From the NCBI GenBank assembly GCA_013820855.1, contig JACDHV010000003.1:1-43307 (forward strand): DNA of 43,307 nucleotides, written 5' to 3'. The stretch comes from Gemmatimonadales bacterium (GTDB taxonomy: Bacteria; Gemmatimonadota; Gemmatimonadetes; Gemmatimonadales; GWC2-71-9). The notes beneath the pieces are model-generated. The model was not told the DNA's origin and ran no database searches. It was given only the letters and a program-made list of their open reading frames with translations. This document shows positions 1 through 43,307 of this stretch, in pieces (position 1 is the first letter of the stretch; the number at the start of each line of letters is the position of its first letter). The position numbers were made by a program, and so were the translations under genes.

Positions 1-1
1 G

Positions 2-388
2 TTCACGCTCCTGCTGCTCGGCGGGTTCGCCGCGCTGGCGCTGGCGCTCACGGCGATCGGGCTCTACGGCACTACCGCCTACGGAGTGGTACAACGCACC
101 CGGGAGCTCGGCATACGGCTCGCCCTCGGTGCGACGCGTCGCGACGTTCTCTGGGGCGTCATGCGGCACGCGCTGGTGGTGCTCGGCTGCGGGATCGCGA
201 TCGGGCTGGCCGGGGCCCTGCTGCTGGCCCGGTTCCTGTCCACGCTGCTGTTCGAGGTGAGCGCGACCGACCCCGACGTCTACGCCGCGATCGCGCTCGT
301 GCTCCTCGCCGTGGGTGCGGCCGCCGGATTCCTGCCCGCGCGTCGGGCGACCCGCATCGATCCCATCGTGGCCCTGCGCTCGGAGTGA
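2..388 (+). CDS. ABC permease, duplicated MacB/FtsX (ADOP-like), C-terminal part (5' end outside window)
   Basis: Open frame from base 2 (FTLLLLGGFAALALAL...YGVVQRTRELGIRLALGA...LPARRATRIDPIVALRSE), the same C-terminal signature as the downstream paralogs. Confidence 0.9.
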   Translation, partial: FTLLLLGGFAALALALTAIGLYGTTAYGVVQRTRELGIRLALGATRRDVLWGVMRHALVVLGCGIAIGLAGALLLARFLSTLLFEVSATDPDVYAAIALVLLAVGAAAGFLPARRATRIDPIVALRSE

Positions 389-2802
389 TCCACTCCATGG
401 CCTCGCCGTTCTCGACCCTGCGCCACGCTCTCCGCTCGCTGCGCCGCGCTCCGGCCTTCACCCTGGCCGCCGTCACCACGCTCGCGCTCGGCATCGGCGC
501 CACCACGGCGATCTTCAGCGTCGTGAGCGGTGTCCTGCTCGACCCCCTGGGCTATGCCGACGCCGATCGCCTGGTGGTCGTGTGGGGCCGCCATGCGACG
601 ATCGGACGCGAGACGGTTTCGCTGCCCGACTTCCTCGACTGGCGCAGCGAGGCGCGCTCGTTCGAGTCGCTCGCCGCGATGACGCACACCCGGTTCAATC
701 TGACCGGCTCGGGCGAGCCGGAAGTCGTGCGTGGCGGGCTCAGCACCGCGGAACTCCTCGGCGTCTTCGGTATCGTGCCATCGGTCGGACGCGGGTTTCG
801 CGAGGAGGAGGAGCGAGGCGCCGCACCGCGCGTGGCCATGCTGGGTGAAGGGTACTGGCGACGGCGGTTCGGGGGTCAGCGGGAGATCGTCGGCCGGCAG
901 ATCCTGCTGAGCGGCACTCCCCACACGGTGGTTGGCATCGTGCCCGCCGCGCTGCGCCTCGAGGAGCCGGTGGAGGTATGGACGCCGCTGGTCACCGATT
1001 CCACCCGACCTCGGCGCGCCGACTTCCTCACGGTCTTCGGCCGGTTGCATGAGGGAGCGACCGTCGAGCGGGCGCAGGAGGAGATGGCGACGATCGCCCG
1101 GCGGCTCGAGGTCCAGTATCCGGAGACCAATGCCCACTGGAGCGCGGAGGTGGTGAGTCTCCGCGAGCAGATGGTGGGCGAGTTCCGGCCGGCGCTCCTC
1201 GTCTTCATGGGCGCGGTGGGTCTCGTCCTGCTCATCACATGCGCCAACGTGGCGAACCTCATGCTCGTTCGCGTGGCCGGACGGGCGCGCGAGATCACCA
1301 TCCGCTCGGCGCTGGGAGCCTCCCGCGCCCGGCTCGCCGGCGAGCTGCTGTTGGAGTGCGTGATTCTCGCGCTCCTTGGCGGCGCACTCGGCCTCCTCCT
1401 GGCTCTCTGGGGCATCGAGGCCATGCGCTCGCTGCAGCCCGGCACCATTCCCCGAATCGACGAGATCGGCCTCGATCCGCAGGTGCTCGGGTTCGCCCTC
1501 GCCGTCTCGCTGCTCACCGGCCTGCTGTTTGGATTGGCCCCGGTGTGGCGCCTCGCGGGACGCGACCTGCAGGGAGGGCTCGGCGAAGGGAGCCGCGGCG
1601 TCGCCGGGGGCCAGGGCATTCAGCGGGCGCGGTCCGCGCTGGTGCTGGCGGAGGTGGCGCTCGCCTTCGTCCTGCTGGCCGGTGCCACGCTCCTGCTGCG
1701 GAGCTTCGACCGGCTGCAGCAGGTGGATCCGGGTTTCTCCGCCGATCACGTCCTGACCGCCCGGCTGGGCCTGCCGCGCCTGAAGTACGACGACGACGCC
1801 AAACGCATCGCCTTCGGCGAGCGGCTGCTGGCGATGGTGGCGGAGCAGCCGGGCGTCCGGTCGGTCGGGCTCGTGTCGGACGCGCCGCTCGGGGACTCCC
1901 CTCCCTATCTGAGCTTCGAGATCCAGGGGAAGGAGGCGCCCCGCGACGGATCGGTGCAGGACGCCGCGGTGTTCACGGCCACTGCGGAGTACTTCGAGAC
2001 GCTGCGCATCCCCCTCGTCGAGGGTCGGTTCTACGACCGGACCGACCGCGCGGGGAGCGAGGCCGTGGCCGTCATCAACCAGACGATGGCCCGCCGGTTC
2101 TGGGCTGCGGGGGGCGTCGTCGGCGCACGGATCACGCTGGACGACCCCAACGATCTGGAGGCGCGGTGGCTGACCGTGATCGGCGTCGCCGGCGACGTCC
2201 GCCAGGACCGCTTGAGCGAGCGGGCGTACCCCCAGATTTACCTGCCGTTCGCGCAGATGCCGACCCGCTCCATCGTGCTCGCGGTCAGGGCCGATGACCC
2301 GGCGTCGCTCACACCGGCGCTTCGCCGGTCGCTAGCCCAGCTCGATCCCGATCTCCCGCTCGCCAATGTGACCACTCTCGAGGACCGGAAGGCGGCCTCC
2401 CTCGCGCGGCCGCGGGTGAACGCAGCGGTGCTGGGAGCCTTCGCTCTCGCCGCGCTGGTGCTCGCCGCCGTCGGGATCTACGGCGTCGTCGCCTACGGCG
2501 TGGTGCAGCGTACTCGGGAGCTGGGGATCCGGATGGCGCTCGGCGCCGGCGGAGGGACGCTTCTGCGGATGGTGATCCGCCAGGGTATGGCGCCCGTGCT
2601 TGCCGGCATGGCCATCGGGCTCGCCGGAGCGCTCGCGGGCGGCCGCGTGCTTCGAAGCCTGTTGTTCGGCGTCGGCGCCGCTGATCCCGTGACCTTCATC
2701 GGCGTGACCTTCTTCCTCGTCGCGGTGGCGCTGGCGGCGATCTCTCTCCCCGCGCGTCGCGCGGCCCGGTCGGATCCGATGTCCGCGCTGAGGAACGACT
2801 GA
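385..2802 (+). CDS. ABC permease, duplicated MacB_PCD/FtsX (ADOP-like), ~805 aa
   Basis: TLALGIGATTAIFSVV N-terminus, LLITCANVANLML, REITIRSALGA, QRTRELGIRMALGA; start is GTG 385 (overlaps the upstream stop) or ATG 397. Confidence 0.93.
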   Translation: MIHSMASPFSTLRHALRSLRRAPAFTLAAVTTLALGIGATTAIFSVVSGVLLDPLGYADADRLVVVWGRHATIGRETVSLPDFLDWRSEARSFESLAAMTHTRFNLTGSGEPEVVRGGLSTAELLGVFGIVPSVGRGFREEEERGAAPRVAMLGEGYWRRRFGGQREIVGRQILLSGTPHTVVGIVPAALRLEEPVEVWTPLVTDSTRPRRADFLTVFGRLHEGATVERAQEEMATIARRLEVQYPETNAHWSAEVVSLREQMVGEFRPALLVFMGAVGLVLLITCANVANLMLVRVAGRAREITIRSALGASRARLAGELLLECVILALLGGALGLLLALWGIEAMRSLQPGTIPRIDEIGLDPQVLGFALAVSLLTGLLFGLAPVWRLAGRDLQGGLGEGSRGVAGGQGIQRARSALVLAEVALAFVLLAGATLLLRSFDRLQQVDPGFSADHVLTARLGLPRLKYDDDAKRIAFGERLLAMVAEQPGVRSVGLVSDAPLGDSPPYLSFEIQGKEAPRDGSVQDAAVFTATAEYFETLRIPLVEGRFYDRTDRAGSEAVAVINQTMARRFWAAGGVVGARITLDDPNDLEARWLTVIGVAGDVRQDRLSERAYPQIYLPFAQMPTRSIVLAVRADDPASLTPALRRSLAQLDPDLPLANVTTLEDRKAASLARPRVNAAVLGAFALAALVLAAVGIYGVVAYGVVQRTRELGIRMALGAGGGTLLRMVIRQGMAPVLAGMAIGLAGALAGGRVLRSLLFGVGAADPVTFIGVTFFLVAVALAAISLPARRAARSDPMSALRND

Positions 2803-2804
2803 CC

Positions 2805-5232
2805 ATGGACTCGCTGGTGCAGAATCTCCGATTCGCCGTACGGTCGCTCAGGAAGAGTCCCGCCCTGACCACTTCGGTGGTCCTGACGCTGGCGCTCTGC
2901 ATCGGCGCCACGACCGCGATCTTCAGCGTGGTGCACGCGGTCCTCTTCCGCCCGCTGCCCTTCGCGAATCCGGAGGAGATCCTGCTGGTCCGGACGACGT
3001 GGAAAGACATGCCGAGCTCGTTCTCGGTCGGCAATTGGGCCGACGTGCATCGGCAGGCCACGACCTTCCAGTATCTCGTCCCCGCGCACGGCGAAAGCTT
3101 CAACCTCGCCGGCTCGGACACGCCGGAGAACGTGGACGGCGCGCGCGTGGGCGCCGACTACTTCGCCTTGCTGGGCGTTCAACCTGCGCTGGGCCGCAGC
3201 TTCCTCCCCGAAGAGGCGGCGGCCGGGCGGGCCGGCGTGGTGCTGCTGAGTGACGGGCTCTGGCGGCGGCGGTTCGGCGGAGACCCCGGCGTGGTGGGCG
3301 CCGAGATCCGGCTCGACGGCCTGCCGCACACGGTGATCGGCGTGATGCCGGCCTCCATGGATTACACCCTTCTCGATGAAGACCTCTGGGTGCCGACGGC
3401 ATTCACGCCCGGGCAGCTCGCGATGCACGACGAGCACTATCTCACGGTGTTGGCCAGGCTCCGGCCCGGGGTCGGCCTGGCACGGGCGGAGGAGGAACTG
3501 CGGACCCTGGGCCGGTGGCTGGAGACGACGTACCCCCGAGACAACCGGGACCGCGCGATCGTGATGGTCTCTCTGATGGAGGAGCTGGTGGGCGACTACC
3601 GCCCCCGGCTCTTGGTGCTGCTGGGCTCGGTGGTGTTCGTGCTGCTCATCGCCTGCGCCAACATCGCCAACCTGCTGCTCGCCCGGGGGGCCGCGCGCTC
3701 CCGGGAGACGGCGATCCGCGCGGCGATCGGAGCGGGCCGCGGCCATCTCCTCCGCGAGGCTCTCACGGAGAGCATGGTGCTCGCGGCGGCAGGCGGGCTG
3801 CTCGGGCTCCTGGCCGCGTACTGGGGTGTCGGGATGCTGACCGCGTTCGGCCCCGAGGACGTTCCGCGTCTGGCGCTCGCCCGGGTGGAGGGGCCGGTGC
3901 TCGCCTTCGCGCTCGGGCTCACCGTGCTGAGCGGACTGGTGTTCGGCCTGGCGCCCGCCTTCCGCACCGCCGCACGGCTGCCGCACGAGGCACTCAAGGA
4001 GGGCGGACGCAGCGGATCGCGCGCCGGCAGCCGGGACCGGCTCCGCAACGTGCTGGTCGTGAGCGAGATCGCACTGGCGCTGGTACTCCTCACCGGCGCC
4101 GGGCTCCTGATCCGGAGCGCGATCGCGCTCAACGGCGTTCGATCCCGGCTTCGATCCGCGTGGCGTCGTCGCGGGGCGGGTCTCCCTTCCGGCGGTGGCT
4201 TACGAGACGCCCGGGCAGGTGACCCGCGCTTTCGAGCGCATCCAGGCGGGCATCACGGCCGTGCCCGGCGTGGCGAGCGGGGCGCTGGTCTCGGCGGCGC
4301 CGCTGGAGGGTGGTGGCAGCAACGGTCTCGTGCCCGAGGGTCGTCCGATCGACATCTCCTCCTCCATCAACTCGCTCATGCGGCTGGTGACGCCGGACTA
4401 CTTCGCGACGATGCGGATCGAGCTCGTCCGCGGCCGCGGCTTCGGCCCCGACGACCGGCAGGGCGCGCCGCTGGTCATGGTGATCAACGAAACGCTGGCC
4501 CGCGAGGCCTTTCCCGGGCAGGACCCCATCGGGAAGCGGATCGCGTGCTGCGAGCCAGGGCCCGACGGCTCACCGAACTGGAAAGAGGTGGTCGGGGTGG
4601 CCAGAGACGTCCGCGCCACGGGCCTCGAGGAAGAGCCGGTGCCCGAGTTCTACCTCCCGATGGTGCAGGCGCCCGGCGCGGCGTGGAGCTGGACCGATCG
4701 GACCATGACCGTCGTGGCGCGGGCGCAGGGAGACGCGATTCCGCTCATGGCTCCGCTTCGCCGCGCCGTCGCGGAGGTCGACCCGGCGCTCCCGCTCTAC
4801 AATCTTGGCACGATGCAGGGCAGGCTGATGGATTCCCTGGCGCAGTCCCGCTTCAGCACGATGCTGCTGACGCTGTTCGGCGCGCTCGCGCTCGCCGCCG
4901 TCGGCGTGTACGGTGTCATCTCCTATGGCGTCGCCCAGCGGACCCAGGAGATCGGGATCCGGATGGCGCTCGGGGCGTGCCACGCCGACGTGCTGGCCAT
5001 GGTGGTGCGCCACGGTGCGGGGCTGGCCGGGATCGGGCTCGTCATCGGCCTGGCCGGAGCGCTCGCGCTGTCCCGGCTGGTTTCCAGCCTGCTGTTCAGG
5101 GTGAGTCCGACCGATCCGCCGACGTTCGCGGCCGGAATGGTGGTGCTGACGGCGGTCGCGGTGCTCGCGGCGGCGATTCCGGCGCGGCGGGCGGCCCGCA
5201 CAGATCCCATGGTCGCCCTGCGGAACGACTAG
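2805..5232 (+). pseudogene. ABC permease (ADOP-like) with a +1 frameshift at ~4138-4140
   Basis: Frame 2805 is permease-like to ...ALNGV; the conserved VDPGFDP continues in the next frame (GTT C GAT CCC GGC TTC) and runs into ORF 4195..5232, ending DPMVALRND. May be a sequencing error. Confidence 0.88.
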
Positions 5233-5233
5233 C

Positions 5234-5944
5234 ATGGCGCTCGCGATCGATCCGCTGATCCGCCTCGAGGGAGTCTCCAAGATCTTCCATACCGAGGAGG
5301 TGGAGACCCACGCCCTCTCAGGTGTGGACCTCGAGATCCGGGCCGGCGAGTTCGTGGCGATCGGGGGGCCCTCGGGCTGCGGCAAGACCACGCTGCTGTC
5401 CATCCTCGGCCTGCTCGATTCCCCGAGCGAAGGCAGCTACGTGCTCGCCGGCGAGCCGGTGGCGACGCTCTCGGCGGCGCAGCGGGCCCGGGTACGCAGC
5501 CGGGCCATCGGCTTCATCTTCCAGGCCTTCAATCTCATCGGCGACCTGGACGTGTTCCAGAACGTCGAGCTCCCGCTTCGATACCGGGGGATGGCCGCCG
5601 CCGAGCGGCGGGCCCTGGTGCACGAGGCGCTGGGGCGCGTCGGCCTGCTCCACCGGATCCGTCACTACCCGTCGCAGCTCTCGGGGGGACAGCAGCAACG
5701 CGTCGCCGTGGCGCGGGCGGTGGTGGGCAAGCCGCTGGTGCTCCTCGCCGACGAGCCCACCGGCAATCTCGATTCCCGGAACGGCGCGCAGGTGATGGAG
5801 CTGCTGGGCGAGCTCCACGACGACGGTGCCACGATCGCGATCGTCACCCACGACGCGCGGTACCTGAGCCGCGCCGGGCGCCATGTCTTTCTCTTCGATG
5901 GGCGGGTCGTGCCCCACTCGCCGCTCGACCGGGAGGTGGCATGA
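5234..5944 (+). CDS. ABC transporter ATP-binding protein (LolD/MacB-type)
   Basis: Walker A GPSGCGKT, LSGGQQQR signature, LLADEPTGNLD, VTHD. Confidence 0.95.
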   Translation: MALAIDPLIRLEGVSKIFHTEEVETHALSGVDLEIRAGEFVAIGGPSGCGKTTLLSILGLLDSPSEGSYVLAGEPVATLSAAQRARVRSRAIGFIFQAFNLIGDLDVFQNVELPLRYRGMAAAERRALVHEALGRVGLLHRIRHYPSQLSGGQQQRVAVARAVVGKPLVLLADEPTGNLDSRNGAQVMELLGELHDDGATIAIVTHDARYLSRAGRHVFLFDGRVVPHSPLDREVA

Positions 5945-8403
5945 TGGACGTGTTCCGGCGGGATCTTCGTTTCGCGGCACGCAGCCTGTCTCGGAGTCCG
6001 GCGTTCACGGCGATCGCCGTGCTGACGCTGGCCCTCGGCATCGGCACCAACACCGCGATCTTCAGCGTGGTGAACGCAGTACTGCTCCGGCCGCTGGCCT
6101 ACCGCGAGCCGGGGCGGCTGATCTCCATCCGGTCGGCGCTGGACGCCCGCGCGGCGCAGGGGCTCCCGTCGTCGGCGCCGGAGTATCGGGACTACCGCCG
6201 CGAGGTGCCGGCGCTCCAGGACATCGCTGCCGTCTGGCCCATCAACATCAATCTCACCGGGCACGGCGAGCCCGAGCGGATCCAGGCCGCGGTCGTCTCC
6301 ACCAACTACTTCTCGGTGCTGGGAGTGGCGCCGGTGCTGGGCAGGACGTTCGGCCCCGAGGACGACGGCGGGCGCATCGGATACGTCACGCTCATCTCCT
6401 ACGACCTCTGGCAGCGTCGCTTCGGGGGCCGCCGCGACGTGATCGGGAAGAGCGTCCGCCTGGACGACGACCCGATGACGATCATCGGGGTGATGCCGAA
6501 GGGCTTCCGCCACCCGGTGGAGAGCGGCGCGTCGCCGATGGACGTCTGGGCGCCGATCGAGCTGGCCAACACCGACTCCAACTTCATCGACTTCCGCGAC
6601 ATGCGGGTATTCGACCTCTTCGGCCGTCTCGCGCCCGGCGCGACCCTGGAGCAGGCGAGCGCGCAGTTCGAGGCGCTGCGTGGCAGGCTCGCCGAGCGCT
6701 ATCCCGACGTCTATCTCACCTCCCTCGGCTGGCGGGTGGACGTCGCGCCGCTCGCCGAACGGGTGGTCGGCGACGTGCGGCCGGCGCTGCTGGTTCTCCT
6801 CGGCGCGGTGGGATTCGTCCTGCTGATCGGCTGCGCCAACGTGGCCAACCTGCTGCTGGCGCGCGCGACGACGCGCGATCGCGAGATCGCCATCCGGACG
6901 GCGCTGGGGGGCGGGCGCTCGCGCCTCGTCCGCCAGCTCCTGACCGAGAGCCTGATGCTCGCGGCCATCGGCGGGGCACTTGGGCTCGCGCTCGCCGTCT
7001 GGGGCACCGAGGCGCTCGGCCGGCTCGCCGCCCTGCACCTGCCGCGCGCCCGGGAGATCGGCGTGGACTGGAACGTTCTTGGCTTCACCGCGGTGGTAGT
7101 CCTCGTCACCGGCATCGGGTTCGGACTCATTCCGGCCCTGCAGACCACCCGGCCGGATCTCCAATCGGTGCTCAAGGATTCCGGCCGTGGCGCGAGCGCG
7201 GGGGCGCCGCGGGCGCGCGTGCGGGGCGCGCTGGTGGTCGCAGAGGTGGCGGTCGCGCTGGTGCTGCTGACCGGGGCCGGGCTCCTGCTCAGGAGCTTCG
7301 AGCGGCTGCTCGCCGTCGAGACCGGGTTCAACCCGGACAACCTGCTGACTCTTCAGGTCTGGCTGCCGTGGCCCAATGAGGCGGAGAAGGGCCGCTATTT
7401 CACCCAGGAGCAGCGGCTCGCGTTCTACGACCGCGCCGTGGAGAAGGTCCGCCAGGTGCCCGGCGTTCGCGACGTGGCGCTCACGTCCCGACTGCCGCTT
7501 CGCGGCCGGAACAACACCCGCTTCACCATCGAAGGCAGGGCGCCGGCGGCCGACAAGCCGCCGCCGATCGCCGAGTTCCGGTCGGTCACGCCGAGCTACT
7601 TCGAGACGATGCAGATCGCGATCCTTCGCGGTGAAGGTCTCCCGGAGCTGGCGGACTCGGCCTCCGGCGGCACGGCGGTGATCAACCGCAGGATGAGCGA
7701 GAGGTACTTCCCGGACGACGACCCGATCGGGGGGCGGATTCAGATCTTCGGGCCGGAGGGCCCATGGCTCACCATCCGGGGCGTCGTGGGCGACGTTCGC
7801 CAGATCGGCCTGGACGAGCCGCCCTTCGAGGAGCTGTACGTGTCCGCGCGGTCGAACGCCGGCCAGGAGATGGCGATGATCGTCCGGACCACGGGCGATC
7901 CGGAGTCGCGCGCGGCCGCGGTGACCAACGCGGTGCGCTCCGCCGACCCGGAGCAGCCGGTCTTCGCGGTCATGTCCATGGATCGCCTCATGGCCAACGC
8001 CACGGCCGAACGGCGCTTCTCGCTGCTGCTGCTCACCCTCTTCGCCGCGATCGCACTGGTGCTCTCGGCCATCGGCATCTACGGTGTCATGGCCTACACC
8101 ACGACCCAGCGGCGTCATGAGATCGGAATCCGCCTGGCGCTGGGCGCCGGCGGCTCGGATGTGTTGCGGCTGGTGGTCGGGCAGGGGATGCGGATGGTGC
8201 TGGCCGGTCTGGCCGGCGGGCTCTTCGGGGCGTGGGCTCTGAGCCGGGTGCTCTCGAGCCAGCTCTTCGGCATCACGGCGCGGGACCCAGTGACCTTCGT
8301 GACCGTCGCCATCCTGCTCGGTGTCGTGGCCCTGGCGGCGACCTGGTTCCCTGCTCAACGGGCTACCCGGGTGGATCCCATGATCTCCTTGAGATCCGAA
8401 TGA
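5941..8403 (+). CDS. ABC permease, duplicated MacB/FtsX (ADOP-like), 820 aa
   Basis: Same motifs as its paralogs; ATGA overlap with the ATPase stop. Confidence 0.94.
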   Translation: MMDVFRRDLRFAARSLSRSPAFTAIAVLTLALGIGTNTAIFSVVNAVLLRPLAYREPGRLISIRSALDARAAQGLPSSAPEYRDYRREVPALQDIAAVWPININLTGHGEPERIQAAVVSTNYFSVLGVAPVLGRTFGPEDDGGRIGYVTLISYDLWQRRFGGRRDVIGKSVRLDDDPMTIIGVMPKGFRHPVESGASPMDVWAPIELANTDSNFIDFRDMRVFDLFGRLAPGATLEQASAQFEALRGRLAERYPDVYLTSLGWRVDVAPLAERVVGDVRPALLVLLGAVGFVLLIGCANVANLLLARATTRDREIAIRTALGGGRSRLVRQLLTESLMLAAIGGALGLALAVWGTEALGRLAALHLPRAREIGVDWNVLGFTAVVVLVTGIGFGLIPALQTTRPDLQSVLKDSGRGASAGAPRARVRGALVVAEVAVALVLLTGAGLLLRSFERLLAVETGFNPDNLLTLQVWLPWPNEAEKGRYFTQEQRLAFYDRAVEKVRQVPGVRDVALTSRLPLRGRNNTRFTIEGRAPAADKPPPIAEFRSVTPSYFETMQIAILRGEGLPELADSASGGTAVINRRMSERYFPDDDPIGGRIQIFGPEGPWLTIRGVVGDVRQIGLDEPPFEELYVSARSNAGQEMAMIVRTTGDPESRAAAVTNAVRSADPEQPVFAVMSMDRLMANATAERRFSLLLLTLFAAIALVLSAIGIYGVMAYTTTQRRHEIGIRLALGAGGSDVLRLVVGQGMRMVLAGLAGGLFGAWALSRVLSSQLFGITARDPVTFVTVAILLGVVALAATWFPAQRATRVDPMISLRSE

Positions 8404-8423
8404 GGGGGCGCGCCGATGTCCCA

Positions 8424-8504
8424 ATGGTCGCCACTGCCGCTTCCCTCCTGCCCGCGCTGCGGGCGACCCACACCGACCCGATCACCGTCATCCGGAGCGA
8501 CTGA
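8424..8504 (+). pseudogene. C-terminal remnant (26 aa) of another ABC permease
   Basis: MVATAASLLPALRATHTDPITVIRSD* matches the paralog tail (LPARRATRVDP..LRSE); its TGA overlaps the next ATG. Confidence 0.75.
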
Positions 8505-10957
8505 TGAGCAGTCTCGGACACGACCTGCGCTTCGCCTTGCGTGCCCTGCGGCGCACATCCGGGTTCACGGTCGCCGCGGTCGCGGCACTGGCCCTCGGGA
8601 TCGGCGCGACGACCACCATCTTCACCGTGGTGAACGGCGTGCTCCTCCGGCCCCTGCGGTACGAGGCACCCGATCGCCTGGTGAACATCTGGAACGATCT
8701 GGGCGAGGGCGCGCAGTCGCTCCCCGCCGTGTCGCCGCTCGACTTCCGCGACTACAAGCAGCGGAGCCGCACCTTCGAGGACTTCGCGGCGGCCGCCGAG
8801 GGCAACGTGGCCAACCTCCGGGGCAACCTCACGGGCGAGGGCGAGCCGGAGCGGGCGGACATCGTCACGGTTACGGCCAATTTCTTCCCCCTCCTGGGCG
8901 TCAGCCCCATGCTCGGCCGCCAGTTCCTGCCCGAGGAGGAGGTGGTGAACGGACCGCACGTGGTGATGCTGAGCCACCGGCTCTGGCAGCGCCGGTTCGC
9001 CGGGGATCCGTCGCTGGTGGGGAAGACCATTCAGGTCGATGGCGTCGCCCACGAGGTGGTGGGGATCCTCCCGCGGGACTTCAGCCTCCAACTGCCCACC
9101 GAGGCGTTCCAGGTTACCGACGGCGACCTCTGGGCGCCGATCCAGTTCGACTACGGCACGCCGCTGCCGCGGAACCTGACGTTCTTCACCGTGTTCGGAC
9201 GGCTCGCCCCCGGAATGACCTTCGAGCAGGCGCAGGCCGAGATGGATCTGATCGCCGAACAGTTCCGGTCGGAGTTCAAGGAGCACGCCGCGTCGAAGCT
9301 TCGCATCCGCGCCGTGCCGCTGCACTACGACGTGGTGAAGCATGCGAGACCGGCTCTTCTCATCCTGCTCGGCGCGGTGGGAATGGTGCTGCTGATCGCG
9401 TGCGCCAATGTGGCGAACCTGCTCCTGGTGCGGGGAACGACCCGCCGCGCCGAGTTCGCGCTGCGCACGGCGCTTGGCGCGAGCCGGACGGCGCTGGTGC
9501 GTCAGGTGCTGACTGAAAGCCTGCTCCTGGCGGTGGCCGGGGGCGGGCTCGGCCTCGGCATGACCGTATCCGCGCTCGCGGTGCTCCGAAGGCTCCACCC
9601 CGCCAACCTTCCGCGACTGGCCGACGTCCAGCTCGACGCGACGGTGCTCGTCTTCACCGCGGCCGTCTGCGCGGTCACCGCGGTGCTGTTCGGCCTCGTG
9701 CCGGCGCTGCGCGCGGCGGGCACCGACCCGCAGGAGCATCTCAAGGCGGGCGGCCGAGGTGGCAGCGCCGGCGACCGCCGGGGAGCGCGGAACCTACTCA
9801 TCGTCGCCGAGGTGGCCCTGTCCGTGGTCCTGCTGGTCGGCGCCGGTCTCCTCATCCGGAGCTTTCTCGCGCTGCAGCGGGTGGACCCGGGGTACGACGC
9901 CGGCGACGTGCTGACGTTCGAGCTCTCGATGCCGTTCGGCAAGTACCCGGGAGGACCGTCGCGTCGGGCGTTCTTCCGGGATCTGACGGGACGGCTGGAG
10001 GCGCTGCCGGGTGTGAGGAGTGTCGGCAGGGTCTCCCAGCTTCCGCTCACCGGCAGCGGGCCGCTCTCGCCGTTCGCGTACGACGAGGAGACCGCGCGCA
10101 ACTTCGAAAGCGTGACCGCCGACGGGCGCAACATCTCGCCCGAGTACTTCGAGGCGATGGATGCCCAGCTCGTCGCCGGCCGCACCTTCACCTACCAGGA
10201 CTCGGCCGGCACCCCGCCGGTGATCATCGTCGACGAGACGCTGGCCCGTCTCGCGTGGCCGGGAGAGACCGCGGTCGGGAAGCAGCTGCAGCTCGCGCCG
10301 ACCGGCGAGGAGAACGCCTTCTCCGAGGTGGTGGGCGTCGTCGAGCACATGCGCCAGCACGACCTCACCCGCGACATTCTCCACCAGATCTACTACCCGA
10401 TCGGTCAGGGCACGCCGACGACGATGACCTTCGTCGTGGAGACCGCGATGGACCCCGCCAGCCTGATCCCGGTGGTGCGCCGGACGGTGGAGTCCATGGA
10501 CCCGGACCTGCCGGTGAGCCGCCTCGCGCCGATGAGCGAGTATCTCTCCGAAGGCCGTGCGCAGGCGCGGTTCAGCCTGGTGCTCATGTCGGCTCTCGGT
10601 GGGGTGGCGCTCCTGCTCACGGCCGTGGGCGTCTTCGGCGTCATCTCGTACTCCGTGAGTCAGCGGACGCGCGAGTTCGGCATACGGCTGGCGCTCGGCG
10701 AGGATCCGCGGCACACCAGGCTGAGCGTGGTACGCGGCGGGATGCGCCTGGTGCTGCTGAGCATCGGCATCGGGCTGGTGGGCTCGCTGGCCGTCACCCG
10801 GCTGATCGCGGGGCTGCTCTACGAGGTGCGGCCCGCCGATCCGGTGACCTTCGCCGGGATCGGCCTGCTGCTCGCGCTGGTGGCGCTGCTCGCCTGCTAC
10901 CTGCCGGCTCGGCGCGCGACCCGCGTGGACCCCGCGCTGACGCTCCGGAGCGAATGA
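8504..10957 (+). CDS. ABC permease, duplicated MacB/FtsX (ADOP-like), 817 aa
   Basis: ALALGIGATTTIFTVV, LLIACANVANLLL, QRTREFGIRLALG, YLPARRATRVDP. Confidence 0.94.
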   Translation: MSSLGHDLRFALRALRRTSGFTVAAVAALALGIGATTTIFTVVNGVLLRPLRYEAPDRLVNIWNDLGEGAQSLPAVSPLDFRDYKQRSRTFEDFAAAAEGNVANLRGNLTGEGEPERADIVTVTANFFPLLGVSPMLGRQFLPEEEVVNGPHVVMLSHRLWQRRFAGDPSLVGKTIQVDGVAHEVVGILPRDFSLQLPTEAFQVTDGDLWAPIQFDYGTPLPRNLTFFTVFGRLAPGMTFEQAQAEMDLIAEQFRSEFKEHAASKLRIRAVPLHYDVVKHARPALLILLGAVGMVLLIACANVANLLLVRGTTRRAEFALRTALGASRTALVRQVLTESLLLAVAGGGLGLGMTVSALAVLRRLHPANLPRLADVQLDATVLVFTAAVCAVTAVLFGLVPALRAAGTDPQEHLKAGGRGGSAGDRRGARNLLIVAEVALSVVLLVGAGLLIRSFLALQRVDPGYDAGDVLTFELSMPFGKYPGGPSRRAFFRDLTGRLEALPGVRSVGRVSQLPLTGSGPLSPFAYDEETARNFESVTADGRNISPEYFEAMDAQLVAGRTFTYQDSAGTPPVIIVDETLARLAWPGETAVGKQLQLAPTGEENAFSEVVGVVEHMRQHDLTRDILHQIYYPIGQGTPTTMTFVVETAMDPASLIPVVRRTVESMDPDLPVSRLAPMSEYLSEGRAQARFSLVLMSALGGVALLLTAVGVFGVISYSVSQRTREFGIRLALGEDPRHTRLSVVRGGMRLVLLSIGIGLVGSLAVTRLIAGLLYEVRPADPVTFAGIGLLLALVALLACYLPARRATRVDPALTLRSE

Positions 10958-10981
10958 GCCCGCCCCTCTGAAGCGCGTCAT

Positions 10982-11752
10982 GTGGGAGCCGATCCCTCGC
11001 TCCGCTCGGGAGATGACGGAGCGCACCACACTCGAGTTCCACCTTCTCTGGACGACGACCCCGTGATCCGACTCATGAATCTCGACCGCTCCTACGAAGC
11101 CGGCCCGACCCGGACCTACGGGCTCCGGCGCATCAACCTGGAGATCCGGGAAGGCGAGTTCCTCACGATCATGGGACCGTCCGGGGCGGGGAAGTCCACC
11201 CTGCTCAGCATCCTGGGCATGCTCGACAACGCCTGGACCGGCGAGTACTGGTTCCTCGACCAGGCGGTGCACGAGCTGCCGGCCAAGAAGCGGATCGAGC
11301 TCAACAAGAGGTACATCGGCTTCGTATTCCAGAAATACCACCTGATCGACGACCTCACCGTGTACGAGAACCTGGAGATTCCGCTCTCCTACCGCGATAT
11401 CCGGCCCAAGGAGCGCGCGGCGATCGTGGCCGAGTCGCTGGACCGGTTCCAGATCGTGGGCAAGAAGGATCTCTATCCCAGCCAGCTCTCCGGCGGACAG
11501 CAGCAGCTCGTCGGGGTGGCTCGAGCGGTGATCGCCGGCCCCAAGCTGCTGCTCGCCGACGAGCCCACCGGCAACCTGCACAGCGCGCAGGGCGAGGAGA
11601 TCATGGAGCTGTTCACCCGGCTCAACCGGCAAGGAACGACGATCGTGCAGGTGACGCACTCCGAGCGGAACGCCTCGTACGCGCACCGGACGATCCACCT
11701 GCACGACGGCTGGGTGGTGGAGCCGACGGGGCAGGAGGCGCACGCGGGATAG
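10982..11752 (+). CDS. ABC transporter ATP-binding protein (second copy; true start may be GTG 11063)
   Basis: GPSGAGKS, LSGGQQQ, LLADEPTGNLHS, VTHS. Confidence 0.93.
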   Translation: MGADPSLRSGDDGAHHTRVPPSLDDDPVIRLMNLDRSYEAGPTRTYGLRRINLEIREGEFLTIMGPSGAGKSTLLSILGMLDNAWTGEYWFLDQAVHELPAKKRIELNKRYIGFVFQKYHLIDDLTVYENLEIPLSYRDIRPKERAAIVAESLDRFQIVGKKDLYPSQLSGGQQQLVGVARAVIAGPKLLLADEPTGNLHSAQGEEIMELFTRLNRQGTTIVQVTHSERNASYAHRTIHLHDGWVVEPTGQEAHAG

Positions 11753-11754
11753 GC

Positions 11755-11800
11755 CCGCCGGGGAGGGAGCGGGATCCCGGGCAGGTCCCTCCCCGGGCGG
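11755..11800 (+). terminator. GC-rich stem-loop after the ABC operon (no U-tract)
   Basis: CCGCCGGGGAGGGA ... TCCCTCCCCGGGCGG inverted repeat directly after stop 11752. Confidence 0.45.
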
Positions 11801-11861
11801 ACTAGGTGGTGCGATCGCCCGTCTGCCCGACCGCCCCGCCGGCCGCTACATTCTGAGACCC

Positions 11862-13235
11862 GTGCCGAACTCCCCCGCGTCTCCAGCAGCCCAAATCCTG
11901 GTCGCCGACGATCAGCCTCACGTCCGGGAAGCCCTTCGGCTGCTGCTGAAAGGCGAGGGCTACGCCATCGAGACCGCGGCCTCGCCCGCCGGCGTGCTCT
12001 CGGCGGTGCAGGCCGCCGACTTCGACGCCGTGCTCCTCGATTTGAACTACGCGCGCGACACCACCACCGGCCGCGAGGGATTGGAGCTGGTCTCGCAGCT
12101 CCAATCCCTGGACGCCACGCTCCCGACGGTGGTGATGACGGCCTGGGGCAGCGTGGAGAAGGCGGTCGAAGCGATGCGCCGCGGCGCCCGCGACTTCATC
12201 GAGAAGCCATGGGACAACAACCGTCTCCTCGCCACCCTCCGCACCCAGGTCGAGCTGGGCCGCGCGCTGCGGCGCACCCGCCGGCTGGAGGGGGAGAACC
12301 GCCTGCTTCGCCGGGAAGGCGCGCCGGAGCTGATCGCCGTGTCCCCGGCGATGCGTCCCGTGCTCCAGCTCATGGATCGGGTCGCGGCATCGGACGCGAA
12401 CGTGCTGGTGAGCGGCGAGCACGGCACCGGAAAGGAAGTCGTCGCCCAGTGGCTGCATGCCGCGTCGCCCCGCGCGGCACGGCCGCTGGTCGCGGTCAAC
12501 CTCGGTGGGCTCTCCGAAGGCCTCTTCGAGAGCGAGATGTTCGGCCACGTGAAGGGCGCCTTCACCGACGCGCGGATGGATCGCATCGGGCGCTTCGAGC
12601 TGGCCGAAGGCGGCACCCTCCTGCTCGACGAGATCGGGACCCTGGCGCTGCGGCAGCAGGCCAAGCTGCTGCGGGTGCTGGAGACCGGGGAGGTGGAGCG
12701 GGTCGGCGCATCGCGCGCCCGGCGCATCGACGTCCGGCTCCTCTCGGCGACGAACGCGGACCTCTCGGCGGAGGTGGCTGCCGGCCGGTTCCGCGAGGAC
12801 CTGCTCTTCCGGCTCAACACCATCGAGATCCGTCTGCCGTCCCTGCGCGAGCGACGGGAGGACATCAGGGTCCTCGCGGAGCACTTCCTCGGGCGGTACG
12901 CCGCGCGCTACCGGAAGGCGCTGATCGGCTTCGAGCCCGACGCGATCGAGGCGTTGGAGGCGCACGCTTGGCCCGGCAACGTCCGCGAGCTGGACCACGC
13001 GCTGGAGCGCGCGGTCCTCATGGCGCAGGGCGACGTGATCCGCGCCGCGGACCTCGGCCTGCGTCTCGCCCCCGGGGCGGTGCCGCGGCTCAAGGACATG
13101 CCGCTCGAAGAGGTCGAGCGGCTCCTCATCCGGAAGGCGCTGGAGCGGCACGGCGGCAACGTGAGCCAGGCGGCCAAAGCGCTGGGACTGAGCCGCAGCG
13201 CCCTCTACCGGCGGCTCCAGCACTATGGGCTCTAG
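11862..13235 (+). CDS. NtrC-family response regulator (REC-AAA+-Fis HTH), sigma54 activator type
   Basis: ILVADD..LLDLN..FIEKPW receiver; GEHGTGKE Walker A; ESEMFGHVKGAFTDA; FREDLLFRLN; WPGNVREL; C-terminal HTH. Confidence 0.95.
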   Translation: MPNSPASPAAQILVADDQPHVREALRLLLKGEGYAIETAASPAGVLSAVQAADFDAVLLDLNYARDTTTGREGLELVSQLQSLDATLPTVVMTAWGSVEKAVEAMRRGARDFIEKPWDNNRLLATLRTQVELGRALRRTRRLEGENRLLRREGAPELIAVSPAMRPVLQLMDRVAASDANVLVSGEHGTGKEVVAQWLHAASPRAARPLVAVNLGGLSEGLFESEMFGHVKGAFTDARMDRIGRFELAEGGTLLLDEIGTLALRQQAKLLRVLETGEVERVGASRARRIDVRLLSATNADLSAEVAAGRFREDLLFRLNTIEIRLPSLRERREDIRVLAEHFLGRYAARYRKALIGFEPDAIEALEAHAWPGNVRELDHALERAVLMAQGDVIRAADLGLRLAPGAVPRLKDMPLEEVERLLIRKALERHGGNVSQAAKALGLSRSALYRRLQHYGL

Positions 13236-14580
13236 CCGGAAGCGCGCGCGAACCCACGAGTCGAAGGTATTCACGGGTGCCCTCGCCGCCGGGCTCCCGG
13301 CCCTCCTCGTGGCGGAGTGGCTCCTCTGGACCGGCGACCACCCGCTCCGCGTGCGGCTCACCTTCACGCTACTGGCAGTCGGCGCATGGCTGATCGGCGC
13401 GCTGCTCCTTCGCGAGCGTGTCGTCCGCCCGCTGCAGACGATCTCCAACCTGCTCGCCGCCCTGCGCGAGGGCGACTACTCGATTCGCGCGCGCGGCGCG
13501 AGTGCCGACGACGCGCTCGGTCTGGCGCTGCTGGAGGTGAACACGCTGAGCGAGACGCTGCGTGGGCAGCGGCTCCGCGAGCTGGAGGCGACCGCGCTGC
13601 TCCGGCGGGTGATCGAGGAGATCGACGTGGCCGTGTTCGCCTTCGACGGCGACCTCAGGCTCCGGCTGGTGAACCGGAGCGGGGAGCGCCTGCTGGGCCA
13701 GCCCTCCGAGCGGCTGATCGGCCGTCCGTCCGAGACGCTTGGCCTGAGCGACTGGCTGAGTGGCGAAAGTCCCCGTACCTTCGACGCGACGTTTCCCGGG
13801 GGCGCGGGCCGCTGGGAGGTGCGGAGCGGAACCTTCCGCCAGGACGGGCTTCCCCATCAGCTGCTCGTCATCTCCGACCTGAGCCGGGTGCTTCGCGCGG
13901 AAGAACGCCTGGCCTGGCAGCGCCTGGTGCGGGTCCTGGGACACGAGATCAACAACTCCCTCGCGCCGATCAAGTCGATCGCGGGAAGTCTCCGAAGCCT
14001 CGCCGCCCGGCCTGCCCGGCCCGCGGACTGGGAGAACGATCTCCGCTCGGGACTCGAAATCATCGAGGGCCGCTCCGAGGCACTCGGGAGGTTCATGGGC
14101 GCCTACGCGCGGCTCGCCCGCCTGCCGCGGCCGGTGCCGGGCTCTGTGGACGTGGCCGGCTGGGTGCGCCGGATAGCGGCGCTGGAGACGAGGCTGGAGG
14201 TGAGGGTGACGGGTGGTCCGGCGGTCACCGTCACCGCCGACGGCGACCAGCTCGACCAGCTGCTCATCAACCTTGTCCGCAATGCCGCCGACGCCGCGCT
14301 CGAAGCCGCCGGCGGCGTGGAGGTCGGTTGGAGCACCGTGGCCGGCGTGCTCGAGGTGGTGGTGGAAGACGAGGGTCCCGGCCTTCCGGATCCCGGCAAT
14401 CTCTTCGTGCCGTTCTTCACCACCAAGGCGACCGGCTCGGGGATCGGTCTGGTGCTGAGCCGCCAGATTGCCGAAGCGCACGGCGGGGCGCTGTCGCTGG
14501 AGCCCCGGAAGCGAGGTCGCGGCGCCCGCGCCTGCCTCCGGCTGCCGCTCGGCGAGCGGAGGGAACCGGGCTTCTCCTGA
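13225..14580 (+). CDS. Membrane sensor histidine kinase (TM-HAMP-PAS-HisKA-HATPase)
   Basis: VLGHEINNSL H-box, INLVRNA N-box, DEGPG, PFFTTK, GSGIGL; overlaps the regulator. Confidence 0.93.
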   Translation: MGSSRKRARTHESKVFTGALAAGLPALLVAEWLLWTGDHPLRVRLTFTLLAVGAWLIGALLLRERVVRPLQTISNLLAALREGDYSIRARGASADDALGLALLEVNTLSETLRGQRLRELEATALLRRVIEEIDVAVFAFDGDLRLRLVNRSGERLLGQPSERLIGRPSETLGLSDWLSGESPRTFDATFPGGAGRWEVRSGTFRQDGLPHQLLVISDLSRVLRAEERLAWQRLVRVLGHEINNSLAPIKSIAGSLRSLAARPARPADWENDLRSGLEIIEGRSEALGRFMGAYARLARLPRPVPGSVDVAGWVRRIAALETRLEVRVTGGPAVTVTADGDQLDQLLINLVRNAADAALEAAGGVEVGWSTVAGVLEVVVEDEGPGLPDPGNLFVPFFTTKATGSGIGLVLSRQIAEAHGGALSLEPRKRGRGARACLRLPLGERREPGFS

Positions 14581-14657
14581 CGGTCGTCCGGCGAAGGCGG
14601 CCGGGCGGCTGGAACGGTGGGCGTTCGTGAATCCAATTCTGAAACGAGGCGGCGGAG

Positions 14658-15104
14658 ATGTTCAAGGAATTCAAGGCATTCGCCATGCGGGGGAACGTCG
14701 TCGATCTGGCGGTGGGCATCATCATCGGCGGGGCGTTCGGCAGCATCGTACGGTCGCTGGTAGACGACGTCATCATGCCGCCGATCGGTCTCGCGCTCGG
14801 CAATGTGGACTTTTCGGATCTTTTCCTTCTGCTGAGTGAGGGAGTCAAGGCTGCGCCGCCCTACACCACGCTGGCCGAAGCTCAGCAGGCCGGCGCCGTC
14901 ACCATCAATTACGGCCTCTTCGTCAACAGTGTCATCACGTTTCTCATCATCGCCCTCGCGGTATTCCTGCTGGTCCGCTCCATCAATCGTCTCCAGCCCC
15001 AGGAGGCTGCCGCGGCACCGTCGACCAAGGATTGTCCCTACTGCCGGATGCCGATTCCCGTCGGTGCCACGCGGTGCCCGGAGTGCACGTCGGAGTTGCG
15101 GTAG
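14658..15104 (+). CDS. mscL: Large-conductance mechanosensitive channel with C-terminal CxxC...CxxC tail
   Basis: MFKEFKAFAMRGNVVDLAVGIIIGGAFGSIV; NYGLFVN; GAGG/GGAG RBS. Confidence 0.96.
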   Translation: MFKEFKAFAMRGNVVDLAVGIIIGGAFGSIVRSLVDDVIMPPIGLALGNVDFSDLFLLLSEGVKAAPPYTTLAEAQQAGAVTINYGLFVNSVITFLIIALAVFLLVRSINRLQPQEAAAAPSTKDCPYCRMPIPVGATRCPECTSELR

Positions 15105-15154
15105 GTGGGCGGGAGAATCCGCCATGCCGGCGAGCGCGGACGAGACTCCACCTA

Positions 15155-15202
15155 ACTTTGTACCGCCAAGTACTTGCTGGCAGAGTCAATCCTTCCTATA
15201 GT
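15155..15202 (+). promoter_or_regulatory. Sigma70-like promoter with an adjacent palindromic operator candidate
   Basis: TTGCTG(15174-79)-N17-TATAGT(15197-202), 5 nt before ATG 15208; ACTTTG-TACCG-CCAAGT (15155-71) lies just upstream of the -35. Confidence 0.65.
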
Positions 15203-15207
15203 GCGTG

Positions 15208-15831
15208 ATGGCGTCTCCCCAGCGCGTTCCCCGCGAGCGCGTCCCCCGCCGCCCGGCCCACCCGCTGCACGCGCGAGCCATGGACGACCTGTCGTTCATC
15301 CGCAGGACCATGGAGCATGCCACCGCGTTTACCGCCGTGCCGGGCTGGGGGGGTGTGGCCATGGGCGTCACTGCCCTCGCCGCCGCGACGCTCGCGAGCC
15401 GGGGCGCCACGCCGGCCGAGTGGCTGGCAACCTGGCTGATCGCCTCCGCCGCAGCGCTGCTGATCGGCGGGTGGGCGATGGCGAGAAAGGCGCGCCATGC
15501 CGGCACCACGGTGTTCTCGTACTCGGGGCGGCGTTTCGTGCTCGGTTTCCTTCCGCCGCTCGCGGTCGGCGCGCTGCTCACCGCTGCGGTGGCGCGTGCG
15601 GGGCTCTATCAGGCGCTCCCGGGCACCTGGCTGCTGCTCTACGGCGCCGGGGTCGTGACAGGCGGGGCCTTTTCGCTTCGAATCGTGCCGATCATGGGCG
15701 TCTGCTTCGTAGTCCTCGGCGTGGTGGCGCTCTTCGGGCCCCCAGCCTGGGGGAATGCACTCATGGCGGCGGGGTTCGGCGGCCTCCACATCGTGTTCGG
15801 TCTGCTGATCGCCAGGAGGTACGGTGGCTAA
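15208..15831 (+). CDS. Hypothetical multi-pass membrane protein (~6 TM)
   Basis: Hydrophobic ORF, DDLSFIRRTME N-terminus, GFGGLHIVFG C-terminus; overlaps the regulator. Confidence 0.8.
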   Translation: MASPQRVPRERVPRRPAHPLHARAMDDLSFIRRTMEHATAFTAVPGWGGVAMGVTALAAATLASRGATPAEWLATWLIASAAALLIGGWAMARKARHAGTTVFSYSGRRFVLGFLPPLAVGALLTAAVARAGLYQALPGTWLLLYGAGVVTGGAFSLRIVPIMGVCFVVLGVVALFGPPAWGNALMAAGFGGLHIVFGLLIARRYGG

Positions 15832-16213
15832 ATCCAATCTCGCGCCGCGCGACCCGAACGAAGGCGCGCCCGGACGGCGGCGGCTGGAAGGCGTTCGCGG
15901 CGAGGCGGCGGGTCACGGCCCGTTGGAGCTCGACCGGCTGATCCACGAGCGAATGCGACTGGCGATCGTGAGCGCCCTTGCGGTCAACGACTCCCTCACG
16001 TTCAACGAGCTCAAGCGCCTGCTGGACACGACCGATGGCAACCTCAGCGTGCACGCGCGCAAGCTCGAGGAAGCCGATTATATCGTGTGCACCAAGTCGT
16101 TCGAGGGCAGAGTGCCGCGCACCCGGTACCAGCTGAGCGCGGCGGGCCGTCAGGCGCTCGAGCGCTATCTCGCCCACATGGAGGCGCTCATTCGCGCCAC
16201 CCGGGAGCGGTAG
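15824..16213 (+). CDS. Winged-helix transcriptional regulator (ArsR/MarR-like, HTH_34 type)
   Basis: [47 protein letters not shown]. Confidence 0.9.
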
Positions 16214-16234
16214 AACCTTTTTTTTTGGAGAGTT

Positions 16235-16251
16235 ACTTTATGCAGCAAAGC
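16235..16251 (+). promoter_or_regulatory. Second operator-like palindrome overlapping the uppS start codon
   Basis: ACTTTA-TGCAG-CAAAGC contains ATG 16240; a T9 tract lies at 16218-16226. Confidence 0.55.
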
Positions 16252-16953
16252 GCTCTTCACGTCGGCATCATCATGGACGGCAACGGCCGGTGGGCGGCCC
16301 GGGGCGGCCAGGACCGCTCGCTTGGCCACCACGAGGGAGCCCGCGCGGTTCGCCGGGTCGTGGAGGCGGCACCCGAGCTGGGGATCGGCGTGCTGACGCT
16401 GTACGCCTTTTCAGCCGACAACTGGCGGCGACCGCCGGCGGAGGTGGCGGTGCTCATGCGGCTCTTCCGGGAGTACTTGCGGGTCGAGGCCGAGCGCTGC
16501 ATCGAGAACGGGGTCCGGCTGGAGATCATCGGCCGTCGGGACCGCATCGATCGGCGTCTGCGCCGGCGCATCGATGCCAGCGAGCGCGCCACCGCCGCCG
16601 GCGCCCGGCTCCACCTCCGGATCGCGTTGGACTATTCGTCGAGGGACGCCATCCTTCGGGCCGCCCAGTGCCTCCGGCCGGACACCGTGCCGACCCGCGA
16701 CTCCTTCGGCCGCCTGCTCGCGATCGTGGATCACGGAACGCCGGTTCCGGAGCTCGACCTGCTCATTCGCACCGGAGGAGAGCGCCGACTCAGCGACTTC
16801 CTGCTCTGGGAGGCGGCCTACGCCGAGCTGCTCTTCGTGGAGCGGATGTGGCCCGATTTCGGAGCCGAGGATCTCGCCCAGGCACTCGGGGAATTCGCGA
16901 CCAGAGAGCGCCGGTACGGGGGCCTGCGACCGGCGACCGCCGATGCTTGCTGA
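16240..16953 (+). CDS. uppS: cis-prenyltransferase / undecaprenyl diphosphate synthase
   Basis: [55 protein letters not shown]; GGAG RBS. Confidence 0.92.
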
Positions 16954-17245
16954 ATATCGGATCGACTCGAGTTTGTCGCGGGGACGGTGAACGCGGACCG
17001 GGGATCATTCGGGAGGAGGCTCCACGATATGGCGCGCACCGACGCGCAGTACCGGGTGGCTGGTGCGGCTGCTCACACACGGAAAACACTTAACGATGAC
17101 GCCGGAAGACGTTAGACACTGGTAGCTTAGTAGGTTATCTTAAAGTGATTTATGTGCTGCCACCTGTGCTTTATGGACGCGTGATTTCCGGAAGCGATCC
17201 CTGCCTGCGCGCGCCGGATGTCGAATCTCTCGGGAGGGCTCCGCC

Positions 17246-17670
17246 ATTTCCCCCATTCGTGAGGTGTATCCCTACCTCATCGTTCGCGGTGCCGCGGCCG
17301 CCCTGTGGAGTTCTACCGCGAAGTCTTCGGCGCGGAAGAGACCGTGAGGATGGCCGACCCGGACGGCCGGCGCATCGGCCATGCGGAACTGAGGCTGGGC
17401 CCCGCCACCATCATGGTGGCCGACGAATACCCCGAGCTCGGCATCCTGAGCCCCGCAGCCTATGGCGGAACCGGCATGACGCTCCACCTTCACGTGGACG
17501 ATGCGGACGCGATGGCGGATCGTGCGCTCCGCGCCGGAGCCACGATGGTGCGGGAGCCCGCCGACTTCGACCATGGCGAGCGCCAGTGCCGGGTGCGCGA
17601 TCCCTTCGGCCACGAGTGGCTGCTGGGACACGAGATCCGGAAGCCCCCCATGGACGAGGTGCTACGCTAG
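17246..17670 (+). pseudogene. VOC/PhnB-like glyoxalase-family protein, frameshifted at ~17305, with ATT at the expected start
   Basis: GGAGG then ATT-SPIREVYPYLIVRGAAAAL in one frame; EFYREVFGA..HAELRLG..DPFGHEWL in another. Confidence 0.8.
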
Positions 17671-17775
17671 GCGGCCCGGGCGTGGCCGGCGCCGGCGTGG
17701 GAGAAGCCGTTCACACCTTGACGGGGACGGCAGAAGCTATCAAGGTGTACGCGTATTCCCTTGACATGTGAGTAT

Positions 17776-18066
17776 ATGATGCCGCAGCCAACGACGCTGG
17801 CAGGTCAGCGCCCGAGCTCCGCTGCAGCCACTTTGCCTCTCGGCGAACGCCGCGAGGCCCGCCTCCGTCCCGAGCACGCCACGCGCTACCCGGGCATCGA
17901 GGCGAATCTATGGGAGCCGGCCGCCGTGCTGTGTGACCGAGTGCTCGCAGGTGGGTTGCTCCGCGGATCGCCGGTTGGCTGGCGCGACCGTGTGCTGCCC
18001 GCAGAGCATTTCGAGTTCCGTGGTGGATTCCCTGAAGGCGAGCGCCCGCGGCGCGAAGATCGCTGA
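17776..18066 (+). CDS. Small hypothetical protein (96 aa)
   Basis: ORF fills the gap between VOC and the amidohydrolase; REARLRPEHATRYPG...RVLPAEHFEFRGG looks protein-like. Confidence 0.65.
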   Translation: MMPQPTTLAGQRPSSAAATLPLGERREARLRPEHATRYPGIEANLWEPAAVLCDRVLAGGLLRGSPVGWRDRVLPAEHFEFRGGFPEGERPRREDR

Positions 18067-18092
18067 GCGGGTCGCTCGCTGCGTCACCCCGA

Positions 18093-18120
18093 CGGGCCGC
18101 ACCCTCCCGGTGCGGGCCCG
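18093..18120. terminator. Stem-loop between convergent genes
   Basis: CGGGCCGCACC-CTCCC-GGTGCGGGCCCG. Confidence 0.4.
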
Positions 18121-18159
18121 ATTGGTCGTGCGTGCCTGGAGAAGTCGCTCGCTGGAAGT

Positions 18160-19866
18160 CTATCGATCCGCGCCACCCCGCTGAAACACCGTTTTTCCCT
18201 CCAGTATCGTCCGCACCACGGGCACTCCGTGAATCTCGTGCGGCCCGACGTCGAACAGGTTCCTCTCCAGGATCACCAGATCGGCGAGCTTCCCGACTTC
18301 GATCGAGCCCGTCTCCCGCTCCTGGTGATTCTCGTACGCCGTGTTGATGGTGTACATCGCGATGGCCGTGGGGAGGTCCACCACCTCCTCCGGACGCCAG
18401 GGTGCTCCGGTCGAGCCGTCGGACGGCGCCCGCCGCGTGATCGCGACCTGGATGCCGTCCAGCGGCGCGAGTGACGAGACGGACCAATCGCTCCCTCCCG
18501 ACACCACCGCCCCGGACTCGACTACGCTGCCGATCGGATAGAGCCAGCGGGAGCGCGACGGTCCGAGCGCGGGCTCCGCGAGCCTGGTGAGGTACTCGTC
18601 CCCATTGGCCCAGAACGGCTCGAAGTTGGCGATGACGCCGAGCCGCCTGAACCTGGGAATGTCGGCCGAGTCGATGAGCTGGAGGTGGGTGATGGTGTGC
18701 CTGGCGTCGCGCGGACCGTTCGCCTGCCTCGCGTGCTCGAAGGCGTCGAGGGTCATGCGGATCGCGCGGTCGCCGATGGCGTGCACGTGGATCTGCCATC
18801 CGTCGCGGTCGAGCGCGGCGGCGAGACTGTCGAGCATCGGCTGGGCATAGGTGGGCCTGCCGGTGTCGCCCCCGCGGTCGAGATACGGCGCGAGGAGCGC
18901 CGCGGTCCCGGATTCGATCACGCCGTCCTGGTACAGCTTCGCGGCGATCGGACGGACCCGCGGCCTCGCGTATCGGGTACGCCAGCCCCTCAGGCGGGTC
19001 ACGAGGTCCGCGACACCGATCGAGTCGGGCTCGGCAGCCACGGCGACCGTGAGCCGGACGGTGAGCCGGTCGGCGCTGTCCGCCGCGGCGTAGGCTCGGA
19101 GATGGCTTTCCGGCGCGGACGCCTCCAGCACCGCGGTGATGCCGGCTTCGTTCGCCAGCCGCTGCGCCCGATCCAGCCCGGCCGCCAGCTCGGCGGCGGT
19201 CCGCTCGGGAAGGAGCCGCGACACCAGATGGATGGCGCTCTCGCGCAGAGTCCCGCTCGGCTCACCGCTGCGGGGATCGCGCTCGATCCGGCCATGCGCC
19301 GGGTCCGGCGTGTCGCGGGTGATCCCGGCGAGCTCCAGCGCCCTGCTGTTGGCCCAGGCGGAGTGGCCGTCCGCCGCGTCGATCAGCGCGGGCCGGTCGG
19401 AGACGACCCGGTCGAGCAGGGCACGCGAAGGATTCGCGCCGGGAAAGGCGGTCAGCTCCCAGCCGACCCCGCGCACCCAGGGCACCTCGGGCCGCGCCGC
19501 CGCGCACGCGGCGATCGAGTCGGCGATCGTCGCGGCGCTCTCGAGGGTGAACAGCGTGCACTCGCCGAGCTCCACGCCGCCGGTGAGAAGATGAACGTGC
19601 CCGTCCTGGAATCCCGGCAGCACCATCCTTCCGGCCAGGTCGATCGTCTCCGTCGCGGGGCCGATCATTCCGCCGGGAACGCTGTCGCTCCCCACGTACA
19701 CGATTCGCCCGTTCTTCACGCCGACGGCGGTGGCCCACCGCCGCGCCGCGTCCACCGTGTAGACCGCGCCGCCGCGGAGCAGGAGATCGGCGGGCTGCGC
19801 GACCGGCGCGGCATCGCCCGACCGGCACGCCAAAGTGAAGAGGATGCCGAGGGAGCGCCACTGCAC
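18160..19866 (-). CDS. YtcJ-like amidohydrolase (Amidohydro_3), probable lipoprotein
   Basis: PGFQDGHVH, DGHSAWANS, HAIGDRA, HLQ, GSDW, GSIEVGKLADLVIL; LAC lipobox. Confidence 0.92.
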   Translation of the reverse strand: MQWRSLGILFTLACRSGDAAPVAQPADLLLRGGAVYTVDAARRWATAVGVKNGRIVYVGSDSVPGGMIGPATETIDLAGRMVLPGFQDGHVHLLTGGVELGECTLFTLESAATIADSIAACAAARPEVPWVRGVGWELTAFPGANPSRALLDRVVSDRPALIDAADGHSAWANSRALELAGITRDTPDPAHGRIERDPRSGEPSGTLRESAIHLVSRLLPERTAAELAAGLDRAQRLANEAGITAVLEASAPESHLRAYAAADSADRLTVRLTVAVAAEPDSIGVADLVTRLRGWRTRYARPRVRPIAAKLYQDGVIESGTAALLAPYLDRGGDTGRPTYAQPMLDSLAAALDRDGWQIHVHAIGDRAIRMTLDAFEHARQANGPRDARHTITHLQLIDSADIPRFRRLGVIANFEPFWANGDEYLTRLAEPALGPSRSRWLYPIGSVVESGAVVSGGSDWSVSSLAPLDGIQVAITRRAPSDGSTGAPWRPEEVVDLPTAIAMYTINTAYENHQERETGSIEVGKLADLVILERNLFDVGPHEIHGVPVVRTILEGKTVFQRGGADR

Positions 19867-19918
19867 CAGATCCTGGAAATCGATGATGGGGCGTCGGAGT
19901 GGAGTCGACAGGGACCGC

Positions 19919-20314
19919 TCAACGGGCGGCGGACGCGCCGGAGCCGCCGACCCGCTGCCGGACCGCTTCGATGTCCTCTACCGGACGCACCTCGACGCAG
20001 CCGGTCCGGGCCCAGGGAAACTCCGCCGCGATGCGGACGGCCTCCTCGATATCCTCGGCCTCGATCAGGTTGAAGCCGCCCAGAACCTCCTTCGCCTCGG
20101 CGAATGGCCCGTCGGTCGTAGTCGTGCGGCCGTTGCGGATCCGGACGGCCTTCGCCTGGTCCGCGTCAGCGAGCATCCGGGATTCGATCAGGTGCCCGGT
20201 GTGCTTCAGCTCGTCGGCATGCGCCAGACACTCGCGCATCATGGCGTCGGGCTGATCCGGTGGCAGGGAATCGAGCAGCGTGCCGTCATTGTAGATCAGG
20301 AGCATGAACTTCAT
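19919..20314 (-). CDS. YciI/DGPF-domain protein
   Basis: MKFMLLIY...TDGPFAEAKEVLGGF...VEVRP. Confidence 0.9.
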   Translation of the reverse strand: MKFMLLIYNDGTLLDSLPPDQPDAMMRECLAHADELKHTGHLIESRMLADADQAKAVRIRNGRTTTTDGPFAEAKEVLGGFNLIEAEDIEEAVRIAAEFPWARTGCVEVRPVEDIEAVRQRVGGSGASAAR

Positions 20315-20364
20315 GGCGAATCCCCCCGGTTGATGGAGCCGTGCTCCGTGGTGGTGGCGGGTGC

Positions 20365-21699
20365 TCACCGCCCGCCGCGGCCGTCGCCTGGACGGCGCGT
20401 CCGGCTGCGGCCGCCGTTCCGCGGCCCTCCCTGACGAGCCCCTTCCGCCGTCTCGTTCGCCGCCCGGCGTTTGGTCTTGGCCTCGGCCCGGGCGCGATCC
20501 TCCGCCTTCTTCGCGCGGATCGCGACGATGCGATCGGCGATCGGTATCTCCAGACGGGCTCCGGCGCGCGCGGCGTAGTCGAAGTCGGGGACGATCACCC
20601 GAGGCAGCCGCTTGCCGAGCTCCCGCTCGATTCTCCGGAGATCGCCATCCTCCTCCGGCGCCACGAAGGTGAACGCGTCGCCGACGGCCTCCGCCCGAGC
20701 GGTGCGGCCCACCCGGTGGATGTAGTCCTCGGGCACCTTCGGCACGTCGAAGTTCACCACATGGCCGAGCGACTCGATGTCGATACCGCGTGCGGCGATG
20801 TCGGTGGCGACCAGCACTCGGTACTTGCCGCCCTTGAACCCGGCCAGGGCCTCGGTCCGCTGCGCCTGCGAGCGATTCCCGTGGATCCGCTCCGCGACGA
20901 TGCCGTGCTGCACCAGGTATTTCGCCAGGCGGTTGGCCCGGTGCTTCGTGCGGGTGAAGACGAGCGCCTCCCGCATCTCCCCGCGCTGCAGCAGCGTGAG
21001 GAACAGCGCGGTCTTCAGCTCCTGCGGCACCGGGTACACGGCATGGGTGATCCCCACCGCCGGCGTGGAGCGCCGCTCGAGGTTGATGCCGACCGGATCG
21101 CGAAGCATCTGGCGGGTGAGCGCGAGAATCGGGTCGGGCATTGTGGCGCTGAAGAAGAGCGTCTGGCGTCGGGCCGGCGGGGGCAGGTGCCGCAGGATCT
21201 TGCGAATCTCGGGCAGGAATCCCATGTCGAGCATCCGGTCGGCCTCGTCGAGCACGAGTATCTCGAGCCCGGAGAGCTTGGCATACGGAAAGCGGAAGTG
21301 GTCCATCAGGCGCCCGGGCGTCGCGACGATCACGTCGGCGCCGCTCCGGAAGGCGTGCTCCTGCGGGCCCATGCCGACGCCGCCGAAGACCGAGGCGCCG
21401 GTGATGGGTGTGTGCACGGCGAGATCGTCGAGGTCCTCCACGATCTGGGCGGCCAGCTCGCGGGTGGGTGTGAGCACCAGCGCGCGGGTGACGCCGCGGG
21501 GCTTGTCGATCAGGCGGTGGAGGATCGGCAGGAGGAATGCCGCGGTCTTGCCGCTCCCCGTCACGGCGCAGGCGAGGACGTCCCTGCCGGCGAGCGCCGG
21601 GGGAACGGCCTCGGTCTGGATCGGCGTCGGGCGGACGAAGCCCAGCTCCTTGATACCCTTGAGGAGGTTCGGATGGAGCTTCAGCTGGGTGAACGGCAC
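20365..21699 (-). CDS. DEAD-box RNA helicase (RhlE-like)
   Basis: PTPIQ, TGSGKT, PTRELA, TPGRL, DEAD, SAT, ARGID, HRVGRTAR; basic tail; GTG 21699 lies downstream of the promoter. Confidence 0.95.
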   Translation of the reverse strand: MPFTQLKLHPNLLKGIKELGFVRPTPIQTEAVPPALAGRDVLACAVTGSGKTAAFLLPILHRLIDKPRGVTRALVLTPTRELAAQIVEDLDDLAVHTPITGASVFGGVGMGPQEHAFRSGADVIVATPGRLMDHFRFPYAKLSGLEILVLDEADRMLDMGFLPEIRKILRHLPPPARRQTLFFSATMPDPILALTRQMLRDPVGINLERRSTPAVGITHAVYPVPQELKTALFLTLLQRGEMREALVFTRTKHRANRLAKYLVQHGIVAERIHGNRSQAQRTEALAGFKGGKYRVLVATDIAARGIDIESLGHVVNFDVPKVPEDYIHRVGRTARAEAVGDAFTFVAPEEDGDLRRIERELGKRLPRVIVPDFDYAARAGARLEIPIADRIVAIRAKKAEDRARAEAKTKRRAANETAEGARQGGPRNGGRSRTRRPGDGRGGR

Positions 21700-21777
21700 G
21701 CGGGTTCCTTGGATCGAAGTCGGGCGGGTGCCAGGCCGGAATGCCGGGCGGACGACGGCCGCTGGCGCGGAGGGCGA

Positions 21778-21806
21778 AGCATAGAGACGAAGTGGGGACC
21801 CGGCAA
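21778..21806 (-). promoter_or_regulatory. Sigma70-like promoter of the helicase
   Basis: Minus strand TTGCCG-N17-TATGCT. Confidence 0.55.
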
Positions 21807-21877
21807 CGGCGGCGCGTCCGCGTGGCCGTATCGGCGGGAGGGTAGCCATCGGAGCGGGATCGAAGTAGCCTCCGTCC

Positions 21878-22153
21878 ATGTCCGTCCTCCACGACCTCGA
21901 GGCTCACCGCTTCACCATTCCGGTGGCCTCCGGAACCGCGGTTCTCTCCTACGCGCCGGCCGGTCCCGGTGTGCTCGAGCTCTACAGCACCTTCGTGCCC
22001 GCAGCCGACCGTGGACAGGGCGTCGCCGCGCGCCTCGTCGAGGCGGCAGTCGGCTACGCGCGCGGCGAAGGTCTCCGCATCGTTCCGAGCTGCTGGTACG
22101 TCGCCAACTGGATTAGGGAGCATCCCGAGCACGCGGATCTGATCTCCGCCTGA
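21878..22153 (+). CDS. Minimal GNAT acetyltransferase (YjdJ-like)
   Basis: STFVP..RGQGVAARLV..IVPSCWYV. Confidence 0.88.
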   Translation: MSVLHDLEAHRFTIPVASGTAVLSYAPAGPGVLELYSTFVPAADRGQGVAARLVEAAVGYARGEGLRIVPSCWYVANWIREHPEHADLISA

Positions 22154-22178
22154 CCGTGGTGAAGGTCCCGCCGAGGGC

Positions 22179-23642
22179 TCAACGCGACGAAGCAGGGCGT
22201 GTCGCGTTCGGGGTACCGGGCGGCCGCGGCGCGGCCGGCAGGAGCGCGTCCACCACGATCTCCGAACGCCCCGAGACGACCGCGCGGACCAGCAGCGCTT
22301 CAGGCGCCGCCCTGACGTCCCGAACGTCGCCGTCGCGGATCTCCGACCGGAGCCGAACGCCCTTGGCGAGCTCCCGGTTCAAGTTCTGCCGCAGCAGATC
22401 GCGGCCCTCGGCGAGCGTCGGACTCAGGTCGAGGCGGACCCGGGTCCTGAGAAACCTCTCGACCGCCTCGCCGCCGAGCCACGCCAGAGCTCCCGTCAGC
22501 GCGTTCCGGGTCCCCACGTCGTACCGCAGGTCGGGCATGAACAGGGTGGCCGTGGCCGTGTCGTACGCCGGGTGGCCGACCGCGTAGAGCACTCCATCGA
22601 CCGGGCCGCTCACGCCGAGCCTCACCGCAATCGTTCCATCGCCGAGTCCGAGAAGGTGGAGGCTGTCCACCGTGAGCCGCTGCCCGGCCACCTCGATACG
22701 CATGCCGCGCAGCTCCCGGGTAAGGATGCTGCTCGCCACGTCGTAAGGCAGGCGTGCCTCGGTGAGGAGATGAAGGGCCGAAGCACGCGCCGTGCTGTCC
22801 TTCGGCGGTGGCAGGGGACGCTTCCCGGGAGCGGGGCGCGCACCGCCGGTCACCCTTGGATTGGCGGAGAGTCCCACCGTGGTCAGCAGGGTGTCCTTTC
22901 GCAGCTCCAGCACGCCCAGCCGGACCGCCGAAGGGTTCACCGTGAGCCAGAGGCTGTCGGTGAGCCGAATCGGCCGCTGAAGCACGTCCCAGATCCGTCG
23001 CGCCTGTCCCGGCACATCCACCGCGGCCAGGCGGACCCCCGCCTCGCCGGCCTTCTGTTGCAGGGCCGTTCGCGCGGCGTCCACGACATCGTCGGTGACG
23101 TCGATGCCGAGGGCGGTGATGGTGCACTTGTCGCGGTCGGTCTTGGACAGGGGCTCGACGACGGCCTGCGTGCGCGGGCTCAGCGTCCAGTCGGGGGCGA
23201 GCCGCACGTGCATGGTGACGGCGAGGCGCACCCGGGGCGCGTCGCCTTCCAGGCCGCACGAGGCTCCGACCTCGGGCAGCACCGGCAGGTCGTACCACAG
23301 GCGGGCGCGGTACGCCACGTCCGTTCGCAGGGTGGCGGACCGGCCACGTACCGCCATGGCGAACGGGTTCCGCTCGAGCACGAAGGCATAGCTGAGCCGG
23401 TCGTTGTCGGGAGCCTGTCGGCGCTGCTCCAGGTCGCCCATAGTCGGCGGAATAGCGGAGTCGAGCCAGGCGAGCGCGGGCCCCAGATGGTAGCGCACCG
23501 GACCATCCATGTACGACTCGGGCACCGGCGGCAGCGAGTCGGTCCAGTTCCCCGTCGCTCTCGGCGGCGGCGGCGCGACCCTGTCCGCCCCACAGCCGGT
23601 GCCGAGAACCGCTGCCGCGACGAGGGAGAGGGTCCCGCGCAG
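22179..23642 (-). CDS. DUF4403-like lipoprotein (no canonical start; CTG 23642 or GTG 23525)
   Basis: Frame is open upstream of 23525 through LRGTLSLVAAAVLGTGC (lipobox-like); beta-rich body with W..LQRPIRL..WL.VNP. Confidence 0.65.
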   Translation of the reverse strand: MRGTLSLVAAAVLGTGCGADRVAPPPPRATGNWTDSLPPVPESYMDGPVRYHLGPALAWLDSAIPPTMGDLEQRRQAPDNDRLSYAFVLERNPFAMAVRGRSATLRTDVAYRARLWYDLPVLPEVGASCGLEGDAPRVRLAVTMHVRLAPDWTLSPRTQAVVEPLSKTDRDKCTITALGIDVTDDVVDAARTALQQKAGEAGVRLAAVDVPGQARRIWDVLQRPIRLTDSLWLTVNPSAVRLGVLELRKDTLLTTVGLSANPRVTGGARPAPGKRPLPPPKDSTARASALHLLTEARLPYDVASSILTRELRGMRIEVAGQRLTVDSLHLLGLGDGTIAVRLGVSGPVDGVLYAVGHPAYDTATATLFMPDLRYDVGTRNALTGALAWLGGEAVERFLRTRVRLDLSPTLAEGRDLLRQNLNRELAKGVRLRSEIRDGDVRDVRAAPEALLVRAVVSGRSEIVVDALLPAAPRPPGTPNATRPASSR

Positions 23643-23646
23643 AAGG

Positions 23647-24225
23647 TTATGGGGTGGGGAAGTTGTTGACGACGCCGCCGGCGCGCACCGTACGCGCCAC
23701 CCGCTCGGCGAAAATCCGCGTGCCCGCGCGCACCATGGCTTCGGGCTCGCCCTTGAGCTCCGTCGTATCGTCCAGGACGATGGTGCCGGAGGGCGCGTGG
23801 ATCAGCTGTGCGGTGAGGAGCCAGATGAGATTGCTCGTCTTGCTCACCTTGGCCATGACCACCCAGGGCACGTCCACGGTGGTCGCCACGTGCCGCGCGC
23901 AGGCGACGATGACGTTGCAGGGGAGCCCGCCGGTGATGGCGCGCGCCGTGTCGGAGTCGGCCACCGAACGCACCGTCTCGGGCTCGGCGAGCTGGGCTCC
24001 CAGCAGGTTCTGGAGCGTGGAGTCGAGTACCGTGGTGGCGAGCACCGCCCTGGCCGTGTCGGTCGCCTCGATCACGTTCGCCTGGGCGTTGTAGAGCGCG
24101 ACATCGAGAGCAGCGACCCTGGCGTCGGGTGGCTCGAGGGGCGCAGGGTCTGCGGCCTGCGCGTGCAATGGAGAACCGAGAGCGCCGGCGAGGAGCAGCG
24201 GGGCGAGTAGAAATCGTCTAGTCAT
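23647..24225 (-). CDS. Exported DUF2380/DUF3280-like protein
   Basis: Signal peptide MTRRFLLAPLLL..AQA; C-x4-C; VSKTSNLI motif. Confidence 0.7.
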   Translation of the reverse strand: MTRRFLLAPLLLAGALGSPLHAQAADPAPLEPPDARVAALDVALYNAQANVIEATDTARAVLATTVLDSTLQNLLGAQLAEPETVRSVADSDTARAITGGLPCNVIVACARHVATTVDVPWVVMAKVSKTSNLIWLLTAQLIHAPSGTIVLDDTTELKGEPEAMVRAGTRIFAERVARTVRAGGVVNNFPTP

Positions 24226-24257
24226 ACCTATAAGGCAACAGGGTTGGTCGCCCGATT

Positions 24258-24345
24258 TCAACCCCGCAATTTTCTCCGCTCGTAGGTGTAGATCACGGGC
24301 AGGTAGAAGATCAGGTCGGCCATCAGCTTGCCGGCGAGAATGCCG
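24258..24345 (-). pseudogene. C-terminal remnant of an unidentified membrane protein
   Basis: [28 protein letters not shown]: protein-like codons, no start, in a different frame from cytochrome b. Confidence 0.5.
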
Positions 24346-25207
24346 AGCCCGGTGTCCGCCCAAGCGAAGCCGAGTTTCGGCTGCGCGAGCGTGGGATCGA
24401 GGTGACTCCCGAGGACACGGACGAGGAGGTGGCAATCATGGCCGCGCCGAAGACCACGTCTCGCCAGGCCGCATCGGGCCAGAAGGGAACGCCCTCCCGG
24501 CGCAGCAGCTCGTCGTAGTTCCGACGATAGGTCGCGGGATCCACCGGCTCTCCCGCCTTCGGCCGCTCGGAGATGCCGTGCCGGAGCACCAGTATCAGGT
24601 GCAGACCGATCATCAGGAACACCAGTGCCGGCAGGAAGAAGACGTGAAACGCGAAGAAGCGGCTCAGCGTGGCGCCGCCGATGGTGTCTCCGGCGATGAT
24701 GAAGCGCGCGATCTCGTCGCCCACGACCGGCATGCGCCGGGCCTGCGCGGCGCCGACGATGACCGACCAGACGGCGGTCTGGTCCCACCGGAGGAGCTGC
24801 CCGGTGAATGCCAGCGCGAGGGTGAGCAGCAGGAGCACCGCGCCGCTGAGCCAGTTGAGCTCGCGGGGGAACTTGTATGCCGCCATGAGATACGTGCGCG
24901 ACACGTGGATGCCGATGAGCAGCACCATGGCGGACGCGCCGAAGTAGTGCATGCCGCGCAGGAACCGGCCGAGGAGCGCCTGCTCCGAGATGAACTGCAG
25001 GCTCTCGTACGCCTGGCCGCTCGACGGCACGTATGCGGTGGCGAGCGCGATTCCGGTGGCGACCTGGAGGACGAACGCCAGGAGGGTGGCGCTGCCGAAG
25101 ACGTACCACCAGCCGGTCCGAGGCGGCACCGGATGCTGGAGTGCCCGGCGCGTGGCGGTGAGCAGACCGCTGCGGTCGTCGAGCCAGGCCAGGAACTGCT
25201 GGATCAC
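24323..25207 (-). pseudogene. Cytochrome b/b6 of a Rieske/cytochrome b complex, truncated at ~24435
   Basis: Heme ligands GMHY..IHV and FHV..LHL; PRELNW; TGQLLRWDQ; PFWPD start of the subunit-IV-like region, then similarity is lost before any PEWY-like motif. Confidence 0.85.
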
Positions 25208-25214
25208 GGCGGGC

Positions 25215-25715
25215 TCACGCGATGGGGATGGGACTGGTCTGGATCTCGACCTGACCGTTCCGCACCCGCACCGGGTACGTCGGCAGCGGCTTGGGCGGGG
25301 GTCCGGCCGACACGGTGCCATCGGCGTAGTACACGCCGCCGTGACAGGGACAGAGGAACAGCTCGGCAGCGGCCACCCAGCGCACCGGGCAGCCGAGATG
25401 GGTACAGTGGACCGAGTATGCGATGAAGCGCGACTGGTCTTCGCGCCGGAGCCACGCCGCGGTACGCGCCGTCACCCCCGCCCAGGGCAGGGCTGAAGCA
25501 TCATCGAACCGCACGGTCACCGTCTTGCCCACCTCGAACTCGTCGACTCCTCCGACAGGGCGCCACACCCGAGGCTCCCTGCGGGTGAGCGGCGCGAAGA
25601 GGAAGCCGATGACGGGCAGCCCTAGCACCGCGCCGACCGCGGCCGAGAGCCCCACGGAGAGGCGGGTCAGGAAGCGGCGTCGCTCTGGTGGCGCAGCCGG
25701 GGGAGTCGCGTTCAT
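25215..25715 (-). CDS. Rieske 2Fe-2S subunit
   Basis: Tat-like RRRFL followed by a TM helix; CTHLGC and CPCHGG; GPPPKPL. Confidence 0.94.
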
Positions 25716-26032
25716 AGAAGTTCCGTCAGCGGAGGCGGTAGGCGAAGCGCCGGGGAGCCAACATAGGAAGCGCATCGGGGCACGACAAGCATGAGCCGCC
25801 ACGGGCAAGCTGGGAGCAACCTAATGTTGTACCTGAGAGCTGAGCTGTAGATCATCTGAATTGAAATGACTTACTGCAAGCAGCCCACTCATTCCCGACC
25901 TACTTCGGGCAGAGGCGCTCGCCGGTTTACCATGGAAAGGTGCCTCGAAACGGTGCCGATCCGAACCGCTCGGCACGTCCGGACGGGTCGTCTGCTTGAC
26001 AGAACTGCGCCCGCTGGGAGCATTACTGGTCC

Positions 26033-27033
26033 ATGCGCAACAAGGCGCTGCCCCGTCTCGTCCTGATCGCCGCGCTGGCGGTGGCCGCCGGCCGCACCGC
26101 GCACGCCCAGAGTCTCCGCGCACAGCTCGGTGGACTGTTCATCTTCGGTGAGGGGCAGGACCCGCTGTTCCTCGGGGGCACCGGCGACCCGAACAATCCG
26201 GACTCCGTCAGCATCCACGGCAGCCACTTCGTGCCCGCGGCCGTCGCCAGCAACGGCACGGTCATTTCCTTTCTGACGAACTCCATCGGCAGCAACGTCG
26301 CGAACGTGCCGGTGAGCGCCACGAGCGGCGGCTCCACCTTCAGCTTCGAGGGCGGTGTTCCGGTGCGAACCTCGACCTCGGCCGGCCCGGTCTTCGGCGA
26401 GCGGGCGCAGACCCTGGGCCGCGGCCGCATCCTCGCGGGCATCGCGCGAACCGGCGTGCATTTCAAGGCCCTCCGCGGTGTCGATCTGGACAATGTCCGC
26501 TTCACGTTCACGCACGGGAATTGGGACTTTCCGGGCTGCGACGAGGTGGCGGGCGGTGACTGCTCGCTGCTCGGTGTTCCGGTGGTCGAGAACGAGACCA
26601 TCGACCCCCTCCCGCGGTCCACTTCTTCGGCGGAACCCCGGAGAACCCGGTGCTCACCGCCTCGCGCTTCGTGCGCGGGTCCGCCACCGGCCTGGGCGAC
26701 GCGAACGCCCGGGTCAAGGTGAATCTTCGCCGGAGCGAGCCGCTGGCGGTCGGCGTGCTTGCAGACGTGAGATTTCCCACCGGCAGCGAGAAGGACCTGC
26801 TCGGCGCCGGCGCCTTCGCCGCGCGCGGCCTGGCCATCGTGTCGCCCGGTTCGGCGACTTCTCGCCGCACGCGAACGTGGGCTACCTGTATCGCGGAGGC
26901 GAATTCGAGAGTGACGCGGTGCTGGGCACCCTGGGCTTCGTCACCCGCTGACGCCCTGGGCCACGGTCGCGGTGGACGTGATCTCTCAGCTTCAGGTCGG
27001 CGACAGCCCGCTCGAGGTGCCGGATCCGGTCCC
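26033..27033 (+). pseudogene. Exported/outer-membrane transporter-like protein, fragmented
   Basis: Signal peptide (AHA-Q); protein-like pieces in four successive segments with three frame changes (..ENETID / HFFGGTPENP..GLGD..RFPTG..DLLGAG / FSPHANVGY / PWATVAVDV..); no intact 3' end. Confidence 0.6.
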
Positions 27034-28168
27034 AACGGCCGCCCTCGCGGCGGAGAGTGGCGCTGAAGGCGACGGTCTGTCGCTCGTTGCGCTGGCTGCT
27101 GGTGTTGAGACAGGTGTACGAGCCGCGCACCAGCGCCTCGGCGTTGGAGTCGGTGACGTCGAGTCGCTCACGTCGAGCTGTGCACGGACGTCGCGCACCA
27201 GTTGGAAGAACTGCTCCCAGCCGTGCCGCTGCGCCCCCGTCATCCCCGGATAGACCCGCTGCAGATCGTTCAGGTTCCGCGATTCGACCGCGCTTGCATA
27301 CTGGGCCGATAAGGTTGCGGATGTCGGGTCTCGGGTCGACCGGCCGCGGTGGCGGGGGAGCCGCGCGAGCCGGAACGGGGGCCTCCTGCACCGGGGGGGG
27401 GCGGGCGCGAGGGCCGTGTCCCGCACCGGGGCCGCTGCCGGGCCGGGAGGGGAATCCACGGGTGGCGCAGGTGCTGCCGCGCCGGCACCGTCGGTTGGAA
27501 TTCTGATGTGCGGCGGCCCGGGCGTGGGCGCCGTGTCGGCAGGGAGTGGAGGCCTTGGCACGGCCGCCGCCGCAGGGGGCTCCCGTGGAACCGCCGGACG
27601 CCTGTCCTGCGCCGGCCTTCGCTCGACGTTGGGCAGCGGCCGGTCGCGCGGCACCCGGGGCTCCGCGGCCTCTCCCGGCGCTGGGCCGGCGGCGAATCGG
27701 CACCGGGAGGTGTTCCGGCCGCGGGCTCGAGCGTGTGCGTGACCTCCAGGGCGGTCTGCGGCCGGTCCGCCGGGCGCTTGGCGAGGCACTCCCGCACCAC
27801 AGAACGCCGATGCCGAACGCCATGACCACCATGTAGGCGAGGGCGAGGTCCATCACGAACGCGGGGTCCCGCTTCCCGGTCCGGAGATAGGCGTAGAGCG
27901 CCACCGAGATGGCGAGGCAGCTCGTGGCGATCCCGTCCACCACGTTGAATCGAGCCCATCGGGGGTCCACCGGCTCGGCGAAGTAGAGGGCGACGTGTCC
28001 CAGCGCGGGCGCGAGGATCCAGAGCCCGCCCGCGACGAACGCCATGATCTCGACCCGGCGGGATGCCTGGCGAAGCAGGTCACCCGGCAGCTTGCGCGGT
28101 CCGGGCGTGGTCCTGGGCCCGGTGATGGTCTCGCGCGCGAGGCGGCCGATCAGCTTGGGCGTGGGCAT
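27030..28168 (-). pseudogene. Remnants of Ser/Thr protein kinase gene(s) lacking the catalytic core
   Basis: N-terminal TM segment (28168-27805) abuts VVRECLAKRPADRPQTA (kinase subdomain XI-like), then a Pro-rich linker and a frameshifted C-terminal domain (YASAVESRNL..VYPGM). Confidence 0.55.
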
Positions 28169-28171
28169 CGA

Positions 28172-28768
28172 CTACTCCGGAGTCGGGGAGCGAAGCCGCT
28201 CCACGTCCTCGGGGTGATCGAGATCCGCGAGCACGGCCGGCGGCCATTCCATCACGGCGGCTTCGTCGTGGTAATCTCGAACGACGCCCCGGCCTCCCGT
28301 CTCATCTGCTCGGCCGAGGGCGGGAAAGAGGGGCCGGGCATAGAGCGTGGGTGGCGCCTGCACGCCGCCGTAGAGGGAGACCACCATCGGCGCCGAACCC
28401 TGACGGAACCTCTCGACCAGGCCCGCCACCATCGCGGATGTCACGAGCGGCATGTCGGCGAGGAGCACGACCGCGGCCTCGCAGTCGGCGGGGACCCGCT
28501 CGATGCCGGTCCTGAGCGAGTGGTGCATCCCACCCGCGTAGTCCGGGTTCACGACCAGCGTCACCTCCAGTCCCTGGAGTGCTTGCGCCACCCGGCTGGC
28601 CTCGAACCCGAGCACGACGATGACGGGCGCGAGACCCGCCTCGAGCGCCCGGCGCGCGGTCCGGCGGACCACGGCCTCCTCACCGAGGTCCACCAGCAGC
28701 TTGTTGGTGCCGAGCCGGGAGGAGGTGCCCGCGGCGAGCACCACGCCGGCCACGGGGCCGATGCGCAT
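28172..28768 (-). CDS. MocA/MobA-like nucleotidyltransferase (NTP_transf_3)
   Basis: VVLAAGTSSRLGTNKLL, NPDYAGGM, LADMP, DLDHPED. Confidence 0.9.
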   Translation of the reverse strand: MRIGPVAGVVLAAGTSSRLGTNKLLVDLGEEAVVRRTARRALEAGLAPVIVVLGFEASRVAQALQGLEVTLVVNPDYAGGMHHSLRTGIERVPADCEAAVVLLADMPLVTSAMVAGLVERFRQGSAPMVVSLYGGVQAPPTLYARPLFPALGRADETGGRGVVRDYHDEAAVMEWPPAVLADLDHPEDVERLRSPTPE

Positions 28769-28776
28769 CTCCACGG

Positions 28777-29667
28777 TCACCTCCGGCGCGGCCAGAGCGC
28801 GCCGAGTCGGAAGTCCCATTCGGGGGGGTCGAACGCCTTGTTGCCGCCGGTCGGGTAGTGCGTCAGCTCGCCGACGACGATCCGGTCGTTCTTCAGGGCG
28901 TAGAGATCCACCCGCACGAAGTCGAACTCCTGTGCCAGGCACTCCGCGAGCATCCGCATCCTGCCGAAGCTCGAGGGCAGTGGGATGTCGGGCCCGGGCG
29001 GGTAGTACATCCGGAGTGCCGCCGGGCTGCCGTCGGGATGGTAGAAGTTGCGGGTGTGTCGCGTGAACCGGTCGAAGTCCACCTGCACCAGCGCCGCGGT
29101 GCCCCCGAAGCACAGCCACTTCCAGTCGGGTGGGATGTTCCCCTCTTCCCCTTCGAGGAGCTCCTCGATCACGAGCCGGGGACGAATACCCCGGTAGCCC
29201 CACTCGCCGTTCTTCCGCCAGTAGGGGTAGGCCAGCCATCCGCGGGCGCGCTCGACGATCGCCGAGCGGGTGGCGTCGTCGTCGGACGTGACGACTGCCG
29301 TCATGCCGCTCCCGTGGGTCGCCTTCACGACGTAACGGGCCGGGAGCTCCAGACGTCGCAGCTCGTCCGGGGCGTCGAGCACGCCGTAGAGGTCCGGCAG
29401 GTGTCCGGGACCGGCTCGCCGCTCGACGAAGTCGCGCAACGCGAGCTTGTCGGAGGTGACCGTGAGGAGCGGATCGCGGTCGCGCGCCATCTTGAGGAAC
29501 AGGTGGTGGGTGAGCGTCCGCGGGTTGGAAACGGGGAGAGGCGATCCGTGCCAGAGCAGGTGGCGCAGGCGCTGGAAGCCCATCGGCGGCAGGAGCGACG
29601 CCACGCTGCGTATCCGGCGCCAGAGCCTCCGCGAGCGCCGGAGCGCGGGCGTGACGTCAGGAGACAT
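28777..29667 (-). CDS. TupA-like ATP-grasp protein
   Basis: NPRTL, DKLALRDFV, VVKATHGSG, EWGY..IRPRLVIEELL, DWKWLCFGG, FVRVDLY, GELT.YP; start uncertain. Confidence 0.88.
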   Translation of the reverse strand: MSPDVTPALRRSRRLWRRIRSVASLLPPMGFQRLRHLLWHGSPLPVSNPRTLTHHLFLKMARDRDPLLTVTSDKLALRDFVERRAGPGHLPDLYGVLDAPDELRRLELPARYVVKATHGSGMTAVVTSDDDATRSAIVERARGWLAYPYWRKNGEWGYRGIRPRLVIEELLEGEEGNIPPDWKWLCFGGTAALVQVDFDRFTRHTRNFYHPDGSPAALRMYYPPGPDIPLPSSFGRMRMLAECLAQEFDFVRVDLYALKNDRIVVGELTHYPTGGNKAFDPPEWDFRLGALWPRRR

Positions 29668-30725
29668 CGGCCCGCAAGCCGAGGAATGCCGCATAGCGCC
29701 GGGCAGCCGCGCCGACCACGTGGCGCGCCGTAGAGTCGAGGCGTGTGAATGGGTTCAAGGAGATCCTGACGGAGCTCTCCCTCGTCGTCCTCGTCCACGT
29801 CCCCACGACCCGGCCGTTCACGACGATCGCGGGTCGGAGGATGTCCATGCCGTTCACCCCTCGCTCATGCGCCGGCGCGAGGATGGCGGCGCGATCGCGG
29901 TAGGCGACGGTATACTCGTCGAACGCCGGCAGGAGCCACGCCCGTCGTGAGGACGTGTCGGCCCGCTTGGCTGCCATCCAGTACCTCCGGCCTGCCAGCT
30001 CGTGAGAGACGAGCTGCCCGCTCGCCATGGCCAGGCCACCCATCGCCTCCCGGAGCGGAAGCCCCGACCACCAGGCGAAGGCGTGGAGGGCGGCGGGGCC
30101 GTGGCTGGTGAAGTAGCGTCGCGCCAGCTCGGCCAGCGCCTCGTCCCGGGCCATCCGCTTCCCTGGGGGCACCCATTCCTCCAGCAGGACGAACGTCTGG
30201 TGCTTCCCCTCCCGCGGGCCGACGCAGATGAGACCATCGTGCGCCAGGCGCCAGGTGAGGTGGAGACCCCGCCCGCCCGCGGTCGAAAGTCCCGCGCGGT
30301 CCAGCGTCCGATAAAGCGCGTCCCGGGCGAGGGACCGTCCCCCTTCCAGCGCCTCGACTACGACTTTGCGACTCCGGGCCAGCGCTTTCGCATCCAGGCC
30401 ATAGTCCCGCTCCAGTCGCGCCGCGCTCGACGCCACCACGCGGGGTGTCATCAGCGCCAGCATTCAACGGGCGTCCTCTGCCGCCACGAAAATGCAGTGT
30501 GCCGCGCATCGGCCAGGTGCGGACGATTCTGCGGTCGGCGATGGCGCGCTCGACGAGGCGCTCCGTGCCGCCGCGGGTCCGGAGCCCTATGGCCCACAGC
30601 GAGCCCAGGTAATCCTGCGCCTGGACGGCACCCAGCCACCGCACCGGCTCGGCGGGATCGTCGAAGTCCGTCGCCGCAAGGCGCTGGCTCTGCAGACGGT
30701 GGCGGCGAAGGTTGGCGGGCATCAT
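29657..30725 (-). pseudogene. AlkZ-family (HTH_42) DNA glycosylase with a frameshift and an in-frame TGA
   Basis: AVQAQD, RTWPMRGTLH, HGPA..FAWWSG, LLPAFDEYTVAY; extra T at 30489-92; TGA at 30464-66 where Trp is expected. Confidence 0.88.
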
Positions 30726-30733
30726 CGGCCGGA

Positions 30734-30742
30734 ATTATATCA
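30734..30742 (-). promoter_or_regulatory. Extended -10 promoter of the alkZ-like gene
   Basis: Minus strand TGATATAAT, 8 nt before ATG 30725. Confidence 0.65.
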
Positions 30743-30838
30743 GCCGGGAAGCCGGGCGTCGTGTGTGCTCTTGCCCGCGAATCGGCCGCTCCATAGTGGG
30801 ACGGTGCCTCTTGGCCTCACCTCCACTGGAGAGCTCTC

Positions 30839-31957
30839 ATGGCTCGCTTCATCCCGAACGTGTCCGCGGCGACCGCGATCGGCGCCGCGCTGGTTCTTGC
30901 GTGCGCCGACCCCTCGTCTCCCGCCCCCGAATCCGCTTCCTCGCTCGAGTCGGCCTCTCACCCCGCCGGTGCACCGACGCTGCGGGTGCAGCACAGCGGC
31001 ACGACCAACCGGCTCCAGGCGATCAGCCCTGTCGATGCGAAGGCGGTGTGGGCCAGCGGCCTGGGGGGCACGTTCGTGCTCACCACCGACGGCGGCAGGC
31101 ACTGGGAAGCCGGGGTGGTGGAAGGGGCTGAGCTGCTGCAGTTCCGCGACGTGCATGGGGTGAGCGAGAAGGTGGCATATCTGCTGTCCACCGGCTTCGG
31201 CGAGGACTCGCGCATCTACAAGACGGTGGACGGCGGCAAGACCCGGACGTTGCAGTTCAAGAACCAGCACCCCAAGGGCTTCTACGACTGCTTCGACTTC
31301 TGGACCCCCGACCGGGGCATCACCACAGGCGACGCGGTGAACGGCCGACTTCCGGTGATTCGCACCAGGAACGGCGGCGCCGACTGGCGCAGGATCGCCG
31401 GCAAGCTGCCGCCGGCCCAGCCAGGCGAGGCGGCGTTCGCCGCCAGCGGCACCTGCGTCGCCACCCAGGGCACCGAGCACGGCTGGATCGCCACCGGGGC
31501 CGCGGAAAGGGCGAGAATCCTGGCCACCACCGATGGCGGCGACACCTGGAATTCGTACGACACGCCCATCGTGCAGGGCACGCCCGCCTCGGGCCTCTTC
31601 ACGGTGGCCTTCCGCGACCGCCGGCACGGCATCCTCGCCGGAGGCGATCTCGAAGCGCCCGACGCGCTCTCGGACAACGTCGCCCTGTCGAGCGACGGAG
31701 GAAGGACCTGGAACCTGATGAGCGGCACCCCGTTCCCGGGAGCCGCCTACGGGCTGAGCTACGTGTCCCCCGACGACCAGGGCTTCAGACGGACCGTGGT
31801 CATCACCGGACCGGCGGGCGCGGCCTGGACCAGGAATGAAGGGAAGAAGTGGCACCTGCTCGATGGGGTGCGCGACTACTGGGCCGTGGCCTTCGCCAAC
31901 CGCCGCCATGGATGGCTGGTGGGAACCGAGGGCAGGATCCTGAAGCTGGTCTTCTGA
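30839..31957 (+). CDS. BNR/Asp-box beta-propeller lipoprotein (Ycf48-like)
   Basis: LAC lipobox; repeated T/SxDGGxTW; GGAG RBS. Confidence 0.88.
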   Translation: MARFIPNVSAATAIGAALVLACADPSSPAPESASSLESASHPAGAPTLRVQHSGTTNRLQAISPVDAKAVWASGLGGTFVLTTDGGRHWEAGVVEGAELLQFRDVHGVSEKVAYLLSTGFGEDSRIYKTVDGGKTRTLQFKNQHPKGFYDCFDFWTPDRGITTGDAVNGRLPVIRTRNGGADWRRIAGKLPPAQPGEAAFAASGTCVATQGTEHGWIATGAAERARILATTDGGDTWNSYDTPIVQGTPASGLFTVAFRDRRHGILAGGDLEAPDALSDNVALSSDGGRTWNLMSGTPFPGAAYGLSYVSPDDQGFRRTVVITGPAGAAWTRNEGKKWHLLDGVRDYWAVAFANRRHGWLVGTEGRILKLVF

Positions 31958-31967
31958 GCGCGAACGG

Positions 31968-33197
31968 CTACGCGGACCGGGCGGCCGCCTCTCCCGCCGC
32001 CCGGCCCGTCGCCCAGGCCCACAGAAAGTTGTAGCCGCCGATCGGGCCGAACGCGTCGAGCACCTCGCCGCAGATGAAGAGTCGGGGGTGGCGGCGGCTC
32101 TCCATGGTCCGCGGATCGATCTCCGCCAGGCTCACGCCGCCTCCCGTCACCTCCGCCTTCCGGTAGCCTTCGTCGCCGACCCAGGGCAGCTCGCCCCGCA
32201 CCAGCACGGAGATCAGTCGAAGCCGGTCCTCGCGGCGCAGCTGGGCCAGCGGATGGGACGCCGCTACGCCGGCCTGCATGGCGAGCGCGTCGGCGAGCCG
32301 CTCGGGCAGGTCGCGGCGGAGCACACCCGCCACCGTGCGCGTGCCCACCGGCTGGAGCGCCGACTCCCAACCCGCCTCGTCGCGCGCGGTCCACCGCACC
32401 GTGAGCCGGGCCGTGCCATCCGCCTCCTGGCGCGAGCGCACCAGGACGTGCGACACGTCCAGCACCGAGGGCCCGCTGTACCCGCGGTGGGTGAAGAGGA
32501 AGCCTCCCGAGGAGGCCGAGTGTCGGTGATCGCCACTCGCGCTGATGGTGACCGGGAGCGAGACACCGGCGAGCGCGCCGAATGGCGAGGGCCCGGCCAC
32601 GATCGGTGTCAGCGCCGCGTACGTCGGATGCAGGGTGTGCCCCAGCGCCCGCAGGATCGCGATCCCGCGGCCGTCACTTCCGGTGTTCGGGACCGACAGC
32701 CCGCCCGTCGCCACGACGACCGCATCCACCACGAGCGGCGCGGCGCCCTCGCGCTCGACCTCCCACCCGCGGGCGCGAGGAGCGAGACCGGTGACGAGCG
32801 TATCCGGCACGAAGCGCGCCCCCGCGCGGGCCGCCAGCGTCAGCAGGCCGTCGCGCACGTCGCGAGCGCGGTGCGAGGCCGGGAAGAGCTTCGCGGACTC
32901 CGGCTCTTCCACCAGCGGCATCCCCAGCCCGCGCTCGAAGAAGGCGACCTGGTCCGCCAGCGGCCAGGAGCGGAGGATCTTGCGGAGCGTGTTGGGTGAG
33001 GAGTCGGTGACGAAGCGGCGCTCGTCCACCCGCGCCGGGAGGATGTTGCAGCGGCCGCCGCCACTGATGAGGATCTTTCGCCCACCGTCTCGCGTACGCT
33101 CGAGCAGCAGCGTCTCGGCACCGGCGGTGGCCGCGAAGATCGCCGCCAGCGTCCCCGCGGCACCGGCTCCGACTATGGCGACGCGGCGATTCCGGAT
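31968..33197 (-). CDS. BaiN/HI0933-family flavoprotein (start uncertain; frame open to 33365)
   Basis: VGAGAAG, GRKILISGGGRCN, ATGGLSVP.TGSDG, FTHRGYSGP, AEVTGGGV, GEVLD..GPIGGYN. Confidence 0.9.
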   Translation of the reverse strand: MRNRRVAIVGAGAAGTLAAIFAATAGAETLLLERTRDGGRKILISGGGRCNILPARVDERRFVTDSSPNTLRKILRSWPLADQVAFFERGLGMPLVEEPESAKLFPASHRARDVRDGLLTLAARAGARFVPDTLVTGLAPRARGWEVEREGAAPLVVDAVVVATGGLSVPNTGSDGRGIAILRALGHTLHPTYAALTPIVAGPSPFGALAGVSLPVTISASGDHRHSASSGGFLFTHRGYSGPSVLDVSHVLVRSRQEADGTARLTVRWTARDEAGWESALQPVGTRTVAGVLRRDLPERLADALAMQAGVAASHPLAQLRREDRLRLISVLVRGELPWVGDEGYRKAEVTGGGVSLAEIDPRTMESRRHPRLFICGEVLDAFGPIGGYNFLWAWATGRAAGEAAARSA

Positions 33198-33252
33198 AGC
33201 CCCTCCAGGATCGAATTCGACGAGTGAACGGCGGGCAGGAAACTTACTTCCC

Positions 33253-33281
33253 TTGTCCCGACAGGTCGGCGTTTCTAGTAT
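33253..33281 (+). promoter_or_regulatory. Sigma70-like promoter of the RLP-cupin operon
   Basis: TTGTCC-N17-TAGTAT in an AT-enriched divergent intergenic region. Confidence 0.55.
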
Positions 33282-33387
33282 TGGCCCCTGCCGCGTCGCC
33301 ATGGTCAGAGCCCGCGCGTCCTTCCCGCGTCCCACCGAGGTGTTCGTGCTAGTCCCGTCTCCCACCGCTCGACCCAGCCGCTGAGCC

Positions 33388-34482
33388 GTGGGAGACGCAC
33401 TGCGCGTGACCTATCTCGTCCGTGCCGCTGCCCGGGATATCGAGGCGAGGGCCGAGTCGTTGCTGCTCGAGCAGACCGTCGAGCTGCCGCGCTCGAGCCT
33501 TCGCGAGCCGGCCGTGGTGGAGCGGGTCCTGGGGCAGGTCGAGCGCGTCGAAGCAGGGAGCGAAGGCAGCCACCGGGTGACCGTCACCCATCCTCTCGTC
33601 ACCACCGCCTTCGACCCGGCCCAGCTCCTCAACGTGCTCTTCGGCAATTCCTCGTTGCAGCCTGACGTGGTCCTCGCGGATGTGGAGCTTCCCGATTCGG
33701 CGTTCGATTGGCTTCCCGGTCCGCGGGCCGGCGTCGCTGGGCTGCGCGCCCTCACTGGGGTCAGGAGCCGGCCGCTTCTCGCGACGGCCCTGAAGCCCAT
33801 GGGACTCGAGCCGAAGCAGCTCGGCGCGCTCTGCCGCACTTTCGCCGCCGCCGGGATCGACCTGGTGAAGGACGATCACGGCCTCGCGGACCATCCATTC
33901 TGTCCCTTCGAGGCACGGCTCGAGGCCGGCCTGCGCGCCACCGAGGGCACGCCGACGCTGTACGTGCCGAACCTGATCGGCACTCCGGAGCGCGTACTGA
34001 GACAGCTCGAGACCGCCCGAGCGGGGGGAGCGAAGGCGGTGCTGATCTCCCCGATGATCGTGGGCCTTCCCCTGCTGCACCAGCTGGCGACTCTCCCGGA
34101 CGGTCTGCCGATCGTCGCGCATCCGTCGCTGGCGGGGGTCCTCCGCGCGGAGTCGACGGTCGTGCTGGGCAAGCTGTTCCGCTGGTACGGCGCCGACGCG
34201 GTGATCTTTCCTCATGCCGGCGGCAGGTTCACCTTCGACATGGAGACGTGCCGAGCGCTGGCCCGGACGCTTCGCGCCCCGTCCTCCCGTGCTCGGCCGA
34301 GCTTTCCGGTTCCCGCTGGAGGGCTCGACGTCGATCGGGTCGAGGAGACGCTGGCCTTCTACGGCGCCGACAGCATCCTGTTGATCGGCCGCGGTCTCTA
34401 CGAGGCGGGCGAAGACCTCTACGAGCGGACCCGTGCGCTGGTGGCCCGGGTGGCCCGGGCGGCGTCCGCGGAGCGCGCATGA
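33388..34482 (+). CDS. RuBisCO-like protein (form IV, KDDH type)
   Basis: LEQTVE, NVLFGNSS, GPRAG..GLR, ALKPMGL, DLVKDDHGL, AHPS, GADAVIFP, FPVPAGG; 364 aa, shorter than true RbcL. Confidence 0.92.
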   Translation: MGDALRVTYLVRAAARDIEARAESLLLEQTVELPRSSLREPAVVERVLGQVERVEAGSEGSHRVTVTHPLVTTAFDPAQLLNVLFGNSSLQPDVVLADVELPDSAFDWLPGPRAGVAGLRALTGVRSRPLLATALKPMGLEPKQLGALCRTFAAAGIDLVKDDHGLADHPFCPFEARLEAGLRATEGTPTLYVPNLIGTPERVLRQLETARAGGAKAVLISPMIVGLPLLHQLATLPDGLPIVAHPSLAGVLRAESTVVLGKLFRWYGADAVIFPHAGGRFTFDMETCRALARTLRAPSSRARPSFPVPAGGLDVDRVEETLAFYGADSILLIGRGLYEAGEDLYERTRALVARVARAASAERA

Positions 34483-34922
34483 AGACGCACATTCGACGGA
34501 CCGGCGATGGCCGGTGGGAGGGTGTCCCGGTGTCCGCCTACAAGCCGGGCGGCACTCACTTCGCGGGAATTACGCGGCAGCTGCTGTTCGACGGCGGCGA
34601 AGGGCTGGGCTGTCAGCTGCGGTACTTCGAGATCGAGCCGGGCGGGCACTCCTCGCTCGAGCGGCACCGCCACGTGCACGCGATCATGGTGATCCGCGGC
34701 GAGGGAAGGGTACTGGTCGGCGACCGTGTGCTGGATCTCGCCACTCACGACCTCGTGCGCGTACCTCCGCTGACCTGGCATCAATTCCGGGCCGGCGAGG
34801 GTGAGCCGTTCGGCTTCCTCTGCATGGTCGACTGCGGGCGGGACACGCCGGAGCGGCCGGACGCCGGCGTCCTGGCGGAGCTGCGCCGCGATCCGGCGGT
34901 CGCGGACTTCATCCGGGTCTGA
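34479..34922 (+). CDS. Cupin (putative methylthio-xylulose-5-phosphate methylsulfurylase-like)
   Basis: ATGA overlap with the RLP; RYFEIEPGGHSSLERHRHVH...WHQF..PFGFLCMVD. Confidence 0.88.
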   Translation: MKTHIRRTGDGRWEGVPVSAYKPGGTHFAGITRQLLFDGGEGLGCQLRYFEIEPGGHSSLERHRHVHAIMVIRGEGRVLVGDRVLDLATHDLVRVPPLTWHQFRAGEGEPFGFLCMVDCGRDTPERPDAGVLAELRRDPAVADFIRV

Positions 34923-34969
34923 ATCCCGGCCTCTGCAGTCGAGTCGCCGGTAAATCCTTTCCCGCGGGT

Positions 34970-35551
34970 CTAGCGGTGCTCTCCCGTCGCGTTGCCGATG
35001 ACGGCCCCCAGGTCGTCGGGAGCGCGGTGCCGGCATTCGCGCCTGAGATCCTCGATGTCCGCCGAGAGGAAGGCGCCCAACAGGCCATCCATGGTGATCT
35101 CGAAGGCCGGCAGCTCCTTCTTGGCGACGCTGTTGGAGTACATCGCCAGCACCGCGCGCTCGTCGAAACGGTAGAAGGAGTACGTGGGATACCGCCCGAA
35201 CAGCCGCACCTGGATCGGCTTCTGGTACTCTCGAGCGAGGCGGGCGAAGTAGCGGTAGGCGTCCTCGACCATCGCGGGAATCAGCGGCCCATCGTCGAAG
35301 TGCTTCTCCAGCGAGAACATGAGCTCGTGGTTCTCCAGATCCGGCAGAAACACCTCCAGGCTCGTGCCTTCCCGGCCGAGAAACGCCTTGATCGCCGCGT
35401 CGTGATTCTCCCGCCAGCGCCGCGAGTGGATGAAGTACAGCACCATCGCGCTCGACGACCCGATGAGCTCATCGAACCGGTACACGAATCCGGCGAAGGT
35501 GCCGACCCGAACGATCCCGGGAGGCTCGGGCACGAGGGGTGTGGACGTCAT
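34970..35551 (-). CDS. Hypothetical protein (193 aa)
   Basis: Normal globular composition and GC3 bias; has its own promoter. Confidence 0.75.
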   Translation of the reverse strand: MTSTPLVPEPPGIVRVGTFAGFVYRFDELIGSSSAMVLYFIHSRRWRENHDAAIKAFLGREGTSLEVFLPDLENHELMFSLEKHFDDGPLIPAMVEDAYRYFARLAREYQKPIQVRLFGRYPTYSFYRFDERAVLAMYSNSVAKKELPAFEITMDGLLGAFLSADIEDLRRECRHRAPDDLGAVIGNATGEHR

Positions 35552-35558
35552 GGGCAGG

Positions 35559-35587
35559 ATGCTAGCTCACTCGATGACCATCGGCAA
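35559..35587 (-). promoter_or_regulatory. Sigma70-like promoter, leaderless geometry
   Basis: Minus strand TTGCCG-N17-TAGCAT-N7-ATG(35551). Confidence 0.6.
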
Positions 35588-35635
35588 TTCGTGGCAGCCG
35601 ACCTCGACGGAGGCTGGCGCCTTGCGGGGCTCTGG

Positions 35636-36082
35636 GCCGAGGCCGATCTGGAGCACGCGGCCCGCGTAGACCCGCAGTCCGCCGAGGTGATCGGCGACCT
35701 CGGCGCGATCTACACCAGACTCCGGCGGTACCGGGAGGCCCGCGCCGCCCTCGAACGGGCCCGGGTGCTTCGGCCGTCCAGCTTGAGCCTGGCCCATGCC
35801 CGTGCGCGCCTCGCCGCGATGGAGGGCGACCTCGAGGGCATTCGCCAGGTGTTCCGCTCGATGGAGGAGATCGTGGGGCGGCGCCGCGTAGTGGCATACG
35901 TGGCGCTGAGGGAGGACCTGATCTGGGCACTCGACGACGAGGCTCGCCGCGCGGTGCTGGAGCTGACACCCGCATCCACGTTCTCGCCGGCAGGCCCGAG
36001 GAGGCGATCGACCGCCTCGTGGCGCTGGCCGACGAGCCGGGCCTCCGATCGGGACCGCTCTTCCGGATCGATGCCAGTTTAG
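35636..36082 (+). pseudogene. TPR-repeat fragment without a start
   Basis: AEADLEHAARVDP..LGAIYTRLRRYREARAALERARVLRP; frame change near 35975. Confidence 0.55.
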
Positions 36083-37494
36083 GGAAAGATGCCGAGCTGC
36101 TCGTAGCTCAACGCCACCTTGTCGATCGCGACGATCATCGCCGCGGTGCGCATGATCTCCTTCCCTCCCAGTTGCTTCCAGACTTCACGAATGGGGTGGT
36201 AGGCGCCGATCATCGTCTCTTCCAGACCCGAGTTCACCAGGTCCTCCTCGCTCGCGCCATGGGTCACGCGCTCCACCTCCTCGGGCGTGAAGCGGCGGCC
36301 GGTCACCCCCTCCACCGCTTCCAGCAGCCGGGTGTAGGCTCCCTGCTCGAAGCGCTTCTGCATCCGGCCGAAGCGCACGTGGCTGAGGTTCTTGACCCAC
36401 TCGAAATACGAGACCGTCACCCCGCCGGCGTTGATGTAGGAGTCGGGGATTACCATGATCCCGCGCGCCGCCAGGATCTCGTCCGCCTCGACCGTGGTGG
36501 GACCATTCGCGGCCTCGACGACCATCTTCGTCCTGAGCCGTGGCGCGTTCTCCGCGGTGATCTGCCGTTCCAGCGCTGCCGGGATCAGGATGTCGCACTC
36601 GAGCTCCAGCGCCTCTTCCCGGCGGGCGAGACTGGTGGCCCCCGGGAAGTCCAGAATGCTCCCGCGCTCCTTGCGGTGCGCCATCACCGCTTCGAGGTCG
36701 AGTCCCTTGTCGCACGCGATGGCCCCCTCGGATTCCGACAGCCCGACCAGCACCGCGCCGGCCCGCTGAAAGAATTGCGCGGCGTGATACCCCACGTTGC
36801 CGAGGCCCTGCAGCACGACGCGCTTTCCGGCGAGGCCGGGCGACATGCCGAGCGCCTTCATGTCCTCCTTCACGCTGCAGATCTCGCGGACCCCGAAGAA
36901 GACGCCGCGTCCGGTCGCCTCGACCCGCCCGCGAATGCCGCCTGCGCTCACCGGCTTGGCCGTGACGCAGCCGAGCGCGTCCAGCTCGCCGGGGCGAAGC
37001 TGGGTGTAGGTATCGGCGATCCAGGCCATCTCGCGGGGTCCCGTGCCGACGTCGGGGGCCGGCACGTCGAGACCGGGACCCATGAAGTTCTTCCGCACCA
37101 GCTCGAACACCATCCGGCGCGTGATCCGCTCCAGCTCACCGACGGAGTAGCGCTTCGCGTTGAGCCTGATCCCACCCTTGGCCCCGCCGAACGGCACGTC
37201 CACCAGCGCGCACTTGTACGTCATCAGCGCCGCCAGCGCCTGCACCTCCTCCGCGTCCACGGTCTCGGCGTACCGGATGCCGCCTTTGGTCGGAAGCTTG
37301 TGGTGGCTGTGCTCGGCCCGCCAGGCATGCATCACCTCGATGCGGCCGTCGTCCCGTTTGATCGGGAAGCTGGTATAGAAGAGATTTTTGCACGCCCGGA
37401 TGTTGGCGAGCAGGGTGGGGTCGTGGTCGGTGAACCCGGCCGCGTGGTCGAAGGCCCGGTTGACCTGCTCGAGGAAGCTGGAGCCGAGGGACAT
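36079..37494 (-). CDS. gdhA: Glutamate dehydrogenase (Glu/Leu/Phe/Val family), 471 aa
   Basis: KGGIRY, MTYKCA, PFGGAKGG, DVPAPD, GRVEATGRG, QGLGNVG, EAANGP, NAGGVTVSYFEW. Confidence 0.93.
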   Translation of the reverse strand: MSLGSSFLEQVNRAFDHAAGFTDHDPTLLANIRACKNLFYTSFPIKRDDGRIEVMHAWRAEHSHHKLPTKGGIRYAETVDAEEVQALAALMTYKCALVDVPFGGAKGGIRLNAKRYSVGELERITRRMVFELVRKNFMGPGLDVPAPDVGTGPREMAWIADTYTQLRPGELDALGCVTAKPVSAGGIRGRVEATGRGVFFGVREICSVKEDMKALGMSPGLAGKRVVLQGLGNVGYHAAQFFQRAGAVLVGLSESEGAIACDKGLDLEAVMAHRKERGSILDFPGATSLARREEALELECDILIPAALERQITAENAPRLRTKMVVEAANGPTTVEADEILAARGIMVIPDSYINAGGVTVSYFEWVKNLSHVRFGRMQKRFEQGAYTRLLEAVEGVTGRRFTPEEVERVTHGASEEDLVNSGLEETMIGAYHPIREVWKQLGGKEIMRTAAMIVAIDKVALSYEQLGIFP

Positions 37495-37595
37495 GAGTGC
37501 TTTCTCGCGGAGAGCGAGGGAGGGTGGAGGGGTGGGACGAATATAGACGGGAGCCCGCCGGACGGAGGCCGCGCGACGCCGGCGAGGACTTCGGC

Positions 37596-37841
37596 TCAGG
37601 CCGCGCGCTCGCGCCACCCCGCCGCGAGCAGGCTCCCGATCACCATCAGCGTCACGGCGAGGATGGCGAACGCCGCATAGCTTCGCAGGGCGCGCCGTCG
37701 ATATTCCATCCCGCGGGGCGTCAGCCGCTCGGGCGTCCACGCGATCTCGAGCGGGCTCACACCCGGGCGCCGATGGCGCACCATCTGCACATAGCAGTAG
37801 ACCCCATGGGCCCACAGGGCGATCGCGAGGGCCGCGGCCAC
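37596..37841 (-). CDS. Small two-TM membrane protein (5' end possibly frameshifted near 37868)
   Basis: Two hydrophobic segments around LTPRGMEYRRRA. Confidence 0.55.
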   Translation of the reverse strand: MAAALAIALWAHGVYCYVQMVRHRRPGVSPLEIAWTPERLTPRGMEYRRRALRSYAAFAILAVTLMVIGSLLAAGWRERAA

Positions 37842-38010
37842 CGAAAATGCCGCCAGGACGAGCAGGCGCTCACCTCCGCCTCGTACGTGTCAGCAACGAG
37901 TCCACTCGCCGTCTCGGGCCGGGCAATCGGACGTCCCACCGGCTATCTTACGGGGGTGAGCCGCGCGTTGTCTCGCCGGTCGGCTCTACTCCCACCACTG
38001 GCAGGTGCGT

Positions 38011-38355
38011 ATGGCAACGGCCCCGGAGTCCTTTGAGAATGCTTCGACCCCATCGCGCCCTCTCGTGGAGCGGGTTCGCGAGCGGGTAGACAAGGCCGCG
38101 GCGAGCCTCGGCGACAAGAGGCGGGAGCGGCGCGGCGCGCAGACGCTGGGGTCCAAGGCGCCGCGCGAGCTCCGGGCGCTTCGCCGGGTATTCCGCGAGA
38201 TGGGACGCACGCAGCGCACGGCCCGCCGGCAAACGGGGCAGGCACCGTCCCCCGTCGTTCGGGACGCCGCCCGCGCGTTTCGAGCGGCGCCCAGCATGTC
38301 GGCGTTGGTGCTGGTGGCCGCGTCGCTCGACGAGGTAGGTCTGCTCTCCTGGTGA
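38011..38355 (+). CDS. Hypothetical basic protein
   Basis: ORF fills the gap; ends AASLDEVGLLSW before a hairpin. Confidence 0.55.
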   Translation: MATAPESFENASTPSRPLVERVRERVDKAAASLGDKRRERRGAQTLGSKAPRELRALRRVFREMGRTQRTARRQTGQAPSPVVRDAARAFRAAPSMSALVLVAASLDEVGLLSW

Positions 38356-38356
38356 T

Positions 38357-38390
38357 CGCCCGGCGGCCTCGGGCGGTTTCCGCCCGGGTG
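38357..38390. terminator. Stem-loop between convergent genes
   Basis: GGGCGG-TTT-CCGCCC core inside CGCCCGG...CCGGGTG. Confidence 0.4.
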
Positions 38391-38391
38391 C

Positions 38392-38751
38392 TCAGCGGGA
38401 GTCGCGGCTCTCCTCCCGCAATACCGCCAAACTTCTGGTGCCCAGTGTGATCAGGGCCTCGAATCGACCCTTCACCCCGACTTTCGAGCCCGTGCGCGGC
38501 GGTCCGCTCCTGTCGCTCACGACGGTGAGCGTGCCGGTCTCGTCTCTCACCTGGTAGGCGCCCAGCCCCAGCCCACCGCCCGACTCCCTCACCTCTCCGT
38601 GGACCCGCACCGTCTTCCCGTCGTAGCGCGCGGGATTGTCGAGCAGCTGGCCGATCGGTGTGACGCCCGCGCAGCCGACAAGGACCAGCAGGCCGGCGGC
38701 GAGCGGAACGAACGCGGCCAGTCGGGGGACGCGAAGGGACCGAAGGGACAT
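38392..38751 (-). CDS. OB-fold lipoprotein
   Basis: LVGC lipobox; IGQLLDNP.RYDGKTVRVHGEV..VRDETGTL..V.VKG; GGAG RBS. Confidence 0.8.
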   Translation of the reverse strand: MSLRSLRVPRLAAFVPLAAGLLVLVGCAGVTPIGQLLDNPARYDGKTVRVHGEVRESGGGLGLGAYQVRDETGTLTVVSDRSGPPRTGSKVGVKGRFEALITLGTRSLAVLREESRDSR

Positions 38752-38859
38752 GGCGCAACTCCTGGTCGAGGGTGCCGTCGTCGCTGGGCACGACCCGGCG
38801 AATCTACTCCACGCCGCGGTCGGTGGCCAGCACGCTCGTAGGTGCACGGTACCGGGCCG

Positions 38860-40206
38860 TCAGGCAGCGGACCGCGCGAAGAACTCCCGCTGCAGCCGGC
38901 GCAGCAATGGGATGGAGAGAAGTACCGAAATCAGGTTCGGGATGGCCATCAGGCCGTTCAGCGTGTCCGCGATGTCCCACACCACGTGCAGGGACCCCAC
39001 GGCGCCCAGATAGATGAATACCAGCCAGAGGAGCCGGTACGGAACCGCGGCGCGGCTGCCGAGCAGGTACACGATACCGGTCTCGCCGTAAAAGCTCCAC
39101 CCGATCAGCGTGGAGAACGCGAACAGCACCAGCGCGGTCGTGACGACCAAATGGCCCCACTCGCCGGGCAGGCCGGCGGCGAACGCACGGCCGCTCAGCG
39201 CGGCCCCCGTCTCACCGCTCTCCCATGCGCCTGTCACCAGGATCACCAGCCCGGTCGTGGTGCAGATCAGCAGCGTATCGACGAACACCTCGAATATGCC
39301 GTACATGCCCTGGCGGACGGGGTGGTCGGTGCTGGCGGCGGCGTGCACCAGCGGCGCGCTGCCCAGCCCGGCTTCGTTCGAGAACAGCCCGCGCGCGATG
39401 CCGTAGCGCAAGGCCAGCATGATCGTGCTGCCCGCGAAGCCTCCGGTGGCCGCGCTGCCGCTGAAGGCGCCCTCGAAGACCAACCCGAAAGCGCCGGGAA
39501 TCTCGGGCAGGTGGGTGAGGAGCACCACCAGAGTGCCGGCGACGTACAGGATCGCCATGAAGGGCACCAGGACCTCGGCGAAGGCGGCGATGCGCCGAAT
39601 CCCGCCGAGGATCACCATGCCGGCGAGGACGACCAGCACTCCGCCGACGAGCGCCGGTGCGACCCCGAAGCTGGCCTGGAGACTCTGCGCCACGGAATTC
39701 GCCTGCACCATGTTGCCGATGCCGAAGGCGGCGAGGGACGTGAACAGCGCGAAGACGCCGCCCAACCAGGGCAGCCCGATTTTCCTGAGCGTGTACATCG
39801 CGCCGCCTCGCATGATCCCCGACGCGTCTCTCTCCCGGTAGTGGAGCGCCACCACGATCTCGGCGAACTTGGTTCCCATGCCGAGCAGCCCGGAAATCCA
39901 CAGCCAGAAGAGGGAGCCCGGCCCGCCGATCGCGATCGCGGTCGCCACCCCCGCGATGTTGCCGACTCCGACCGTCGAGGCCAGCGCGGTGGCGACCGCC
40001 TGGAAAGGTGTGACGCTGCCCTCTCCGGTGGAGGGCCGTCGCAACCTTCCCAGAACTTCGCCGAGCGCGGTGCCGAGGTGCCGGAACTGCACGCCGCGGG
40101 TGACGAACAGGAGAAGAAGCCCGGTGCCCATCAGCAGCACCAGCATCGGTGGCCCCCAGACGAGGCCGTTCAGCCACGCGTTCGCGCGGGTGATGAGATC
40201 GAGCAT
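38860..40206 (-). CDS. Alanine/glycine:cation symporter (AGCS, AlsT-like)
   Basis: TVGVGNIAGVATAI.GGPG, RGGAMY, GNMVQAN, RGLFSNEAGLGSAP, MAIPNL. Confidence 0.95.
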   Translation of the reverse strand: MLDLITRANAWLNGLVWGPPMLVLLMGTGLLLLFVTRGVQFRHLGTALGEVLGRLRRPSTGEGSVTPFQAVATALASTVGVGNIAGVATAIAIGGPGSLFWLWISGLLGMGTKFAEIVVALHYRERDASGIMRGGAMYTLRKIGLPWLGGVFALFTSLAAFGIGNMVQANSVAQSLQASFGVAPALVGGVLVVLAGMVILGGIRRIAAFAEVLVPFMAILYVAGTLVVLLTHLPEIPGAFGLVFEGAFSGSAATGGFAGSTIMLALRYGIARGLFSNEAGLGSAPLVHAAASTDHPVRQGMYGIFEVFVDTLLICTTTGLVILVTGAWESGETGAALSGRAFAAGLPGEWGHLVVTTALVLFAFSTLIGWSFYGETGIVYLLGSRAAVPYRLLWLVFIYLGAVGSLHVVWDIADTLNGLMAIPNLISVLLSIPLLRRLQREFFARSAA

Positions 40207-40350
40207 GTGGTCGCAGGTTCCGAGGGTTGATGGTCCGAGTGGGTTCCGCTGGGGCGCCGAAAGCTGGTGACATGACGGGACTTTGGGTAGCGGGGGAGGA
40301 CGGCGCACCTATTGCTGTTTGGGAGGTGTCCCCCAACGGAAGCCGCTCGA

Positions 40351-40996
40351 ATGCCCATGGACAGCCTCAACCGTTCCGCCGTGGCGCGCTACGCTCTCGC
40401 GGTCTGCGGCATGCTGGCGCTCTCCGCCTGCGCCTCGAAGTACGCGCAGGTTCCTGCGCGGCTCGACCTCCGTCCATACGGCAGAGTCGCGCTGGTCACC
40501 TTCGTGAGCGACGAGGAGCACCGGGCGATGAGTGTGTTGGCCACCCAGCAATTCGCCGAGAAGCTGCTCGCCGGCCAGCCCGGCATCGAGCTTCTCGAGC
40601 TCGGCGCATCGGATTCTGTGGTCAAGCGCCTCCCGCCGGGCACCGACCCGATCGTGCTGGCCCAGGCCCTCGGGGAGGGGGGGGAACATCCCGGCGGTGT
40701 TCGTCGGACAGCTCAAGGTTTCAGGGATGAAGCCGCGGGCGCGCCTCAATGTCAGCGACGTGAACGTGCGGGCCACCGTGTCGGCCGAAATGACGGTGCG
40801 CCTCCTCTCCACCCGCACTGGTGGCACGCTGTGGCGCTCGAGCTCGGCTGCCAGCGGTACGGTGGGGCGGGTCGCGCTCGCCGGCGGTTTGCCCTCCGTT
40901 GCCCTGCGGGATACCGAGGAGGCCCACGGCGAGATCGTGCGCTCGCTCGTGGCCGACGTGACGCGCGACCTGAGGCCCACGTGGGTGAAGCAGTGA
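40351..40996 (+). pseudogene. Lipoprotein with a +1 frameshift in a G8 run (40677-40684)
   Basis: LSAC lipobox in frame 40312; continues NIPAVFVG..TGGTLW in frame 40532. Confidence 0.7.
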
Positions 40997-40998
40997 CA

Positions 40999-41472
40999 TC
41001 ACAGGACCCAGGCGGCACTCGAGAGCACCAGCGCGCCACCGGCCCGGTCGGGTAGCGCGAGGCCCTGCCAGACCCGAATCAGGAGTACGTACCGAGGCAG
41101 CCGTGCGAGCGAGAGGCTGAGGGCGTAGACCATCGGCCGTGGCCGGACGGACAGCAATGCGATCCGGATGACGGTGTACGGGATCGGCAGCAGCGCGACG
41201 AGCACGACCGCGACATAGAAGCTCCTCCCGGCGCGGGACATCGCCACCGCCCGTGTTTTCCCTCCGGCCCATCGCCGCCCCGCGGCGCCGATCACCGCGA
41301 CGTCCACCAGGCCCGCCCGCCCCGCACGCCCACTGCCCAGCGCGGCGAAGACAGAGGCTTCGCGAAAGGTGTGTCGGGCGGCGAACCGGAGCAGCACGCA
41401 GTCGAACGGCAGCGGAAAGGCGGTATTGGTCACCACCGCCAGCGGAATGAACCGCGGCAGGTCGGCGGCCAC
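40999..41472 (-). CDS. Membrane protein, VTT/DedA-like, probably degenerate
   Basis: NTAFPLPFD, ALLPIPY, ARLPRY; an in-frame TGA lies just upstream of the GTG. Confidence 0.5.
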   Translation of the reverse strand: MAADLPRFIPLAVVTNTAFPLPFDCVLLRFAARHTFREASVFAALGSGRAGRAGLVDVAVIGAAGRRWAGGKTRAVAMSRAGRSFYVAVVLVALLPIPYTVIRIALLSVRPRPMVYALSLSLARLPRYVLLIRVWQGLALPDRAGGALVLSSAAWVL

Positions 41473-42143
41473 CGCTCAGGCCGCCTGTACGCCGCCACGC
41501 CGGGGGCAGGGCATCGTGGGGTACACTCCGTGGGGCGCCGCCGCCGCGAAGTCCAGAGCACCGCGGTGCGCTGCCGCTCGAACATCGGCGCACGACTCCA
41601 GGGGATGCGGCGATTGAAGGAGCGGAGGGGATGGGACAGCAGCTGGCTGAGCGGCGTCTCGTGGACGACCAGCCCACCGGGCGCGAGCACCCGGGCTATC
41701 TCCTCCAGCGCGATCTCGGGCCGCGCGATGTGATAGCAGGTGCCGAAATCGATGACCAGATCGAATGCGGCATCCGGGAAGGGCATGCGCCGGACATCGG
41801 CCGGCACGAGCTCGGCGGTGGCGCCGGCATGCGCCAGCCGCAGCCGGGCCTCGTCCAGAAAATCGGCCTCGACATCGAGCCCGACGAGGCGCGACGGCCG
41901 CAGCAGTTTGTCCAGCACCGGCAGTGCCACCCCGCGCCCGCAGCCGATCTCGAGCACCCGTCCGTGCGAGGGGAGGCCGAGAGCGCGAATCATCAGCGGG
42001 ACTTCGAGTGATTCCTGCCGGGAGTTCCGGCCCTCCTCGTTGGGGAAGGGCCGGTACTCCCTGTCGGCGTGGTATGCGGCGGCGCCGGGGAAGTGAGGCG
42101 CGTCAGGAATCCTGACGGCGGGGCGGACCCCTGCGGGTGCCAT
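41430..42143 (-). CDS. Class I SAM-dependent methyltransferase
   Basis: VLEIGCGRG, GLD, ADVRRMPFPDAAFDLV, EIARVLAPGG; 3' end runs into the next gene. Confidence 0.88.
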   Translation of the reverse strand: MAPAGVRPAVRIPDAPHFPGAAAYHADREYRPFPNEEGRNSRQESLEVPLMIRALGLPSHGRVLEIGCGRGVALPVLDKLLRPSRLVGLDVEADFLDEARLRLAHAGATAELVPADVRRMPFPDAAFDLVIDFGTCYHIARPEIALEEIARVLAPGGLVVHETPLSQLLSHPLRSFNRRIPWSRAPMFERQRTAVLWTSRRRRPTECTPRCPAPGVAAYRRPERWPPTCRGSFRWRW

Positions 42144-42363
42144 GAGCCGCTCCGGTTGAGGTGGGCGATCCGATCGCACCGCACCGTACCAACCGGCCGT
42201 GACCTGTGTGTGACTCCGCTCCACGGCGTTGCCCACGGCCGCTCCGCGCCGTACCTTCACCCATCGGCAGCCAGCCGGATCTGCCGGCCCCGCGCACACC
42301 CCTCGCGCACCCCAGTCGTCACCCGACCGTCACTCGGAGGCATCCCGTGCCCCCCGGCGTCCC

Positions 42364-43160
42364 CAGGAGCAGGTGATCCTGAACCTCGCGCTCAATGCCA
42401 GGGACGCGATGCCGCGGGGTGGACGCTTCACCGTCGCCACCTCGCTGGAGCGGCTGGACGCTCGCTTTGCCGCGCGCTATCCCGGCATCGAGATCCGGCC
42501 GGGCGACTACGCTCGCGTCACGGTCACTGACACCGGTGTCGGAATGGACGCCGAGACCCTGGCGCGGGCCTTCGAGCCGTTCTTCACCACCAAGCCCGTC
42601 GGCGAAGGAAGCGGTCTCGGTCTCGCCACTGTGTACGGGATCGTGAAACAGTCGAACGGGTACATCTGGGGTGAGAGCGGTACCGGCGCGGGGACCACCT
42701 GGCACATGTACCTGCCCCGGGTGGTGGGACAACAGGCCGGGCGCGGTCCCGAATACGCCGAGTCGCTCCCCCTCGAGCGACGCGCCGAGACGGTTCTGGT
42801 GGTGGATGACGAGCCGATGATGCGGGCGCTGGCGCGGCGGGCCCTCGAGATCTACGGCTACACGGTGCTGGAGGCGGAGCACGGCCGAGCGGCGGTGCAG
42901 CGATGGCCGCCGGTGACCACCAGGTGGCCGCCGTAGTGGCCGATATCGTCATGCCCGAGATGGATGGAAAGGCACTGGGTGAGTGGCTGCGGGCCTCGTA
43001 CCCCGGCCTGCCCGTCCTCTACATGTCGGGGCACACCGGCGACGATCTGGCGCGGCGAAACCTGCTGGAGCCCGGCGTGTGCATCCTCCAGAAGCCGTTT
43101 CGGCCGGACGAGCTGGTCGCGCGCGTGCAGGAGCTGGTGACGGGCCGGAAGGCGACATGA
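42364..43160 (+). pseudogene. Hybrid sensor kinase remnant (HATPase + receiver), N-terminus missing, frameshift at ~42902
   Basis: EQVILNLALNARDAM, DTGVGM, EPFFTTK, GLGLATVYGIV, LVVDDE / DIVMPEMDG..LQKPF; no H-box upstream. Confidence 0.85.
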
Positions 43161-43204
43161 CCCGGGGCCTGCCTCACCTTCCGATGGTTCCGCTCGCACT
43201 GCTA
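43157..43204 (+). pseudogene. 5' stub of a gene interrupted by IS630
   Basis: ATGA-coupled start, MTRGLPHLPMVPLALL (signal-peptide-like), ending at CTAG. Confidence 0.45.
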
Positions 43205-43307
43205 GTGTGAAGTCCCAGAGATTCTTTTCGTAAGTCGCTCGATCTTGGCCAGGATACTATCGGCCGTGGCGGTCCACTGGAAGGGCCGCGCGGTCTCGTT
43301 GTAACTC
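43202..43307 (-). mobile_element. IS630-family element: transposase C-terminus and element end
   Basis: Minus strand reads SYNETARPFQWTATADSILAKIERLTKRISGTSH*, with the stop inside CTAG; GC drops; the contig ends inside it. Confidence 0.85.

Follow-up and report, generated by a model that had tools for sequence, protein, structure and literature searches.

The locus described here raises the question of whether a RuBisCO-like protein (RLP) and a cupin, encoded side by side in a Gemmatimonadales genome, act in the MTA-isoprenoid shunt, and from which source such a pathway would be fed. Both genes lie in a stretch of 43,307 nucleotides from contig JACDHV010000003.1 (assembly GCA_013820855.1), here called the window, that belongs to a metagenome-assembled genome (MAG) with a completeness of 94%. 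The two frames have the GC3 bias typical of real genes (0.85 for the RLP, on a contig of 70% GC) and form a self-contained pair with no co-oriented neighbour (Table 1). Upstream, a gene for an HI0933-like flavoprotein (31968-33365, minus strand) runs divergently, and downstream a 193-aa ORF without Pfam match (34970-35551, minus strand) is convergent. The gap in front of the RLP gene is probably longer in reality than the ORF list gives, because the Pfam match of the HI0933-like protein begins at residue 61. No sigma-70-like site was found at this gap, terminator-like sites are no commoner than chance (a single one, located within the RLP gene; shuffles give 0.6) and the window holds no Rfam families. 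The genes that flank the pair, both here and in four relatives, are unrelated to it and comprise peptidases, a kinase, an ABC permease, a methyltransferase and an SDR. The short overlap itself recurs: both genes were located in 11 related loci, and in 8 of these (L012-L015, L020, L023-L025) stop and start codons overlap by 1-4 bases, an arrangement by which RLP and cupin would be made together. Thus, the initial annotation, which had described a 364-aa RLP with a KDDHGL motif, joined by an ATGA overlap to a 147-aa cupin in a minimal two-gene operon of an apparently non-proteobacterial genome, is borne out on all these points. VKDDHGL occupies residues 160-166 of the RLP, and the three quoted cupin motifs are present as HSSLERHRHVH (57-67), WHQF (100-103) and FLCMVD (113-118).

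Table 1. Positions of the RLP-cupin pair and adjoining features in the window.
Feature	Position	Strand	Basis and predicted role
RuBisCO-like protein (RLP), DeepYkr type	33388..34482	+	ORF with GTG start, 364 aa; PF00016; 3qfw match; predicted 5-methylthioribulose-1-phosphate 1,3-isomerase
Cupin	34479..34922	+	ATG start, 147 aa; Cupin_2; 3kgz/3ibm/3jzv matches; predicted 1-methylthio-xylulose-5-phosphate methylsulfurylase
ATGA overlap of RLP stop and cupin start (putative translational coupling)	34479..34482	+	Sequence inspection; 1-4 base overlap in related loci
Gap to divergent HI0933-like gene (longest-ORF call)	33366..33387		ORF list

The RLP is the sole RuBisCO-family gene of the MAG and matches the Pfam family RuBisCO_large (PF00016) with an E-value of 2.7e-13 (50.3 bits, cut-off 30.1). 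Among solved structures it matches PDB 3qfw best (E 7.7e-89, 301 bits, residues 7-357), with about 161 of 351 positions identical (~46%, counted on the printed match line). We take 3qfw to be RLP1 of R. palustris; the structure record itself reads RuBisCO large subunit. It has also been termed an RLP structure (PMC13454268). Other solved chains score far lower, with 104-128 bits for YkrW-type enolases, 85-92 for Photo-type RLPs and 81 for a form III chain. By this score ranking against PDB chains, which is not a phylogeny with named reference RLPs, the protein is closer to the DeepYkr member 3qfw than to YkrW, Photo and form III chains, in line with the DeepYkr type originally proposed. The K-D-D stretch, presumably the carbamate lysine and metal-binding aspartates, is conserved in all 22 aligned RLP relatives and followed by His in 16 of them. 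In the RLP, as in 3qfw, this His takes the place of the Glu of K-D-D-E, and K-P-K, which we take to be a RuBisCO residue motif, reads K-P-M. The length of 364 aa, the K-D-D-H sequence and scores of no more than 91 bits against form I-III chains led us to dismiss a true RuBisCO.

The cupin carries a Pfam Cupin_2 domain (1.5e-12) and finds three solved structures with high significance, 3kgz (3.1e-47), 3ibm (1.8e-41) and 3jzv (2.6e-41). The depositors of 3jzv named it 'Rru_A2000', and the alignment with it covers residues 11-145 of 147, with about 70 of 135 positions identical (~52%, own count). Identity to 3kgz, a protein of R. palustris (PMC3293032), is about 54% (own count). All 12 aligned cupins retain the motif LE(R/Q)HxHxH, the His of the second motif and the Cys of GF(L/V)C; the first two of these features also occur in the PDB chains 3kgz, 3ibm and 3jzv. 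At the sequence level the cupin is therefore a clear relative of Rru_A2000, the characterised methylsulfurylase of R. rubrum, as had been expected for it.

On this basis the pair probably belongs to the core of the known MTA-isoprenoid shunt, a pathway that turns methylthioadenosine (MTA), a by-product of SAM use, into methanethiol and a precursor of isoprenoids. The core leads from 5-methylthioribulose-1-phosphate (MTRu-1P) via 1-methylthio-xylulose-5-phosphate (MTXu-5P) to 1-deoxy-xylulose-5-phosphate (DXP). The product of MtnA, MTRu-1P, would undergo a 1,3-isomerisation (carbonyl shift) by the RLP to MTXu-5P, from which the metal-dependent cupin would remove the methylthio group with a thiol as co-substrate. 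The resulting DXP would enter the MEP pathway, and methanethiol or a methylthio-thiol adduct may be passed on to sulfur recovery. Several parts of this route are encoded in the MAG. The mtnA gene is present (TIGR00512, 300.1 bits, cut-off 279), though truncated at a contig end, and both MEP genes searched are well over their cut-offs (dxs 752.7 bits against 465.95; dxr 405.9 bits against 315.7). No stand-alone class II aldolase of MtnB or Ald2 type was found in the MAG, the only class II aldolase being of the bifunctional RhaD/SDR type, so that there is no other recognised exit from the product of MtnA. MtnX was likewise not found in the MAG. On the side of sulfur recovery, the MAG encodes a cystathionine gamma-synthase (520.9 bits, cut-off 513) and a second Cys/Met PLP enzyme without assigned type. 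Neither reaches the cut-off of TIGR01326, and hence no O-acetylhomoserine sulfhydrylase over cut-off was found in the MAG by this model.

The route is less complete at its beginning. No MTA phosphorylase (MtnP) over cut-off was found in the MAG (best 90.9 bits, cut-off 274.85), and MtnN and MtnK gave no match there. The pathway is thus incomplete as found, its usual first enzyme missing from our searches. Of the partners that the initial annotation had named for the pair, the MTR-1P isomerase and the MEP genes dxs and dxr are encoded, but the MTA phosphorylase is not detected. A spermidine-synthase domain, found in 11 of 18 congeners, was not found in the MAG either. Within the genus, mtnA is followed by glpK and preceded by genes for an enoyl-CoA hydratase and RecF, and no PNP gene was found near it.

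The distribution of the genes in the phylum ties the pair to MtnA. Among 301 sampled Gemmatimonadota genomes, a DeepYkr-like RLP occurs in 47, and 37 of these also have a strong cupin match. The two genes are no more than 450 bases apart on the same contig in 36 of the 37. All 47 RLP genomes encode MtnA, as do 174 of the 254 others, a comparison in which kin in the sample are not independent. The genes for RLP, cupin and MtnA are clustered together in 11 genomes, all of one family. The pair is nevertheless dispensable, being absent from 10 of 18 sampled congeners that retain mtnA. A canonical MTA phosphorylase was found in none of the 47 RLP genomes (MTAP at E<=1e-40). Over the whole sample, MTAP is over cut-off in 11 genomes and MtnN in 5, beside 221 with mtnA, which points to a first methionine-salvage step without assigned enzyme.

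One explanation keeps the same enzymes and chemistry and changes the entry. MTRu-1P might arise by a route other than MtnP, with a paralogous purine nucleoside phosphorylase (PNP) of the PunA type cleaving MTA or its deaminated form methylthioinosine (MTI), and with a thiol other than glutathione at the cupin; we regard this as possible but less likely than not. The MAG has two PNP-family genes, for which the PunA-type model NF006054 gives 375 and 334 bits and the MTAP model 91 and 80. The loci of these two PunA-type PNPs are G000:C186:12634-13377 and C308:191-925. In addition to the scarcity of MTAP and MtnN beside a common mtnA, a second PunA-type copy is found in 170 of 221 mtnA-positive genomes, compared to 28 of 80 mtnA-negative ones. 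A tree of 42 PNPs places the two copies in separate clades (100/100), and the clade with the nupC-linked copy is the only one kept in 10 of 10 sampled single-copy genomes that lack mtnA and in 3 of 3 that have MTAP over cut-off, although the rows of this tree were picked from a top-150 list, not at random, and kin among them are not independent. The association is also imperfect: mtnA-negative genomes contribute three of the clade-I rows, and one family (f6) combines mtnA with a single clade-II PNP. Moreover, NCBIfam scores do not tell the two PNP copies of the MAG apart by MTA or MTI specificity. As to the thiol, the glutathione synthetase model GshB reaches 53.8 bits in the MAG (cut-off 299) and is over cut-off in 0 of the 19 genomes of the genus, consistent with a co-substrate other than glutathione. 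Extended to the phylum, these observations allow the tentative suggestion that Gemmatimonadota use an RLP-cupin branch of MTA salvage without the canonical MTA-cleaving enzyme and without glutathione, in which a distinct PunA-type PNP clade (in this MAG the copy G000:C186:12634-13377) replaces MtnP in most of the phylum and feeds MtnA, while the cupin works with another low-molecular-weight thiol. If true, a whole, abundant soil phylum would have exchanged the first enzyme of methionine salvage for a non-orthologous one.

A more distant explanation is that the pair acts on another sugar phosphate unrelated to MTA, in the manner of other RLP clades that use, for instance, tetronate or apiose-derived intermediates. 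The RLP clades are functionally diverse, the RLP has a weak partial NCBIfam match to an OiaX decarboxylase model (60.3 bits, cut-off 700), and the missing upstream steps of MTA salvage would fit such a role. However, for both proteins the nearest relatives with solved structures and characterised function are members of the MTA shunt, the link to mtnA holds both in the clusters and in the co-occurrence described above, and a cupin known for methylthio removal would be left without a role. We therefore consider this explanation unlikely. Least probable is an assignment of the RLP to the YkrW/MtnW-type enolases, which act on 2,3-diketo-5-methylthiopentyl-1-phosphate in classical methionine salvage: two MtnW enolase models are its best NCBIfam hits, but with 167.2 bits against a cut-off of 409 and 122.8 against 513.6 they stay far under cut-off, the enolase structures score well below 3qfw, the Glu of K-D-D-E that is kept in the aligned G. 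kaustophilus enolase is His in the RLP, and the MtnB-type dehydratase was not found among the class II aldolases of the MAG.

Assignment to the shunt core thus remains the preferred reading, and it gives the RLP genes of Gemmatimonadota a testable role. It also warns against using such genes as markers of carbon fixation (one listed homologue bears the NCBI label 'ribulose 1,5-bisphosphate carboxylase') and adds a possible source of methanethiol in soil. The initial annotation had placed the shunt here outside its described hosts. This is correct insofar as the host is not a proteobacterium, but overstated otherwise. Homologues of RLP, cupin, mtnP and mtnA are already mentioned for Firmicutes and Meiothermus (Miller et al. 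2018, PMC5893883), type IV RLPs appear in 72 Gemmatimonadota MAGs in a report whose relevant passages give them no function (PMC10581226), and 8 of 120 listed close homologues carry the JGI label 'S-methyl-5-thioribulose 1-phosphate isomerase'. We see in the pair a typical representative of a known system, in a phylum for which these sources had not named it; supplements (PMC4958253 Figure S6; PMC10663253 tables) may list more host taxa.

Several described systems can be compared with the pair. It shares with the YkrW/MtnW enolases of Bacillus and Geobacillus (PDB 2oek, 2zvi) the RLP fold and a predicted place in methylthio-sugar salvage downstream of MtnA. These enolases nonetheless catalyze another reaction, belong to another clade, keep K-D-D-E and need MtnB and MtnX, neither of which was found here. 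The best comparison is with R. rubrum, where Rru_A1998 is described as the RLP isomerase and Rru_A2000 as the characterised MTXu-5P sulfurylase (PMC4958253), and with R. palustris, where the pair RPA2169/RPA2170 is described as verified by knock-outs and metabolite analysis (PMC5893883). Rru_A1998 and RPA2169 (RLP1) are RLPs of the DeepYkr clade and act as 1,3-isomerases of MTRu-1P. There are differences. The host phylum here is Gemmatimonadota, and mtnP, which according to the accounts of both species adjoins mtnA in R. rubrum and R. palustris (PMC5893883, PMC4958253), was not found in this genome. Glutathione is given as the thiol co-substrate in vivo in R. rubrum (PMC4334135), while a recognisable glutathione synthetase was not found in the 19 genomes of this genus. 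Locus tags, the only basis for this point, suggest one gene between A1998 and A2000 in R. rubrum, whereas here the two genes overlap. The RLP continues after its motif with DHPFCPFE, a stretch common to MAG sequences of Myxococcota, Acidobacteriota and Nitrospira (5 of 5 in the alignment) and different in a second Gemmatimonadota lineage. The similarities concern both proteins and their setting. Like Rru_A1998 and RPA2169, the RLP has a RuBisCO large-subunit catalytic domain in a chain of the same size class (~365-378 aa), a cupin gene directly downstream and mtnA in the genome, and its K-D-D-H-G-L-A-D stretch is identical to that of 3qfw. The cupin shares with Rru_A2000 (3jzv) and the R. palustris cupin (3kgz) a single Cupin_2 domain, the His cluster, WHQF, GFLCMV, the C-terminal tail and a gene position just downstream of the RLP. 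RPA2169 and RPA2170 are reported to share just 53% and 56% identity with their R. rubrum counterparts (PMC5893883). With about 46% (RLP to 3qfw) and 52% (cupin to 3jzv) identity, the pair described here thus lies at roughly the same distance from the characterised enzymes as those do from each other.

Both reading frames described in the initial annotation are present in the window: a RuBisCO-like protein (RLP) carrying VKDDHGL, and a cupin with the motifs HSSLERHRHVH, WHQF and FLCMVD. The TGA stop codon of the RLP overlaps the ATG start codon of the cupin in the four common bases ATGA. The window, an entire contig (C23, 43,307 bases, ~70% G+C), belongs to a genome of 3.49 Mb in 363 contigs with a completeness estimate of 94%. 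Since both neighbours are encoded on the opposite strand, RLP and cupin form a self-contained two-gene unit. The longest frame of the flavoprotein upstream probably starts too early, with the true start further downstream (Pfam match from residue 61), and the same probably holds for a Glu/Leu/Phe/Val dehydrogenase at 36079-37815 (minus strand, Pfam match from residue 146). The 193-aa frame behind the cupin is without a Pfam match and has a strong coding bias (GC3 0.89). In the surroundings of the pair we found no Rfam family, no promoter-like site and no terminators above chance.

Features of the gene pair, its surroundings and related loci (G000, own genome; other G numbers, genomes of the Gemmatimonadota sample; C, contig)
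Feature	Position	Strand	Remarks
RLP	33388-34482	+	ORF, GTG start, 364 aa; Pfam RuBisCO_large 2.7e-13
Cupin	34479-34922	+	ORF, 147 aa; Pfam Cupin_2 1.5e-12
HI0933-like flavoprotein	31968-33365	-	upstream of RLP, divergent
ORF, 193 aa	34970-35551	-	downstream of cupin, convergent
mtnA	G000:C4:11017-11727	-	cut at contig end; then glycerol kinase
Class II aldolase-short-chain dehydrogenase fusion	G000:C245:12374-14368	-	RhaD-ADH-like, 489 bits, below cut-off 568
PunA-type PNP, clade I	G000:C186:12634-13377	-	outside window
PunA-type PNP, clade II	G000:C308:191-925	-	outside window; follows nupC nucleoside transporter
RLP-cupin-mtnA cluster, L022	G141:C1:3390233-3392954
RLP-cupin-mtnA cluster, L023	G079:C1:65688-68277

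In a search of all PDB sequences the RLP matched best to 3qfw, which we take to be R. palustris RLP1 (E 7.7e-89, 301 bits, residues 7-357; identity ~46%, counted on the alignment match line). YkrW-type enolases reached 104-128 bits in the same search, Photo-type RLPs 85-92 bits and the form III chain 2cwx 81 bits. 3qfw is described as an RLP structure (PMC13454268, in part). No model of the NCBIfam library claims the window RLP, the best being MtnW enolases at 167 bits (cut-off 409) and 123 bits (cut-off 514). Among 22 aligned RLPs, K-D-D is conserved in all, the next residue being His in 16, Gln in four and Glu in two. The cupin matches three solved cupins along its full length, namely 3kgz (3.1e-47, ~54% identical), which comes from R. 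palustris (PMC3293032), 3ibm from Halorhodospira halophila (1.8e-41) and 3jzv, which its depositors call Rru_A2000 (2.6e-41, ~52% identical). The motif LE(R/Q)HxHxH, the histidine of the second motif and the cysteine of GF(L/V)C are conserved in 12 of 12 aligned cupins.

A non-proteobacterial host had been proposed, and in the species-representative genome collection the nearest loci indeed lie in Gemmatimonadales MAGs (66-79% identical), followed by Myxococcota, Acidobacteriota and Nitrospira MAGs (34-49%). At least 120 clusters in the protein collection share at least 66% identity with the RLP; among the matches listed, eight of 120 clusters carry the JGI name 'S-methyl-5-thioribulose 1-phosphate isomerase', the other named ones are mostly called RuBisCO large chain and many are without a name. 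Within a sample of 301 Gemmatimonadota genomes, own genome included, 53 have an RLP match, 47 of them DeepYkr-like (at least 39% identity) and six of another type keeping K-D-D-E. A strong cupin match occurs in 37 of the 47, and in 36 of these 37 the cupin lies on the same contig, at most 450 bases from the RLP; in G160 the two genes are on separate contigs. Ten of the 301 genomes have a DeepYkr-like RLP without a strong cupin match (G056, G063, G093, G120, G127, G153, G232, G259, G281 and G296), and the reverse is seen in two. All four genomes of genus g19 have the RLP without a strong cupin match, and the RLP of G127 is interrupted by a TGA. The pair occurs patchily in its own genus, with 8 of 18 congeners sampled carrying it. 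Two Gemmatimonadota lineages appear in a tree of 21 RLPs, from which L019 was left out because a contig end cuts the gene. The lineage of the window RLP groups with Myxococcota and Acidobacteriota sequences (94/99), and the second lineage also has 3qfw as its best PDB match (229 bits vs 131 for an enolase). A second type of RLP, distant from this one, occurs in family f2 (L040 in G204:C3 and L041 in G255:C1); it is 30-35% identical to the window RLP, keeps K-D-D-E and has an insertion past the GxxS motif.

The pair would work on the product of MtnA. The search for mtnA suggested in the initial annotation found the gene in the genome, with 300.1 bits exceeding the curated cut-off of 279 although a contig end truncates the gene; the order mtnA-glpK is conserved in the three congeners examined. 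In the sample, mtnA occurs in 47 of 47 genomes with a DeepYkr-like RLP vs 174 of 254 others; related genomes are not independent, and a Fisher value is therefore no true probability here. In one family, f7, RLP, cupin and mtnA follow one another directly in 11 genomes (genera g78 and g79), flanked by unrelated peptidase, cytochrome and AHSA1-like genes, and these clusters lend independent genomic support, from within the phylum, to such a role. Of the MEP-pathway genes, dxs and dxr are both encoded, and the shunt would therefore add to the supply from Dxs, not take its place. The own genome has neither MtnB nor a stand-alone Ald2 that would compete for methylthioribulose-1-P; its sole class II aldolase is of the bifunctional RhaD/short-chain-dehydrogenase type. 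This fusion could provide a DHAP-shunt-like exit from MtnA's product. Of 19 genomes from the genus, 15 carry it.

The one unexplained feature of the pair's setting is the missing MTA-cleaving step. A search for mtnP, suggested at the outset, gave no MTA phosphorylase over cut-off in the own genome, and MtnN and MtnK were without a match in this 94% complete assembly. Across the 301 genomes, MTAP passes its cut-off in 11, MtnN in five and mtnA in 221, and at E<=1e-40 MTAP is absent from all 47 genomes with a DeepYkr-like RLP. The lack of these recognised MTA-cleaving enzymes is a trait of the phylum and not an assembly gap. A search of the own MAG for a spermidine-synthase domain found none; 11 of 18 congeners in a second draw have one, which makes an MTA source in the genus probable. 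In the congeners G304, G305, G306, G307, G315 and G175 this domain lies within open frames of ~1000-1080 aa. In the search for metY, no O-acetylhomoserine sulfhydrylase passed its cut-off in the own genome, which encodes a cystathionine gamma-synthase and one further, unassigned PLP enzyme. Glutathione synthetase exceeds its cut-off in none of 19 genomes of the genus; in R. rubrum the in vivo thiol is glutathione (PMC4334135, in part).

The only two PNP_UDP_1 family genes of the own genome are both PunA-type purine nucleoside phosphorylases (PNPs), a type present in 293 of 301 genomes and in at least two copies in 198. Two or more copies occur in 170 of 221 mtnA-positive vs 28 of 80 mtnA-negative genomes (mtnA, PunA and spermidine-synthase counts include the unpublished genomes G057, G157, G182, G097 and G303). 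A tree of 42 sequences splits into two clades (100/100); besides the two own copies it contains 40 regions, from 29 genomes, chosen out of the best 150 matches rather than drawn at random. The picture would be compatible with PNPs of clade I taking the place of MtnP. Among the sampled genomes with a single PNP, this copy belongs to clade II in all 10 that lack mtnA and in all three in which MTAP exceeds its cut-off. Clade I, with the own C186 copy, has 11 rows from mtnA-positive and three from mtnA-negative genomes. Overall this clade tracks mtnA, exceptions being the three negative rows and family f6, where mtnA occurs alongside a single clade-II PNP.

Homologues of RLP, cupin, mtnP and mtnA are known from 13 Proteobacteria, nine Firmicutes and two Meiothermus (PMC5893883, in part). 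Type IV RLPs have been reported in Gemmatimonadota MAGs with no function given in the available parts of the two papers (PMC8547001, PMC10581226), and the terms 'cupin', 'methylthio' and 'methionine salvage' are absent from the accessible text of the latter. The proposal of a shunt outside its described hosts therefore has to be narrowed, because Firmicutes and Meiothermus were already listed (PMC5893883, in part). For Gemmatimonadota, no link to the MTA-isoprenoid shunt was seen in the available text of the papers listed on the phylum and RuBisCO-like proteins. The claim that the chemistry equals that of R. rubrum is in part backed by the relatives of both proteins, mtnA, dxs and dxr, but the MTA-cleaving step was not found. 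Judged by homology, the system is the predicted core of the known MTA-isoprenoid shunt, and RLP and cupin quite probably catalyze the isomerase and methylsulfurylase reactions of the R. rubrum type. There, Rru_A1998 is the characterized 5-methylthioribulose-1-P isomerase and Rru_A2000 the 1-methylthio-xylulose-5-P sulfurylase (PMC4958253, in part). For the R. palustris pair RPA2169/RPA2170, confirmation came from knock-outs together with metabolite analysis (PMC5893883, in part). As the R. palustris and R. rubrum pairs are only 53% and 56% identical (PMC5893883, in part), the window pair is about as near to them as they are to each other.
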